A stretch of 64,000 nucleotides of DNA from an uncultured Acidobacteriota bacterium (GCA_963809485.1 CAWEJX010000007.1:640001-704000); one strand, 5' to 3'. Numbered from the stretch's first letter, positions 1 to 64,000 are shown. The notes: generated by a model not told the origin, from the letters alone. Numbers and translations are program-made.

Positions 1-487
1 TCTCTTTCGATCCGGGGCCGGGTCTATCGCATGGGCCCTCAGAATGTTTGCGACTGCCGTATCCGAAATCACGCTTCCGAGATTCGCGACTGCGCCCTGG
101 ATGCGCTTGTAGCCCCAGCGTCGGATTTTCCTTAGCCAATTTGCAGAACGAGTTCACGATCTCCTGCGCAATCGGCGGCCGTCCGGCGCTCTGTCGTCGC
201 TGGCTGTAGTCCCAGTGTCGTGCGACCAATTCACGATGCCAGCGAAGAATCGTTTCCGGAGTTACAATCCCAGCGACCTGCTCGAGCATCTTCCGACCGA
301 GGATCTTGCCTTTGACGGCAAGGCGGCGCCGCTGTTCTTCATTCAGCAGGATTCGTCTTTTCCCCAGCTTCTGCCGCAACACACGATTTTCAACCAGAAG
401 GTATTCGATCACATCCTGCTGCCGACGATTGACCCAGCCAGCGAGAACCAAAAGCAATAACTGCCAGGGGTGCAAAAGTACCTTCAC
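1..487 (-). pseudogene. Integrase-core (DDE) transposase, N-terminal part, frameshifted near 118 and running off the window edge
   Basis: Manual translation from GTG 487 (RBS GGAGGAG) gives VKVLLHPWQLLLLVLAGWVNRRQQDVIEYL...VTPETILRWHRELVARHWDYS...ENPT, then a 1-nt shift to WGYKRIQGAVANLG...AVANILRAHAIDPAPDR. This matches the N-terminus of integrase-core IS proteins. Confidence 0.85.
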
Positions 488-632
488 ATTCTCCTCCGGA
501 ATTGCAGTGAGAATCTGCAGCATCCGGCAACACCGACTGCCTGTCAAGCCTCGTAGTGGACGCAACTGGCTTGCTCGGCAAGCGGTTCTATTTGCAGGCA
601 TTTACGGCACGACTGAGTTTTTTCACCCTACG
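1..632 (-). mobile_element. IS element end carrying the transposase pseudogene; probable terminus near 632
   Basis: Sequence switches abruptly at 632/634 to an unrelated gene fragment. The minus strand reads CGTAGGGTGAAAAAACTCAGTCG at the junction. Confidence 0.5.
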
Positions 633-633
633 C

Positions 634-696
634 CATGGTGAGAGAATGAAGCGCTGTTGGGCTTCTAAAAGGGTCAAGAGCACCAAGCCAGCTTCC
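634..696 (+). pseudogene. 63-bp fragment of a paralog of the basic protein at 3129-3482
   Basis: About 55/63 identical to the reverse complement of 3234-3296; encodes HGERMKRCWASKRVKSTKPAS. Confidence 0.8.
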
Positions 697-697
697 A

Positions 698-1140
698 TCC
701 GCGGATCTCGGTGGAACCGGGCAGCGCGATCCGGCTCGGCGGCGACCTGACGTTGTAGCCGACCTCGCGCCTCGGGATCGGGATCGGCGGCCCCCCCGAC
801 CAGCCCGCGAACTTCGGCCGGATCGTGCTCTCGGTCGGGACCGTCCAACCGGCCGGCACGTTCGCGATCGACGTGTTCGACGAGTACGACCCGGCCGTCA
901 CGGATACGTACCCGGTCATCACCTGCCAGGCGTCGAACTGCAACGGCTTCGGTTCGTTCAGCACCGTCGACACCTTCGTCGGCGCCGCCCGGTTCGACCT
1001 GGTCCGTTCGTTCGACGGCTGGACGCTGCAGGTCATCGAGGACAAGCACGTCGCCGACGAGTCCGGCAACATCGGCCACGGCTTCGCGATCGACGTCGAC
1101 TGGGGAGTCGTCGGCGAAACCGTCGCCGCACCGGGATCCC
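698..1140 (+). pseudogene. High-GC fragment of a large surface protein (beta-rich, FG-GAP-like end), with an internal TAG
   Basis: Frame RISVEPGSAIRLGGDLTL*PTSRLGIGIGG...PAGTFAIDVFDEYDP...GHGFAIDVDWGVVG, with third codon positions almost all G/C, unlike neighbouring genes. Confidence 0.55.
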
Positions 1141-1242
1141 CGGGCTTACATAACGGAATTTTATCGGAAGCTCGGGAGTCCGCCGGGGAGCCCGAGGGTT
1201 CATGGATGGGAACGCCTATTTTGAGAAAGGGCCCTTATTTCA

Positions 1243-1399
1243 CCTAGCGCGGCCCGGGGCCGCAACCAAATACTCGACACTGGCGATGGCCGCGCGCTTT
1301 CAGCTGTCAGCTTTCAGCGCTCAGCTTCCAAATATAAGTGCCAGAGTGCTTGATTCTAAAAGGGAAGTAAAACTTCTTTGCAAAACGCAAAGAAGTCAT
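1243..1399. repeat. ~155-bp dispersed repeat R2, copy 1 (inverted relative to 6458-6613)
   Basis: Reverse-complement alignment by eye with 6458-6613; contains the heptamer run ctttcag-ctgtcag-ctttcag-cgctcag. Confidence 0.85.
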
Positions 1400-1657
1400 A
1401 GATATAGACTCTATCCGCAATCGCAATCAAGCCGATCGGCATCGTCCGTTCGCGAAGGAGGGCCGCGGGTTTCGGACTGCAGGAAGTAAACCGGATTCAA
1501 TTTCCGGGGGGGCTTGCTGCGGCTTTGCCTGAGCCCAACAATTACTTCCCGTCAATAGATGTCTCGGCAGAAAACTCGATTCGCTGGCAATCGGGTCTTT
1601 GAATCTCCGGATCTCTCGAAGTCTCAAAGACCCGCTAAAGCATTTTTGATCGCAGTG

Positions 1658-2329
1658 TTAGGCCTTCGGCTTGGATCTGCCAGGTGCGCCTTTGAATTCC
1701 ATATATCCCATGGTCTGGTAAACTCCGTTGAAGTAGGGCGCCAAATGAAGTGCGCTCCACAATATCGGCTTAGTGACTCTCTTGAAATCAAGAGGGTTAT
1801 GTTCCAGTCCCCTGGGGATATAAAGGACAGTGGCTTGGGTGATGGTGTGTTTTTCATACTCTGTGCCGATAAAGAGCTCAACCTCCGCATCAAAAGACCC
1901 CACGACGTCGGGCAGCGTTGCACCCAGGAGAATAAAATATTCATCAACGTCGTGATGATGGGATTCCAATTCCATTGTGTAGGGCTTCGTAATCAACTGC
2001 CACCCCATGTTCATCCCTGCGCCGGGAAGCACACTCTCGCCCCGAAAATATGCCTGAGGCCCTGGGACCACATCGGGGATGTTGCTGGGCTCTTTTATCT
2101 GTGTGCAGAACAGATGATCATATTTATTGCCTATGGTCCCCTTTGGCCATGGCGGAGGATTCTTGAAAAATTTGGCGGCCGTAGCCTTCTTAGGCGCCGC
2201 GTCCTGGGCGGCCATGACCGGAGCGCCCAATTGCGCGAAAGCGGTTGCGACGGCTATTCCCGCTGTGCTTGCCGTCACATCCTGAAAAAACGACCTTCGA
2301 GTCGTGCCTTCCTTCTTTGTAGAACTCAT
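1658..2329 (-). CDS. Tat-exported cupin-fold protein (paralog 1)
   Basis: TRRSFF Tat motif plus hydrophobic stretch; cupin metal motif HHHDVDE...IPRGLEHNP; RBS AGGAG. Confidence 0.85.
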   Translation of the reverse strand: MSSTKKEGTTRRSFFQDVTASTAGIAVATAFAQLGAPVMAAQDAAPKKATAAKFFKNPPPWPKGTIGNKYDHLFCTQIKEPSNIPDVVPGPQAYFRGESVLPGAGMNMGWQLITKPYTMELESHHHDVDEYFILLGATLPDVVGSFDAEVELFIGTEYEKHTITQATVLYIPRGLEHNPLDFKRVTKPILWSALHLAPYFNGVYQTMGYMEFKGAPGRSKPKA

Positions 2330-3128
2330 CGGTATCTCCTATCTTGGGTGGTTGAGGTAATTGGTTATATCGAATTTGCCGGAGATCGGCAACGGGAATG
2401 AATGTTCTTATTACCGCCGGCAATTGTCTGGCCATTTAAGGGCTCCCGGATAGTCTTAGGCGAAACAACTCACTCATACACGCGGTGTCACCCGGAATTC
2501 CTTTTGTTTCGGATTTTATTGCAATTGAAAACCGGATTACCCCCCTCGCAACGGCAGTCGAACTGCATCCCTTTTCAAGAATCACATGCATAAGCAAACT
2601 TGAGTGTTCGACAATTATCTTATCGAGCGTATACAAGTGCAATGAGATTTGTTCTCTGTGGATGGCAGGGTTATTTTCGGTAGCCGACAGCGAGGAGATC
2701 TAAAAATACTACCTTCCTGTACGACCGGGTTGAAGAAACCCACGTCCGAACAAACAATGGTCCGGAACCCCCCAGCTGAGAAATGATTTTTTCATGATCC
2801 GATAGCTTACTTCCAGGCAAGAAAAACGTCATTGGTGAGGACAACGGACGCAGCACTTTTTTTGATCATATCGAACTCATATTTTATTGAATCAAATATT
2901 CTATTTCAGGAAGTTGCTGCGGTGGTTCCTGCTGCCACTTCTGTGAAAAAATCCCTTCGCGTGATGTCGGCTCTGTCAGATCTGTCATCGGAAGGATGGA
3001 TTATCGATGGGCCGCACGGGAAGCAACCCACGATGAAGCACGACGCCGACCGGCATATTTACGGGTATGCGCTGATGCGGACGGTGCATTGAGCAGGACA
3101 AAATCGGCTGGCCTTCGTGTCTTCAGGG

Positions 3129-3482
3129 TCAGCGCTTGTTTGCATCGCCCTTTGGGGCGAGTTTCTTCTGAGGAGCCGATGATTTCTTCGCCTTTTCTTC
3201 TTTCACACCGCCCGCTGGTGTCGGTTTGGGCTCGGAAGCCGGTTTGGTGCTCTTGACCCTTTTCGAAGCCCAATACCGCTTCATTCTCTCGCTGTGGGCC
3301 TTCCGTTCGGCAGGAGTTTTTCTCCTGCTGCGGGGGCCGGCTGATGGAACGGATCTACTTTCCCGGGCGGCCGATCCGGTGCCTTTTAGTTCAGCCTCTA
3401 ATGTCTCGATTTCAGCCTCGATTCCCGCCTTGCGGCGCGGAAGCTCTTCCAGTGCCAGTTCCAACAAACGGTTGCGATCCAT
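3129..3482 (-). CDS. Small basic protein with N-terminal coiled coil (putative DNA-binding/nucleoid-associated)
   Basis: LELALEEL..IEAEIETLEAEL coiled coil, then RKAHSERMKRYWA and a K/R/P/A-rich tail; RBS GAGAGGG. Confidence 0.65.
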   Translation of the reverse strand: MDRNRLLELALEELPRRKAGIEAEIETLEAELKGTGSAARESRSVPSAGPRSRRKTPAERKAHSERMKRYWASKRVKSTKPASEPKPTPAGGVKEEKAKKSSAPQKKLAPKGDANKR

Positions 3483-3697
3483 GGTCCCTCTCTTGCCATT
3501 GAGATAGCAAAGGCGTCAATATAGAAGCGTGTGTAGCTGAATAGCAAGCAGGATCGAAAAGTCGGCGAGGTGTACAATTGGGCGTTATTTCCTCGATCGC
3601 GATTTCGTGGGAATAACCGGTCGAAGCTCACGGCGGGAAGTTTATATCCCATCCGGAACTATGGCATTCAGACCACATCTTGGATTACAATCGCCAT

Positions 3698-3814
3698 ATG
3701 ATTACGCTTAGCGTGGAGCTCGAGCAGGAAGAGGACGGCAGGTGGATTGCCGAGGTCACTGAACTTCCGGGCGTTGTCGCCTATGGTGACACCCCCCCGG
3801 GATGCGCTGTCGGT
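3698..3814 (+). pseudogene. hicB: HicB-family antitoxin N-terminus, truncated by TIR element copy 1
   Basis: MITLSVELEQEEDGRWIAEVTELPGVVAYGDTP is a typical HicB N-terminus; it breaks in a C7 run and the stutter follows. Confidence 0.8.
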
Positions 3815-3860
3815 CTAACGGGGTCGGTCTAACGGGGGGTCTAACGGGGTCGGGTCTAAC

Positions 3861-4105
3861 GGGGTCGGACCACGATAAGTCCTTCATGCAATTATTGATA
3901 GCCTAAATAAGAAGAGGGAAAACATGTCCTAGGCGCAATTTTGGGACCCATTTATTGCGCGCAAGCATATAGCTATTCGCATCAGAATTCCGTCTATTTC
4001 TGAAAGTCAAAACATACCCCTCGAATTCCTTGTCCAAGGCCTTTGTAGATATATAAAATTGCATCTATCCATTTGGATGCCCATAATTTATCGTGGTCCG
4101 ACCCC
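3861..4105 (+). mobile_element. MITE-like TIR element R1, copy 1 (245 bp)
   Basis: Perfect 18-bp TIRs GGGGTCGGACCACGATAA / TTATCGTGGTCCGACCCC; body closely matches 5266-5514 and 7809-8053; three partial end copies precede it (3815-3855). Confidence 0.85.
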
Positions 4106-4212
4106 GATCCCCGGAGCGGACCAATCCCAATTCATGCATTACAACCGTGTGATCCGGAGAGATTTGTTGTGTCTGTTTTGCGTCCTGGCAGCAACCCCTT
4201 GTTGGCCCAAAA

Positions 4213-4260
4213 TGTCGGAAATCCTTACAGAATAGCTAAAGATTGTAAGAATCTTTTACA
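4213..4260. promoter_or_regulatory. Two TGT-N11-ACA sites, a probable enhancer for a sigma54 activator
   Basis: TGTcggaaatccttACA (4213-4229) and TGTaagaatcttttACA (4244-4260), 125-170 bp upstream of a -24/-12 promoter. Confidence 0.6.
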
Positions 4261-4383
4261 TGAAAGGCTCTCAACAAAGCACGCGCTTCAAATGCGGCCA
4301 TGATTTTGTAGATCGCACTATTTCATTGATCCAGTTATGCTTAGACCAGACAAGCGACCATTCGCGGTTTGTTTCGCCAATTA

Positions 4384-4399
4384 TGGCATCCTAATTGCT
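4384..4399 (+). promoter_or_regulatory. sigma54 (-24/-12) promoter
   Basis: TGGCAT-CCTAA-TTGCT matches TGGCAC-N5-TTGCW, 35 bp before the PEP-CTERM start. Confidence 0.75.
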
Positions 4400-4434
4400 T
4401 GATTCAATCCAAAATCAATGAGCCGAGGTGCGCT

Positions 4435-5157
4435 ATGAGGACAATAACTCCAAGTCTTACACTTGTGCTTTTTTGCCTTGTGCTTAATCCTGTTGTGTTT
4501 GCTGATCCGCTTACCAACGGGGGGTTCGAAACAGGACTGGCCCCGTGGACTTCCATCGGCACTGCAGGATCCACCGGGTCGGTGACGGCTGGCTCGCTGA
4601 CACTCGATCCCTTTGATGGTGCCGCCCAGGGATTTGCTCAATCCGGATATGGCCTAAGCGCTGTCCCCTTATACACAGATGGGGCGGGCGGTGATCTATT
4701 CAGCTTCGCCGGTTTGACGGATCCCAGCATTTTGCCGCCGGACTACGCGAGCTTTAGCGGTTCTGCAATTAGGCAGACATTCACGGCAAATGCGGGTGAT
4801 GTACTTTCCATGCAATACAATGTTGCAACCAACAGCGGTGAAGGCTCTCAGGGGGATCCTGCGGCACTCATTATTCTTGCGAGTGATGGATTGCTTGATC
4901 TTTTTATCAATGATGCCGACTTTGGCGTAACCGATTGGAATGAATTGGGGTACCTGCCGTACACGTACACGTTTTTGGAAGGAGGAAATTTTGCCTTAAC
5001 CGTGTTAACCGTCGATGAAAATGATAGCCCTGTCAGTACTTACCTATTCGTCGACAATGCAGAGATCACAGCGATTCCTGAACCCGCCTCCTTCCTGCTC
5101 CTGGGCACGGGATTGGGTGTAGTGAGCCTGATTGTTTATAGGAAAAAAAGGAAATAA
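4435..5157 (+). CDS. PEP-CTERM sorting-domain protein
   Basis: Signal peptide, NGGFETG motif, C-terminal IPEPASFLLLGTGLGVVSLIVYRKKRK. Confidence 0.92.
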   Translation: MRTITPSLTLVLFCLVLNPVVFADPLTNGGFETGLAPWTSIGTAGSTGSVTAGSLTLDPFDGAAQGFAQSGYGLSAVPLYTDGAGGDLFSFAGLTDPSILPPDYASFSGSAIRQTFTANAGDVLSMQYNVATNSGEGSQGDPAALIILASDGLLDLFINDADFGVTDWNELGYLPYTYTFLEGGNFALTVLTVDENDSPVSTYLFVDNAEITAIPEPASFLLLGTGLGVVSLIVYRKKRK

Positions 5158-5190
5158 CAGCCTCACCCACACCAGTAACACCTGCTAAGT

Positions 5191-5218
5191 GAGGCCGCCC
5201 TGAGCGGCGGCCCTCTTT
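5191..5218 (+). terminator. Probable intrinsic terminator
   Basis: GGCCGCC-ctgagc-GGCGGCC hairpin followed by ctcttt, after the PEP-CTERM stop. Confidence 0.5.
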
Positions 5219-5265
5219 GCGCAGGATCAATACATTTTGCTTACAGACTAACGGGGTCGACTAAC

Positions 5266-5514
5266 GGGGTCGGACCACGATAAGTCCTTCATGGAATTAT
5301 TGATAGCCTAAATATGAAGAGGTAAACATGTCTTAGGCGCAATTTTGGGACCCCTTTATTGTATTGCGCGCAAGCATATAGCTATTCGCATCAGAATTCC
5401 GTCTATTGCTGAAAGTCAAAACATACCCCTCGAATTCCTTGTCCAAGGCCTTTGTAGATATATAAAATTGCATCTATCCATTTGGATGCCCATAATTTAT
5501 CGTGGTCCGACCCC
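5266..5514 (+). mobile_element. MITE-like TIR element R1, copy 2
   Basis: Same TIRs and body as copy 1; preceded by the gactaacggggtc stutter and followed by gatccccgg. Confidence 0.85.
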
Positions 5515-5820
5515 GATCCCCGGAAAGCTCTGCCGGATTAATCCCCCAGGGGCCGTGCATAGGAACGCTTGGTTAAGACACGTATTGAATGAGCGAATTG
5601 CATTTAACGAAATTTTTCGTCTCTGGCGGTCAGCAAAGGGCCGTTCTTGGTAGCGGCCTTTTGCCGCCATGGATATGCTTTCCAGCCTCAGCCTTGACCG
5701 CATTTAATCGGCTTCACAGATACTCAAGCAAAGCGAAACAGAATGATTTCCTGCGACGGGGAAGACGCCGGCCAAAATCGGAGCATCACTCTCGCAGTCA
5801 TCCAGGGGAGAGGACGTAAA

Positions 5821-6354
5821 ATGAAAAAATCAAAATATGAAAAATATATCGTCAGGAAAGGAGTGGGCCATCCTGCAGGCGCCCAGGTGATCTTCTCCAG
5901 CGACCTCGTTGCCGACGCCAAAACAAAGATCGAATATATCTATATTAATAATGACGTTGCAGTTGGGACGGGCAAAGATTTCCCTCCGCACAAACACGAC
6001 TACGAGGAGATATTTCTTTTCCTGAGCACAGATCCCAAGGACACAACCACGCTTGGAGCAAAAGTCGAGTTTTGGCTTGGCCAAGGCAGCGATGCGGAAA
6101 AATTGGTTTTCACCACTCCATCCGCCATATACGTTGCTCCTGGAGTAGTCCATTTCCCTCAAATATGGAAAAACGTACGACGTCCCGTACTGCTGATTGT
6201 AGTAATGCCCACTACCGGTGAAAGCAAGATTGAACCAGCGCCGAGTCGCAGGACGGCGACGATGCGCCGAGTTGTCCGGGTTGCACAGCGAAGGAAGGGA
6301 CCGGGGCAGGCGGGGAAAGAGGCAGGAGAATCCGGGCAAAAGGAGCGCAAATGA
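5821..6354 (+). CDS. Cupin-fold protein (paralog 2, no signal peptide)
   Basis: RBS GAGAGGA; SKYEKYIV start motif; PHKHDYEE...VAPGVVHFP. The C-terminal ~35 aa look like non-homologous read-through. Confidence 0.8.
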   Translation: MKKSKYEKYIVRKGVGHPAGAQVIFSSDLVADAKTKIEYIYINNDVAVGTGKDFPPHKHDYEEIFLFLSTDPKDTTTLGAKVEFWLGQGSDAEKLVFTTPSAIYVAPGVVHFPQIWKNVRRPVLLIVVMPTTGESKIEPAPSRRTATMRRVVRVAQRRKGPGQAGKEAGESGQKERK

Positions 6355-6422
6355 CATTGCGGATGGTCCGGAAATGCCAGCGCCGAAATTTAATCTAATG
6401 GGGTAATCTAATGGGGTCTAAT

Positions 6423-6460
6423 GGGGTCGGACCACGATAAGTCCTTCATGGAATTATTGA
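6423..6460 (+). mobile_element. R1 copy 3: left end only, cut by repeat R2
   Basis: ctaatggggt stutter x3 (6391-6427), then GGGGTCGGACCACGATAAGTCCTTCATGGAATTATTGA, then R2. Confidence 0.8.
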
Positions 6461-6613
6461 CTTCTTTGCGTTTTGCAAAGAAGTTTTTCTTCCCTTCTAG
6501 AATCAGGCACTTTTGCGCCTATATTTGGAAGCTGACCGCTGAAAGCTGGCAGCTGATAGCGCGCGGCCATCGTCAACGTTTCATTTTGGTTGCGACCTCG
6601 GGCCGCACTAGGC
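6458..6613. repeat. Dispersed repeat R2, copy 2
   Basis: Reverse complement of 1243-1399. Confidence 0.85.
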
Positions 6614-6743
6614 GGAATTACCTGCAATTTCCACTAATCCCCAATAGCATTAGCACCTCCACATCTGATAGGAAGCCTTATGGGAAACAGGCTACTTAAT
6701 GCAAACTGCAAGAACGGCAAAGAAGGAAGTGAGCTTTGTCAGC

Positions 6744-6929
6744 TTATCGACGCTTGGTTTTTTGACGATATTCTTTGGTGAGATCTATGATTTTGCCATC
6801 TTTGATGACATAGACCGGCGTGCCGGTCTGGAGCCCTATTGCCAGCGCCTTTTTAGCCGCCCTCCGGAGAGCTTTCTCTGAAGCAATGATATCGGGATCC
6901 TTCGAACCCATCGCTTTTATTTTCTTCAT
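6744..6929 (-). CDS. Small protein coupled to the zeta-toxin-like ATPase (putative partner/antitoxin)
   Basis: Start overlaps the upstream stop (ATGA); ALRRAAKKA...GTPVYVIKDGKI is the type of small ORF seen beside these ATPases. Confidence 0.7.
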   Translation of the reverse strand: MKKIKAMGSKDPDIIASEKALRRAAKKALAIGLQTGTPVYVIKDGKIIDLTKEYRQKTKRR

Positions 6930-7450
6930 ATGTTATCTCCAGCGGCAAACAATCTTGGCACCGATCCGGAATTGTCGTATAAAACCCAACTGTTTACCAG
7001 GTTACGATAAATGGTTTCGAAGTTTCTCAACCCCGCATCAAATCGTCTTCGGATTACGTCCTCCGGTACCGAATGTCCTCCTTGGGCAACACGAGATGAC
7101 ACCCTTGCCGCCGCCAAATCGGGTGTCGGCAAACTGAGAAAGAGAGGTTTCACATAGTATCCCTCTTTGCGCCAGTCCGGGATGAGCCGAGCATAATGAC
7201 GGCCGGACAATGTTGTTTCGAACGCAAAGCTCTCTCCACTGCGAATTCGTCTCTGAATCTCCAAAATCATCAATCGGCCGGCTCTGAGGGACGCCCGTTC
7301 AGGATCAAAAGGCGACAGCCCTGCCGCTATCAGGTCAACATTGACAAAATCCGGACAGTCCGCCTCCTTTGGAAGGAACTCCCTGGCGAAGGTGGTTTTC
7401 CCCGCGCCATTGGGGCCGGCTATTATAAAAATCTTCTTGCCAGAACTCAT
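6926..7450 (-). CDS. Zeta-toxin-family / predicted P-loop ATPase
   Basis: IIAGPNGAGKTT Walker A, FAFETTLS, RVAQGGHSVPEDVIRRR, YDNS motifs. Confidence 0.9.
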   Translation of the reverse strand: MSSGKKIFIIAGPNGAGKTTFAREFLPKEADCPDFVNVDLIAAGLSPFDPERASLRAGRLMILEIQRRIRSGESFAFETTLSGRHYARLIPDWRKEGYYVKPLFLSLPTPDLAAARVSSRVAQGGHSVPEDVIRRRFDAGLRNFETIYRNLVNSWVLYDNSGSVPRLFAAGDNI

Positions 7451-7549
7451 GGGTTGGTGCCCTGTCTTGTCCGTTCAGCAATCATTAGTTGCAGATTATC
7501 TTGTCAAAGGCAAGCCGCATTTGTATGCCGAACAAGACCGCTCAGATGC

Positions 7550-7800
7550 TCAGGACACGCTCTCCGCATCCGCTTCTTTCAGTCCGGAAACCAAAACCAT
7601 CAGATGTTTGCTCCAGGATTCCAGCGCTTGGCGCTTTTCCTTATCATAGGAATGACGATCATAAACCGCAGTAACTCCCGGTTCGACATGATTCAGAATT
7701 TTCTGAACTGTCAGCCTTTGGATTCCCATGCCGGTCATCATGCTCGCTGCAGTGCGACGCAGATCATGGCCTCTGAAGGATATCCCAGTGGTTTCAGGTC
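7550..7800 (-). pseudogene. Tyrosine integrase C-terminal fragment, truncated by R1 copy 4
   Basis: FRGHDLRRTAASMM...ILNHVEPGVTAVYDRHSY contains the catalytic H-x-x-R, H and Y; everything N-terminal is replaced by the element. Confidence 0.85.
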
Positions 7801-7808
7801 CGACTAGC

Positions 7809-8053
7809 GGGGTCGGACCACGATAAGTCCTTCATGGAATTATTGATAGCTTAAATATGAAGAGGGAAAACATGTCCCAGGCGCAATTTTAGGACCCATT
7901 TATTGCGCGCAAGCATATAGCTATTCGCATCAGAATCCCGTCTATTTCTTAAAGTCAAAATATACCCCTCGAATTCTCTGTTTAAAGCCTTCGTGGATAT
8001 ACAAAATCGCATCTTTCCATTTTGATGCCCATAATTTATCGTGGTCCGACCCC
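7809..8053 (+). mobile_element. MITE-like TIR element R1, copy 4
   Basis: Same TIRs; slightly more diverged body; right flank stutter gataccccgattcc. Confidence 0.85.
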
Positions 8054-8452
8054 GATACCCCGATTCCTGCAGCCACCGGTCCCTCGAAAACAGGAGCCAA
8101 GGCCGCGTCTTCTGAGGCGGATTTCTCGTCCCGGCAAATCATGGCGATGGAGTCCCCGTCGTTCGTCTGAGCGATGCCGTGGACGGGTAGAACCAAAAGC
8201 CCTTTCCACGATTGTGAGAAAAGCAGGAATGCGATAAAGGTCCGGCTCTTGTTTTCGGGATTCGCTGTTTAAACGGCGAGCCTGATACAGCCTGGTAATA
8301 TGTATCTTATAGGGTACAGTATTGGCGTGCGCTGCTTTACGGCCAACAGGAATTCCTGAACTGAAAAACAAACGTCAGACTGCCTGAAAGGCCGAAGCTT
8401 GCCCGTCGGGCCAAATTCTTCCGCGAAAATCCATGCAATCCGTGGCGTTGTT

Positions 8453-10927
8453 TCAGATCTTGCCGAGGGCTTTTAGCGCCCGTTGCGGTGTCAGCGGATA
8501 GTCGAGAGCCCATTTGCCGGTGGCGTTGAAGAATGCCCCGGCGGTAATTCCCGACATGGACGCGCCGGAAGCTTCGCCGACGCCGCAGGCGCCGTACGAC
8601 GAGTAGCCCATGTGGCTCTCATTGAGGATGCACTTTACCTCGGGGTAGTCGTTCATCGTGCCGATGTGGTAGCCGATGTTGTCGAAGTTCAGGCCGACGC
8701 CGGTGCGCGGGCAGTAGACCTTTTCTTCGGTTGCGCTTCTCCCCAGGCCCATGATCGCGCCGCCATATTGCTGCGCCTCCGCGCCGCGGCGGCTGAAAAG
8801 ATGTCCCACATCATTGACGCAAACCACGTTGGTAACGATAATTTCGCCGGTCTCGGTATCCACTTCCACCTCGATGAAATGCGCCTGGCGGCTCATGATG
8901 TACATCGCCGGATGCGGTTTCCCGTCTAAGGTCAAGCTTGTTATGGCCGGCGCAATCGGGTGGGTAATGGCCGGATCCTCTCCCCAGAAAGCATTCGCAA
9001 CTTCTTTGACGCTTTTTCTGTTGCCGGGATTTGCTTTTTCGAAAATGTAGCTATCCCTGATATCCAGCTCTTCAACCGTTTTCCCGGGAAACATCGGTTG
9101 AGGCGTGGCCTTCATCGGCATCATCATCCCCCCCGGACGCGACCGCACGGCGAAGCTGAGGATTTTCTTCTTCATCTCTCTCGCAGCCAGTACGAGCTGC
9201 GGCGTGGAATTTCCGATCCCCATAGCTCCACCGGGGACCCAGAACTGATAAGCGTGCGCGTCGGATCGCTGCACATGTATCACCGTGTCCTCGTATCGCA
9301 CTCCCGCTTCCGATGCCACGCATTTCCGGAATGATGATTCCGTATCCATCCCGAAATCCGCCCGTTCTCCAATAATGTGGATCTTTCCTTCGCGCAGAAT
9401 CAGGCAGCCGAAATGCCGTCCCGCCATCCAGCTCCACTCGTTAATGTGGACGAAACCCAGTCCGTGCATTCTCCCGTTCGGCAGTCTCACGGCTCCCGGG
9501 GCATGCCGTTTCCTGTCCCAGTCGATTGCCTTTTTCCCAAGCTCAATAACTTCCTTCAGACTTTGCCGCTGAGGGAAGCTGTTTTCCTTCTGGTAATTTG
9601 TGACCCAATCCCAGTCGTGTCCCTGGCAACCGTCATTTTTGAGGGCAACTTCTGTCGGGTCGAGGCCGAATTCTGCAGCGACTTTGTCGAACATTACGTT
9701 GTGTGGTACGCAGCAGTGGGCGCCGTGTCTGAAGCAGATGTGATGGCCTGTGTTGATAAGAGCCCATTCCTGCGTGTTCCGCAGGCTGGGAATGGCGGTG
9801 GACTCGTGGGTTTTGTCAATGTGCAGCTCCCCGAAAGGTCCGATGACGTGCCAGTCGCAAGCCGTAATCGTCCCGTCCTTTTTTGCGCCGACCTTGCATC
9901 TGTAGACAGCCGTGTCGTCGCCATTCGCATAAAAATTGCTCTCGTCATACAGCACCTTCACCGGACGGTTCTTGGCTCTTTTGGCCAAGATTGCCGCCAT
10001 GCGTATGAAAGCCACGGAATAGGCGAGCCACGCGAGGCCGCCGTACCACGCGCCCTGGTACGGAGTGTTCACGGTAATCTTGTTGTAATCGCAGATGGCG
10101 GGAATCGGATCTGTCCGGTCCTTGGGCGGAGATTTAACTTCGAGAGAAGAGGGGCTGTATCCAAGTGCGGTATTGGCCAAAGAGAATGAGGGCGAAACGG
10201 CACTGGCCAGAATGGGCTGCATGTGGGCCGTGTGGTGCGGCCATATATCGAGGCAATCATCTCTCCACTGGACGACGCAGGCCATAGCTTCGACGCCCGC
10301 GACAGTATTGGTCGCCCTCGTCAGCGCGTATTCGATAACCTTGTCCGCTTCTGCAAAGCCCTTCTGGATATCGCCGATCTCGGTCGTCTTCGTCACAAGG
10401 GTGTTGGGCGGCTTCGCTTTGGGATTATTGCGCAGCACTTCGGGCATTATCTTTGGAGCGTCCGGTTTCATCGATTCTTCCATGTCCAGGATGAACGGCT
10501 GCTCTTCCCATTGAATCTCAATCAGCCGGAGCGCGCGGTCGCAAATTTCTTCGCTTTCTGCCACTACGACGACGCCCATCGGGTGCTGATAAAAGTCGCT
10601 GGTGCGGGGAAGCGTGAGGATGTTGTACTGACTGGAACAATATCCACCGGTGCAATTTTCCAGCGCGATGTCCGGATCGTCGAATCTCAATATATCGCGG
10701 ACTCCCGCGAGCGCTTCGGCTTTGCGGGTGTCCATGCTCACGATTCTGGCGTGCGCGTATGGCGAAGTAAGAATCTTGGCATACAGCATGCCGGGAAAGT
10801 TCAAATCCCTTGTATAAAGCCCTTGGCCCGACAATTTATCGTGCGCGTCATGCCGCGGGGTGCTGTATTCAACCGGCGTGAAACCTTCGGGAATTTTCCA
10901 TGTCCAGGGCCTATATTCTTCCGGCAT
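8453..10927 (-). CDS. Xanthine-dehydrogenase-family molybdopterin-binding large subunit
   Basis: GMLYAKILTSPYAHARI, EVEVDTETGEI, NDVG, AQQYGGAIMGLG, GVGE, PLTPQRAL; RBS AAGGAGG before MPEEY. Confidence 0.92.
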   Translation of the reverse strand: MPEEYRPWTWKIPEGFTPVEYSTPRHDAHDKLSGQGLYTRDLNFPGMLYAKILTSPYAHARIVSMDTRKAEALAGVRDILRFDDPDIALENCTGGYCSSQYNILTLPRTSDFYQHPMGVVVVAESEEICDRALRLIEIQWEEQPFILDMEESMKPDAPKIMPEVLRNNPKAKPPNTLVTKTTEIGDIQKGFAEADKVIEYALTRATNTVAGVEAMACVVQWRDDCLDIWPHHTAHMQPILASAVSPSFSLANTALGYSPSSLEVKSPPKDRTDPIPAICDYNKITVNTPYQGAWYGGLAWLAYSVAFIRMAAILAKRAKNRPVKVLYDESNFYANGDDTAVYRCKVGAKKDGTITACDWHVIGPFGELHIDKTHESTAIPSLRNTQEWALINTGHHICFRHGAHCCVPHNVMFDKVAAEFGLDPTEVALKNDGCQGHDWDWVTNYQKENSFPQRQSLKEVIELGKKAIDWDRKRHAPGAVRLPNGRMHGLGFVHINEWSWMAGRHFGCLILREGKIHIIGERADFGMDTESSFRKCVASEAGVRYEDTVIHVQRSDAHAYQFWVPGGAMGIGNSTPQLVLAAREMKKKILSFAVRSRPGGMMMPMKATPQPMFPGKTVEELDIRDSYIFEKANPGNRKSVKEVANAFWGEDPAITHPIAPAITSLTLDGKPHPAMYIMSRQAHFIEVEVDTETGEIIVTNVVCVNDVGHLFSRRGAEAQQYGGAIMGLGRSATEEKVYCPRTGVGLNFDNIGYHIGTMNDYPEVKCILNESHMGYSSYGACGVGEASGASMSGITAGAFFNATGKWALDYPLTPQRALKALGKI

Positions 10928-10967
10928 CTGAGTCCTCCTTCTCCAACAATAGCAACAACTATAACTC

Positions 10968-11026
10968 ATCGGGGTCGGAATCGGGGTCGAAATTAATCCA
11001 GAAAAAGCCGACCCTGATTCCGAATC
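10968..11026. repeat. Short palindromic remnant related to R1 ends
   Basis: atcggggtcggaatcggggtcg...ccgaccctgattccga shares the ATCGGGGTC end motif and stutter. Confidence 0.55.
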
Positions 11027-11177
11027 ATAATCGTTTTATCTTTCCCCAATGCGTTGAGTCAAACGCGGCCAGATGCCGAGGCTGCCTTATGGACAAAACA
11101 GCCGCGAATTTCGCCTGTTCTGATGCCAATATTGGTGAAATTCGTGGCTGTTTTGGGGAAATGCGAAGGAGAGAAAA

Positions 11178-11265
11178 ATGAGCTTTAAGGAATATGTTGA
11201 TTTTGCCAATGTGAACAAGACCTGTTACCTGCCGACCGTCGAGGGGGATCAGCCGAGAGTGCTTT
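11178..11265 (+). pseudogene. Pyridoxamine-5'-phosphate-oxidase-family N-terminal fragment
   Basis: RBS AAGGAG; MSFKEYVDFANVNKTCYLPTVEGDQPRV resembles the (L)ATVEGDQPRVR motif, then homology stops. Confidence 0.6.
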
Positions 11266-11359
11266 TGCATGTCTGGCGCGCCGGTGACAATAAGGGCCGG
11301 CATTGCGCTCAAGTGCCTTTTCAACGCGTTCATCATGTGGCGTGGATTCGGCTGGGGAT

Positions 11360-11570
11360 CGGTTGCCGAAATGTCGAAGAAGTACCCAGAGGCGGGGGCG
11401 CTGCAGCAAGTGACAGAAGTAGGAGCGCTCACGTCGCCGGCGTTTGTATTAACCATCAAGAATCCGGATCGTTTCCAGAAGAACCGCGATGTGGGTCCTT
11501 ACTTGGGGCTGGCGCCGAAGCAGGATGAATCGGGGGAGAGCTCGCCGCAATTGAGAATCACCGAGACAGG
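11360..11570 (+). pseudogene. IS110-family transposase internal fragment
   Basis: YPEAGALQQVTEVGALTSPAFVLTIKNPDRFQKNRDVGPYLGLAPKQDESGESSPQLRITETG (Transposase_20-like region). Confidence 0.8.
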
Positions 11571-11723
11571 AGTTCTGAATTTCGGAGCAAAGGCTTTTTT
11601 TAACCGCCGATTAGCTGTAGATTAGGCGGTATAAATGGTTCGTGTTTGCCACGGTGTGGCGGGATGTCAAGCCGGACAAGGCCCGGCCCAACCTTTCTGC
11701 ATGAAAAAGGGAGGAGAATAGAG

Positions 11724-13739
11724 ATGGCTAACGGGTACGCAGGAAGGATACTGAGCGTCAATCTGACGACCAAGGAAACCGGCACCATCGACACCGCCAA
11801 GTACGAGGAATTTGGGGGCGGCTACGGAATGGGAACGGCCCTCTTCTGGGATCTGGCGGTAGCTCCGGGTACATGGGATTTGAAGGATGCTTACGATCCC
11901 CGGAATGTCCTTTCTTTTATGGCCGGTCCTTTGGCTGCCACGGGCGTTCCGGGCGCGGGAAGAACAAGCATTTGCGGGCTGTCTCCGGAGACGTTTCCAA
12001 CCTGCGAATTCTGGCGGGGCAATTTCGGCGGCCAGTTTGGAACCATGATGAAACTTGCGGGTTGGGACGGAGTTGTGGTGGAAGGCAAGGCCGAAAAGCC
12101 GGTGTGGATCAACATCATTAACGACCAGGTCAAGATTGAAGATGCCAAAGAGCTTTGGGGCCTGGATACCTGGGAGACGCAGAACCGAATTACGTCGATG
12201 GTGGGCGGGAAAACCCGTTTTGGCGAAGAATGGCAACAGATCGGGGAATCCTATACCACCGCCCGACCGCAGATCGTCTGCATCGGTCCGGTGGGCGAGG
12301 CCAGGTCAAGACTCGCCGCCCTGATTTCCGGCAGCGGGATCAATGCGCGGATCGGCGGCTACGGTGCGGTTTTCGGGGCCAAGTATTTGAAAGCTGTCAG
12401 CGTAGTCGGAACCGGCGGCGTGCAGATGTCGGACCCCGCGGGTGTCCTGGAAGCCAGACTCCGCCAGATGCAGTCAGGGAGAGTTTTTCCGCGCCGGACC
12501 GGGGCGGCGTCCTGTTCTCCCTGCCTGAACGGAGATCGGCGTAGAAGCAATTATTACGGCGGCGAAACCATGTGCGCCTGTCAGGGCTGGCTCGGTGGCG
12601 GTAAGAGCCCGACGGATCAGGACCGGGCTTCCGAAGCGTTGATAAAATACGGCCTCAGCAGTTGGTCGGCCCATTGGAGCAGGGACACTTATGAGTATGC
12701 CGGCGCGCCGGAGTTTTTCCATGGGAAAGTGCCGTCAGACTGCGGCCTTGGCGATTATCTTCGGTACCTCTACGAGCAGGGGCTGCTAGGCCCGGGAAAG
12801 CAGATCGATTCGGCGCCGTTGCCCATGGATCAATTTGACGGGCTTGGTTTTCGCCTGGCTTTCCTGGACGCGATTTCCCGGCGCGTTGGGATTGGCGATG
12901 CCCTGGCCGAGGGCTGCTGCCGGGCCGCTCAGAAATGGGGACGGCTGGAAACCGACAGGGATAGCGGCGCCCTGCGCCTTCCCGCCTGGGGAGCTACAAG
13001 CCACTGGCATATGCCCTGTGTGGAATGGGCCTATGCGTACATGCTCGGAGCGGGCGATCCTGCCTGGCATGGATTCATGGCTGCTACCGGCCCTTCCCGC
13101 GACGGTACCCCCTTGGAAAAATCTCTGGAGAATTTATCGAGGAAGACCATCCCGTATACGGACGACATCTTCATGTTCAATTATGCATGGAAGGGCGAAG
13201 AGGCCTGGAAGACCGGCATCTATTCCCCGCATAAAGCCAAGCAAGTGGCCTGGAGCCGTCACTATTCTTCATTCTGGCATGAGTCCATGGCCTTTTGCGA
13301 GATGCTCCATGGCGGAATAGGCAACAATAGTCCGGAGATGGAAATCAGTTACTTCAAAGCCGTTACCGGGAAAAAGGACTCCTTTGCCGATACGATGCGA
13401 ATCGGTCAAAAAATCTGGACCCTGGAGCGCGCCATCCGCGTTATGCACGGGAGAAGCCGGCAAACGGAAGACTTCTTTCCGTTCATGTACAAGCCGGGAG
13501 CATCGGGCAAGGCTAAGTACGGCGGAGTGCCTATCTACGAGAACGGCAAATGGCGCTACGATGCAGCCCCGGATATGTACCTCGACCGGAAGGGTGTGGA
13601 CGATTTCAAAAGCCACTTCTATGACCTGGAAGGCTGGGACAAAGAACACGGCTGGCCAACCCGAAAAACATTGGAAGACTTTGGCCTGAAGAGAGTCGCC
13701 GATACGATGGCGGCCAAGGGAAGGCTGGGAGCTTCCTAA
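11724..13739 (+). CDS. Aldehyde:ferredoxin oxidoreductase family (tungstopterin) protein
   Basis: GYAGRILSVNLT, GGQFGTMMKLAGWDGVVVEGKAEKPV, GAVFGAKYLKAV, FYDLEGWD..GWPT...LEDFGL; RBS GGAGG. Confidence 0.9.
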   Translation: MANGYAGRILSVNLTTKETGTIDTAKYEEFGGGYGMGTALFWDLAVAPGTWDLKDAYDPRNVLSFMAGPLAATGVPGAGRTSICGLSPETFPTCEFWRGNFGGQFGTMMKLAGWDGVVVEGKAEKPVWINIINDQVKIEDAKELWGLDTWETQNRITSMVGGKTRFGEEWQQIGESYTTARPQIVCIGPVGEARSRLAALISGSGINARIGGYGAVFGAKYLKAVSVVGTGGVQMSDPAGVLEARLRQMQSGRVFPRRTGAASCSPCLNGDRRRSNYYGGETMCACQGWLGGGKSPTDQDRASEALIKYGLSSWSAHWSRDTYEYAGAPEFFHGKVPSDCGLGDYLRYLYEQGLLGPGKQIDSAPLPMDQFDGLGFRLAFLDAISRRVGIGDALAEGCCRAAQKWGRLETDRDSGALRLPAWGATSHWHMPCVEWAYAYMLGAGDPAWHGFMAATGPSRDGTPLEKSLENLSRKTIPYTDDIFMFNYAWKGEEAWKTGIYSPHKAKQVAWSRHYSSFWHESMAFCEMLHGGIGNNSPEMEISYFKAVTGKKDSFADTMRIGQKIWTLERAIRVMHGRSRQTEDFFPFMYKPGASGKAKYGGVPIYENGKWRYDAAPDMYLDRKGVDDFKSHFYDLEGWDKEHGWPTRKTLEDFGLKRVADTMAAKGRLGAS

Positions 13740-14232
13740 AGCGGCAATTTGGCGCCCAAAGCCCACAACGCGGTCAGACGGCCCTTCCCCCGCCAGCGGC
13801 AGCGGGGATCCGTCAATCTGAGGGACGGTCCGCCGACGCCAAAGTATTGGCCCAATGTGGATCCGGAACAATATCCACTCCCCGGCCAGATCATAGTTCC
13901 TCCACCGTCATTCAGCGGCAATTCCGGGCGGCCGGTTTTTATGCCGAACGGCAGTGTTAAAAGCATGGCCTGAAAAAGCCAAAAACAGACCGCTTCGGGC
14001 AGAAAGAAGGGACGCGCGGGATGAGCGTTTTTCTTGGATGTCCCAAAAGAATGGAGCGAAATTTTCACAGGATTGGATCGATTGAGAAAGGCTGTGAAAC
14101 GATCGAAGCATTGAGGAACGCGTCACTGAATATTGGGAATCCTGCTTCCAGTAATTGCAGCATATGCCGTAAAGAGCTTTTGGTATTCAATATTCTCTGC
14201 AAACCATTTGTTTCAAACCTGAAGGAGGTTAT

Positions 14233-14802
14233 ATGAAAACCAAACCATCGCGCAGGACGTTTTTGCAGGCAGGACTGATTCTGCCCTCAGTCGGAATAGT
14301 TATTCCTCCCCTAAACCTGGAAGCGGCCTTTCAGGCGCCCGATGCAAAGACACCCCCCAAACAGCAGCAGCCCGCAGGCTACACAGACAGCGGCAAGTAT
14401 GGGAAATATGTAATAAAGGAGCCTTATGTGAAGCATCATCAGCTGGAAGATATTACCGTAGGTTCGCAGCAGCTTATGGCGGACTGCATTATGACGCACC
14501 AGGTGTTTTTTAAACAGGAAATGATTGTTGGAGTGCCTATGGCGCACGATTTTGTGCAGATCATCGGTTTCATTGGAACAAATCCGATGAATTGCCGGGA
14601 GTTTGATGCAGAAATCGAATTTTGCCTGGGCGAGGAATTGGAAAAACACACCATAAACGTGCCCACCGTGGTGTCTATCGCAAAGGATTTATTCCACGGT
14701 CCAATCGAGATTAAGAAAATCAACAAGCCCTTCATCTTTCTCGAGATTATGCTGACGTCCAGCTACGGCAAGCCGAAAATGCTGCCCAAGCCTTCTGCCT
14801 AA
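14233..14802 (+). CDS. Tat-exported cupin-fold protein (paralog 3)
   Basis: SRRTFLQ; GKYGKYVI; variant metal motif MAHDFVQ...LFHGP; RBS AAGGAGG. Confidence 0.85.
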   Translation: MKTKPSRRTFLQAGLILPSVGIVIPPLNLEAAFQAPDAKTPPKQQQPAGYTDSGKYGKYVIKEPYVKHHQLEDITVGSQQLMADCIMTHQVFFKQEMIVGVPMAHDFVQIIGFIGTNPMNCREFDAEIEFCLGEELEKHTINVPTVVSIAKDLFHGPIEIKKINKPFIFLEIMLTSSYGKPKMLPKPSA

Positions 14803-15483
14803 GACAAAGACCGGACGCCTGAAGATTTGGTATCATCCTGAGCCCGTGTCGCTGTTAGCGCCGTCTCTGGAAGAGGCTCATGGATAGTGGGGAATTTGCG
14901 TCCTTTTTATTGCTGATTGGGCGGGCGCAAATGCAAACACCTTAGGGCAAGGACTGCGCTCATAGGCCCGCCCACGGCATACGGAAAGGACGCGGAGCCC
15001 TCCGGCAAGTTTGTGGTCCGGGAGGACGGCAGGTTCCACAGCTGCATCGAAAATCTACAGCCCTGGAACCATCAGGGAAGAAATCATCTTCCATGCTGTC
15101 GGCGCCCATGTCCCGTATCCGCTTCTGACAGCTGCAGGAAAACCCGAAAGAAATACCGGAGCCCTGCAAGAAGGGAATCCGTGGATTACGAAGCCGGCTT
15201 CATTTTCAGGGAACCGAGGCCGCGGTTTAGCCAGGCCCGCGATACTCGCCAGTCCGGGCGGCGCCTTTTCCCGAATGATTTTTAGCGTATGCCTGTTTTT
15301 ATGTGGAGCCGATACTCCATCCAGCCCCCACATAAAACAGGCTCGGATGAGCAGTTTGGCCCCTATGCTTCCCCTGTCACAGCACTTGTTCGAAGTGCGG
15401 CCAAATCACAAATCATAAATGAGCTTACATCCGATCTGTGATACGATCCCTGCGTTATGAAGAATCGAAAATTGGAGGAGTGC

Positions 15484-16344
15484 ATGAAGTGCTTACTGAA
15501 TGGGATCGCGTTATTGTTTCTCGTTAGCCCCAGTCTGATTGCGGCTCCGGCCTGTGACCGCCAGTGCCTTGCCGGGTTTGTGACCCAGTATTTGGATGCC
15601 ATGGTAGCGCGCAAGCCGGGAAGCCTGCCGGTCGCTGCAAACCTGAAGTACACGGAAGACTGCAAGCAGATCAAGCCGGGCGAAGGAGAATGGACCAAAA
15701 TCTCCGGGCTGACTGCATACCGGAGAGACATCCTGGATGTTCGTGAGGGAGTCGCTGTCTCCTTTCTCGTGATCGAAGAAGACAAGTCTCCCGTGTTGTA
15801 TGCGCTGCGGCTCAAAATCGCGGACAAAAAGATAACCGAAATCGAGTCGATGGCGGTTCATGGTCAGAAGGAGGGGATGATCCTCGACACATCCAATCTT
15901 CAAACCGTCAGCAAAATGATGGTGTCGTTTCCGGATAAAACACAGCTGGGTACGCGGGAAGAGATGATCAAGGCGGCCTTGACCTACCCGGCGGGCCTGA
16001 AAATCGGCAGCTTTGTTAAAGTCGACTCGCCGATGGCGACCGATGCCTACCGCTTCGAGAACGGGAAGCTGATGGCCGGCCCCGGATGCACATTTTTCCC
16101 GACCTGCGATGTTATGAAGACTCAGAAAATCCCCGTTTTATCCGGGATCACGCAGCGGGTTATCGCCGTGGATGAAGAGCTTGGAGTTGTAGCTCTGAGG
16201 ATGAACTTTGGCCCGGGTTCTCTTTTTAGCGGAAAGGGCGAGTTGGATGTCTGGCATTCGTTCAAGATCACCGGCGGCCTGATTCGCGCGGCGGAAGCCT
16301 TCTGCAAACAGATGCCTCCCGCCACGAAATCCGGCTGGGAATAA
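15484..16344 (+). CDS. Secreted protein of the CDRxCL family (probable tandem NTF2/SnoaL-like fold)
   Basis: Signal peptide, ACDRQCL...QYLDAM, LRLKIADKKITEIES, RFENG, FKITGGLIR; paralog at 25006-25980. Confidence 0.8.
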   Translation: MKCLLNGIALLFLVSPSLIAAPACDRQCLAGFVTQYLDAMVARKPGSLPVAANLKYTEDCKQIKPGEGEWTKISGLTAYRRDILDVREGVAVSFLVIEEDKSPVLYALRLKIADKKITEIESMAVHGQKEGMILDTSNLQTVSKMMVSFPDKTQLGTREEMIKAALTYPAGLKIGSFVKVDSPMATDAYRFENGKLMAGPGCTFFPTCDVMKTQKIPVLSGITQRVIAVDEELGVVALRMNFGPGSLFSGKGELDVWHSFKITGGLIRAAEAFCKQMPPATKSGWE

Positions 16345-16626
16345 AAAACGAACCGCAGAACTTCGAATGGCGGATATAGAACCCGAAATTGGAAATTCTG
16401 CGGTTTGCTTTTTCCAGCAAGGGCGGGGTCGGACCGGAAGAAGCTGAAGAAATACAAGGGCATCCGCTGAAAAGCCGCCCAATTTTTGCCCGCGCATTTT
16501 TCAGCAAAAATCCTGATCAAAACCGTTCAAGACGGTCCTGTGCTGTTTGGCATGGGACCAGGCCGTGCGACGCCGATTGATTCGACCTGCAGAATCCGCA
16601 TTTTCGATTATCCCCAGTATTCTCTC

Positions 16627-17122
16627 CTAGAACATGCCGTTCGGGTTTGACCGCCTTCACCGGGACGTCCTGAATCGCATCCCAGTGTTCCACGACTTTG
16701 CCGTGTTCATCAAACCGGAAACAGTCGAAAATCGCGCGGCCCGGGGTGTTGGGTGTCCGGATGGAATGCACATGAATAATCACGTAATTTCCATCAGCAA
16801 AAACGCGTTTCACTTCACTGTGCGCCTGGGGAAAGTCCCTTTTCAGCATGGCAAGAAACTCCCTGAAGCCTTCCTTACCGTCTCCTACCAGCGGATTATG
16901 CTGTTTATAATCGGCGCCGAGGTATTTGGATGCTGCTTCGTAGTCCTTTTTATTGATTGCAAAATCGTAGAACTCAAGCGCCGCTTTCTTGTTCCTCTCC
17001 ATGACGTCTCTTGAAACCGGCGCCGGTGAGAATGGGGCATTTTTTGCCTGAGGAGGCGCCGCGCCTGAAACTCCCAGAACCACAGGAATCAACACAACCG
17101 AAAGCAAAAAATATTTCAACAT
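16627..17122 (-). CDS. Secreted SnoaL/NTF2-family protein with an apparent +1 frameshift in the last codons
   Basis: NKKAALEFY, YKQHNP..GDGKEGF, FRFDEHGKVVEHWDAIQ. Removing one A at ~16647 gives the family-typical end VNPNGMF*. Confidence 0.85.
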
Positions 17123-17758
17123 TTTCAACCTCCTGATAGTGGGTTACACGGAAATGCAGCCGATGCTACTGCGCATCAGGCTAAAACCCCGCTTTATGGT
17201 AACTTTCCCGAATCGTCATCAAACCTTCGAAAGCGATTATGCTACAAGCTGAAAATGACGGCCATGGATTTTCCGCATCGCTTTCTTCTCTTACTTGATC
17301 AGGTATGCGTCGTAGAGTACTGCATGCACAGCCGCATGCCGGCGCCGATTCCTATGGCACGATTCAGCCTGCACCATAGGTGTATTTATGATCTCTATCT
17401 AAAACCTACAACCTATTGTAAAATCAAGCCGTTACAAACAAATCGGCAAGGGCGGATGCCCGAAAGCTACATAATACCTCTGAGCAGAAACAGTGTAGAA
17501 GGCATCCGGGAAGCGGAATAGACGCCTGCCAGGCAAAGCGGCAGCTTGAACTTCCTGGCGCGGCCCGAGGCCGCAAGCAAAATATCCGACATTGGCGATG
17601 GCCGCCGGCAACGCCAAACGATCGGCAGCGTTTTTTGTTTGCACAAGGACGGCATTCCGCTATAAAATCCGGATTCTGATCTCGACGGCTGGACAGGGTT
17701 TGCTGGTTTCAAGGCAGCGTCCTGTTCTCAAGTCCTAATTCCTAACCTTTGAGGGAAA

Positions 17759-19339
17759 ATGATGTTTGATGAAAAAGCGAAAAAGCAGGTTAGCCGGCGC
17801 AGATTCCTGAAAGGAGCTGCCGTTGCCGCTCCGGGCGTGGCCGCCGCAAGCGTTCTGAATGCGCTGCCGCAGGCATCTGCCGCAATTCCAAAGAAGTGGG
17901 ACAAAGAAACAGACGTGGTCGTCATCGGTACAGGATTTGGCGGTCTATCGGCCGCTATTACCGTGAAAGACGCGGGAGCGAAAGTTTTGATCCTGGAGAA
18001 AATGGAACAGAAATATGAGGGCGGCAACAGCAAAGTATCAGGGAACATGTGGTGGACGCCGACCAATCTGCCGGAGGCGCTCACCTATATGGAAGCGCTC
18101 AACTATGGCCTCACAGACAAAGAAAGCGCGCAAGCCCTTGCCGAAGAAATGATGAAGCTGAACGATTGGCTTGCGAAGCTGGGAATCAATCCCAAACCGC
18201 TCGGGATGTTCCAGCCGGAGCATCCCGAGCTTCCGGGTTCGAGCTGCGTGCGCACATGGAACAACGGTGGAGTCGTGGGTGAGGGCAAGCTATGGATTCC
18301 TATCCGCGAACAGGTCGAGAAACGCGGGATCGAGATACTCTATGAAACGCCGGCAAAGGATTTGGTCCAGTCGCCGACAACGCGCGAGATCATCGGCGTT
18401 ATGGCAACCAGCAAAGGCAAACCAATCTCGGTTAAGGCGCGAAAAGGAGTTATCCTGGCCTGCGGCGGCTTTGAGTTCGATTTCGAGATGCAGAAGCAGT
18501 TTCTTCCCGGCTGGCCCACGTACGGCATGGGAACTCCCGGCAACACCGGAGATGGGATCCGAATGGCTCAAAAAGCGGGGGCAGCCCTTTGGCACATGAA
18601 TAATTCGCTTGCAGGGATAGGCTGCCTGATGGTGCCTGAGTATGCCCCTTTGATGATCTCAGCCGCATTGCCCACCCGCGCATATTTATATGTGGACAAA
18701 ACCGGCAAACGCTTCATGAACGAGTTGCGGACAAGCCGCCACGGATTTGGACACAAAGAAAATCTGCTGTATTTCGATGGAATCGTTGGGGATTTCACAC
18801 GGATTCCCACTTACGCCATATTCGACGAAACCACGCGAACCAAGGGCCCGATTATATCCACCTCCAAATGGAAATTCGGCTGGGCCGGCTGGCATATCCG
18901 CTACCAGTCAAGCAGTGACAACTCCAAAGAGATTGAGAAAGGGTGGATCGTGAAGGGAGACACTCTCGCTGATCTCGCAGGCAAACTTGGAATCAAGCCG
19001 GCCGACCTGGAAGAGACGGTGGCCAGGTACAACGGATATTGCAAAAACCAGGTCGACACCGAATTTGGGAGGCCCAAAGCAAGCCTGGTGGCGCTTGAAA
19101 AACCGCCATTCTATTGCATCAAACTCTACCCGTCCACGTTCAATACCCAGGGCGGACCCCGGCGGAACGGCAAATGCCAGGTGGTGGACCCCGATAACCA
19201 GCCGGTCCCGAGATTGTATAGCGCGGGCGAGCTGGGTTCCTTCTGGGGTTGGATGTATAACGGCGGCGGAAACAACGCGGAGGCCCTTTGCACAGGCCAA
19301 ATTGCAGGAAGGAATGTGGTCGCGGCCAAGCCCCGGTAA
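17759..19339 (+). CDS. Tat-exported FAD-dependent oxidoreductase (fumarate reductase/KstD flavoprotein superfamily)
   Basis: SRRRFLK; DVVVIGTGFGG, VILACGGF, NTGDGIRMA, FNTQGG, LYSAGE; lacks the fumarate-reductase HHTMGG and NRLGG motifs. Confidence 0.92.
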   Translation: MMFDEKAKKQVSRRRFLKGAAVAAPGVAAASVLNALPQASAAIPKKWDKETDVVVIGTGFGGLSAAITVKDAGAKVLILEKMEQKYEGGNSKVSGNMWWTPTNLPEALTYMEALNYGLTDKESAQALAEEMMKLNDWLAKLGINPKPLGMFQPEHPELPGSSCVRTWNNGGVVGEGKLWIPIREQVEKRGIEILYETPAKDLVQSPTTREIIGVMATSKGKPISVKARKGVILACGGFEFDFEMQKQFLPGWPTYGMGTPGNTGDGIRMAQKAGAALWHMNNSLAGIGCLMVPEYAPLMISAALPTRAYLYVDKTGKRFMNELRTSRHGFGHKENLLYFDGIVGDFTRIPTYAIFDETTRTKGPIISTSKWKFGWAGWHIRYQSSSDNSKEIEKGWIVKGDTLADLAGKLGIKPADLEETVARYNGYCKNQVDTEFGRPKASLVALEKPPFYCIKLYPSTFNTQGGPRRNGKCQVVDPDNQPVPRLYSAGELGSFWGWMYNGGGNNAEALCTGQIAGRNVVAAKPR

Positions 19340-19727
19340 ACTCCCGGCTCTGCCGGGGGACTCAAAGAGTTTGACAGCTCCGTATTTTGAAACGCTGAGG
19401 TACGCTGATAAAAGCGCTGACAAACGCCGATTTGTTCGGCGAGGGTCGGCGAGCAAAAGCCGATGAGGCGCTTCCGATGGAGTTTTCTGCGGCGGCACTG
19501 TGGCAAACGCCCGGTTTCTCATACCCTTCGTCTGCTTGCCGCACGGCGCTTGCCACAGTGCCGCCGCAGAAAACTGCCCAGCGCGGAGCGCTGGCCCCTG
19601 CGGGAATCGGAAGCGCCTCATCGGTTTTTGCCCGCGTAAGTCAGCGTTCAAGACCGGCGTAACTCTTCCAACCGCTTTGAGCGGTACAAATCTTTCAAGC
19701 CTCGGGCTTTGCCGGAGGTACCTGACT
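19335..19727 (+). mobile_element. Non-autonomous IS200/IS605-type palindromic element P, copy A (long form)
   Basis: Left hairpin GGTAAACTCCCGGCTCTGCCGGGGGACTC and right hairpin AAGCCTCGGGCTTTGCCGGAGGTACCTGAC; no tnpA; nested internal inverted repeats. Confidence 0.8.
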
Positions 19728-19744
19728 TCCGCCAAGACTCCGAA

Positions 19745-20173
19745 TCAGACCCGGAAGATTTCGCCGGTTGCCTTGCGCTTATAGAATCCTTTCTGCTGGA
19801 GCGGCCAGTTAAACTTGATGGCGCCGAGATTTAGACGAGGACACTCATTCACACAACAGCCGCAATACCAGCACTCTTCGGGATGGAGCGTAATTGGAGG
19901 TTGGCCTTTTTCCGGACTTGGCACGTATACGTCCACCTGGCACACATCAACACACGTGTTGCAGCCGTTGCAGATTTCAGGATTTCGAATGACCGGACTG
20001 TTCGGCGTAGCCACGTTGGGAAGCAGGTATACCTTTTCAGTATTGTCTTCCGCACTCTTGAGGATATCGCTGGCGCCCTCAAGAGTTACTGCGGCACCGG
20101 CCGCGCCGGCTACCGCACTCGCCTTCAGGAAATCCCTGCGTTTCATTGTCGAGCGTTTCTTTTCCTTCTTCAT
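19745..20173 (-). CDS. Tat-signal 2x[4Fe-4S] ferredoxin (AprB-like small subunit)
   Basis: KRRDFLKASAVAGAAG; CNGCNTCVDVC and ECWYCGCCVNECP; lies directly after an AprA-like flavoprotein. Confidence 0.88.
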   Translation of the reverse strand: MKKEKKRSTMKRRDFLKASAVAGAAGAAVTLEGASDILKSAEDNTEKVYLLPNVATPNSPVIRNPEICNGCNTCVDVCQVDVYVPSPEKGQPPITLHPEECWYCGCCVNECPRLNLGAIKFNWPLQQKGFYKRKATGEIFRV

Positions 20174-20229
20174 AGCCTTTCCTATCATTTATGGGTTTAG
20201 GCGAAATTGGAGCTTCTCCGCGACCCTGC

Positions 20230-22080
20230 TTAGCCGGCGTAAACCCCCTTGTAGTCCCTGTTGTGGGCTTCGTAGTTTTCTTTGAGAGTGCCCCAATAAG
20301 CCTGGGGCAGCTCTCCCACCTTCAGTTTGCCGTTCTCCTGCTTAAGAGTGATGAACTTCTTCCATTCGGGCGGATCCATTTGCGGATAGTCTATCCGTTG
20401 GAAGCCCAAATACCGGCTGCTGGCTTTACGCGCCAGTGAGCCTTGGATAATGAGCTGAGAGAAGGCAAGAATGCTCAAATCCTCAAGACTGCGCATCAGC
20501 TTGTGCGGGTCCAGGGCATATAGCTTCGGCACCCAGTTTTGTTCAATGTCCTTGAGCGCACTCAGTCCCATGTTAAGAAGCTTTTCGGTTTTATATTCGC
20601 TGCAGAAGTATTGCATTGTCCGCGCAATTCCGGCGTGCAGCTCTTTCCACTCCATGCCTTCCTTCCTTTTGATCGGGGCATAGATGCGTGTCTTTTCACG
20701 CGCGATCTGCTCCGTTGATATTGCCGGCCGGCTTGCCTGCGAGGCATAGGCAGCCGCTTTTCTGCCGGCATACCTGCCGGTGGAAGCTGCGTAGCTATGA
20801 TCCCCTGGGGAATACATCTGCTCTCCGGCAGCATACAGCCCCTCCAGAGTTGTCTTCAAATCCCAGTCGACCACAACGCCGCCGCGGGCAGTCATGCTGT
20901 CGGGAGAGCGGAAATGGGCGGGGCTGGCGCCCTCAATCAAAGTGTGGTTCATCATCATATCCTTCTTGGGATCATATCCGGCGTCCTCAAAACACCGTCG
21001 CATTGCCAGTGCCGTTGACTCTTCCCTGTACCCCAAATCCCAATTGATCTTCCTCCAGCCTTCCGACATAGCGGGGAAATCCCCCCAGAAAGGCAGGGCA
21101 TATTCTCCTTTCAGCACAGCCTCCCGATTCGCCTCCCCGCTCTTTAATGGTTTGCCGTTGTCATCGACGGATGGAACCATTTCGAAAACAGGATCGTTGC
21201 CGCCTGAATCGATCTTGTGCTTATAGCCGGTTCCCAGGACCAGAAGCCCGGACTTCTCCATCGCGGTAAGCTCGGCGCCGGCCCTATAGGCCATAACCGT
21301 GCCGTCGCCTGCCGCGTTGCGGGACCTGAAGGTTGAAATACCCGCCAGTTCCGTGTTGAAAACCCAGATGGATCCCACTCCTGCCGTGGCCAGGATGATC
21401 GCTTTGGCTTTAAAAATCATGAATTCGCCGGTTCTGGTATTGACTCCGGTGGCGCCTGCCGCCCTTGCGCCCTGGATGCCCTTTTCGTTCAGCAGGCTGG
21501 TGACCATAATCCTGTCGTAGATCGTGACTCCCAAACGCTGGCATTCCTTCCTTAATTTTGGCTTAAGCGTCGATCCCCAAAAGCGAAAAGCTGCATTAAG
21601 CGGGTCGTATCGGGCGGCGACTATGATTTTGGTTTTATCATCGCGGCCCGGGGCGCCCACGTACTCATCATCCGTATCCCGGACTTTGCAGCCAAGCTTC
21701 TCCATTTCCAGAAACGTGTCGTAGCTTTCCCGGCATTGTATTTCGCGTCCAATGCCGCAGGCGTATCCGCCCTCATTGTCGATGATGCTCTGGCATCGTT
21801 TTTCAGGGTCCATCTTGGATAGAGGGCTCGTCATGGGATTTTCCCAGTGATCGCCTCCCGGTCCTCCAGCTCCGCTTCTTATCGTTGCCCCTTTTTCGGC
21901 CAGGGCAACCCTGACGCCTTTGTTTCTGGCGGCGCTGATGGCCGCCCAGCATCCGGAAATGCCGCCGCCGATAACCAGGATATCCGTGTCAATTTCCTGT
22001 TCCTGTTTGTAATGTATCGGGTACGGCCATTCAGGCACGCCTTTACCTTTTCGCATGAGCTCATGCCACGAAGAAGTCAT
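20230..22080 (-). CDS. AprA/SdhA-like FAD flavoprotein
   Basis: DILVIGGGISGCWAA, RSGAGG, AIILATAG, GDGTVMAYRAGA, GLYAAGE, LARKAS...RIDYP C-terminal domain; RBS GGAGG. Confidence 0.9.
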   Translation of the reverse strand: MTSSWHELMRKGKGVPEWPYPIHYKQEQEIDTDILVIGGGISGCWAAISAARNKGVRVALAEKGATIRSGAGGPGGDHWENPMTSPLSKMDPEKRCQSIIDNEGGYACGIGREIQCRESYDTFLEMEKLGCKVRDTDDEYVGAPGRDDKTKIIVAARYDPLNAAFRFWGSTLKPKLRKECQRLGVTIYDRIMVTSLLNEKGIQGARAAGATGVNTRTGEFMIFKAKAIILATAGVGSIWVFNTELAGISTFRSRNAAGDGTVMAYRAGAELTAMEKSGLLVLGTGYKHKIDSGGNDPVFEMVPSVDDNGKPLKSGEANREAVLKGEYALPFWGDFPAMSEGWRKINWDLGYREESTALAMRRCFEDAGYDPKKDMMMNHTLIEGASPAHFRSPDSMTARGGVVVDWDLKTTLEGLYAAGEQMYSPGDHSYAASTGRYAGRKAAAYASQASRPAISTEQIAREKTRIYAPIKRKEGMEWKELHAGIARTMQYFCSEYKTEKLLNMGLSALKDIEQNWVPKLYALDPHKLMRSLEDLSILAFSQLIIQGSLARKASSRYLGFQRIDYPQMDPPEWKKFITLKQENGKLKVGELPQAYWGTLKENYEAHNRDYKGVYAG

Positions 22081-22481
22081 GTTCCAGCCTCCATCCGGGC
22101 GCGGATGCGCCTGTTCTAACCAGCAAGTTGTTGTTTGCAAACACAGAGATTATGGCGACCATGCTTTTGGGGAGCAACTCTTTTCTCGGAGCAATCGATG
22201 ACATTGAGGACTGAAATGGAGGACGGCCACCTTCTTTCGCTCCTCCCGCTCCGAGTAGAAATTCAGGTTGCAGGTCGAGATACAGCCGAGCGCAGGAGTC
22301 GTTGACCCCGATGGCGGCACGCCGCCGGATATCGGCGAGAAAGCGAGCTCATGCTCGATTATTTCACTGAAAGGCTTGTTTGCATGAAGTGATTCGATGA
22401 AATGTGCCGGGGTGCAAGCCCACCGATCAGCGGAATTCACAACCCGTGCAACCCGTTACTTGCCTTTCCTTTCTTAACTAT

Positions 22482-23066
22482 CTATCTCTTGGACCAGTAT
22501 TGGACCTCGTATTTGGAAGTGAGCGCCACTGCCATACACAGAAAGGGCTGCTGTATTTTTAAGGTATACGTTGGGTTGTGCCACACCCCTTTAGGAATGA
22601 CGACAACGGTGGGAGTCGAAAATATGTGGTCCTCCATCCCACCATCCCCCGGGCCGATCTGAAAGTTCACCTCTGCTCCGAGCTCGATGCTTTTTGGATC
22701 GGACCCTATGAAATACATGGCTTCATCGTGATCATGGATGTGGGGCTCTGTCGATCTGCCCAACAGTCCGGTCTTGGTTCCGAACGCCCAAATGATATTG
22801 CAGGGGAATCCATTGAGTTTTTCGGCACCGGTTGAAAACATACAGGTCTCGGCCATCTTTCTGATGGGTAGTGGAACAATGCACCTTCCGTACTTGCTCT
22901 TGCCATCGGAGGTCTCTTGGGAAACGACACCCTGCAGAAGCGGGCTCGCATTGACAGTCCAACCAAGCATAGCGCCTGCAGCGGCAACAGCGGCGCTGCC
23001 GACCGTCACCTCCTTCACGAATCCCCTTCGGGATGTGCCGTCATTCTTCCTATGAATTGAACCCAT
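22482..23066 (-). CDS. Tat-exported cupin-fold protein (paralog 4)
   Basis: SRRGFVK; SKYGRCIV; PHIHDHDE...IPKGVWHNP; RBS AAGGAG. Confidence 0.85.
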   Translation of the reverse strand: MGSIHRKNDGTSRRGFVKEVTVGSAAVAAAGAMLGWTVNASPLLQGVVSQETSDGKSKYGRCIVPLPIRKMAETCMFSTGAEKLNGFPCNIIWAFGTKTGLLGRSTEPHIHDHDEAMYFIGSDPKSIELGAEVNFQIGPGDGGMEDHIFSTPTVVVIPKGVWHNPTYTLKIQQPFLCMAVALTSKYEVQYWSKR

Positions 23067-23704
23067 CGCTGTTTCTCCTTTTACAGAAATTTGTGAATGC
23101 CTCCGCGAATGCTTCCCTGAGCCCGTTCATTTATCCGGAAGATATGCCCCATTGTGCCGTTTCCCAATGGACCGCGCTGTTGTCTGTAGTCGGTGCCGTA
23201 CGCTGCTCCGGTCCTGAACTGGCCGGGAGCGGGATCGGGCCAGACTAATCAGCAATCCGCGCGTCATCGTCCTGTCTCTCGATTGTTTCAATCAGCGCTC
23301 TATCGCCCGGACCTTGGGAACCCACAGAGCCACCGCGAAAAGCACGACCAACAGTTAGTAAGCGAGCCATGAAAATCTGATGCGCAGTCAGAACTCATCC
23401 CCTGGAACATGACACCAGCCCACAAATGCACCATCAGCATGTATCGACGAATCCGCCGCAGCCATTCCCGCAATCGGAAGTAACGGGAAACGGATGAATC
23501 CATCATGATAATCCTATATTATAGCGAATCGGGTCGATAAGCCCATCCATATGGGTTATCTTGCGAAAGAAGTTATACGATGTTCCTGAGGGAAATAAGA
23601 TGCAGTTCTGGGATTACGGAATCGCCTGTCATAGGCTGGGAAAACCCCTGTTGAGGTAGAAACGAGGGAAAATGACAATGGGTTGCGGGAAGAAGGAGGG
23701 AAAA

Positions 23705-24241
23705 ATGGCTGCGCTCAGGAAATGCCTCAAATACATAGCCGCAGGTGTTATGGGTCTGGCTGTTTCGGGTTCATCCGGCTGTTCGGAACCAACGCCATCC
23801 ATCAAAGACCTGGGAAGGAGAGTTCAGGTTTTGGAGGATCTCGAGGAAATCAAGAAACTGCATCAGAAGTATATCAACCTCATGGATAACCTTCGCTATG
23901 ATCAAGTGCTGGAGCTTTTCACGGAAGATGCGATTGTGGAAATCCGAAATTACGGAATCAGGAGGGGCCGGAAGGAAATATCGGAGGTCTATATAGGGAC
24001 ATTGGCCAAAAATCGGGGCGATAAGCGGTACGACGGACATATGGCGGTTGAGCCCGACATCCGGGTTAACGGAAACACCGCAAGCGGCTCCTGGCTGATT
24101 TATATGCTTTTCTCCAAACCCTCCATCCAATGGGTGCAGGGGATGAATGAATGCGAGTACAGAAAAGAGCGCGGCGAATGGAGGATCAGCCGGCTCAAGT
24201 TTACCCGCACACTGGCTTCAGATCCGGCGTTGTATCCCTAG
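23705..24241 (+). CDS. SnoaL_4/NTF2-family protein, probably a lipoprotein
   Basis: Signal ending SSGC; LEDLEEIKKLHQKY, LFTEDA, EYRKERGEWRI. Confidence 0.85.
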   Translation: MAALRKCLKYIAAGVMGLAVSGSSGCSEPTPSIKDLGRRVQVLEDLEEIKKLHQKYINLMDNLRYDQVLELFTEDAIVEIRNYGIRRGRKEISEVYIGTLAKNRGDKRYDGHMAVEPDIRVNGNTASGSWLIYMLFSKPSIQWVQGMNECEYRKERGEWRISRLKFTRTLASDPALYP

Positions 24242-24376
24242 CGAAAATGCAAGATGCCGGCTTTGCCGGAGGTGCCCGACTGCAAAAACGGGCCGGACTT
24301 CCATGATGTTGATTTCTACACACCGGCTTCCTGAACTTGAATATTTCCTGCAACGGTGAGGGTATCCAGGATCCCG

Positions 24377-24877
24377 CTACTCCAGTCGTTTGAACCGGTA
24401 CTTCACGGCCATGTCGCCATAGCCCATTTTCCCATCCGCTGAAGGCTTGATGCCCTCCATTCCCGGCATTTTCATTTTGTCGTATTGCGGTTCCAGGATA
24501 AGAATATTGTCCCCTTCCATGGAACATTTGAACGTCATCGATCCCAAAACGGGGAATGCGGATGCCATATGATGAACAACCAGCTCTTTCCCGTCAAATT
24601 CATAGGTCCCGGCATCCGCTGCTTTGGAATTGGCGGTGCTTGATTTTTCCGCCAAATCGCGAATAGCACTGTAATATTTCTCCGTAATGAAAATCATGAA
24701 CGCCTTTGGAACGATCGTTTTCCTGTTTTGAACGGTTCCCGTGTCCATCGTCTCGATCGACCATACACCTCGAATTTTTTTCGCGTCAACCGAGGCCGGC
24801 TCTTTAGGTTCCGCATGACAAACCGTTAAAAGCAACACGGCAATAACGATACAGGTGGAAAATGAAGCATACTTCAT
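24377..24877 (-). CDS. Secreted lipocalin-like beta-barrel protein
   Basis: Signal peptide, IRGVWSIE, AGTYEFDG, C-terminal YRFKRLE; RBS AAGGAG. Confidence 0.7.
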   Translation of the reverse strand: MKYASFSTCIVIAVLLLTVCHAEPKEPASVDAKKIRGVWSIETMDTGTVQNRKTIVPKAFMIFITEKYYSAIRDLAEKSSTANSKAADAGTYEFDGKELVVHHMASAFPVLGSMTFKCSMEGDNILILEPQYDKMKMPGMEGIKPSADGKMGYGDMAVKYRFKRLE

Positions 24878-25005
24878 AAAACGTCTCCTTTTGGGGGGGC
24901 GGATTCGGGAAACAACAAACATCAGATAAACCCTGTTTATACAGGTTGCACTGCCGTTCGGAAAAACGATCGCTTTCCTCAGCGAATTGATGTTTGTCGG
25001 AGAGA

Positions 25006-25980
25006 TCATTTGAATAGAGGCCCGGCCCAGCCATCCCCTAATCCATAGGGTACCTGGACCCCGACAGCAAAGGTGTCGCGAATCTTGCCGCTCTTTATCT
25101 TAAACATCTCGGATATCGGCATGCTGTTCGGCCTCCGTTCGTAGGAATTACGTGTGCTTCCGTCCCTCATCTGGACTGTGAGCACACCCCGGTGGTTGAA
25201 ATTGTACACACCCCAGGTAGTACCCCTTTCTTCATCAACTACCGCAACGCGCCGCGGGCGAATGCTATAGATGGTTTTGAGAATTCCCGAACTCAATCCA
25301 TCTCGGCATGTAGAACCGCTTGGTATGGCGCTCGGCGCGTCTGCCGGAGTTGCGGCAGGGGCAGCCGGTGCATTGGCAGGGCTAGGGCTGGCCCTCAGCA
25401 TGCCGTTTTCAAGGCGGTAACATTCCGGATCCCAGGGAACGATATCGCCATCGGTCTTTTCGATCCCGTCGAAATAGAGGTTGGAGATCCTAATGAGCTC
25501 TTGGCGTGACACCCGCTCTGAGGGAGGAAGGGGCTCGGAAAACGCAGGCGGCGGGGTTTTTAAATTCACAAGGCTTTTTTCGCTCACGTTGCGGACCACT
25601 ATCGATTCAGCCTCTGTGATCTGCCTGTTCACAACCTTGAGACGCAATGAAAGAAGAACAGGCGAATCGTGTTCCTTGACGATGCCGACGTATCCGACCT
25701 GCCCTGCCTGGGGATCAGAGACGTAGAATTTGTAGTCGCCAAGGCCCGTGGCTGTAAACCAAAGGCCCTCTGTGGGAGGAAGCTTTACGGCGTTCTCCGT
25801 AAATTTGAAGGTTTTGGCGAATGGCGCTTTGGAAGCATCGTGCGCCGTCATGGCCGCAAGATACTGGTTAACCGTGCCCTCCAAGCAAGCACGATCGCAC
25901 GAACCGGATTTTTTGCCTTGAGCGGCCAGAGTTCCCACCGCCAAAATCACCATAATCACAATCACGAAACACTTCCGCAT
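25006..25980 (-). CDS. Secreted CDRxCL-family protein (paralog of 15484-16344)
   Basis: SCDRACLEGTVNQYLAAM, FTEN, LRLKVVNRQITEAES, RLENG, EMFKIKSGKI. Confidence 0.82.
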   Translation of the reverse strand: MRKCFVIVIMVILAVGTLAAQGKKSGSCDRACLEGTVNQYLAAMTAHDASKAPFAKTFKFTENAVKLPPTEGLWFTATGLGDYKFYVSDPQAGQVGYVGIVKEHDSPVLLSLRLKVVNRQITEAESIVVRNVSEKSLVNLKTPPPAFSEPLPPSERVSRQELIRISNLYFDGIEKTDGDIVPWDPECYRLENGMLRASPSPANAPAAPAATPADAPSAIPSGSTCRDGLSSGILKTIYSIRPRRVAVVDEERGTTWGVYNFNHRGVLTVQMRDGSTRNSYERRPNSMPISEMFKIKSGKIRDTFAVGVQVPYGLGDGWAGPLFK

Positions 25981-26504
25981 AGTATCCCTCCGTCGATACA
26001 TCTATGTTTGAAACTGCCCTAAGGAATGGCGCAAAGCTGCGCTATGCTTGCCACATGAACCTGCCGCCGGCCGCTGATTGAAAATATTGCCACCATGAAA
26101 CAGGCGGGCACGATCTCTTGATAGAAAATTTGTTTTCCCATGACGCGCGCGGCGCCGGGTTCGGTTCACAGGACAAGGACCGGTAGAAATTTATCTATCC
26201 GCTGCCGAACTCAGCACCAGGCACATTCTATGCGCTTGGCATCTGCGATTCCAACAGAAATCAAGGCTCGTCGCGCAGGCCTGCCTTTCGCAAAAGGGCG
26301 CAAAAGGCGCCTGCCCCAGGCGATTTACCTGATCATCCCCTCGGAGCGGCTGAGAAATTGGCAAACGGGGGTTGACGTCCCCGATTTCCAATCGACATTT
26401 TGGTAAGTTCCAGCCACGACCTCGATCACGGGACACGTCAGCGGTCCCTGCAATCAATGTTTCTGCGGGGGCGCATTAAGGGATGCCCATTGCGTTGCGC
26501 GCAC

Positions 26505-27440
26505 TCAGGCTTCTCGACGTACTGCTATGATTATGGCGAAGTCATGTTTGAGTGTCCCATTTGCGATCCATTGATCCTCCACGTCGAACAAATGCTGAAG
26601 GTACTCCATCGCCTCCGGATCCTTTTCATCAAAATTTCCAGCGATCTGATCCAACAAGAGATGCAGTAGGCTCCCTCCGCAACCTTTCATATCGACGACA
26701 TCGAAGAACTTGGAAACCAACGGTAGAATCTCGGACGATCGAATTGCCTCTGAAGGATCGAACAAGTTAATCTCTTGAAGGCATAATCGCGTTACGGGGT
26801 TTTTGAGGATCCCCGGGGAGTTTATGCACCGTTTGAAACGTTCGGGAAGCACCGCAATTTGAGCATTGATTGCTGCAAGTTGCGAATCGGGCCATTGAAA
26901 TTGAGAGGGCCCAATAAACTCATCCAGGAAAAAGTACCCTCCAGGCTTGAGACTCCTCGAGACCTGTTTGAAGAGGCGCTCAAGAGCAGCTACGTGATGA
27001 ATAGAACCAATGCCGAAAATGACGTCGTAATATTTTGGGGGCAGTCGGATATAATTAAGATCACCGACACGATACATGAGATTATTGAAACCAGCTTCTT
27101 TCGCCAATCGGGCGGCCTCGGCAACGGCCCCGTCAGAAATGTCCACGCCCTCATGCCGCAACGCAAAACCGTATTGCGATAAGCCCCTTTCGAGTTCGCC
27201 GTGCCCGCATCCCAATGTGAGCGCCCGCTCCACTGGCATTCTGTCTTGAAGGTAATGCTCCATGAAATAGTTAAAGCGATTTTTGAACCGGTCTCCGCTG
27301 GTCAGCAGGTTCAATCGCTCTTGCACCTTCGAATGCTGTGTCCAATGTATGCATTCGGCGCCTCGCCAAGCTGTGGCGGCCGCTCCTTTCCCCCATACGT
27401 CCTTTACTTTTTTTATTTTGATTTTATCTAAAAATCGCAT
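26505..27440 (-). CDS. Class I SAM-dependent methyltransferase (start uncertain)
   Basis: ALTLGCGHG motif I, GVDIS, GDLN, SIHHV, LKPGGYFFLDEF. Confidence 0.85.
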   Translation of the reverse strand: MRFLDKIKIKKVKDVWGKGAAATAWRGAECIHWTQHSKVQERLNLLTSGDRFKNRFNYFMEHYLQDRMPVERALTLGCGHGELERGLSQYGFALRHEGVDISDGAVAEAARLAKEAGFNNLMYRVGDLNYIRLPPKYYDVIFGIGSIHHVAALERLFKQVSRSLKPGGYFFLDEFIGPSQFQWPDSQLAAINAQIAVLPERFKRCINSPGILKNPVTRLCLQEINLFDPSEAIRSSEILPLVSKFFDVVDMKGCGGSLLHLLLDQIAGNFDEKDPEAMEYLQHLFDVEDQWIANGTLKHDFAIIIAVRREA

Positions 27441-27593
27441 CCTGTATTGTTTCTGTGTCCATTCAGTTGTACATCGCATGCCATTATAATGCAGCGTAGT
27501 GGAATGTGTCTTGTATTCGTCTTCTGCTTGCACGATCGAGCCGGTTTTCGCGCAAGAGAGGATTGGCAAAAAGCGCACAAAGGTCATCCGAGG

Positions 27594-27779
27594 TGTCAGG
27601 TGCCTCCGGCAAAGCCGCAGGCTTTAAAGATTTGAACCGCTCAAAGCGGTTGGAGGAGTTAGGCCGGTCTTGAACGCTGACTTCCGCCGAACCTCGCCGA
27701 ACAAATCGGCGTTTGTCAGCGTTTCAAAATACGGAGCTGTCAAACTCTTTGAGTCCCCCGGCCGAGCCGGGGATTTGCC
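27594..27779 (-). mobile_element. Element P, copy B (shortest form)
   Basis: Reverse complement of the same two terminal hairpins, with minimal interior. Confidence 0.8.
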
Positions 27780-27830
27780 CCGGAATAGACGCCTGCCACC
27801 GCAAAACGGCAGCTTGAACTTCGTGTTCCC

Positions 27831-27839
27831 TGATATAAT
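27831..27839 (+). promoter_or_regulatory. Extended -10 promoter upstream of cupin paralog 5
   Basis: TGaTATAAT about 110 bp upstream of the start. Confidence 0.5.
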
Positions 27840-27947
27840 GCGCTTCCATTCTTTGATGTGCAGCATTCTTTGACGTGCAGTTAGGAAGAAGTTTCTCCAC
27901 GGGCCCGCAAGGGAAAGGAAACAGGCGGCTATCTCATCGGAGGTTTT

Positions 27948-28562
27948 ATGAAAGCCAAGTCATCACGCAGGACGTTTTTGCAGGCAGGATTAGGTTTGCC
28001 CGCAGCTGGGTTTGTTATCAATCCAATTAGCCTGCAGGCGGCTTTTCAGCAGTCCACAGGACAGCGGCAGCCCGCAATTTACACGGGAGGGAGCCAAAAG
28101 AGTCAATCAAAATTTGAACAGTACATTGTAAGAGACTTGTGGCATAAATCGTACCCTCAGGACTTCCATGTCGAGGTTACAAAACCAGTTCTCGGTCTGA
28201 GGATGAAAAAGGAGGAAGGTACCACCTATTCTCCCTTCGCGTTATCCTGGGTGCCGATAACGAAAGAGTTTTTAATGGCACCGGAACCTCACATCCATGA
28301 CTGGGACGAGTTTCTCATGTTCATCGGCGGAGATACGACCAACCTGTTAAACCTGGGGGGTGAGGTCGAATTTTCTTTAGGGGACGATCCGAATAATATG
28401 GAAAAGTTTGTCTTTACCTCTCCTGCGGTCGTTCATCTGACCAAAGGATTGTGGCATTGCCCACTCAATTTCAAGCGAGTCGATGATCCTTCCAAGCCGG
28501 TCCTTTTCACGAACCTGATGTTTTCAACCGATTACACGGCGAGAAAAGCACCCAAACAATAA
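27948..28562 (+). CDS. Tat-exported cupin-fold protein (paralog 5)
   Basis: SRRTFLQ; SKFEQYIV; PHIHDWDE...TKGLWHCP; RBS GGAGG. Confidence 0.85.
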   Translation: MKAKSSRRTFLQAGLGLPAAGFVINPISLQAAFQQSTGQRQPAIYTGGSQKSQSKFEQYIVRDLWHKSYPQDFHVEVTKPVLGLRMKKEEGTTYSPFALSWVPITKEFLMAPEPHIHDWDEFLMFIGGDTTNLLNLGGEVEFSLGDDPNNMEKFVFTSPAVVHLTKGLWHCPLNFKRVDDPSKPVLFTNLMFSTDYTARKAPKQ

Positions 28563-29113
28563 AATGGCGACGGAATCGCAAGTGATCTCTTAGGGGCCGC
28601 GATAAAGACAGCAGAAAAGACGATCCGGTTAGAGTTTTGCCTTTCTGAGAAGCTCAGACATTTTATCGCCTGGGACCGATGCTATTCCATGCATTGCCCC
28701 GAGTGTAGGATGTCGCTGTCTCCGCCTGATTTGCCCAATACAAGTAATATCAAGCCTACAGATATCTGCCAATTACCGCTGACTCATTGCTTCCTTTAGC
28801 CGCAGCTCCTTTACCAAACCGGCGCAACGGTGGAACGAGGTTGCATGAAGGCGAGATCAGTGCTTGTATGGAAAAGGCGTTAAGGGTCCAGAAAACTCCG
28901 TACAGCACTGGAAGAAGCCGATAGCTTGTTTATTGACTTAAATCCATCCCCCTCGGTCCGGAAATTTGCCAATTTGCTCGTAGAAGCGGTTTGAAATAGC
29001 CTGGTTTTTTGGCGGTTTGTGCTTTGGCGCCGATCTCTAAACGACCTATAATCCTTTGCGATGCAATCATTTCTCTATTGCATCACGCTCAATATTCAAA
29101 GAGGAGATGCGTG

Positions 29114-31534
29114 ATGACGGAACGAGTCCATCGGCTGAAGAGCAAAATAATCACCAGCGGCCAGCATATTGGCATCGAAAAAATCAAGATCATCGTCCAT
29201 TCTGAAAAACAATGCACCGGCTATCCGCCTATCCTCCGGCGGGGCATTACCCTGAAAAACGTTCTCGAGCAGATGCCCATTATTATCCAGCCTGATGAGC
29301 TGATTGTCGGGAATCCGGCCAGCCACCCATACGGGCTTGAAATTGAGGCCGGACTCGGCAAATGGGATAAGGACGAAGTCGATGCGCTCAGAGCCGACGG
29401 GTATAAGTTCGATGAGAAGGACGAGATCGAGATGCTGTCCATGAACGAGCAGTTCAAGCCCTTCGGAATGTATGATGGGGCAAACCTCATTATAGCCGCC
29501 GACGACAGGCTTGATGTTTTCGCGCGCTGCGGCATGATGCTCGCCCCCTGGAAAAAAGACAAAACGCTCGGGAATCGAGTCGGAGGCGGGGCCGCATGCT
29601 CAGGCCTGGGCAATGGGCCCGGCTGGAATCTTCTTTGTATCAACTTCTCCATCCCGCTCACGAGAGGCCTGAATGCCCTGATCGAGGAGTGCAGGGCCGA
29701 ACTGAAAAAGAACCGCTATTTTGACAGGCTCTCTTACGAAAGAGGAATTGCTCTGCAGGCAATGATCGTTTCGCTGGAGGGGCTGGTCCATTACGCTTCG
29801 CGTTTTGCCAGGCTCGCCGATGACATGGCTTGCATGGAAGAGAACGCGCAGAGGAAAAAAGAGCTGATGGAGATTGCCGGGATTTGCAGGCGAGTGCCGG
29901 CCTATCCCGCGCGAACATTTAAGGAAGCCCTGCAATGCTTCTGGTTTGTCTTCCTGCTAATGAATCCCTCGCCGACTCCCGCGATGGGACGCTTTGACCA
30001 GTACATGTATCCGTATTACAAGGCAGACATTGAGGCGGGCAGAATAACCAGGGATGAGGTGCTGGAATACCTGTGCTGCCTGCGTATCCGCTGCATGGAA
30101 CTGAATCAGCAGTCAGGGAAAGAAATCCGCAAGCGCACCTCCGCAGGAGCGCGTTGGATCAATATGACCATCGGCGGGGTGAAGCCCGATGGCAGCGATG
30201 CAACCAACGAATTGACTCACTTGATTCTGGACGCACTGATGGAGTGTCCGACAACTCACCATACCATCACGCTCCGCGTCGCCGACTCTACGCCGGATTC
30301 CATCATGCTGAAAGCTGTTACAGCTCAGGCAAAGGGAATGAGCATGCCGGCTTTTGTCGGAGATAAATCCTATATCAACTATTTCAACAGGCCAGACGAT
30401 CCTGACGATGGGCTTGACATTGAAATTGCCAGAGACTACTGCATGACCGGCTGTATCGACGGCAACATCGCCGGGCGCACACGCACGATGGGAATCACCA
30501 TGTTTGTCGTGCCGAAGGTTCTCGATCTGTTCCTGCACGACGGTTGGGACGCAAAAATCGAAGAGCAGGTCGGGCATAAAATCGGCGATCTGAGCAGGTT
30601 TGCTACATACGAGGAATTTCTTGAGGAATTCAAAAAAGAATTCGCTTACTTTATCCGGCTTTCGGCGGAAAAGCTCAATATCGAGAGCATCGTTTTTCAA
30701 AACATGTTTCCCGATCCGTTCCGCGCAGCCCTCATGGACGGCGGCATACAGTCCGGGCTTGACTGCTATGCTCAACCGTATGGTTTCGAAAACAATCAAC
30801 TCCTTAATCCGGTTGGGATGGTCAATCTTGCCCAATCGCTCTATGCAGTCAAGAAGCTTGTTTTTGAAGAAAGGACCGTCAATTTCACGGAGCTGTTGAG
30901 GGCATTGGACGCCAATTGGCAAGGCTATGAAACGCTGCGGGCGAAGTGCCTTGCACTGAGCCACTACGGAAACGGCGTCGATGAGGTTGATGAGATCGTC
31001 GGCGACTGTTACTCATTCTGGGCTGATGTCGCCGACACGATCCCATCCATCCTGGGCGGGCATTTCAGATGCTCTGCAATCTCAATCACGTCCCACCAGC
31101 CGGGTGGCGCACTCGTTGGAGCCACGCCGGACGGGCGTCACGCCGGGGAGATCCTCGCCGACGCCTGCGCATCTCCGATGAGGGGCACCGATACCAAGGG
31201 CCCGCTTGCTGTTTTCCGAAGTGCTCTTCATATTCCTCAGGACCGTTTCCAGGCCATGCTCATGAATATGAAAATCCATCCGTCGGCCCTTGAATCGGAT
31301 AGCAGCAAGCTAAAGCTGGCAAGCGCCATAAGGACGTATTTCGCCAATGGCGGCAAGCATGTGCAATTTATTGTGTGCGATGCGAAGACGCTTGAGGACG
31401 CGAAGATCCACCCCGAGGACCACCGCGATCTCATGGTACGTGTTGCGGGTTATAGCGCCTATTTTGTCCAGCTCACGCCTGGACTGCAGGATGAAGTAAT
31501 CGCGCGCACGGCTCACAAGCTGTGTGAATCCTGA
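29114..31534 (+). CDS. Glycyl radical enzyme (PFL-like family, substrate unknown)
   Basis: PDELIVG, GRFDQYMYPYY, Cys loop CMTGCID, ATPDGR, Gly loop LMVRVAGYSAYF; RBS GAGGAG. Confidence 0.93.
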   Translation: MTERVHRLKSKIITSGQHIGIEKIKIIVHSEKQCTGYPPILRRGITLKNVLEQMPIIIQPDELIVGNPASHPYGLEIEAGLGKWDKDEVDALRADGYKFDEKDEIEMLSMNEQFKPFGMYDGANLIIAADDRLDVFARCGMMLAPWKKDKTLGNRVGGGAACSGLGNGPGWNLLCINFSIPLTRGLNALIEECRAELKKNRYFDRLSYERGIALQAMIVSLEGLVHYASRFARLADDMACMEENAQRKKELMEIAGICRRVPAYPARTFKEALQCFWFVFLLMNPSPTPAMGRFDQYMYPYYKADIEAGRITRDEVLEYLCCLRIRCMELNQQSGKEIRKRTSAGARWINMTIGGVKPDGSDATNELTHLILDALMECPTTHHTITLRVADSTPDSIMLKAVTAQAKGMSMPAFVGDKSYINYFNRPDDPDDGLDIEIARDYCMTGCIDGNIAGRTRTMGITMFVVPKVLDLFLHDGWDAKIEEQVGHKIGDLSRFATYEEFLEEFKKEFAYFIRLSAEKLNIESIVFQNMFPDPFRAALMDGGIQSGLDCYAQPYGFENNQLLNPVGMVNLAQSLYAVKKLVFEERTVNFTELLRALDANWQGYETLRAKCLALSHYGNGVDEVDEIVGDCYSFWADVADTIPSILGGHFRCSAISITSHQPGGALVGATPDGRHAGEILADACASPMRGTDTKGPLAVFRSALHIPQDRFQAMLMNMKIHPSALESDSSKLKLASAIRTYFANGGKHVQFIVCDAKTLEDAKIHPEDHRDLMVRVAGYSAYFVQLTPGLQDEVIARTAHKLCES

Positions 31535-31541
31535 TTCCATT

Positions 31542-31751
31542 GGTAAACCCCCGGCTCTGCCGGGGGATTCAAAGAGTTTGACAGCTCCGTATTTTGAAAC
31601 GCTGACAAACGCCGATTTGTTCGGCGAGGATCGGAAGCGCCTCATCGGCTTTTGCCCGCGTAAGTCAGCGTTCAAGACCGGCGTAACTGGTCCAACCGCT
31701 TTGAGCGGTTCAAATCTTTCAAGCCTCCGGCTTTGCCGGAGGTACCTGACT
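31542..31751 (+). mobile_element. Element P, copy C
   Basis: Same ends as copy A; begins 8 bp after the GRE stop. Confidence 0.8.
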
Positions 31752-31944
31752 CTTTGCCTGTGTGTGTCGCCAAAATCCTGTAACGCCATAGCTTCAACAG
31801 CCTGACGGCGCCCTCTTCCTGATATACATCCAACCCATGACTCCCCTTATCTCCGTATTTTGGCATTCAGGTTCGAGCTTTGCTCGGAATGCAGCTGCCT
31901 ATATAATACGTTGAAAAACGAAACCGGTGTTCAGGAGGCAAATT

Positions 31945-33630
31945 ATGCGAGTCATTCCAAGGCGTCGATTCCTTACCAACATAACCTGCGCGGCCGGCGG
32001 GATCACCGCCTATTCCCTGGGGGGGCTTTCCGGCATTGCAGCCTGGGCTGTGAACAGCCCGGTAGTGGAAACAACCTCCGGCAAAGTGCGCGGATTCCTC
32101 AACGACGGCATTTGCTCCTTCCGGGGAGTGCGGTACGGCGCTTCCACGGAGGGGAAGAACCGTTTCATGCCGCCTCAGAAGCCCATGCCCTGGGCGGGCA
32201 TACGTGATGCAACTTCCTACGGGTACAGCGCTCCTCAAACAAATCCATCCCCGCGCGGCGCGGCCGGCCCGGAAAGCGAAATGAGTCAAATTTTGCTGGC
32301 TTCAGACGGATACAGGGTCCCTCCTGCCGAGAGCGAGGACTGCCTCTTTCTGAACGTCTGGACGCCTGGCATTGGGGCGGCCAAAAAGCGCCCGGTCATG
32401 GTCTGGCTGCATGGGGGAGGATACAGCTCCGGGACGGCATCCAGCCTGATGTATGATGGGACCAATCTCGCGCAACGCGGCGACATTGTCATGGTCGGGC
32501 TTAATCATCGTCTGAATGTTTTCGGCTATACGCACTTTGGGGATATTGGCGGGCCGGAGTATGCGCATTCGGGAAATGCGGGGCAGCTGGACATTATCGC
32601 CGCTTTGGAGTGGATCCGGGACAACATCGAGTTTTTCGGCGGCGATCCCAAACGCGTCATGATTTTCGGTGAATCGGGCGGTGGATCGAAGGTCTCGATG
32701 CTGCTGGGAAGCCCGCCGGCAAAAGGATTGTTCCACAGGGCCGTCATAGAAAGCGGGCCGGGAGTGAGGATGGCGGAACGAGAGACGGCGACCAGGGCTG
32801 CTGAGACGCTGCTGTCTGAACTGGGATTGGATGCAAAACGCCTGCCGGAAATTCAGAAGTTATCGACGGAAAAGATCCTGGCCGCATATTTCTCTGCCAC
32901 GGCGGTATTGTCCAAGCGAGGAACCGGGGGAGGAATGGGCGGCGGCGGTTTTAGCCCTGTCCTCGATCCGCAGGTGCTCCCGGCTCATCCGTTTCATCCT
33001 GAAGCGACGCGCATCTCGGAAGATGTGCCGGTGATGGTGGGCTGGAACAAGACCGAATCGACAGTCTTTTCCATGGGCGATCCTTCCCTTTTCTCACTCG
33101 ACGACGCAGGGCTGAGAAAACGCATCGAAGGCCTGGCCGGCAACGATGCGGACGAACTTATAAAAGCGTATAGGAATGAATATCCGAAGCTGTCTCCCTC
33201 GGGAATCTATTTCTACATTTCGAGCTATTCCATGATGGGTTCCGGCTCCGTCACGATCGCAGAACGGAAAGCCGCCCTGGGCCGGGCTCCGGCGTATTTA
33301 TATCGTTTCGATTGGGAGACTCCGGTATTCAATGGGAAATACATCAGTCCGCACGGGCTGGAAATGCCGATGGTTTTCGACAATGTCGAGGGGGGCGGTT
33401 TGATCTGGACGGATGGAACGGCTGAAGCAAAAAAAATGGCCGTAAAAATGAGCGAATCCTGGATAGCATTCGCCGCCACTGGAAATCCGAATTCCAGGAA
33501 AAGCGGGTTGCCTCAATGGCCGGCCTACGATTCGGAGAAACGGGCGATGATGATTTTTGACAACGAAAGCAGGATAGCCTACGATCCGCTCAAATTGCAG
33601 CGAGTCATTTTCAGCCGGAACCAGAAATAA
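31945..33630 (+). CDS. Tat-exported type-B carboxylesterase
   Basis: PRRRFL; SEDCLFLNVWTP, WLHGGG, FGESGGG nucleophile, HGLE. Confidence 0.93.
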   Translation: MRVIPRRRFLTNITCAAGGITAYSLGGLSGIAAWAVNSPVVETTSGKVRGFLNDGICSFRGVRYGASTEGKNRFMPPQKPMPWAGIRDATSYGYSAPQTNPSPRGAAGPESEMSQILLASDGYRVPPAESEDCLFLNVWTPGIGAAKKRPVMVWLHGGGYSSGTASSLMYDGTNLAQRGDIVMVGLNHRLNVFGYTHFGDIGGPEYAHSGNAGQLDIIAALEWIRDNIEFFGGDPKRVMIFGESGGGSKVSMLLGSPPAKGLFHRAVIESGPGVRMAERETATRAAETLLSELGLDAKRLPEIQKLSTEKILAAYFSATAVLSKRGTGGGMGGGGFSPVLDPQVLPAHPFHPEATRISEDVPVMVGWNKTESTVFSMGDPSLFSLDDAGLRKRIEGLAGNDADELIKAYRNEYPKLSPSGIYFYISSYSMMGSGSVTIAERKAALGRAPAYLYRFDWETPVFNGKYISPHGLEMPMVFDNVEGGGLIWTDGTAEAKKMAVKMSESWIAFAATGNPNSRKSGLPQWPAYDSEKRAMMIFDNESRIAYDPLKLQRVIFSRNQK

Positions 33631-33637
33631 TTCTAGT

Positions 33638-33855
33638 GGTAAACCCACGGCTCTGCCGGGGGACTCATAGAGTTTGACAGCTCTGCATTTTGAAACGCTG
33701 AGATACGCTGACAAAAGCGCTGACAAACGCCGATTTGTTCGGCGAGGGTCGGCTTTTGCCCGCGTAAGTCAGCGTTCAAGACCGGCGTAACCCCTCCAAC
33801 CGCTTTGAGCGATTCCAATCTTTCAAGCCTCCGACTTTGCCGGAGGTGCCTGACT
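33638..33855 (+). mobile_element. Element P, copy D
   Basis: Same ends; 8 bp after the esterase stop, between convergent genes. Confidence 0.8.
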
Positions 33856-33901
33856 AACGCCGCGGATTCCACAGATTTGCACAAACCAAGGGCCTTTCGG
33901 G

Positions 33902-35755
33902 TCAACGCCACTTGTCGATCGATATCTGGATCTCGGCCACCGCGTCCCAGCCGTGTATATGCTGTACCTGACCTTGAGCGCCTACGACGATCACGCGAAT
34001 AAACTGGCGAGGATAGACCGACACGACGGTGTCCTCAGAGAGGTCCTTATAGCCAGGGTGGCTAGGCTCGACGAGGTACCAGAAATTCCAGTTCTTGCGC
34101 AGGTCTCCGAGCCGGGCGGTCGAGTTCTTGTAGAGGAAGTCCGCTAACTTCTCCTTGGACATGCCTTCTTTTTCAGCCAGATAATGCGCATTATCTGGGC
34201 TGACCAGGGCGATCATTCCCGAGGGGAATTCGTAGTGTGCCACTGTCTGGGCCAGTCTTCTGACATGCTTGAGTCCAGTTCCCCAGTAGTTGCCGACCTC
34301 GGCGTTCCACAACACAAAGAAGGTCAGGACGCTGTCTTTCCTGTTGTAGCCGCCGAATTGTTGCGCCGTGCCGTCGCTGGCGCGATATCCAACAATTTCG
34401 GCCGTAGCCTTTCCGCGCTTCTTAGCCTCGTCAGCCCCTATGACACCAGCATCCGCGCTCGTGATGGTGCCGTCGGGCAGCACCGGCGCCAGGGGCTTGC
34501 TGACGTGCAGCGGTTCCCACGGACTCCCCTCTTCGTTCTCGGCAAAGCACACGCCACCACGAAGCGTGTTGTTGCCCATGGTAGGATTCATGCTGATGCC
34601 GGAAATGCAGCCGCCGATATTGCGGATGAAGAGTTGAAAAGCGCGTCCAATGGTTGAGTTGGGCCGGTACCCAGGGCCGAGTGCGCCTCGACCGGAGTTC
34701 ATTCCGATCTCTTTGGCGTACGGACCGTTGATCACATGCATGTATCCGAAGCCGTTCGTTGACACGACGAAAGCCGGGAACTGCCCGCCGAAGCTGCGGC
34801 CCTGAATCAAGTCAGCCGCCTGAACCGTCGCCAGGAGGACCGGCATGTACTCGGGCTTCGCGCCGGCCATCACCGCGTTGATCGCAACGGACTCAACCGT
34901 CGCGCCCCAACCTTCGCAGCCCCAGTTTGCCGCGATCACCTCGTTGCGGGGGTGACTCGTCCCCTTCAGCATCTCCGCCACGGCTTCTTTTGTGGGCGGG
35001 ATAATCGGAAGGCCATCGGTCCAATGCTGCTTATGGAAGTGCTCCTGGATCTCCGCGAGCGTGCCCACGAGCGCAACCTTTCCCGGGGGATCTGGTTTGA
35101 TGATATCGTTCCGTCGTTCCTCCTTGGTTAGTTCCCGCGTCAGTCCATCAATGACGGCGTCGACAATGCCGCCCATCTCCTTGTCGGTGATCCGGTCTTT
35201 GGGACAGGTGGTGGAGACGATGCGGATGGGCACGCCGGTGGCGCCGGCCTTCCAATCGGCGACATGCTTCATGTCTTCGCACGCAATGTGAACTCCCGGC
35301 ACGCCACGCTTTTCGAACTTGATGGCCGAATACGCAGCCCCCTGCGATCCGCTGGACCCGCCCGAGCCTCCGAAGACAAAGGCATCGGACTGCGCCGCGA
35401 TTTTCTCGACAAACGCATCATCGATGCCAAAAGAGCTGCTGGTGGTCGATACCTTTACTCCCGGATATCGCTTTTCGAGCTCGGCCTTCAGCGGTCCGTA
35501 AATCAGCCCAACCCCGTCCTTTGTGTCAATGAGGCTGACCCTGCTCCTGCTGATGTCCTTCGGGCGTGGCGACAGCGCAATCCGCTGGATAGACGGACGC
35601 ATACCGCGCGGATCCAGGACAGTGATCTTGCCTTGAGCATCTGTTGCCGGCTTCAGAGCCAAAACTGCAATACCGGCCGTGACGAGCAATACAGCCAGTG
35701 CTACAGGGAGCCACACTCGCGCCAATCTAGAGATGCCGGATACTCGTGTTTCCAT
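33902..35755 (-). CDS. Exported UGSC-(seleno)protein-like fusion lacking the Sec/Cys motif
   Basis: N-terminal hydrophobic helix; ITVLDPRG, EKRGVPGV, WTDGLPIIPPT, ATVESVAINAVMAGAKPEY, NSTIGRA, FAENEE.SPWEPLHV. Confidence 0.75.
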   Translation of the reverse strand: METRVSGISRLARVWLPVALAVLLVTAGIAVLALKPATDAQGKITVLDPRGMRPSIQRIALSPRPKDISRSRVSLIDTKDGVGLIYGPLKAELEKRYPGVKVSTTSSSFGIDDAFVEKIAAQSDAFVFGGSGGSSGSQGAAYSAIKFEKRGVPGVHIACEDMKHVADWKAGATGVPIRIVSTTCPKDRITDKEMGGIVDAVIDGLTRELTKEERRNDIIKPDPPGKVALVGTLAEIQEHFHKQHWTDGLPIIPPTKEAVAEMLKGTSHPRNEVIAANWGCEGWGATVESVAINAVMAGAKPEYMPVLLATVQAADLIQGRSFGGQFPAFVVSTNGFGYMHVINGPYAKEIGMNSGRGALGPGYRPNSTIGRAFQLFIRNIGGCISGISMNPTMGNNTLRGGVCFAENEEGSPWEPLHVSKPLAPVLPDGTITSADAGVIGADEAKKRGKATAEIVGYRASDGTAQQFGGYNRKDSVLTFFVLWNAEVGNYWGTGLKHVRRLAQTVAHYEFPSGMIALVSPDNAHYLAEKEGMSKEKLADFLYKNSTARLGDLRKNWNFWYLVEPSHPGYKDLSEDTVVSVYPRQFIRVIVVGAQGQVQHIHGWDAVAEIQISIDKWR

Positions 35756-36125
35756 GTTCCCTCCTTAGTGTCGCTTTTTCGGGCTATGCACTGCGGTCCA
35801 CGGCGATGTTGCCGCCTGCAGCGGATAAGACCTCTGATAAACCCAGGTTATGTAAGCTGTCGCGATTTCCTTTGGATCTTTCAGGGCGGATTCTACTTCA
35901 AGACGGAAGGGAAAAACCATAAATTTGCAGTGGTTTTCATTTCAGCCAGCTTTGGCCAGCATGCAGAGCGGAAGCTCCACGGTGGCCCTGTTCTGACAGC
36001 CAACAAGCCCGTTCGTTCCGGAGATTGCGGTTGATCCGAATTCGTGATGGTCCGACAATGGGAAATGACCAGGAAGCAATAGCGTTGATCTGCCGGGACT
36101 ATAAAGAGGTGAAAAGGATTTGAGC

Positions 36126-37784
36126 ATGGATCGACATACGGAGCACACAATACTGAATGGAATCTCCCGCAGGAGATTCCTCAAATGCACGGCAATATCC
36201 GCAGGAAGCGCCGGAGTGTTGGGGCTAGCCGGCTGTTCTCCTCGGCGCCCTGGCGAAAAGCAGGCCGACAGCGATAGCCAATTCGGCAAAAGTTCGGATG
36301 GCGCAGCAACACTTTCCTTCCTGCCCAGGCCGGCGCCAATCGCGGAGGACGATATTAGGGAAACGAAAACATTTGATGCCGTCATCGTCGGCGCCGGGGC
36401 ATCCGGAGTTCCTGCAGCTTTGTCGGCGGCCGAACATGGCGCCAAAGTCGCTGTGCTTCAGAAGGAAAACATCATCGTCTCGCAAGGCAATGCAGGCGCG
36501 GGCATCGACCTGTCAGCGAGCGATCCTGCCGGCATTGAAGCTCTTGTCGCGCTTTTAATGAAGGATAATGCGCATCGGTGCAATCCCAAGCTTCTTCAGC
36601 AATGGGCATATAATTCGGGGGAAGCGGTAACCTGGGTTATGGATCGCGCAAAGCAATCAGGCGCTCAGGTAATCGATCAAGGAAACCTGCCCCAGAGCAC
36701 CATCGTCAGGATCAATGGCTATATGCTGAATTACCATACATCCTATTTCGGGCCCAAGCCTTACACCAATGGAGAGGGGATGCGCGCATTGGGCAAAACC
36801 GCTGAAAAGGCCGGCGTCCAATTTTTCTTCAGCACTCCCGGCATCCAACTGGTGCAGGATTCTTCCGGAGAAGTCACCGGAGTCATCGGCAAGCGGCCGG
36901 ATGGCGGCTATACACGGTTTTTGGCGCACAAGGGCGTAATCCTGGCTACGGGCGATTACCAGAACAACAAAGCAATGTGCGATTACTTCATTCCTGATGC
37001 GAAAAATTTTGGTCGCAAGCAGGTTGACAGAACCGGCGATGGGCACATCATGGGGTACTGGGCCGGGGGAGTCATCGAGCCGATAGGCCATACCAAAATG
37101 CTGCATGATTTTGACTCCGGACCCGCCGGCATGTGCGACATGCCGTTCCTGGCCGTTGACCAAAAGGGAAAGCGGTTTGTAAACGAAATGGTTGTAATGT
37201 CGGAGCTCAATAATTATCTCCGCCAGCAAGACTGCGCCGGGCAATATTCTCAGATATTCGATTCCAACTACATGAAGCAGGCGGCAAACTGGCCAGGCAG
37301 ACTTGTTCCTCCGGAAGGGCTCCGGGACTATATGCCCGAGGAATCGAGTCCCCATCCTGGCGTATTTGAGACATTCATCGATACACACAAGGCGAATACG
37401 CTTGAGGAGCTTGCCGCCAAAATCAGGGTTCATCCCGCAACATTGGTCGAAACCGTCAGGCGCTATAATGAAATCGTTGCTTCCGGCAGGGATTCCGACT
37501 TCGGCAAGCCTGCCAGCCAGTTGCAGCCGATTGACGCGCCGCCCTTCTACGGGATCCACCGCACAATACGGATATCCGCCATCTGTTCAGGCTTGCTCGT
37601 CAACGAGAATCATCAATGTCTCGATGCCTATGGCAATCCCATCAAAGGTTTGTATGCCGTCGGCAATCTCGGCGGCGGATTTTACGGCAGCGCCGATTAT
37701 CCTCTCACGGTTTTCGGTCTTTCACTGGGCCGCTGCTATACCTTTGGATATCTTGCAGGAAAACATGTCGCGCAAATAGGATGA
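36126..37784 (+). CDS. Tat lipoprotein flavocytochrome-c-type flavin subunit
   Basis: SRRRFLK...LAGC lipobox; DAVIVGAGASG, VILATGDY, TGDGH, GLYAVGN, GLSLGRCYTFG. Confidence 0.92.
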   Translation: MDRHTEHTILNGISRRRFLKCTAISAGSAGVLGLAGCSPRRPGEKQADSDSQFGKSSDGAATLSFLPRPAPIAEDDIRETKTFDAVIVGAGASGVPAALSAAEHGAKVAVLQKENIIVSQGNAGAGIDLSASDPAGIEALVALLMKDNAHRCNPKLLQQWAYNSGEAVTWVMDRAKQSGAQVIDQGNLPQSTIVRINGYMLNYHTSYFGPKPYTNGEGMRALGKTAEKAGVQFFFSTPGIQLVQDSSGEVTGVIGKRPDGGYTRFLAHKGVILATGDYQNNKAMCDYFIPDAKNFGRKQVDRTGDGHIMGYWAGGVIEPIGHTKMLHDFDSGPAGMCDMPFLAVDQKGKRFVNEMVVMSELNNYLRQQDCAGQYSQIFDSNYMKQAANWPGRLVPPEGLRDYMPEESSPHPGVFETFIDTHKANTLEELAAKIRVHPATLVETVRRYNEIVASGRDSDFGKPASQLQPIDAPPFYGIHRTIRISAICSGLLVNENHQCLDAYGNPIKGLYAVGNLGGGFYGSADYPLTVFGLSLGRCYTFGYLAGKHVAQIG

Positions 37785-37871
37785 AGCGGCGCAGGACTGT
37801 GCGAACCGTCTGCCGCAGGACGCGGCTCATAGGAGAGAACAGAATACGGATCGAGTTGAATTGAGGAAGGA

Positions 37872-38558
37872 ATGGGTGGCATGACTGAACAGAATACTGA
37901 AAAGCCGACGAAGGCGTTCCGACGAATAGGGCTCTTTGGGGGCATAAGCGTGCTGGTAGTGATCGCGTTGACTGCCGCCGGATTAGCATGGCATCGACAA
38001 CCGGGTTTTTGCGGCATCTGTCATACGCCGATGGCGAGCTACGTTCAAGGCTACAATGACGGGGATGACATGCTTATGATCACTCCTCACGTAAAGGGAG
38101 AAAATGCGGTGCGCTGCCTGGACTGCCACAAGCAGACGCTTAAACAGGAAGTTACCGAAGCCGTTTATTGGTTTACCGGCAATTATGATTATCCGCTAAA
38201 AAAGCGCGAATTCGGAACGCGCGAGTTCTGCCTGACATCGGGCTGTCATGACGAAGGAGAAATCCTGAAGGCAACCAAGGAGAACAAGATGTCCAGGGCG
38301 ATAAATACAATTGGAGACGCTGTGGAATACAACCAGCACGATCCTCGCCATGGGAAACAAGCTTGTTTTCGATGCCATTCGGTGCATGGCAAGTCGGTAT
38401 TGCTATGCAACCAATGCCACAAACTCAAGGAGCCCAAAGGATGGACATCGCCTGAGCCCAATGGCGTCGTCGCCGCTCAGGAAATCTTTGCGCCGGCTAA
38501 TCCAATGGGAAATCCACCGGTTCTTCCGGTGAGGCAGCCTCAGTTTGACAAATACTGA
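37872..38558 (+). CDS. Membrane-anchored multiheme cytochrome c (five heme motifs)
   Basis: N-terminal TM helix; CGICH, CLDCH, CLTSGCH (CX4CH), CFRCH, CNQCH. Confidence 0.9.
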   Translation: MGGMTEQNTEKPTKAFRRIGLFGGISVLVVIALTAAGLAWHRQPGFCGICHTPMASYVQGYNDGDDMLMITPHVKGENAVRCLDCHKQTLKQEVTEAVYWFTGNYDYPLKKREFGTREFCLTSGCHDEGEILKATKENKMSRAINTIGDAVEYNQHDPRHGKQACFRCHSVHGKSVLLCNQCHKLKEPKGWTSPEPNGVVAAQEIFAPANPMGNPPVLPVRQPQFDKY

Positions 38559-38848
38559 AGCATGCCTTTCCGAATATTGAATGTCGAACCGCAGAAGTTA
38601 GGCCCGACTTCAAAATTCAAAAATTTCATTATAAATCGAGAGCGCGCAGATTATGAATCGTGCGTTTGGTGCGAAAATGCCGTGCGAGACAATACAGACA
38701 ACATAACCTTTTCCTTGATATTCGGCTAAAACGGACAGCGGGGGTGCGGCCCTGCTTCCTTGTGTGCTAAGCTGGCTTCAGCCATGCCTGTATGCATGAG
38801 GCAATATCATCTTTTCGAGCAATGAAGGCATATCAAGGAGAATCGATC

Positions 38849-39781
38849 ATGTGCACCCTAAAGTCAGCGCCCCAGGGATTAACACGAAGGAATTTTGTCG
38901 CAGGCGCGGCCGCTGCCGCTGTTGCAGGATCTACGGGTTTTGCGGGTATCGCACACGCCGCAGCCGCGCAACCGCCGGATCAACCCGCAACTCCCGTGGA
39001 GACGATGAACACCTACGGTTCCGATCTCCTGAATATGCTGGTGCTGAGAACCTATCCGATCGCAATAAAAATGCTGAAGAATGAAAGCGAAATCCCGAAG
39101 GGCGCCGTAAGGCCCAAAAAAGACCTCGGAACGCACTATGCCGCCTGCCAGGCCTTTGGCATCGTGAGACGGCGCGGCACCATGCTGGCAATGTTCATAG
39201 AAGACCACTGGTGTTTCGAGCCGATTATTGCTTACGGACTGGTGGAGCCTCCCAAGGATTTTCTGGAAGGATCGGGAAGCGCCTTCTTTGTTCAAAGCAA
39301 GGAAGGGGCGAAGGAACGCAGCAGCAAAATAGCCCTTCTGCCTCGAGGCAAATACGCCGGGATGGTGCTGGCGCCGCTTCACAAAGCAAGCTTTTCGCCG
39401 GACCTGACCATGATTTACTGCAATCCTTCGCAGCTGCGGCACATGCTGTTCGCATACATGCTTAAAAATGGACAGCGGGTTACCTCCACCCTCGATCCGA
39501 TCTGGTCCTGCGTGCACTCCATCGTGCCGTCTCTATTGAATGGCACCTGTGAAGTGACCGTGCCCGATCCCGGGGATTTCGAGAGAGCGGCCGTCGGGGA
39601 TGACGAGATGATTTTCACGGTCCCTGCCGGCAACATGAAGGAATTCATGGACGGGGTGTATCAATACGAGAAAACGGGAAGGGGATATCGAAGCTACGGC
39701 CGCGAGCTGCAGGGCGATTTCCAGCAACCGCCTTTCTATCAGCAGTATTTTAAAGAATGGGGCCTGGACGCGCCGAAATAG
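38849..39781 (+). CDS. DUF169-family protein with Tat signal
   Basis: TRRNFVAGAAAAAVAG; LRTYPIAIK, ACQAF...RR, HWC, PDLTMIYCNPSQL, PDPGD...DDEMIFTVP. Confidence 0.85.
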   Translation: MCTLKSAPQGLTRRNFVAGAAAAAVAGSTGFAGIAHAAAAQPPDQPATPVETMNTYGSDLLNMLVLRTYPIAIKMLKNESEIPKGAVRPKKDLGTHYAACQAFGIVRRRGTMLAMFIEDHWCFEPIIAYGLVEPPKDFLEGSGSAFFVQSKEGAKERSSKIALLPRGKYAGMVLAPLHKASFSPDLTMIYCNPSQLRHMLFAYMLKNGQRVTSTLDPIWSCVHSIVPSLLNGTCEVTVPDPGDFERAAVGDDEMIFTVPAGNMKEFMDGVYQYEKTGRGYRSYGRELQGDFQQPPFYQQYFKEWGLDAPK

Positions 39782-40064
39782 ATAATCTGCGGACACATGC
39801 ATCGGCATACCAGTCCATCCCTGACCTTCTCCCCGTGGCTTCAAAAATTGAAGAGCCAGCAGGCACACCGATATTGACTGCCGATTCCGTTGGGTATAGG
39901 AATATTACCCAGTCGCATACCATGCCGGGAATAGGCTGTTTGACTCCGAAGGCTTTGTTGCAGGGAGTTTTACGCCCACAATATTCGGCAACACTGCTGC
40001 ACGCTGACAAAAGCGCTGCGGAACGCCGATAATTTGCTGCCCGAAGCTCCGGCTTCGAATCAGG

Positions 40065-40340
40065 CTACGGACCTTTTCCCGGCACGCGCCTTAATTCGAA
40101 GACATTGACTACTTCGCAATCGGGGCAGGACACTGTCATGACATTCGGGTCGCTCTGCCAGGGAAACGAGCCGCCGTGCTTGAGCACGAGAGCGAAAGGG
40201 AAGATGGAATTATAGGCCGCCCAGCAGATGCCCCCGGGCGTTTTGTCCCCCAGAATCCATTCATCGCCGATTTGGTGCCCGTTGTGGCAGGGTTGCCGGT
40301 TGCCGATCAACTTGATGGATATATCATAAATTTCAGCCAT
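40065..40340 (-). CDS. TIGR04076-family small Cys protein
   Basis: CHNGHQIGDEW, TPGGICWAAYNSIFP, GGSFPW, SCPD, VFELRR. Confidence 0.85.
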   Translation of the reverse strand: MAEIYDISIKLIGNRQPCHNGHQIGDEWILGDKTPGGICWAAYNSIFPFALVLKHGGSFPWQSDPNVMTVSCPDCEVVNVFELRRVPGKGP

Positions 40341-40448
40341 GGCGTCTCCCTCTGGAATAGCCGAATTATACAGGCAAACAAAACTCTTGATCGTGGATTA
40401 TTAGTTTATGAGGCAAAGACGGGCAGTCGCAGTGGGGGTAATAAAGAC

Positions 40449-40649
40449 CTAAATTCCTTTGCCGTTTCTAAGCAAATGCGCTTCATGCCAGGCCGTGAGG
40501 TTGAGTTCCACCAGAAGCCTGTGATCGGAATCGATAAGGTCCTGCATAATCCGGTGCAGTTGCTCGTCGGAATAATGCGCTATAGGGCTATTGCCAAATA
40601 TCTTCTCAAGCAATGGTTCGCTTGAATCAATCGGTCGCGCTTTTTTCAT
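40449..40649 (-). CDS. Small hypothetical protein
   Basis: 66-aa ORF MKKARPIDSS... after a purine-rich RBS; no family recognised. Confidence 0.4.
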   Translation of the reverse strand: MKKARPIDSSEPLLEKIFGNSPIAHYSDEQLHRIMQDLIDSDHRLLVELNLTAWHEAHLLRNGKGI

Positions 40650-40928
40650 GCTTCCCCCTTCCCGCCGAATCCCAAAAGGAATGGATGCCTGGGGAATGAT
40701 AAAAAAATGCGCCCAGCTTTCGATGTGACTGTCGTCACGGGAATTTTTCCCTGATATAAACGTGAAAGCGCCGGGTGCCTGCGTGGCTGCAGCCTCGATG
40801 ACCGCGATTGCGCGCCGGATACTCCTGTCTATTAACATATTCTAATTCTTATTTTCCACCATTGCATCCTCCGGCAAAGTTTTCTGATATAATGCGGGCG
40901 TTCGTGATTTTAAGCGTTTGTGTAAGGT

Positions 40929-41129
40929 ATGGCCATGGATTATACCCAGGCGCTCATCGATCAAACGAGACGAAAAGCAAAATACTATCCCTTCAACCGT
41001 CCCAGATTCTGGCTCAAATTGTGGTTTGGCTCGATCGTCCTTATTCTGTCCGCCTACGCGGTTTCCTATGCGGCGCGATTTGTGCTCACTCACCGGGCGG
41101 AGTTCTACGAAATCCTGTCCCGCCTTTAG
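40929..41129 (+). CDS. Small membrane protein
   Basis: One hydrophobic segment; extended -10 TGATATAAT at 40885-40893. Confidence 0.5.
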   Translation: MAMDYTQALIDQTRRKAKYYPFNRPRFWLKLWFGSIVLILSAYAVSYAARFVLTHRAEFYEILSRL

Positions 41130-41289
41130 GGCTGCATACAAGCCCTGCTTGCGCCTGATCCAGCGGGAGGTCCACCGGTTCTACCGGTGAGGCACAAAGC
41201 TATCACCGCATGTAACAGGCACCCCGAGTACCACAAAAGGGAAGCCTCAATAATTTCAATACAAGCGCGATTGGGCCTGATGTATTGTA

Positions 41290-41360
41290 GCGCCGATATG
41301 CGCTGACGCATGCGGGCTTCAGCGTTCGTCGGCGTTATTGTCAGCGTAGGTCAGCGTTTG
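41290..41360. repeat. Short tandem/palindromic cgctgac/cgccgat repeat cluster
   Basis: gcgccgatatgcgctgacgcat...cagcgttcgtcggcgtt...gtcagcgtaggtcagcgttt; the same unit occurs at 43210-43250, 51808-51860 and inside the P and R3 elements. Confidence 0.6.
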
Positions 41361-41381
41361 AAATCCTGGAGGAATGCTTAA

Positions 41382-43196
41382 ATGAAACAAACAATCCCCG
41401 TGCTGATAATGTTTGTGGTTTCCGTTTCAGCGTCATCGATGGTTTTGAGTGAAGACCGGGTAAAGGCGGGCACGCCCTTCAATGCCTACCTGGCGATAGT
41501 GGAACAGCGGGGAATGGTTGAAAAGCCGGCAGCCCGACGCGGAGCATCCAGGCTTGGCAGGGTCCGCGCAACGGCCCAGACCGCCGGCAAGGAGTTGACG
41601 AATCTCCGGGCCAGCGTTTCGGGCCTGGAAGTCGGCCTGGGCAATGAAACGGGCACGAACACCTGGTACGGTGAATATGCCGGCAGCGCCGGCGGCGGGA
41701 GCTATAATTCCTACTTTGGCCAGTACTCCGGCTATAGCAACACCGGCAACAGCAATTCCTTTTTTGGCAACAGTGCGGGCTACAACACCACCACAGGCCA
41801 GTACAATACTTTCGTCGGCGATTACGCCGGGGCTATGAATGTTGTCGGCAATGACAATGTGTTTGCAGGCTTCTCCTCCGGCTCCAACAGCACTGTAAGC
41901 GGCAATACATTTGTCGGTTCGGAAAGCGGCATCAATAACACTACCGGAGAATATCTTGCGTTTTTCGGATACCAGGCAGGCTACGCCAACATAACCGCAA
42001 GCGACAACACCTTCTTCGGATATCAGGCAGGATCGGCCACGACGGAAAGCTACAACGCGTTTGTCGGAAGCAGGGCCGGGGACGAAAACACCATCGGATC
42101 ATTTAACAACTTTTTCGGAGCGGATGCCGGCGACCACAACACGGAAGGCTACGACAACTCGTTTTTTGGCGATTGGGCCGGCCTGTCCAACACAACAGGT
42201 TACGAAAACTCCTTTTTCGGATCAGGAACCGGGGCCAGCAACACTACGGAATACGGCAACAGCCTTTTTGGCGCCTACAGCGACACATCCCCGGGAATCA
42301 CAAACGCCACCGCGATCGGATATTGCTCCAGTGTGACTCAAAGCAACAGCCTCGTGCTCGGGGGCGTCAACGGCCAGAACTGCTCCGAAGCAGAAACCAT
42401 GGTCGGGATCGGTGTCACGAACCCGGACCGGCAGTTGACGGTTGAGGGCACCCAGGCAATAGGAAGATTTCGGAGGTATTATGGAACGGAGGATACCTTC
42501 AGCCGAACGTTTGCGCCGGCGTTTCTGTTCGAACGTGCCCGCCCGACCCAGGCCTCGCCAACCGATATTCAGGGAGGGGACTACCTCGGCAAAGTACAGT
42601 TCCGGGGATTGGTGGGCGGCGCCCCCAGGGAATATGGCGCGATGGCCTTCATTGCCGGCGACACGAGCCAGAACGGGCGCTTTGCTTTTCTGGACCGCGA
42701 TATCACCACGGAAAGAGTCAGCATCCTGAATACCGGGAACGTCGGCATCGGCACGACCGCGCCCGAAGAGCGTCTGCACGTCGTCGGGAACATCCGGCTG
42801 ACCGGGGACATCACCTCCAGCGCCCTGGACCACGATGTCCCCGACTATGTCTTCGAGCCGGATTACGCACTGATGCAATTCGACGAGCTGGAGAAGTTCA
42901 TTGCCCGGGAGAAACACCTGCCCAATATCCCCTCTGCCGCAGAGATCAGAGACAAGGGGCTGAACCTGAGCGAATTCCAGCTGAAGCTGCTCGAAAAGAT
43001 TGAGGAACTGACGCTCTACACGATGCAGCAGGCCAAAACCATTCAGAAAAGCCAGGCCGTCATTGAGCGGAACAACGCCGCGCTCGAGCATCACAGGGAG
43101 ATGCTGGAGCAGAAAGATTTCAGTATCAGGCTTCTTCAGTCCCGCCTGGCTTTACTGGAGGGAACAATGGAGAAGCTGCTGAACGAAAAACGCTAA
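41382..43196 (+). CDS. Secreted tail-fibre/adhesin-like protein with 14-aa repeats and a C-terminal chaperone-like coiled coil
   Basis: Signal peptide; about 14 N-x-F-x-G-x-x-A-G repeats; GNVGIGTTAP; PDYVFEPDY...EKHLPNIPSA...LLEKIEELTLY. Confidence 0.85.
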   Translation: MKQTIPVLIMFVVSVSASSMVLSEDRVKAGTPFNAYLAIVEQRGMVEKPAARRGASRLGRVRATAQTAGKELTNLRASVSGLEVGLGNETGTNTWYGEYAGSAGGGSYNSYFGQYSGYSNTGNSNSFFGNSAGYNTTTGQYNTFVGDYAGAMNVVGNDNVFAGFSSGSNSTVSGNTFVGSESGINNTTGEYLAFFGYQAGYANITASDNTFFGYQAGSATTESYNAFVGSRAGDENTIGSFNNFFGADAGDHNTEGYDNSFFGDWAGLSNTTGYENSFFGSGTGASNTTEYGNSLFGAYSDTSPGITNATAIGYCSSVTQSNSLVLGGVNGQNCSEAETMVGIGVTNPDRQLTVEGTQAIGRFRRYYGTEDTFSRTFAPAFLFERARPTQASPTDIQGGDYLGKVQFRGLVGGAPREYGAMAFIAGDTSQNGRFAFLDRDITTERVSILNTGNVGIGTTAPEERLHVVGNIRLTGDITSSALDHDVPDYVFEPDYALMQFDELEKFIAREKHLPNIPSAAEIRDKGLNLSEFQLKLLEKIEELTLYTMQQAKTIQKSQAVIERNNAALEHHREMLEQKDFSIRLLQSRLALLEGTMEKLLNEKR

Positions 43197-43275
43197 TTAT
43201 GGCCCCAGGTATCGGCGTGCGTCGGCGTTTGGGTCAGCGTATGTCCGCGTTCAAAAAATCCGGGGACAAGGCCGC

Positions 43276-43938
43276 CTAAAAGCCGTGCCAGGTAGCGATG
43301 CTTTCGAGCGGCTCCCTTTCCGTCCGGAACTGGTTGATCGGATTGTCCCAGTCCGGATAGCCGATCGCAATGCCCAGGAGTGCAATCTTCGATTCGGGTA
43401 TCCCGAGCACCTCCCGCAATATGTCCGGGTATACTACTGCCTGAGCCTGGGCAACGGTTCCCAATCCGTATTGGGTCGCCAGCAGCATGATGTTCTCGGC
43501 TACCGCCCCGCAGTCGTATAAAGCCCACACATTCAGGCCCTTTGTCTGATAATAAAATTCCCGCCGGGTGAGGAGATAGATCACCGCCGGCGCTCCATAG
43601 TGCGTGAAATTCTGGACTCGCCGCGAATCCCAGTCCTTTGGTGTTACCAGCCGGTTTTGTTTGTCCAAAACACGAATTCGGGCGGCATAGCGCTCGGGGA
43701 ACTCCGGGGGGCGCGGCACATCCGGTGCGGCGCTGGTCATGAGTTTTGCCAGAAAGCGGGACCTGATTTCGTCCAGTGGTTTGCCGGCTGCAACGGCAAA
43801 TTCCCACGGCTGCGTGTTGGCCCAGGAAGGCGCCCGCAGGGCTTCCTCCAGTATCTTTTTCAAGGTGTCCCGGGAGACCGCGTCCGGTTTGAAGGCGCGG
43901 ATGCTTTTTCGCTGCTGGATCGCTTCGGAAATTTCCAT
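43276..43938 (-). CDS. Nitroreductase-family protein
   Basis: RKSIRAFK, APSWANTQPW, ENIMLLA..YGLGT, IAIGYPD. Confidence 0.92.
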   Translation of the reverse strand: MEISEAIQQRKSIRAFKPDAVSRDTLKKILEEALRAPSWANTQPWEFAVAAGKPLDEIRSRFLAKLMTSAAPDVPRPPEFPERYAARIRVLDKQNRLVTPKDWDSRRVQNFTHYGAPAVIYLLTRREFYYQTKGLNVWALYDCGAVAENIMLLATQYGLGTVAQAQAVVYPDILREVLGIPESKIALLGIAIGYPDWDNPINQFRTEREPLESIATWHGF

Positions 43939-44037
43939 GACATTTGCCCCCTGACATGATAATTCCCATTCAGATTATGCGCACAGGCATCCTAAAATCA
44001 AAGAAAACATGCTTCCATTCATCGCCGGCCGTCGAGC

Positions 44038-44066
44038 TTGTGCCTTGCCGGGAAGCCGGATATACT
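44038..44066 (+). promoter_or_regulatory. sigma70 promoter for a leaderless transcript
   Basis: TTGTGC-17 nt-TATACT, 7 nt before ATG 44074, with no SD sequence. Confidence 0.6.
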
Positions 44067-44073
44067 CCTCGCC

Positions 44074-44652
44074 ATGGAAACACACATCCCGACACGGCAG
44101 GAAGCTTTGGATATTCTCAACCGGTACAATTCCAACGAGAGCCTTATCAGGCACGCGCTCGCGGTCGAAGCGGTCATGCGCTACATGGCGCGCAAGAACG
44201 GCGAAGACGAAGAAAAATGGGGCGTCATCGGGCTCGTCCACGACCTGGATTACGAGCGGTTCCCGGAAGAGCATTGCCGGAAAAGCCCGGAATTGCTTCG
44301 TGAAGCCGGATGGCCCGACGAATACATACGCGCCGTCGTGAGCCACGGCTGGGGACTATGCTCGGACGTAGAGCCGGTGAGCGTCGTGGAAAAAACCTTG
44401 TACGCGATCGACGAACTCACGGGACTGGTGACAACGGCCGCGCTGGTAAGACCCTCCAAAAGCGTTTTGGACATGGAAGCCGGATCCGTGAAGAGGAAAT
44501 GGAAAGATAAACGATTCGCCGCAGGCGTGAACCGCGAGGTGATAGAAAAGGGGGCCGCGCTTCTCGGCGCAGATCTTACCCAACTCATCACCGATACCAT
44601 CCTGGGAATGCGGACCGTGGCCCGTGAAATCGGGCTCGAGGGAACGCTCTAG
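44074..44652 (+). CDS. HDIG/HD-domain hydrolase
   Basis: HALAVEAVM, GLVHDLDYE, SHG, DELTGL, RPSK, FAAGVNR. Confidence 0.9.
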   Translation: METHIPTRQEALDILNRYNSNESLIRHALAVEAVMRYMARKNGEDEEKWGVIGLVHDLDYERFPEEHCRKSPELLREAGWPDEYIRAVVSHGWGLCSDVEPVSVVEKTLYAIDELTGLVTTAALVRPSKSVLDMEAGSVKRKWKDKRFAAGVNREVIEKGAALLGADLTQLITDTILGMRTVAREIGLEGTL

Positions 44653-44684
44653 AATCGACGGTTGAGATTCAGGGGGACAATAAC

Positions 44685-45296
44685 TTGAGACTGCTTCGAT
44701 CTGCCATGGCTGCGGTACCTGTGCTTCTAATCTGCGCCACGATCGCCAACGCTCAACGCGCCGATTTCTATTTCGCAATGGGAACGGCGCGCGACGATGC
44801 GATCGAGGATTTCATCGACCCTGTCCCCGGCTTTGCTCCGGGCGAGATGGACGGCCTTTTCGGAACCATCGGCGGCGGCTATATGTTCAACGACACCCTG
44901 GGCCTGGGCGGGGAAGCCTCGTTTCGCTTTGCGCAGGGAGACTACGCAGGTTTTGGCTACCGGCCCGTTTTTTACGATTTCAACGGGATCCTGACCCCGA
45001 CGCTCGGCTCGGACCGCGTGATGGCGGAATTCCAGGGCGGCATCGGAGGCCTCAGTTTAAGGGTCTACGGCGGGGAGGAGTACTGCGATTATTACACGGG
45101 CCAGTGCACCAATTATCTCGGCAGCGTCAACCATTTCCAGGTTCACGCCAGCGCGGGGCTGCGCATCTACGTGACGGACAGCATCTTTATCCGCCCCCAG
45201 TTCGACTACCGATACGTGCCGAACCTCAACGAAGAGTTCAAGAGCAACTCGGTTTTCCAGTACACCGTCGCCATCGGCTTCAGCAGCTTCCGGTAG
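44685..45296 (+). CDS. Outer-membrane beta-barrel protein
   Basis: TTG start with RBS; signal peptide; alternating amphipathic strands; GYRPVFYDFNG, IFIRPQFDYRYV. Confidence 0.8.
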   Translation: MRLLRSAMAAVPVLLICATIANAQRADFYFAMGTARDDAIEDFIDPVPGFAPGEMDGLFGTIGGGYMFNDTLGLGGEASFRFAQGDYAGFGYRPVFYDFNGILTPTLGSDRVMAEFQGGIGGLSLRVYGGEEYCDYYTGQCTNYLGSVNHFQVHASAGLRIYVTDSIFIRPQFDYRYVPNLNEEFKSNSVFQYTVAIGFSSFR

Positions 45297-45372
45297 CCCG
45301 CGCGGCTGCGGCGGATGACGGCACAGCATTACCCGCAGCCGCTGTGTCGAGTTTTAACAGGAGCCTCGCGGA

Positions 45373-45765
45373 AGTCAGGTACCTCCGGCAAAGCCGGAGG
45401 CTTGAAGGATTTGAACCGCTCAAAGCGGTTAGAGGAGTTATGCCGGTCTTGAACGCTGACTTACGCGGGCAAAAGCCGATGAGGCGCTTCCGATCCCCGC
45501 AGGGGCCAGCGCTCCGCGCTGGACAGTTTTCTGCGGCGGCACTGTGGCAAGCGCCGTGCGGCAAGGAGATGAAGGGTATGAGAAACCGGGCGTTTGCCAC
45601 AGTGCCGCCGCAGAAAACTCCATTGGAAGCGCCTCATCGGCTTTTGCTCGCCGACCCTCGCCGAACAAATCGGCGTTTGTCAGCGCTTTTATCAGCGTCT
45701 CTCAGCGTTTCAAAATACGGATCTGTCAAACTCTTTGAGTCCCTCGGCAGAGCCGGGGATTTGCC
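45373..45765 (-). mobile_element. Element P, copy E (long form)
   Basis: Near-identical reverse complement of copy A, between convergent genes. Confidence 0.82.
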
Positions 45766-45868
45766 AAAGTAATTACGGATTGGGCGGCGCATGAACAAAT
45801 GCCGGCCTCTAAGGATGCGGTAGAGCAGGGTTTGGATATTTGTGCCTCGAGGGACGTTTGCCATGCCG

Positions 45869-46381
45869 TTACCAGTCTTCACCTATCATGGGCAGGATTG
45901 ACGCGATCCTCAAATTAACCAGCGTGTCAATCCGGTGGGAGAGCTGGAAAAACTGAAACACCCGCCGGGGAGACAGGACCTCGATGAACTTCTTATAATA
46001 TTTCCTGTTCAGGGCGCCTTTCTGTTCGCTGATTTCAAAAACTTTCTCCGCCAGCTCTTTCGCCTTCGCGTCACTCAGGTTTTTTACGTTCGCCTGGTAG
46101 TCCTTAATAAGCGCAATGCTCCGGTCGGTAATCGCGCCCCATTCCCTGTCGTACTCTTTATACAGCGGCCAAAACACCTTACCTTCCGCCTCAGTGAAAT
46201 TCATGGAACCGCTGATGATTTCCTGGGTCTTGGCGCGCAGTTGCGGCGCTCCAAGATCCAGGAAGGCTTTGAGATTGTCGCCGGGGCCCTGCGCCGGCGT
46301 TGTCGAAGGCAGGGCGAACAAAAAAACCGTGAAGAGTCCCATGCAGATTACCATCATCTTTTTGAAGAGGTCCCGTTTCAT
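45869..46381 (-). CDS. Secreted alpha-helical hypothetical protein
   Basis: Signal peptide; MNFTEAEGKVFWPLYKEY motif. Confidence 0.75.
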   Translation of the reverse strand: MKRDLFKKMMVICMGLFTVFLFALPSTTPAQGPGDNLKAFLDLGAPQLRAKTQEIISGSMNFTEAEGKVFWPLYKEYDREWGAITDRSIALIKDYQANVKNLSDAKAKELAEKVFEISEQKGALNRKYYKKFIEVLSPRRVFQFFQLSHRIDTLVNLRIASILPMIGEDW

Positions 46382-46546
46382 GCTCTCAATCCTCCCGTTC
46401 ATAGATAGGATCGCCGGCAATCATATCCGGCATATAGGCGAAATCGCCGGTTGTTTCCCTGGGAATATGCGCTTCTGTTCGTCTGGACGCTATCCCGTTT
46501 TTCAATTATTATACAGCGCATCGATCATTTTGACCGGAGGGATCCC

Positions 46547-47134
46547 ATGGCCTTACGACTTCGCATCTGCATAACCGCTTCCCTTGCGTTGCTCCTGTCG
46601 GATTTCATCGCCATCCCAGTCATGGCGCAGGACGTCAGTACCCAAGTGACTCCCGGCCAGGATTTTTCGAAATTCCGCAGGTACAGCTGGAAGGAGAACA
46701 TGATTGCTCCAAGTGCGCTTCCCGAGGAAAGGAAAGAAGTGGAGAAGAAAATCGTGGATATTGTCACCCGGGAACTCGCCAAAAAAGGCTACACAGAAGA
46801 TTCCCAAAATCCGGATTTCTACATAGAAATCAGAGCCGCCTCAATGCCCACCGAATTGACCACTTCCGCAAATCTCGCCAGGAGGGTTCCGGAAGGCTCC
46901 GACGTTTTCAGTTCCACCTATCCCAATGGACCGGGAGTCAATATCCTTCTGACGATGACGGCAGGCGCCCGCATCACGGTCACCGACAGCACGTCTAACG
47001 CGACGGCGTGGGAAACACTGGTATCCAAGAAATACAAGGACCTGGACAAGGCGAAAAGGAACCTGGACAAGGAACTCGATCGCATGTTCACGAAAGCGTT
47101 CAAGAGCTTCCCGGTCAGGAAGAGCCAATCATAA
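46547..47134 (+). CDS. DUF4136-like periplasmic protein
   Basis: Signal peptide; DFSKFRRYSW, ELAKKGY, NPDF, FKSFP. Confidence 0.75.
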   Translation: MALRLRICITASLALLLSDFIAIPVMAQDVSTQVTPGQDFSKFRRYSWKENMIAPSALPEERKEVEKKIVDIVTRELAKKGYTEDSQNPDFYIEIRAASMPTELTTSANLARRVPEGSDVFSSTYPNGPGVNILLTMTAGARITVTDSTSNATAWETLVSKKYKDLDKAKRNLDKELDRMFTKAFKSFPVRKSQS

Positions 47135-47199
47135 AAATACGATTTGTCGGGATCCTCCGGCAGAGCCGGTACGGGCGGATGAGTGGTTTCCGCCTGATC

Positions 47200-47465
47200 G
47201 GATGGGTCTGGGGAGACCGTCTCAAAACTGCCGGCGAGCATCTTGCGACAGTCGTTTTGGGACCGGCTATGGAGGCCCGTAAATAAATTTTCACGCTGAC
47301 GCACGCCGATAAATGCTGACGCACGCTGAAAAATAATAAATAAATACTATTTTCCCGGCAGCCAATCTTGATTGGGTGAGGACGTCTCTCCAGAGACTGT
47401 CTCAAAACTGCCGGCGAGGATCTCATGGCCGTCGTTTTAAGACAGTCTCTGGAGGCCCGTCCTCA
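47200..47465. repeat. Composite palindromic repeat R3, copy 1
   Basis: Two hairpin units (ctccagagactgtctcaaaac / gttttaagacagtctctggag) flank a cgctgacgcacgccgat core; matches 57140-57438. Confidence 0.8.
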
Positions 47466-47511
47466 GAAAAATATACGGGTCCGGAGACCCGGACTGCCTT
47501 GCAGTCTGCGT

Positions 47512-48027
47512 CTAGCGGTAGGTGCTCCCGGGAGCCTTGTAGGCGCTTGCGAGCGAGATCTCCAGGAAGACGATGGGCTTGGTGACTTTCCTGATGTTCA
47601 ACGGGCAATGGGGCACGTTCGATGGAATCGTGATGCACGAGGTTTGAGTGATTACGTGCTTTTCATGTTCTGCGCCCATCTCAACTTCCACCTCGGCTCC
47701 GAAGTCGGTGATATCGCGCGGGTTGCCGCCTATGAAACACAGGACTTCCTCATTGGGATGCGAGTGCGTCTCCTTGAAAAGAATCGGCTTCGTGACGCAA
47801 TGATACCCCATGCTGACGTTGGCTTTCAGCTCGCCGTTGTGCGAAAGCAGGGAAGTGCCGGTGTACTCTTCCGGGATTACTCTATAGATATCTTTTGAGA
47901 GGATATATTTCCCGTACTTCGATGTATCGGATTTGCCGGCCCCCTGTGAAAATGCACCGGCAAGGCTCAAGGCCAGCAATCCCGCAAAAAGAAATCCCAA
48001 CATCAATCCTGTCATCAGCTTTTTCAT
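47512..48027 (-). CDS. Sec-exported cupin-fold protein (paralog 6)
   Basis: MKKL hydrophobic signal; SKYGKYIL; HSHPNEE...IPSNVPHCP; RBS AAGGAGG. Confidence 0.85.
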   Translation of the reverse strand: MKKLMTGLMLGFLFAGLLALSLAGAFSQGAGKSDTSKYGKYILSKDIYRVIPEEYTGTSLLSHNGELKANVSMGYHCVTKPILFKETHSHPNEEVLCFIGGNPRDITDFGAEVEVEMGAEHEKHVITQTSCITIPSNVPHCPLNIRKVTKPIVFLEISLASAYKAPGSTYR

Positions 48028-48160
48028 GATCTTCCTCCTTAACCGGACCGGTAAAGAGCCCGGTATCGTTTCCGACATTATGGGGCTCATGTCCGCATTA
48101 TGGGTACAGAAAAAAAACTGAATGCCGACGGGCGCCGGCAAGGGCGCCGGGGGACGCCGA

Positions 48161-49285
48161 TTACGGATCCACGGGTGCCGCGAGGATTGTTTCCAGATCC
48201 GAGATCGCCTCCTGAAGCGGCGACGGCGCAGGGTCCAGGGCGGCGGCGCTCTTCAGGTATTCCAGAAATGGCAAGCCCGTATCGGAGGGGATCGTCAATC
48301 GCTCGCCTCGATGAAGGGCAAAAGCTTTGTCACCCTCGATCGCCAGGCAGGCTAAGCGCGATCCATAGGAGGCCGAAAGCCCCACATCGATGAGAAGCAC
48401 CTTCCCTCCGAACCGCGGCATGATGGCCCCTGCAGTCGTCGTGTGGCCGATGACGATGCGGCGCGCCCCGTGCAGATCCAAAAACTGCCGGACATGTTCC
48501 GCGAGAGCCGCTTCCTCTCCGTTTGCGAGACCCCGGTACCAGAGCGGTCCCTCGTCGTCCTGGATCAGTCCGCCTTTGAGGGTGCTCAAATCGTTCATCT
48601 CGTCCCGGATCTTGCTATTGATCAATTCGAAGGGAATGTCACCGTATTTGGGGCTGATGCCTCCGTGGACAAAAATCGTGTCGTTGATTTGAATTACCGT
48701 ATTGTGCGTTCGGATCCACTTGCCGTATTTGCCGTTCGGTCCATACTGGAAGCGGTGTTCGAAGTAGCCCAGGGGGTGCCTATCCTCCCACGCCTTCCGG
48801 TAAGCGTCATCGGGTTTCGCGGCCTGCGCATTGGCCGGATCGGCGGCGAGTTCCTTGAGGTGCGCCTCATACATTGCCTGGCGCACCTTTACCGAGTTGG
48901 CATCGCGGAAGGCGGCGAATTCCTCCGGTGTGACATAGCGCAGATCCCCGTAAATATTCAGCGCCTCATGATTGCCAAGCAAGGCGTGCACGGCGCCGCC
49001 GGAACGGCGCGCCTGCTGCTCGAGGTTCATCAGGAGATCCATGATCTTGCGGCTGTCGGGACCGCGGTCCATAAGATCGCCCGTCTGCACCAGGTGCGTT
49101 TTCCCGCCGCTCCATTTGTTCCGCTCATTCATTACGCCGGCGGAGCGAAGGGCAACCACCAGCTGCCCGTAGTCGCCGTGAACGTCGCCGACGGCAACAA
49201 TCCGGGGCACGCCTTCCCAGGAACTATCGGCCCTGGCCGAGGCGGCGGAAATTAGCAGGCATAAAATAATTACAGTGCGACGCAA
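48161..49285 (-). CDS. Secreted metallophosphoesterase (Shewanella-like PPP phosphatase)
   Basis: Signal peptide ending ARA; GDVHG, QTGDLMDRG, GNHE, FVHGG, GPLWYRG, GHT, IDVGLS. Confidence 0.9.
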   Translation of the reverse strand: MRRTVIILCLLISAASARADSSWEGVPRIVAVGDVHGDYGQLVVALRSAGVMNERNKWSGGKTHLVQTGDLMDRGPDSRKIMDLLMNLEQQARRSGGAVHALLGNHEALNIYGDLRYVTPEEFAAFRDANSVKVRQAMYEAHLKELAADPANAQAAKPDDAYRKAWEDRHPLGYFEHRFQYGPNGKYGKWIRTHNTVIQINDTIFVHGGISPKYGDIPFELINSKIRDEMNDLSTLKGGLIQDDEGPLWYRGLANGEEAALAEHVRQFLDLHGARRIVIGHTTTAGAIMPRFGGKVLLIDVGLSASYGSRLACLAIEGDKAFALHRGERLTIPSDTGLPFLEYLKSAAALDPAPSPLQEAISDLETILAAPVDP

Positions 49286-49339
49286 TAGGTCTGTCTCGCT
49301 TTCCGGTGCGAACAGGATCCCGAAGGATCCGTTCCTTCG

Positions 49340-50158
49340 TTAGTAAAGAACGGCATTCTCACCTTGTTTTTCTATAAGTTCTTCAAAATAGGTTACGATG
49401 CTGTCGCGCCGCTTCATAACCGCCCCGACCTCAGCACTATTGAGGCAATCCTTCGTTCTTTCTGCCAGTTCCTGCCCATCAAGAGCCTGAAGCCTTTCGA
49501 GCAGGCTGCGGCTGCAGCGGACCAGGTCTTTGGGATTCTTGAGCTTGGGATTGAGCCGGAAGGCGCGTGTGAAATCAATCATATACACCTTCCAGTCGTT
49601 GCCAATAAGTATATTGGTGGCGTTGCGGTCCGTGTCGTAGATCAGCTGGCTGAACACCCGCAACTCGTATATGGATTTGTTCCATGATTCGGGGTCGGGC
49701 GCAGGAATTTTCTTTTGCAGCCTGTCGGCTTCGTCCATCTGGACATCGAGCCACCAGGCCAGCGAACCCGTTTTCCCGTTCCACCGCCGTAAAACCGTTA
49801 CAGGCAGCATGTGATCCAGGCCCAGAAGCTTTGAGAGTTCATAGGCTGCAACGTTATAGAGATAGGAATCCACAAAGTTGATCTCGCTGGTCCCGGTGGC
49901 GAACTGCTTGAAGTTGCGCCGCTCATCGATGGATTGAAAAAGCGCATCATGAGTGATTTTGCCATCTGTAAGAGTCAGGCGATATGGGGAAGTAGTTCCC
50001 TTGCTCGTTCTTTTGGACTGGATCACCTTCGCATTGAGAAGAAACTCGCGCTTTTGCTCCGCCGTCAGCTGCTGTGCTGTCTGCGCAAGGCACAGGGTTG
50101 AGAACAACACCAGGGCAATTACGGGCAGCCGCTTGAGGCGCAATCGATGGATCTGCAT
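49340..50158 (-). CDS. Secreted atypical kinase-like protein (PI3/4K-, Fam20/four-jointed-like motifs)
   Basis: Signal peptide ending CLA-Q; KGTT loop, YNVAAYELSKLLG..LPVTV, LIYDTDRNATNIL, MIDFTRAF. Confidence 0.7.
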   Translation of the reverse strand: MQIHRLRLKRLPVIALVLFSTLCLAQTAQQLTAEQKREFLLNAKVIQSKRTSKGTTSPYRLTLTDGKITHDALFQSIDERRNFKQFATGTSEINFVDSYLYNVAAYELSKLLGLDHMLPVTVLRRWNGKTGSLAWWLDVQMDEADRLQKKIPAPDPESWNKSIYELRVFSQLIYDTDRNATNILIGNDWKVYMIDFTRAFRLNPKLKNPKDLVRCSRSLLERLQALDGQELAERTKDCLNSAEVGAVMKRRDSIVTYFEELIEKQGENAVLY

Positions 50159-50398
50159 GTTAAACCCTTTCAAACCAGGTGCTGTTTTTAGTTTACTACC
50201 CGCTCGATCCGTGAGGCAATCGGCGAGTTCCATGGCCCTGCGTAAGGACGACGCTCCGGAACGGGCCGGATAACGCCCGGGGGCTCTTCCGGGCGGCCCC
50301 GGCAAACCGTCTTTGCCCGAACCCAATTTGTTGATGATGGCACGGCGGCTTTTGTATTAAGCTTCGCCGCTGAGGGCGGACATACCCGCGAGAGGATT

Positions 50399-51826
50399 AT
50401 GCAAGATTCTTCTGCCTTGAGCGCATTCTTCAGACCGAACAGCGTTGCAGTTCTCGGAGCTTCCTCCGACCCGAAAAAGCTTGGCCACACGGTGCTTAAA
50501 AATCTCATTTCGATGGGTTACCGGGGCAAGATATTCCCGGTCAATCCGCACGAGGAATCGATCCTTGGCCTGCGCTGCTGCCGGAGCCTCCTGGAGGTTC
50601 CGGAACCGGTCGAGATTTGCGCCTTGATCGTTGCGGCCGACCGCACCCTGCAGGTTGCCGCGGAGATGGCGGAAAGGAAAAAACGATGCAACGATATCCT
50701 GGGCGCAATCTGCATGTCTGCCGGCTTTGCAGAACTCCCAGCCGGCGAAGCCCGGCAGAGGGAACTGGTCGATATCTTGAGATCCGCCTCCATCAGGCTC
50801 ATTGGCCCCAACTGCCTGGGCATCATCGATACCTGCAGCGGATTCAATACCAACTTCGATATCTCAACCTATCCCAGGGGCGGCCTGAGCATCCTCACCC
50901 AAAGCGGCGCTTTCGGGAATTCGTTTTTGCTCTGGGCCCGGGAGATGCGCCTGGTCGGCTTGAGCAAGTACGCCTCCATCGGCAACATGGCCGACGTCCA
51001 TATGGCCGAACTGCTCAGGTTTTTAAAGGACGACACCTCGACGCGTGTGATCGGCGTCTACCTTGAAGGGCTTTCCGATCCGGAAGAATTCTTCGATGCC
51101 GCCCGCGAAGTCACACCGGCCAAGCCCGTTGTCGTCATCAAAGCGGGCAGAAGCGCCCAGGGCGCAGCCGCCGCCCGCTATCATACCGGTTCTCTTGCCG
51201 GCGCCGACGCGGTTTATGACAGCGGCTTCAAACAGGCGGGCATCCTGCGCGCCGGAACCGTCGCCGAGTTTTTCGACACGATGCGGGCTTTTGAAAGGCA
51301 GCCGGTTCCCGACGGGGGCCGCGTCTGCATCGTCACTCACATGGGAGGGCCCGGGACAATCTGTGTCGATGAAATCTCCGCGATCCCGGATATCGAGCTT
51401 GCGCGGCTGTCGCCCGAAACCCGTGACGCCCTCAAGAGCGTCTGCCCTCCGATGGCCAACATCGGCCACCCCGACGGCTACGTGGATCTCACGGGAGCCC
51501 ATACCGAAAAACTGTACGGCCGGGTGCTCAATATTATTTTCCGGGAAAAAAATGCCGACCTTTATCTGCAGCTCATCGGCCCGAGCGTCTACCTGGACCA
51601 GAAGCAGATGGTTGAGGAAATAATCGGCGCCTATGAGGCTCAGCCGGTCAAAAAGCCGTTCCTGAATGCGGTGACCTTCGGACACTCTGCCCGGGAGACC
51701 CGGCAGGGACTCGAAGACGCAGGCATCCTCACCATAGAGCATCCCGACATGCTTGCCAGGATTGCCGGGAACATGATTGCCTACGGCAAGTTCCGGCGTA
51801 AAGCGGCAACGCGGACGAACGCGTAA
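50399..51826 (+). CDS. Acyl-CoA synthetase (ADP-forming) alpha subunit / acetate-CoA ligase family
   Basis: FRPNSVAVLGAS, IGPNCLG, QSGA, SIGNMADV, phospho-His motif HTGSLAG; no ATP-grasp domain. Confidence 0.9.
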   Translation: MQDSSALSAFFRPNSVAVLGASSDPKKLGHTVLKNLISMGYRGKIFPVNPHEESILGLRCCRSLLEVPEPVEICALIVAADRTLQVAAEMAERKKRCNDILGAICMSAGFAELPAGEARQRELVDILRSASIRLIGPNCLGIIDTCSGFNTNFDISTYPRGGLSILTQSGAFGNSFLLWAREMRLVGLSKYASIGNMADVHMAELLRFLKDDTSTRVIGVYLEGLSDPEEFFDAAREVTPAKPVVVIKAGRSAQGAAAARYHTGSLAGADAVYDSGFKQAGILRAGTVAEFFDTMRAFERQPVPDGGRVCIVTHMGGPGTICVDEISAIPDIELARLSPETRDALKSVCPPMANIGHPDGYVDLTGAHTEKLYGRVLNIIFREKNADLYLQLIGPSVYLDQKQMVEEIIGAYEAQPVKKPFLNAVTFGHSARETRQGLEDAGILTIEHPDMLARIAGNMIAYGKFRRKAATRTNA

Positions 51827-51872
51827 CGCTGACAAACACGGATAGATACGTAACACGGAAGGACGCACATAC

Positions 51873-51900
51873 AAAAAAGGCCGCTCCGAAGAGCGGCCTG
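51873..51900 (-). terminator. Intrinsic terminator on the minus strand
   Basis: GGCCGCTC-TTCG-GAGCGGCC-TTTTTT. Confidence 0.8.
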
Positions 51901-52361
51901 ATTCGCGGAGTATGATATGAAAGGTTGTAGATGAAGCCTTTTATGCCTGAATAATAATGCAAGAAGAGTGCCAACTGATGGATCCCCTTCCGAAAGAGCG
52001 CCAAACGAGCCTCCAATTGTCATGAAATCATAGGATTAGATCCGATCTGCGGCCCGGCCGGCGGCTGCGGAGGATCTGCCGCGCCTGCGGAAAATGTAAA
52101 ATTGTTTGACACTCCAGTGCCCGGCCGCCGCAAAATAAAACAGGCGGCCCGCTGTAAATAACTGTGTCGCTTGCCATTACGCAAAAGCCGGGCTCTGTAA
52201 AGCTTTTCGACGAACCTCCCTTTTCCCGGACAGGAAAAGGAACAAATATTGTTTCCCGCGATATCTGTGATTATGATGGAGTTCTGATGCAATAGGGAGA
52301 CCGGGTGTGCCGGTTGAGCCGAAATCGAGTGGCAGCATTGCATGGATGACACGGAGTGCGC

Positions 52362-52523
52362 ATGAATCCTGAAAGAGAAGGGGGCGGACCTCCGCCCGTT
52401 GCCGTCAAAGATGAACCTCCGCCCTTTCTGCGCACATGGAACCGGCTGTATGCGGCCATCGTGGTTTATACCTGCGCCCTGATTCTGGCTTTGTACCTCA
52501 TGACCGTCACTCTTAACCGCTAG
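52362..52523 (+). CDS. 53-aa single-TM accessory protein of the SSS transporter (not in the ORF track)
   Basis: MNPEREGGGPPPVAVKDEPPPFLRTWNRLYAAIVVYTCALILALYLMTVTLNR*, ending 6 bp before the symporter. Confidence 0.75.
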   Translation: MNPEREGGGPPPVAVKDEPPPFLRTWNRLYAAIVVYTCALILALYLMTVTLNR

Positions 52524-52529
52524 CTGCTC

Positions 52530-54275
52530 ATGCACATCGTCGACTGGATCGTCATCGTTGTCTATTTTGGCTATGTCATCGCGGAAGGATTCCGCCATGG
52601 CAGAAAGAACAAAAACCTCGATGACTATTTCCGTGGAAAACGGTCCCTGCGCTGGTGGGCTGTGGGCCTCTCGGTGATGGCCACGCAGGCCAGCGCCATT
52701 ACGTATATCGGCACCACCGGCCAGGCGCACGACGCCGGGATGTCTTTCATCCAGGTCTACCTGCCTCAACCCCTGGTCATGGCGGTCCTCTGCATGACCT
52801 TTGTCCCGTTCTTTTATCGGGCCAACATTTTCACGGCCTACGAATATCTTGAAAGACGCTTCGATTCCAGGACGCGCAGCCTGACCAGCTTTCTGTTCCT
52901 TATGTCCCGCGGCCTCGCCGTGAGTCTTGTCTTATATGCGCCCTCGATTATCCTGGCCGTCATGTTCGGCTGGAGCGAAGCGGCCACCATCCTGGTGATG
53001 GGCGCGTCGACGGTGCTGTATACCGCCGTGGGCGGCAACAAGGCCGTAATCATGATCGACGCGAAACAGATGATGCTCATGTTTGCCGGCATCTTCGTGG
53101 GCATTGCGCTCTTTGCAGCCCAGTTCCCGTCCGGCTATTCCGTTACGGACGCAGTCCGGCTGGCCGGCCTGCACGGAAAGTGGAACTGCATCGACCTCTC
53201 GCTTGATCTCAAAAACTCCTACACCCTGCTCTCGGGAATGCTGGGCGGCTTTTTCCTGGCTCTATCCTACTTCGGCTGCGACCAGAGCCAGGTGCAGCGT
53301 TACCTGACCGGAAAATCGCTTACCGAAAGCCGGCTGAGCCTCGTGTTCAACGCCTTCCTCAAGGTCCCCATGCAATTTCTTATCCTGGCCATGGGGGTCC
53401 TGATGTTCGTGTCCTACCATTTCGTCAAACCGCCGCTGAACTTCAACGCCGCCTACCAGGACCTGCTGGTGCGCAATGCCGGCGCCGAGTATGCCGGGCT
53501 GGAGAAGAGGTACGACGCTGTCTTTCAGCTGAGAAAAGAGGCGGCCCTGGCCCTGAGAGACGCCCAAAGGGCCAACGACCCTGTCCGGCTGGATGCCGCC
53601 GAAAGGCGCACCTTCGAGGTCGAGGCCGCGTACATGGAAGTGCGGAAGGAAAACCGCGACCTGCTCAAATCCGTCCTGGGATCCGAGCCCTCGAGCGAGG
53701 TCAATTACATATTCCCGTCCTTCCTGATCCGGCACGCCCCCGCGGGCATCCTGGGAATCATGCTGGCCGTCATTTTCGCGGCCGCCATGTCCACTTTCTC
53801 GTCGGAGATCAACTCGCTGGCCAGCGCCACGATCATTGATTTTTACCGGCGGTACTTTCGCAGAACGGCCAGCGACGCGCACTACCTTTGGGCTTCCCGT
53901 GGAGCCACCCTTTTCTGGGGCGTGTTCGCCACCGCGGTTGCCTGCTTCGCGGGAAGGCTCGGATCGCTGATAGAGGCCGTGAACAAGGTGGGGTCCTATT
54001 TTTACGGGCCGATTCTGGGGGTTTTCCTGCTTGCCTTCATGGTGCGCCGCTGCCGGGGGACAGGGGCGTTTTGGGGGCTTATTGCGGGCGAGGTTGCCGT
54101 TCTGGCGGTGGCCTATTACTCCTCGATTTCTTGGCTCTACTACAACGTCGTAGGCGTCGCCGTCGTTCTGGCTGTGGGGACGCTGATCAGTCTTTTCCGG
54201 AAAAATGACAGCGGCCCTTACTCGGACGGATCTGCGAACTTGTCCACGAATTTTAACGCTGACGCACGCCGATAG
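52530..54275 (+). CDS. Sodium:solute symporter
   Basis: DYF, SVMATQASAIT, TAYEYLERRF, DQSQVQRYL, FAAAMST. Confidence 0.93.
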   Translation: MHIVDWIVIVVYFGYVIAEGFRHGRKNKNLDDYFRGKRSLRWWAVGLSVMATQASAITYIGTTGQAHDAGMSFIQVYLPQPLVMAVLCMTFVPFFYRANIFTAYEYLERRFDSRTRSLTSFLFLMSRGLAVSLVLYAPSIILAVMFGWSEAATILVMGASTVLYTAVGGNKAVIMIDAKQMMLMFAGIFVGIALFAAQFPSGYSVTDAVRLAGLHGKWNCIDLSLDLKNSYTLLSGMLGGFFLALSYFGCDQSQVQRYLTGKSLTESRLSLVFNAFLKVPMQFLILAMGVLMFVSYHFVKPPLNFNAAYQDLLVRNAGAEYAGLEKRYDAVFQLRKEAALALRDAQRANDPVRLDAAERRTFEVEAAYMEVRKENRDLLKSVLGSEPSSEVNYIFPSFLIRHAPAGILGIMLAVIFAAAMSTFSSEINSLASATIIDFYRRYFRRTASDAHYLWASRGATLFWGVFATAVACFAGRLGSLIEAVNKVGSYFYGPILGVFLLAFMVRRCRGTGAFWGLIAGEVAVLAVAYYSSISWLYYNVVGVAVVLAVGTLISLFRKNDSGPYSDGSANLSTNFNADARR

Positions 54276-54395
54276 ACGCTGACGCACGCTGAAAAAATAT
54301 TTATAAATATTATTTTCTCAGCATTTTATTTTAATTGGGTGAGGACGTCTATGCAGAGACGTCCTCACTAAAAATCAATGGAGAGGTGTCCTCGC
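54224..54395. repeat. Repeat R3, copy 2 (reduced), overlapping the symporter 3' end
   Basis: aacgctgacgcacgccgata..acgctgaaaaa..ataaatattatttt..attgggtgaggacgtct shared with the other copies. Confidence 0.75.
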
Positions 54396-54407
54396 CTAAA
54401 ACTAAAG

Positions 54408-54632
54408 CTAAATCTTGATCGGCTGGCAGAGGTTCTTCGCATTTTTGGCCGACCTGCCGCAGAGAAAACATATGTACTGCGCATCCTTGGCCAGCTTGGC
54501 GGCCGTACCCATATTCCTGAGTGAAATAATGTGGCACAGGTGATGCTCGTGATTGGGGTGTGCGTCGGCAAGCAAGGGCTGCATCACTTCAACGTCAGTC
54601 AATACAACATCCTGTTTCTTCTTGGCGGCCAT
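54408..54632 (-). CDS. Small His/Cys metal-binding protein
   Basis: HPNHEHHLC...YICFLCGRSA...NLCQP; RBS AAGGAG. Confidence 0.8.
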   Translation of the reverse strand: MAAKKKQDVVLTDVEVMQPLLADAHPNHEHHLCHIISLRNMGTAAKLAKDAQYICFLCGRSAKNAKNLCQPIKI

Positions 54633-54787
54633 TGAGGTCTCCTTTCGTCCTATAAAACGCCGGTTATTACTCCAAACCTTGACTATATATAACGTCCCGC
54701 CGGCACCCTGGCAATATCGCGAACCACGATTTTTGCGGCGCTAAGCTTTCAGGTCGTCGCTGCCGCATGCCGGAACGCTGCCGAGGG

Positions 54788-55693
54788 CTATGGTCCATTG
54801 CCGGGCTGCCTGCCTTGGGATATGGAGCTGTCCGGCGGAACACTCCGGGTGAGCCAGACGTTCCCGCCGACCACCGAGCGGGCTCCCACGGTGATGCGTC
54901 CGAGAATGGTCGCGCCCGCATAGATCACGACATCGTCCTCGATCACGGGATGCCGGTCGATTCCTTTGATGAGGTTGCCGTGCTCGTCCATCGGGAAGCT
55001 CTTGGCGCCGAGCGTGACCCCCTGGTAGATGCGGACCCGGTCGCCGATAATTGTCGTTTCCCCGATCACGACTCCGGTCCCGTGATCGATAAAAAACTTT
55101 TTGCCGATTCTCGCCCCGGGGTGTATGTCGATGCCCGTCACGCTGTGGGCGTTCTCGCTGAGTATTCTCGGGATCAGGGGCACGCCGAGCGCGTACAGTT
55201 CATGGGCGACTCGGTGATTGGTGATTGCGAAAATCCCCGGGTAGCAGAATATTGTCTCGCCCGGACTCTTGGCTGCCGGATCGCCTTCGTACGCGGCCTG
55301 GACGTCCTCCCCGAGATAGCCCATCACATCAGGAAGCCTGGCGATAAAAGTGCGCGTAATGGCCTCCGCCTTTTCCAGGCACTGCTGCGTGCTGCCGTCG
55401 CCCGTGCAACCGAAACAGAAGCCGCGGCGGATCTGTTCCTGCAGATTGATGGATACCCGGTCGAGAATTGCGCCGACATGAAACGCCATGCCCTCTTCGC
55501 TGAATTCGGAGAGCTGGAAATAGCCCGGGAAAAGGACGGAGCGCAGCTGGTGCATGATCTCGACGCAACTGGCCCGCGATGGGAGCTCGACCTTGCAGTT
55601 TTTGGGCCCTCGAGGATGAAAGGAAAGCTGCTGGCATGCCGCCACCAGGCGGTTGGCCACCGATGTCAATGAAGTGTTGTCGCTATCGCTCAT
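54788..55693 (-). CDS. cysE: Serine O-acetyltransferase (EpsC/CysE type)
   Basis: AYEGDPAA, CYPG, TGIDIHPGA, FFIDHGTGVVIGET, YQGVTLGA, RHP. Confidence 0.92.
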   Translation of the reverse strand: MSDSDNTSLTSVANRLVAACQQLSFHPRGPKNCKVELPSRASCVEIMHQLRSVLFPGYFQLSEFSEEGMAFHVGAILDRVSINLQEQIRRGFCFGCTGDGSTQQCLEKAEAITRTFIARLPDVMGYLGEDVQAAYEGDPAAKSPGETIFCYPGIFAITNHRVAHELYALGVPLIPRILSENAHSVTGIDIHPGARIGKKFFIDHGTGVVIGETTIIGDRVRIYQGVTLGAKSFPMDEHGNLIKGIDRHPVIEDDVVIYAGATILGRITVGARSVVGGNVWLTRSVPPDSSISQGRQPGNGP

Positions 55694-55731
55694 CTCCTGA
55701 ATCCCCCATTACTCCAATAATAGCATTATCA

Positions 55732-55760
55732 GAACGTTCAACGTTCAACGTTCAACGTGG
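55732..55760. repeat. Heptamer tandem repeat (aacgttc)n
   Basis: gaacgttcaacgttcaacgttcaacgtgg. Confidence 0.7.
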
Positions 55761-55764
55761 AATG

Positions 55765-57057
55765 TCAGATCGATCCCTTCTTAATTATGCCTTCCATCAC
55801 GTCGGCGAAATAGTCGATTTCCCGCACCGACAGGGACACGTTCACGACCGCACGAATCCCGTCGATCCATCCGTCCTGGTGTTTCACGGGCGTGACGATG
55901 ATGCCCCACTTGTCGAGCAGGTGCCCCATGAGTTTCGCCATTTCCATGCCTTCAACCTTGAAGGCAGCCACTCCACAGGATTCGGACGGGTCCAGGCTCG
56001 AGTAGAAATGCACCTTCGGAAACGCGCGGAGGCGGTTTGCCCAGCGCTCCTTGAGATAGCGTATGCGGGCCGATTTGCGCTCGACGCCAATTCCCTCGTT
56101 AAAGGTGACCGCCTCCGCGATCGCCACGCGGTTGGCCGGCGTGCGCGTCCCGACATCTTCAAAGCGGCGTATGTCGTTCGGATCGTCGACTCCCGGGGGC
56201 GTCAGCGGCCAGATTTTGGAAATGCGGTTTTTGGGGATGCGCACGAAACCGTTTCCGGGCGGCGCCATCAGCCACTTGTGCAGGCTCGCGGTGTAGTAGT
56301 CGCAGCCGAGGTCCGCGAGCTTGAACGGCACATGCATGAAACCGTGGGCGCCGTCGACAAGCACCTCAATCCCTTTCGCATGCGCCATGTCGGAGATCCT
56401 GCGCACCGGAGCCATCTGGCCCGACCAGTGCGTCATGTGGCACACCATAATGATCCTGGTCCGCGGCGTCACCTGCTCCTCCACCATCTGGTAGAACTTG
56501 TCCAGCGGAACCGGGGGAGGCGGAAGCGCAACTATTTTCAGCACGATGCCATCGCGCTTCTCCCGCTGCTTCCAGGAGTTGATCAGCTTGGGGTAGTCCT
56601 GACTCGTCGTGATCACCTCGTCGCCGGGCTTCAGGTCGTATCCCATGATGGGAATCTGGCCCGCCTCCGTGCCGCCGCGGCAAATGACGAGCTCTTCGGA
56701 ATCGCAGCCCAAATGGGACGCCAGCCTTCGGCGGCAGCTCTCGATTTCATTCGCGAGAGCGAACATGGAATGCGCGGCCGCGTTGCCCGTATATTCGTTG
56801 TGCCTCCGCACGGCATCCTGGACGATGCGAAGACCGTTTTGAATGGTGCCGTTGTTCAGGTTGATCAGGTTGCGGTCTTCGGTGAAAGCCTGCTGGACCT
56901 GGAACCAGAAGTCCTCGTTGCCCGCAACCTGCTCGGGGCTCTGTCCGGCCGTGTCGCGCCCGGCGGCCAGGATTTGTTCATGAATGCTGCCGAAAGCGCC
57001 GCTCGCAACGCCGGCCCCTGCTACACAGCTTTTCAGGAAATTGCGTCTGTTCCACAT
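55765..57057 (-). CDS. Tat-exported class V PLP enzyme (isopenicillin-N-epimerase/cysteine-lyase-like)
   Basis: NRRNFLK; INLNNG, LVDGAH, SLHKWLMAP (PLP Lys). Confidence 0.9.
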   Translation of the reverse strand: MWNRRNFLKSCVAGAGVASGAFGSIHEQILAAGRDTAGQSPEQVAGNEDFWFQVQQAFTEDRNLINLNNGTIQNGLRIVQDAVRRHNEYTGNAAAHSMFALANEIESCRRRLASHLGCDSEELVICRGGTEAGQIPIMGYDLKPGDEVITTSQDYPKLINSWKQREKRDGIVLKIVALPPPPVPLDKFYQMVEEQVTPRTRIIMVCHMTHWSGQMAPVRRISDMAHAKGIEVLVDGAHGFMHVPFKLADLGCDYYTASLHKWLMAPPGNGFVRIPKNRISKIWPLTPPGVDDPNDIRRFEDVGTRTPANRVAIAEAVTFNEGIGVERKSARIRYLKERWANRLRAFPKVHFYSSLDPSESCGVAAFKVEGMEMAKLMGHLLDKWGIIVTPVKHQDGWIDGIRAVVNVSLSVREIDYFADVMEGIIKKGSI

Positions 57058-57139
57058 AGCGTCTCCTTTGCATGCCGAACCATCTATAGGCTTTTTTGTA
57101 GTGAAACGCCAGTCCAAAACTGGTCGCAGGCAGTAGAAA

Positions 57140-57438
57140 GGACGGCTCTCCAGAGACTGTCTCAAAACTGCCCGCGAGCATCTCGCGACAGTCGTTTTGG
57201 GACCGACTCTGGGGGCCCGTCCATAAATTTAACGCGGACGAACGCCGATAAACGCTGACGTACGCTGAAAAATTTATAATAAATATTATTTTCCCAGTAT
57301 TTTATATTGATTGGGTGAGGACGGCCCTCCGGAAACTTTCTCAAAACTGCCCGCGAGGATCTCATGACAGTCGTTTTGAGACAGTCTCTGGAGATCCGTC
57401 CTCACTAAAATAAAGGTCTCTGGGGAGCCGTCTTCACT
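57140..57438. repeat. Repeat R3, copy 3
   Basis: Same two-hairpin plus core architecture as 47200-47465. Confidence 0.8.
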
Positions 57439-57457
57439 GGACTCGGAGGCTGGGAAT

Positions 57458-58132
57458 TCAACGGGAGTGGCGGAGGCCGAGGCGGGGGCACTGGAGCGCC
57501 ACGGGGCATCTGCTGCACCAGGGGGATACCGGCACGCACAGGTTCTGGCCGAAAGTCACAAGAATGTCGTTGTAGGTTTTCCAGTGCCGCCGGGGAAGCT
57601 TGCTGCGCAGCGCGAATTCGGTTTGCTCCGGAGTTTTGGTCGCGACATACCCCCAGATGTTGGAAATCCTGTGCACGTGCGTATCCACGCAAATTCCGTA
57701 ATCCCCGAAGCCGAGAGTCAAAACCAGGTTGGCTGTTTTCCGGCCCACCCCGGGAAGCTTCAGGAGTTCATCCATGGAACGGGGAACTTTGCCGCGGTGG
57801 CCGTCGAGGATGCGCCGGCAGGTTTCTTTCAGGTTTGCTGCCTTGGTCCGGTAAAAACCGACCGGGTAGATCAGCCGCTCGAGTTCCCGGACCGGCAGGG
57901 AGGAAATGGCCTGCGGCGTGGGGGCACGCTCCAGCAGCCTGCGCGACGCGGCTTCGGTCACCTTGTCCTTGGTGCGCAGCGACAGGATAGTGCTCACGAG
58001 TGTTTCGAAAGGACGGTCTGCGGAATCGTCCGCGATTACGCCCACGGCGGGCACTTTCCATTTCCGGATTTCTCTTTTCAGAGTGCGCAGGATGGCGTTG
58101 AGCGTCGGCGTATCCATCGGCAACGGATGCAT
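57458..58132 (-). CDS. nth: Endonuclease III
   Basis: PFETLVSTILS, HhH LPGVGRKTAN, VDTHVHRI, C-x6-C-x2-C-x5-C cluster; TGATG overlap with the upstream gene. Confidence 0.93.
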   Translation of the reverse strand: MHPLPMDTPTLNAILRTLKREIRKWKVPAVGVIADDSADRPFETLVSTILSLRTKDKVTEAASRRLLERAPTPQAISSLPVRELERLIYPVGFYRTKAANLKETCRRILDGHRGKVPRSMDELLKLPGVGRKTANLVLTLGFGDYGICVDTHVHRISNIWGYVATKTPEQTEFALRSKLPRRHWKTYNDILVTFGQNLCVPVSPWCSRCPVALQCPRLGLRHSR

Positions 58133-59250
58133 CAGGCGGTTTCGAACGGGAAGGAGTAGGGAAGCCCGAGTTCGTCGCGCATGACGCAGAGCTCTTTCTG
58201 GATCACCGGATCCACGGGGATGCCCTTGGCGGCGCGTTCCAGGCCGGCGAAATACTCCTTCTCGCCGCACGTGTAGATTCGCTCCGCCCCCGGGACCTTC
58301 CTGGCGGCGCGCAAAGCCCGTAGAATGTCCCCGGTGGTTTTTTTGAAAGCGTCGATATCCGTGAAGCACTCGATATCGATGGCCATGAAAAAGTGTCCCA
58401 GGGCATGGGGAATGGCCTTCCCCTGATCGTCGAAGCCGCTGAGCTGTTTCAGGAACGATCCCTGCTGCAGCGCCGCCGACAGAATTTCCACGACGGTGGC
58501 GAAGCCGTAGCCTTTGTAGCCGCCCGTTTCCTCGCCGAGGCCGCCGAGCGGGGTGAGAGCGCTGCGTCCCTTTATCAGGTCCTCCAGGATCTTGTTCGGA
58601 TCGGTTTCCGTCCGGCCCTCGCAGTCGATCACCAGGCCTTCCGGGCAGATCAGTCCTTCCCGGGCATACTGCTCGATTTTCCCGCGCTGGATGATGGAGG
58701 TGGCGTAATCGTTGGTGAATGCGAAAGGTTCGTCGGTGGGTATGGCGAAAACGAGAGGATTCGTCCCCAGCATGTTTTCCGTTGAGTGTGTCGGGGCGAT
58801 GGAGGGGCGCGCATTGGTTCCGGTCACTCCGATCATGCCCGCCCGGGCGGCCATGAGCGCATAGTGCGCCGCATAGCCGTAATGGGTGGAATTCCGGGCC
58901 GCCACCATGCCGATGCCGTGGACGCGGGCTTTTTCCATGGCCATTTCCATGCAGCGTTTGGCGATAACCATGCCCATGCCGTGGTGGCCGTCCACCACGG
59001 CTGCGGCTTTGCAGTCGCGGACAATCTCGAATTGGGTTACGGGTTTCTGTATTTTGCTTTTGGCGATGCGGTCGTAATAGATCAGCTTCATACGTCCGAC
59101 TCCGTGCGAGTCGATGCCGCGCCGGTCTGCGGCTATCAGGACGTCCGCGCACACCCTGGCATCGGCGTCCGGCACACCCACTCCTTTGAATACGTCTACG
59201 ATGAAGTCCTCCAACAAATCACAGGGTATCCACGATGTAGCACCGGTCAC
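58132..59250 (-). CDS. Ldh_2-family (malate/sulfolactate-type) oxidoreductase
   Basis: RGIDSHG, NSTHYG, GTNP, DYATS, GGYKGYG. Confidence 0.92.
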   Translation of the reverse strand: MTGATSWIPCDLLEDFIVDVFKGVGVPDADARVCADVLIAADRRGIDSHGVGRMKLIYYDRIAKSKIQKPVTQFEIVRDCKAAAVVDGHHGMGMVIAKRCMEMAMEKARVHGIGMVAARNSTHYGYAAHYALMAARAGMIGVTGTNARPSIAPTHSTENMLGTNPLVFAIPTDEPFAFTNDYATSIIQRGKIEQYAREGLICPEGLVIDCEGRTETDPNKILEDLIKGRSALTPLGGLGEETGGYKGYGFATVVEILSAALQQGSFLKQLSGFDDQGKAIPHALGHFFMAIDIECFTDIDAFKKTTGDILRALRAARKVPGAERIYTCGEKEYFAGLERAAKGIPVDPVIQKELCVMRDELGLPYSFPFETA

Positions 59251-59514
59251 TTTGCGCTCCTCACTGTTTCATCAGTCCCGCGAGGGAAGGAAGCTAGTAT
59301 AAAAGCGGAAAAGCATCCCCGGTGCAAGCAAAAGCTTCGGCGGCAAAAAATGCAACCCCGATGCAGACCGGAGCTGACGGGCCCCGGATTGAGTCGGAAT
59401 CAGGCGGCGGGACGCCGCGGACTCATTAAATGCTTGCAAATACTGATCCATGCATGGCACAAAGGCCAACACGTTGCTTCGATTCAGGACGGGTCCGAAT
59501 AAAGGGGAGGGTCA

Positions 59515-61095
59515 ATGGAAAAAGCAGGGCAACAAAAAGCGGAACCTGCCTATACGAAGAGGCAGATTTTCATGGCGCTGGCAACCGTGTTCCTGGTGCA
59601 ACTCGTCTACAGCTACTATATCCAGACCCCCGGCATCGCTGCGCCCAAAATGGCTGCAGATCTGGATGGGATGGCCCTCTACTCCTGGAGCGTTTCCATC
59701 CCCGGTCTGGGGCTGGCATTCGGGACGATTCTGGTAGGGAAGCTCTCGGATATTTACGGCCGGCGGTCTATGCTGCTTGTCTGCCTGATTATTTTCACCC
59801 TGGGCGCGGCACTCAGCGCGATCAGCCCGACATATATTTTTCTGATTGCCGCCCGGACTATTCTTTGCCTGGGCCAGGGAGCGCTTTCCCCGCTGGTCTT
59901 TTCGGTCCTGGGCGACATGTTCCCGCCGTCCGAACGAAGCCGTCTGGTGGGGCTGCTCAACATACCTATGGGAATCTTTGCCGTATTCGGTCCTACGCTG
60001 GGCGGATGGCTGACCGACACCATGAGCTGGCGCCACATCTTCTGGTGGGGAGTGCCGCTTCTGCTCCTCTGCTTTGTATTCCTCTTCGGGATGCCCGCGC
60101 TGGTACAGGGCGCTGCCCGCAAAATTGATATCCGCGGATGCCTCTGGATGACATTTGCCTCCTCCGCCCTGATCTTCGGTCTTTCATTTGCCGGCACGAC
60201 CTATCCCTGGGCCTCCGTCCAGGTTATCGGGCTGCTCGCATTATCATTAATCTTCTCGTTCTTCTTCATACGGGCCGAAGCAAAAGCAGCGGAGCCCATC
60301 CTGGATCTCCAGGTGCTGCGCAACCGCTCTTTCATCACCGTGTCGGGAGCCGGCCTTTTGTCCTTTTTCGGATCGATAGGCATCATGCTCTACTACCCGC
60401 TCCTCATGCAGGGCATCCAGGGCGTGAGCGCCATGAGAAGCGGGCAGATCCTGACTCCCTACGGAGTGCTTTCTTCCTTCATCGGGGTGCCGACCGGGTT
60501 TTTGCTTGCCCGTACGAAGCACTACAAATGGATGTATGTAATCGGTTACGCCATCATGGCCGCCGCCATGTGCGGCATGATCTTTTTCGATTCGGATACC
60601 TCCATTCTCTGGGGCCTGCTGGTGTGCACCCTCTCCGGTGTAGGACTGGGCGCCATCCCGACCATCAATACGCTCGTTGTTCAGTACGCCGTCCCCAAGC
60701 GGCTGCTGGGCGTAGCCATGGGCGCGCTCTTTTTCAGCATCTCCATGGGAGTCGCAGTCGCGCCCGCCATACTGGGTTCGGCGATGAACATGCAATACAA
60801 CAGCACGCTCAAAGCCTCCCTTCCTGCCGAATTGACCCGGATCGCCGACGATGCAACCATGACCTCCCTGGGCAATCCCAGGGTGCTCCTTTCCGAACCG
60901 GCGATGAAGGCGCTTCAGGAAATGCTCGGGAAAAGGGAAGGGGGGCAGCGGCTGTTCGAGCAGACCGTTCAGGCGATACGCGTGTCCATGGAAGCCGGGC
61001 TGAAAGCCGTCTTTATCATCGGCGCATTGACCATGGTGCTGGCCTTCCTACTGATTTGCACAGTGCCCGAGATCCCGATGGAAGACAAGAGCTGA
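59515..61095 (+). CDS. MFS transporter (DHA2-like, 14 TM)
   Basis: GKLSDIYGRR motif A, GPTLGGWL, many hydrophobic helices. Confidence 0.92.
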   Translation: MEKAGQQKAEPAYTKRQIFMALATVFLVQLVYSYYIQTPGIAAPKMAADLDGMALYSWSVSIPGLGLAFGTILVGKLSDIYGRRSMLLVCLIIFTLGAALSAISPTYIFLIAARTILCLGQGALSPLVFSVLGDMFPPSERSRLVGLLNIPMGIFAVFGPTLGGWLTDTMSWRHIFWWGVPLLLLCFVFLFGMPALVQGAARKIDIRGCLWMTFASSALIFGLSFAGTTYPWASVQVIGLLALSLIFSFFFIRAEAKAAEPILDLQVLRNRSFITVSGAGLLSFFGSIGIMLYYPLLMQGIQGVSAMRSGQILTPYGVLSSFIGVPTGFLLARTKHYKWMYVIGYAIMAAAMCGMIFFDSDTSILWGLLVCTLSGVGLGAIPTINTLVVQYAVPKRLLGVAMGALFFSISMGVAVAPAILGSAMNMQYNSTLKASLPAELTRIADDATMTSLGNPRVLLSEPAMKALQEMLGKREGGQRLFEQTVQAIRVSMEAGLKAVFIIGALTMVLAFLLICTVPEIPMEDKS

Positions 61096-61174
61096 GTGGA
61101 ACGTGGAAGGTGGAACGTTTCACGTTTAAACGTTCCAACGTTCCAACGTTTAACGTTCCACGTTCCACCTTCCA
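61096..61174. repeat. Palindromic array of 7-8-mers between convergent genes
   Basis: gtggaacgtggaaggtggaacgtt...aacgttccacgttccaccttccac forms a long imperfect hairpin. Confidence 0.75.
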
Positions 61175-61177
61175 CAG

Positions 61178-62464
61178 CTATTGGCGTTCGGCGATCGGCA
61201 CGTAGTGATTCTCCTGAGGGCCGTTGTAGACCTGGCGCGGACGGTAAATGCGGCCTCCGGCGCTCTCCATGATTTCCCTGAAGTTCGCGATCCAGCCCGG
61301 CAGCCGCCCGATAGCGAACATCACCGTGTACATGTTCAGCGGAATCCCTATCGCCCGCATGATGATGCCGCTGTAGAAATCGACATTGGGATAAAGCTTC
61401 CGCTCAATGTAATAAGGATCGCTCAGCGCCGCCTCTTCCAGCCGCTTGGCTATGTCCAGAAGCGGATCCTTTTTCTTGAGCACGGCGAGCAGTTCGTCGC
61501 ACTTCCTTTTGATGATCCGGGCGCGCGGGTCGTAATTTTTATAGACGCGGTGCCCGAAACCCATCAGCCGTTTGCCCTGGCTTTTGTCTTTTGCCTGCTC
61601 GATGAATTTCGAGCCGTTGTCGCCGGACTGGTGGATTTCGTTGAGCATTTCCAGCACGGCCTGGTTGGCGCCCCCGTGCAGGGGGCCCCAGAGGGCGCAG
61701 ACGCCGGCAGCCGTGCTCGCGAAAAGATTCGCCTCGCTCGAAGCCACCATGCGGACGGTGGAAGTCGAACAGTTCTGCTCGTGGTCGGCGTGCAGGAGAA
61801 AAATCAAATCCAGCGCTTGAACGATCTCCGGGCGCAATTCGTAGTCCTGGTAAGGCTGCGAAAACATCATATGCAGGAGATTGGCCGTATACCTGTAGGT
61901 GGGCTTCGGGTAGATGATCGGCAGCCCGAGGGACTTGCGGTACGAAAACGCCGCTATGGTCCGCACTTGTGCAATGATGCGTGCAGCCTGGACCGTGAAC
62001 AACTCATGCTCCGGCTCCTCCAGCACCTGGGGGAAGAAACACCCCGCCGCGTTGATCATGGCCGAGAGTATGGCCATGGGATGCGCCTGCGCGGGGAAAC
62101 CCTCGAAGTGAACCCTCATGTCCTCGTGCAGCATCTCGTTCCGGGTGAGGAGGGCCGAAAAATCGTTGAGCTCCCGGCTGGTGGGCAGCTTTCCCCAGAT
62201 CAGCAGATAGGCGGCCTCTATGAAGGTGGACCGTTCCGCCAGTTCCTCTATCGGGATGCCCCGGTAGCGAAGAACGCCTCTTTCTCCGTCGATGAATGTG
62301 ATGTTGCTGACGCAGGAGCCGGTATTCCCATAGCCGTCGTCCAGCGTAATATACCCGGTTTTATTGCGCAGCGTTGCGATGTCGATCGCATGCTCTCCTT
62401 CGGATCCAACGACCACCGGAAACTCGTATTCTTTCCCGTCCAGCTGCAATTTGGCTGTTGCCAT
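61178..62464 (-). CDS. gltA: Citrate synthase
   Basis: LHADHEQNCST, GPLHGGAN, GFGHRVYK, YPNVDFYSG, RPRQ. Confidence 0.96.
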   Translation of the reverse strand: MATAKLQLDGKEYEFPVVVGSEGEHAIDIATLRNKTGYITLDDGYGNTGSCVSNITFIDGERGVLRYRGIPIEELAERSTFIEAAYLLIWGKLPTSRELNDFSALLTRNEMLHEDMRVHFEGFPAQAHPMAILSAMINAAGCFFPQVLEEPEHELFTVQAARIIAQVRTIAAFSYRKSLGLPIIYPKPTYRYTANLLHMMFSQPYQDYELRPEIVQALDLIFLLHADHEQNCSTSTVRMVASSEANLFASTAAGVCALWGPLHGGANQAVLEMLNEIHQSGDNGSKFIEQAKDKSQGKRLMGFGHRVYKNYDPRARIIKRKCDELLAVLKKKDPLLDIAKRLEEAALSDPYYIERKLYPNVDFYSGIIMRAIGIPLNMYTVMFAIGRLPGWIANFREIMESAGGRIYRPRQVYNGPQENHYVPIAERQ

Positions 62465-62706
62465 GTGGCGCCTCCCCAGGAATAGGTTTTGTTTACCGCC
62501 TTTGAACAAGATACCAATAACGCCGGCCCGCGCAAAGAGCATCCGTCAGCCTGACATAAAGCCATAACGACTGCTTGCAATATATGCGGTCATCGTTCTC
62601 TACGCCTTCCGCACCTCGCTCGGCGGCCGCCCGCTCATCGCTGCACACCAACTCGACGATTGATGCCTCCGATATGACTTTCTAGCGGCATTGTGGCTAT
62701 TTAGTC

Positions 62707-62735
62707 TAGACTTTCTAACGGCCTGGCATTAAAAT
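62707..62735 (+). promoter_or_regulatory. sigma70 promoter for a leaderless transcript
   Basis: TAGACT-17 nt-TAAAAT, 6 nt before ATG 62742, with no SD sequence. Confidence 0.6.
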
Positions 62736-62741
62736 GACCGC

Positions 62742-63977
62742 ATGGAACGGATGCTGGCCGAACTCCTCGAAAAGGAGCACTTCGCGGCGCCGGCAGCAAG
62801 AATGGCCTTCGTGACAGGCCCCCGGCAATGCGGGAAGACCACACTCGCAAGAATGATGCAGGAGAAACGGGGCAGCGGGGACCTGTATCGAAATTGGGAT
62901 GATCTGTCGTTCCGCAAGGAACTGACTGCAGATCCCTATGGATTCATGGATGCCTATCGGCCGTTGCATCCGAAGCGGCCTCTTGCAGTGCTGGACGAAA
63001 TCCACAAGTTTCCCCGCTGGAAGATTTATCTCAAAGGGCTGTGGGACACCCGAAAAGACCGGGCGGATGTTCTGGTAACCGGAAGCGGAAGACTCGACAT
63101 CTATCAGCGGGGCGGCGACAGCCTGCTGGGCCGATATCATCAATACCGCCTCCACCCGTTGTCGCTGTCTGAAATCCTGGGCAAGAGGTTTTCACCCGAT
63201 CGCGATACATGGAGCCGGATCATGGAGCGCTTGACGAAATCTGCCGACGCGCCGAGCCGCGAAGCGCAGGAAGCGTTTGCGGCGCTTTTTCGCTTTGGCG
63301 GTTTCCCGGAGCCTTTTCTGGCCCAGAATCAGCGCCGGCATCGCCTGTGGTTGCGGGAGAAGCGGGAACTGCTTACGCGCCAGGATTTGCGCGACCTGAC
63401 CCGGATACAGTTGCTTTCCTCTGTCGAGCAGATGGTGGAATTGCTGATCCCTCGTGCCGGAAGCCTGCTGTCGCTCAATAATCTGCGCGCGGATTTAGGC
63501 GTCACTCTTGATTCTGTCCGGCTATGGATGGTTCAGCTCGAGAGACTCCATTACTGCTATCGCGTTTCTCCCTATGCAGGAAAGCTGGCGCGGTCGCTGC
63601 GCCGCGAACCCAAACTTTTCCTTCACGACTGGTCGGAGATCCCTGATGAGGGGAAACGTTTTGAGAATATGATGGCATCGGCACTTTTGCGCTGGCGCGA
63701 TTTTGCCCAGGATTGGGGGCAGGAGAAACTGGGCCTGCATTTTGTCCGGGATAAGGAAAAGCGAGAGGTCGATTTTCTTTTGACTCTTGACGGCAAGCCC
63801 CGGCTCCTGGTGGAAGCCAAGCTCAGCCACCTCCAGCCGTCTGCGGCCCTGCAATATTTCGCGCACCAGCTGGGAGGAATACCAAAGCTTATGGTTGTCG
63901 CTCATGCAAGCAATCCCGGAACTTCCGCCGGAGTGCTTGTCCTGCCGGCTTCCGTTTTCCTATCAGAAATTCCATAG
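62742..63977 (+). CDS. AAA+ ATP-binding protein (AAA_14 + DUF4143)
   Basis: GPRQCGKTT, LDEIHK, VTGS, GGFPEP, REVDF...VEAK. Confidence 0.9.
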   Translation: MERMLAELLEKEHFAAPAARMAFVTGPRQCGKTTLARMMQEKRGSGDLYRNWDDLSFRKELTADPYGFMDAYRPLHPKRPLAVLDEIHKFPRWKIYLKGLWDTRKDRADVLVTGSGRLDIYQRGGDSLLGRYHQYRLHPLSLSEILGKRFSPDRDTWSRIMERLTKSADAPSREAQEAFAALFRFGGFPEPFLAQNQRRHRLWLREKRELLTRQDLRDLTRIQLLSSVEQMVELLIPRAGSLLSLNNLRADLGVTLDSVRLWMVQLERLHYCYRVSPYAGKLARSLRREPKLFLHDWSEIPDEGKRFENMMASALLRWRDFAQDWGQEKLGLHFVRDKEKREVDFLLTLDGKPRLLVEAKLSHLQPSAALQYFAHQLGGIPKLMVVAHASNPGTSAGVLVLPASVFLSEIP

Positions 63978-64000
63978 CCATAGCCATGATTCATGGCCAT

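Follow-up and report, generated by a model that had tools for sequence, protein, structure and literature searches.

A Fam20-like kinase-fold protein and a Shewanella-like phosphatase, both predicted to be exported, are paired and often fused in Acidobacteriota

The stretch of DNA analysed here (hereafter the window) comprises 64,000 nucleotides from an uncultured Acidobacteriota bacterium. ORF calling and translation of the window revealed a kinase-like gene and a phosphatase gene that are co-oriented on the minus strand and lie 54 nt apart, in agreement, as to coordinates, shared orientation and gap, with a first-pass annotation of the same DNA, which had described two same-strand genes separated by 54 bp. 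The locus is laid out as follows.

49340..50158, minus strand: kinase-like gene, product P0001, ATG start, 272 aa plus stop
49286..49339, minus strand: intergenic spacer of 54 nt, read from the sequence
48161..49285, minus strand: gene for an exported-type Shewanella-like PPP-family metallophosphatase, product P0002, TTG start, 374 aa plus stop
48113..48140, minus strand: terminator-like hairpin and T-run from a consensus scan, 20 nt past the phosphatase stop

In the closest relative, L001, a phosphatase orthologue of 83% identity lies immediately 3' of the kinase-like gene, and the 3' half of the spacer and the TTG start of the phosphatase gene are kept. Hairpins are predicted in the spacer (-19.4 kcal/mol, z -2.45); a 5' hairpin with a UUCG-like loop was dropped as a feature, as it is absent from the L001 counterpart. 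The terminator-like site has a 7-pair stem with 5 GC pairs and a T-rich tail after it, and likely marks the end of a two-gene transcript; the scan works by pattern matching alone and gave 3 such sites in the region vs 3.7 expected. A search of sequencing runs listed no RNA run carrying the locus, and in DNA runs its share was small.

P0002 carries the PPP motifs listed below, together with HGG and GHT motifs in its translation.

49172..49189, minus strand: PPP motif 1, GDVHGD (residues 33-38); G33, D34, H36, G37 and D38 are invariant in 40 relatives
49061..49081, minus strand: PPP motif 2, GDLMDRG (residues 69-75); G69, D70, D73, R74 and G75 are invariant in 40 relatives
48965..48976, minus strand: PPP motif 3, GNHE (residues 104-107); G104, N105 and H106 are invariant in 40 relatives

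The closest solved structure is that of the psychrophilic phosphatase of Shewanella (PDB 1V73), which was deposited as a protein-tyrosine-phosphatase and is matched in both halves at E 1.1e-36, compared with 1.3e-3 for a tetraphosphatase and 2.7e-3 for RLPH2; the enzyme is thus nearer to Shewanella than to ApaH, PrpA/B or RLPH. Pfam Metallophos was matched at 2.3e-12, and NCBIfam gave weak matches to ApaH (5.9e-8) and PrpE (2.4e-5), both well under the cut-offs, and to Pnkp. The motif (I/L/V)-D-(S/T)-G has been described for bacterial PPP enzymes (PMC2887360, in the part of the text available); it is not matched in P0002 and its close relatives, which have I-D-V-G, and the fused relatives described below have I-D-T-G at this place. 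The C-terminal 40-residue tail of P0002 is conserved among relatives. The motifs and the 1V73 match confirm the original assignment of P0002, with all PPP motifs, to the Shewanella-like (Shelph/SLP) PPP phosphatases, and phosphatase activity is predicted.

Both proteins begin with a stretch that resembles a signal peptide.

50084..50158, minus strand: signal-peptide-like N-terminus of P0001, approximately residues 1-25, four Lys or Arg residues and then a hydrophobic run
49229..49285, minus strand: signal-peptide-like N-terminus of P0002, approximately residues 1-19, two Arg residues and a hydrophobic run (Kyte-Doolittle 3.26)

The P0001 N-terminus reaches a Kyte-Doolittle value of 2.74 over 10 aa, and in the structure model it has low pLDDT and lies outside the fold. 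By a hydropathy heuristic, used in place of SignalP, such N-termini were found in 55 of 69 Met-starting kinase-like proteins, 32 of 36 aligned, Met-starting Shelph proteins and all 13 fused proteins. The signal peptides first noted on the two genes were thus recovered, are conserved in relatives, and speak against a cytoplasmic location of either protein; both proteins are best read as exported via Sec-type signal peptides. In one relative, P0256, the kinase-like domain follows a cytoplasmic Hanks kinase, from which a single TM helix separates it.

Searches with P0001 alone were uninformative. Pfam returned a noise match only, with no Fam20C (PF06702) even at E up to 1 and no PI3_PI4_kinase (PF00454); phmmer against the PDB gave E 0.84, and NCBIfam gave weak SCO1664 and Kdo-kinase matches, well under the cut-offs. 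A family profile and a structure model were therefore needed. The profile matched FAM20A at E 5.2e-10 and Fam20C at E 1.5e-5; its E-values against PI4KII were 0.13-0.66. The AlphaFold (AF2) model of P0001 had a pLDDT of 93.3 and a pTM of 0.87, and the best Foldseek matches to it were all Fam20 (7.6e-9). With VIA-align, the model gave Z 20.5 against hydra Fam20 (rmsd 3.4, 233 aligned), and 20.1 and 19.1 against Fam20C and Fam20A, respectively, with residues 25-272 covered. PI4KII was the second-best fold (Z 17-18; 18.1 for PI4KIIb), followed by H. pylori CtkA (15.5-16.0) and HipA/HipT (10.6-12.4). Pfam Fam20C was reached at E <= 0.01 by 5 of 73 relatives, and P0124, a tandem-duplicated relative, scored 29.4 bits vs the cut-off of 26.8. 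Weak PF00454 matches (E <= 0.01) occurred in 25 of the 73, the best at 6.1e-6, and the relatives scored individually all fell under the 27.1-bit cut-off of that family. The family comprises 2272 cluster representatives, and a neighbouring Atlas cluster carries the automatic name 'phosphatidylinositol 4-kinase family protein'. Profile, AF2 model, Foldseek and VIA-align agree on the kinase-like fold of the Fam20/PI4KII kind that had been suspected from motifs, with Fam20 closest, and P0001 is best read as a bacterial protein homologous to the atypical kinases of the Fam20/PI4KII class, with putative activity.

The co-occurrence of the two genes was surveyed in 201 genomes, all Acidobacteriota. 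A kinase-like gene was present in 48 and a Shelph gene in 46; 45 had both, 3 the kinase-like gene only and 1 the Shelph gene only, counts that overstate the number of independent events because kin are not independent. A kinase-like gene lay within 5 kb of 29 of the 52 Shelph genes (28 of these <1.5 kb), against a chance expectation of about 0.5% by our own arithmetic from ~2-3 copies per ~5 Mb genome; the other 23 had none inside 5 kb. Conversely, 37 of 127 kinase-like copies were near a Shelph gene, there being ~2.4 kinase-like copies per Shelph gene, in places five of them in tandem after a single Shelph. Fusions, the possibility of which the first-pass annotation had raised, were found as single ORFs at 13 of 28 retrieved linked loci. 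They have the phosphatase first and the kinase-like part second in one exported-type polypeptide, and Metallophos plus kinase-like fusions made up 13 of 20 long relatives; a homologue search for longer proteins returned 2 long relatives only, so the fusion counts are drawn from the other two sets. A fused protein was modelled by AF2 at pLDDT 89.4 and pTM 0.72. The complex prediction for mature P0001 and P0002 (score 0.06, mark 0.32) is evidence neither way. Collectively, these surveys show that the pairing is conserved, with both genes in 45 of 49 carrier genomes and adjacency far above chance, and on this genomic evidence the pair is a functional unit across Acidobacteriota.

The residues expected of a kinase active site were then located in P0001 by alignment.

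49613..49630, minus strand: catalytic loop D177-R-N-A-T-N182, aligned with the catalytic-Asp loop of Fam20A
49574..49576, minus strand: codon of D195, the predicted metal-binding Asp of a DFG-like I-D-F, aligned with the D-N-x-R-x-F stretch of Fam20A
49934..49936, minus strand: codon of Q75, which aligns with K285 of human Fam20C, the Lys of the ion pair
49853..49855, minus strand: codon of N102, which HMM alignment to Fam20A/Fam20C matches to E311 of human Fam20C, the Glu of the ion pair
49868..49870, minus strand: codon of D97, at or adjoining the Fam20-specific acid, invariant in 73 of 73 relatives

The D-R-N-x-x-N and IDF motifs initially recognised are therefore both present, as D177-R-N-A-T-N182 and I-D195-F. 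D177 and D195 align with the loops of D458 and D478 of human Fam20C, the catalytic and metal-binding Asp, respectively; the roles of K285, E306, E311, D458 and D478 are taken from the available text of PMC4421793. D177 is kept in 73/73 relatives and N182 in 72/73; D195 and F200 are invariant and R198 is kept in 71/73, and R124 is, like D97, invariant among the 73. The correspondence of D97 to the Fam20-specific acid carries a one-residue shift between the HMMER alignments to Fam20A and Fam20C; this acid is E306 in Fam20C and D152 in hydra Fam20, and Gln stands in its place in Fam20A (PMC4421793, PMC5865150, parts of both texts).

The Lys-Glu ion pair is required by canonical kinases and by Fam20C, as stated in part of PMC4421793. 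It had been remarked that both residues appear to be replaced (ALFQ, YNVAAY). This holds for P0001, with Q75 and N102, but it applies to one clade only. Over 280 domains, position 75 was Q in 201 and K or R in 43, with K/R at position 75 joined to E/D at position 102 in 42, and the two positions covary family-wide (K/R-E/D, Q-N, H-Q). Among Shelph-linked domains, 21 of 37 have the K-E/K-D pair. The Gln/Asn state corresponds to one starred split of the tree (76/78 rows, support 99), and this clade has conserved residues of its own: H70 (96%), D71 (82%), W135 (97%) and D138 (84%). In the 23 Gln/Asn-type genes examined, which are 50-78% identical to P0001, D97, D177, N182, D195 and R198 were all kept (23/23) and R124 was kept in 22, with His in the remaining one; no compensating Lys or Arg was found in the clade. 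Given that the Gln-Asn pair replaces the ion pair and that His70, Asp71 and Trp135 are newly conserved, we infer that the nucleotide pocket in the clade of P0001 is remodelled, not decayed. The source genome has one family member, so a K-E paralogue is not required for working.

A third gene recurs near the pair in relatives, encoding a nucleotide transporter of the NTT (TLC) type with HEAT repeats, often in the same operon or across a divergent promoter region. Of 29 linked loci, 13 had an NTT-HEAT ORF cluster; 19 of the 52 Shelph genes had TLC within 10 kb, and TLC was present in 41 of 46 genomes with Shelph vs 16 of 155 other genomes. At 6 of 13 loci of the Gln/Asn type, NTT-HEAT was within 4 kb; in genome G110, NTT-HEAT-cNBD, a Gln/Asn kinase-like gene and Shelph follow in this order on one strand. 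An NTT gene without a kinase-like gene was near 7 Shelph genes. The protein at locus L046 scored 56.7 bits for TLC (PF03219; cut-off 21) and 74.5 bits for HEAT_2, and that at L053 carries cNMP_binding besides TLC and HEAT; in NCBIfam the transporter is placed with the NTP/NDP exchange transporters, at superfamily level only. Hydropathy gave 10-16 overlapping peaks, a count that does not fix the membrane topology. From the cNMP-binding domain and what is generally known of NTT proteins, we infer that HEAT and cNBD are in the cytoplasm.

No NTT gene was found in the 64-kb window by tblastn. The NTT-HEAT homologues of the source genome are unlinked to the pair, at C7:74919-77639 (~610 kb away) and on contig C20, with 28-31% identity to module-linked ones. 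Whether one of them is the orthologue of the module-linked NTT-HEAT of G110 was considered, and at 28% identity no claim is possible.

As far as the available text of PMC5381601 goes, all characterised NTTs are nucleotide importers or exchangers, and NTT-HEAT proteins have no characterised member, their function and transport direction being unknown. The recurrence of the NTT-HEAT gene points to a possible route for ATP into the periplasm. The unusual phosphate donor contemplated in the first-pass annotation found no support, and NTT-HEAT in relatives points to ordinary nucleotides.

Our preferred reading, which we hold tentatively, is a coupled extracytoplasmic phosphotransfer module made of an exported Fam20-like enzyme and Shelph in one transcription unit. 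The NTT-HEAT transporter would exchange cytoplasmic ATP for periplasmic ADP; the Fam20-like enzyme, via D177, N182, D195 and a bound metal, would phosphorylate an envelope or periplasmic substrate (protein or glycan); and the Shelph phosphatase would strip the same phosphate, or another on the same substrate. With the two activities joined in a single chain, phosphate would be added and removed futilely unless they are regulated or act on different sites. It is possible, if rather doubtful, that the module amounts to a dedicated, ATP-driven system of periplasmic phosphorylation in Acidobacteriota, in which a cytoplasm-gated NTT-HEAT(-cNBD) supplies ATP, the kinase writes phosphate on envelope proteins or glycans and Shelph erases it.

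Two observations at the source locus run against the module reading: the ion pair is missing in P0001, and the transporter homologues are unlinked in the source genome. The modest share of kinase-like copies near Shelph (37 of 127) also weighs against it.

An unlikely alternative, though the likeliest of the rivals, is that the Gln/Asn-clade protein has ceased to transfer phosphate and serves Shelph as a pseudokinase subunit, binding a ligand or substrate and targeting or regulating the phosphatase. Both ion-pair residues are replaced in P0001, and regulatory subunits direct eukaryotic PPP phosphatases in a parallel manner; the excess of kinase-like copies, with arrays of five, resembles many targeting subunits serving one catalytic protein, and in P0256 a Gln/Asn-type domain takes the place of the sensor domain of transmembrane Ser/Thr kinases. 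Fam20A, which regulates Fam20C, offers a precedent, being a pseudokinase through the loss of one acid (PMC4421793, available part). However, the retention of D177, N182, D195, D97 and R198 in every Gln/Asn-type gene examined would be unusual in a dead enzyme, the clade has gained new conserved pocket residues, and Gln/Asn-type genes still occur in NTT-HEAT operons.

Less probable still is a role in scavenging extracellular nucleotides or organophosphate, in which periplasmic nucleotides or dinucleoside polyphosphates would be processed by Shelph, an ApaH/PrpE relative, together with the kinase-fold protein, and NTT-HEAT would import the products. The direction of the characterised NTTs (PMC5381601, in part), the Shelph genes with an NTT but no kinase-like gene nearby, and the ApaH and PrpE tetraphosphatase matches of P0002, although far under cut-offs, would fit such a role. 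Nevertheless, a neighbouring phosphatase would destroy the cargo of a nucleotide importer, and the closest solved relative of P0002 was deposited as a protein-tyrosine-phosphatase. Furthermore, no known nucleotide-processing enzyme was among the Fam20/PI4KII-fold matches by Foldseek and VIA-align, and phosphate-regulon genes were not found in the neighbourhoods examined.

It seems very unlikely that the remodelled pocket performs another nucleotide chemistry, such as AMPylation (cf. SelO, SidJ), that the metallophosphoesterase reverses. Such reactions are indeed catalysed by kinase folds whose nucleotide pocket is altered (KINtaro, PMC10870513, partial text), and in the Gln/Asn clade the ion pair is altered while the metal ligands stay and the nucleotide-transporter link is retained. 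On the other hand, the likeness to SelO/SidJ by Foldseek and VIA-align does not exceed the generic fold, and the K-E pair in more than half of the Shelph-linked domains makes the ancestral module look like a plain kinase. That the two genes are chance neighbours with unrelated functions, as the kinase-like copies away from Shelph and the Shelph genes without a kinase-like gene within 5 kb would allow, is scarcely credible against their joint presence in nearly all carrier genomes, an adjacency far over the expected value and recurrent fusions.

To our knowledge, the periplasm is generally regarded as lacking both ATP and kinases that depend on it, and secretory kinases of the Fam20 type are taken to be an animal or eukaryotic invention. 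If the preferred reading of a coupled phosphotransfer module is true, it would mean regulated phosphorylation outside the bacterial cytoplasm, a defined route of ATP supply for it, and a first function for the widespread, uncharacterised NTT-HEAT proteins of free-living bacteria. The natural K-E, Q-N and H-Q variants form a ready series for the role of the ion pair in this fold, and the system is directly testable, consisting of three soluble or reconstitutable proteins. The first-pass annotation knew of no described system of this kind; in the literature searched, including the available parts of PMC7948968, PMC5865150, PMC9758233, PMC10870513, PMC12599244 and PMC5381601, no bacterial Fam20-like/Shelph/NTT system was found.

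Among known systems, CtkA (3AKJ/3AKK/3AKL) and HipA-type proteins are bacterial and belong to the same broad fold group, but they are more distant from P0001 than Fam20 and PI4KII, have other biology and have no phosphatase partner. Bifunctional kinase/phosphatase enzymes include bacterial Pnkp, AceK and PFK-2/FBPase-2, which are cytoplasmic and have kinase folds other than Fam20; the phosphatase of Pnkp is a calcineurin-type metallophosphoesterase. They share with the present module the joining of a kinase and a phosphatase in one polypeptide or operon, whereas the module here is of the exported type. LpxT uses undecaprenyl pyrophosphate as its phosphate donor. It provides a precedent, as it phosphorylates lipid A on the periplasmic side (PMC2229476, part of the text), but in contrast to P0001 it is a membrane phosphotransferase without a kinase fold. 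PI4KIIalpha/beta are cytosolic or membrane-peripheral, whereas P0001 is of the exported type, with no sign of a lipid substrate. With the Shelph group (1V73, 2Z72, 2ZBM), P0002 shares GDxHG, GDxxDRG and GNHE, and it differs in its conserved tail, its I-D-V-G and its genetic tie to a kinase-fold partner. The third gene has the same architecture as the NTT-HEAT(-cNBD) proteins of free-living bacteria described by Major, Embley and Williams (2017; PMC5381601), in the available text of which neither phosphatases nor kinases are mentioned. The link of NTT-HEAT to Shelph and Fam20-like genes is new here.

The likeness to Fam20 extends over the catalytic Asp loop, the D-x-x-R-x-F stretch, a probable counterpart of the acid before helix C and a conserved Arg-Arg of the last helix, and, by prediction for P0001, to work outside the cytosol behind a signal peptide. 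In the Fam20 family, Fam20C is a protein kinase, Fam20B a xylose kinase and Fam20A a pseudokinase. As with Fam20A, one branch of the bacterial family has also lost active-site charge, but in the reverse manner: the clade of P0001 is without the ion pair and keeps what is probably the Fam20-type acid. Fam20 proteins have at least 350 aa vs ~245 aa in the mature bacterial protein, and the bacterial family, unlike Fam20, has a PPP phosphatase as its partner, either as a neighbour or in fusion. FAM20 is treated as specific to eukaryotes or Metazoa in one survey (PMC9758233, available part). The ATP-driven periplasmic system proposed here would be the bacterial equivalent of the eukaryotic secretory-pathway kinases, and may be related to them.

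The genes for P0001, the kinase-like protein, and P0002, a Shewanella-like PPP phosphatase (Shelph), are separated by a 54-nt spacer in the window. The features of the region are as follows.

49340-50158, minus strand: P0001 gene, 272 aa
48161-49285, minus strand: P0002 gene, 374 aa
48140-48113, minus strand: terminator-like hairpin and T-run 3' of the P0002 stop (pattern match only)
47512-48033, minus strand: gene for a protein of 173 aa that begins with a signal-peptide-like segment and matches no Pfam family, directly 3' of the terminator-like hairpin
46451-47134: DUF4136 protein, farther downstream of the pair
45869-46420: exported protein of 183 aa, farther downstream of the pair
44685-45296: outer-membrane beta-barrel protein, farther downstream of the pair

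Since the hairpin follows P0002 and the next downstream gene (47512-48033) probably has a start of its own, the pair looks, from its sequence, like a two-gene unit. P0001 starts at the ATG at 50158: the alternative longer TTG frame brings no conserved sequence, and the nearest relatives likewise have 272 aa. For P0002, the nearest relative's locus (L001) preserves both the TTG start codon and the sequence preceding it. The predicted fold of the spacer has an energy of -19.4 kcal/mol (z -2.45), and a GGATCC-TTCG-GGATCC palindromic hairpin at 49315-49339 (minus strand) is absent from the closest relative. Downstream of the pair, 44685-48033 holds a series of envelope-protein genes. The genome carries a single copy each of the kinase-like and Shelph genes.

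P0001 alone matched no Pfam family and, by sequence, no solved structure. A word-indexed search returned 1406 relatives at E <= 0.001, all without a name or called 'hypothetical protein' bar one evident misannotation, and an exhaustive search returned 2272 cluster representatives (378 at E <= 1e-30); some relatives are auto-annotated as 'phosphatidylinositol 4-kinase family protein'. In an alignment of 73 family members (A1), L40, D97, P119, R124, D177, D195, F200 and R250 were invariant, and E143, R146, N182, R198 and R251 nearly so. The AlphaFold model built on A1 was confident (pLDDT 93.3, pTM 0.87), and Foldseek placed Fam20 structures at the top (hydra Fam20 5XOO, 7.6e-9). With VIA-align, the model matched hydra Fam20 (Z 20.5, rmsd 3.4, 233 aligned), Fam20C (Z 20.1), Fam20A (Z 19.1), PI4KII beta (Z 18.1), H. 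pylori CtkA (Z 16.0), HipA/HipT (Z about 12) and VPS34 (Z about 10). A profile search with A1 found FAM20A (5.2e-10), Fam20C (1.5e-5) and xylosylkinase (7.6e-5), whereas PI4KII reached 0.13 at best. In the HMM alignment to Fam20, D177 stood opposite the catalytic-Asp loop, D195-x-x-R198-x-F200 opposite the metal-binding D-N-x-R-x-F stretch, and R250 opposite an Arg of the last helix. Given these structure matches, profile matches and residue pairings, the Fam20/PI4K-like assignment of the first-pass annotation was borne out, and P0001 is a distant homologue outside the curated Pfam family. Elsewhere in the family, the kinase-like domain is fused to glyoxalase-like domains (P0398, 588 aa) or carries C-terminal TPR repeats (P0194, 563 aa).

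PMC4421793 and PMC5865150 give, for human Fam20C, K285-E311 as the ion pair, D458 as the catalytic and D478 as a metal-binding residue, and E306 as a Fam20-specific acid that is Gln in the pseudokinase Fam20A and Asp152 in hydra Fam20. When the alignment was anchored on the conserved I-A-A-F/Y stretch, N102 fell at the place of E311 and the invariant D97 at or beside that of E306. We take Q75, which closes the strand 'A-x-F-Q', as the counterpart of the ion-pair Lys, since K or R occurs there in other branches and the position covaries with 102. Among 280 domains, a sample in which close relatives of the query are over-represented, positions 75 and 102 were Q and N in 201, R and E in 24, K and E or K and D in 18, Q and D in 10, and H and Q in 8. 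The usual Lys and Glu had been suspected to be replaced in P0001, and Q75 and N102 do occupy these aligned positions. The Q-N state is essentially one split (76/78 rows, support 99; FastTree, 159 domains), with P0001 inside it. The tree is unrooted, and we infer that Q-N is the derived state, K-E being the pair seen in Fam20 itself. By residue conservation the Q-N clade is not decayed: D97, D177, N182, D195 and R198 are kept in 23/23 genes examined (R124 is His in one), and the clade has conserved residues of its own on and near the same strand (H70 96%, D71 82%, W135 97%, D138 84%). A compensating Lys or Arg was found nowhere in it.

P0002 belongs to the calcineurin-type metallophosphoesterases (Pfam 2.3e-12) and has every PPP motif, all invariant in 40 relatives; its family numbers 4992 proteins or more (E <= 1e-10). 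Among solved structures, the Shewanella psychrophilic phosphatase (1V73, 2Z72, 2ZBM; 1.1e-36), deposited as a protein-tyrosine-phosphatase, is by far the nearest. At the bacterial PPP motif (I/L/V)-D-(S/T)-G, as given in PMC2887360, P0002 reads I-D-V-G. Its C-terminal tail (residues 334-374, window 48161-48286), in which Y343, A347, A348, D351, P352 and S355 are invariant among the 40 relatives, is missing from the fused form at locus L068 and might be a docking element.

Both proteins had been proposed to be exported. Their N-termini have basic residues followed by a hydrophobic run, and signal-peptide-like N-termini, judged by heuristic, are common among relatives (55/69 kinase-like, 32/36 Shelph and 13/13 fused proteins). 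P0256 (1167 aa) opens with a cytoplasmic Ser/Thr kinase domain of the Hanks type (1-260), should cross the membrane once, by a predicted helix at 588-614, and ends outside the membrane in a Fam20-like domain of the Q-N type (909-1166); there, the exported kinase fold occupies the position of a sensor ectodomain.

The pairing of the kinase-like gene with Shelph is real, supported by three independent lines: fusions, co-occurrence and position. A scan of the 20 longest relatives found 13 with an N-terminal Metallophos and a C-terminal kinase-like domain, and 13 of 28 fetched linked loci had both domains in a single ORF. We then counted both genes in 201 genomes of one phylum, Acidobacteriota, after dropping six Shelph rows (only about 100 N-terminal residues matched) and seven partial kinase-like rows. 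Solid kinase-like matches occurred in 48 genomes (49 if one with only weak matches is counted) and Shelph matches at E <= 1.1e-38 in 46; both were present in 45, the kinase-like gene alone in three and Shelph alone in one. Of 52 Shelph genes, 29, spread over 27 genomes, had a kinase-like gene no more than 5 kb away, and for 28 of these the distance was at most 1.5 kb; several unlinked cases came from highly fragmented assemblies. Conservation, proposed earlier as a check on the pair, was thereby upheld. These counts overstate independent events because kin are not independent. The reverse linkage was weaker, with only 37 of 127 kinase-like copies near a Shelph gene, and 9 of 23 Q-N-type genes had Shelph in the fetched flank (1.5-4 kb).

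Several loci had further features. In L047 (G046:C23:41377-48880), a single Shelph gene heads a co-oriented tandem array of five kinase-like paralogues of the K-E type, each about 273-275 aa long. Some of these have changed catalytic residues (in L047:6919-7740, for example, R replaces D177 and Q replaces R198), and an NTT-HEAT gene (TLC/NTT nucleotide transporter domain plus HEAT repeats) lies divergently upstream. In L007 the kinase-like and Shelph genes are separated by an ORF of 121 aa (L007:4997-5362) whose product begins like a signal peptide and could be a substrate or accessory protein; the two genes are spaced similarly in L010 and L011. Phosphatases of the SpoIIE/PP2C type, carrying dCache-HAMP or FHA-GAF sensor parts, turned up repeatedly around the module (nine ORFs in 8/29 clustered loci, e.g. 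L045:1193-3136 and L051:10815-12458); they may be neighbours by chance, since they are common in this phylum.

ORF clustering over the 28 fetched loci and the window yielded, once the pair and its antisense shadows were set aside, a single recurrent family: proteins of about 950 aa, present in 13 of 29 loci, with a TLC/NTT ATP/ADP-transporter domain, then HEAT repeats and, in some, a C-terminal cyclic-nucleotide-binding domain (cNBD). PF03219 matched in 57/201 genomes (56/200 without G049, flagged unpublished) and in 0/14 control genomes; TLC was present in 41/46 Shelph genomes versus 16/155 remaining genomes. This survey under-counts NTT, because all five 'TLC-negative' Shelph genomes matched NTT with a protein query. 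A TLC gene lay within 10 kb of 19/52 Shelph genes, and 36/52 adjoined a kinase-like gene, the transporter or both. In the Q-N clade, NTT-HEAT lay within 4 kb in 6 of 13 loci (53-57% identical to that of L046), with all three genes on the same strand in five; the order in G110, on one strand, is NTT-HEAT-cNBD, Q-N kinase-like, Shelph. No NTT gene was found within the 64-kb window. Elsewhere in the genome, the same contig carries an NTT-HEAT of 946 aa about 610 kb off, another NTT-HEAT lies on contig 20, and there is a short NTT of 437 aa; these are only 28-31% identical to module-linked NTT-HEAT. A divergent PAS-GAF signalling protein (G000:C7:78128-79138; L073:4710-5720) adjoins the genome's own unlinked NTT-HEAT gene.

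The predicted exported Fam20-like kinase-fold protein retains its catalytic and metal-binding residues, and its gene is genetically coupled, up to fusion, to exported Shelph and, in many lineages, also to NTT-HEAT. We propose that NTT-HEAT would carry ATP from the cytoplasm into the periplasm in exchange for ADP, gated by its HEAT and cNMP-binding parts on the cytoplasmic side; that the kinase-fold enzyme would phosphorylate an envelope protein or glycan; and that Shelph, in the manner of bifunctional kinase-phosphatases, would undo this phosphorylation or act on a different phosphate of that substrate. As a whole, this reading of ATP supply, phosphorylation and reversal stands a little short of an even chance. 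Nucleotide use is its least certain step for the Q-N clade, because the pocket is remodelled.

That P0001 is instead a pseudokinase or a targeting subunit of Shelph seems unlikely, if worth some weight. A scavenging role, in which the module would process nucleotides or organophosphate and NTT would import the products, would suit the seven Shelph genes that adjoin the transporter and no kinase-like gene; we consider it rather improbable. Another nucleotide-dependent chemistry of the kinase fold would accommodate the altered pocket, and appears more doubtful still. Chance adjacency is scarcely credible alongside the fusions.

One survey regards FAM20 as confined to eukaryotes or to Metazoa (PMC9758233). 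Fusions of the NTT-HEAT and NTT-HEAT-cNBD types were reported from free-living bacteria in 2017, with function unknown, in passages that name no kinase or phosphatase (PMC5381601). A bacterial Fam20-like/Shelph/NTT system was not found by full-text literature searches or in passages of the Fam20, kinase-like-family and NTT papers. Each part by itself is of a known kind. What appears to be undescribed so far is the exported bacterial family, together with its coupling to Shelph and its linkage with NTT-HEAT.
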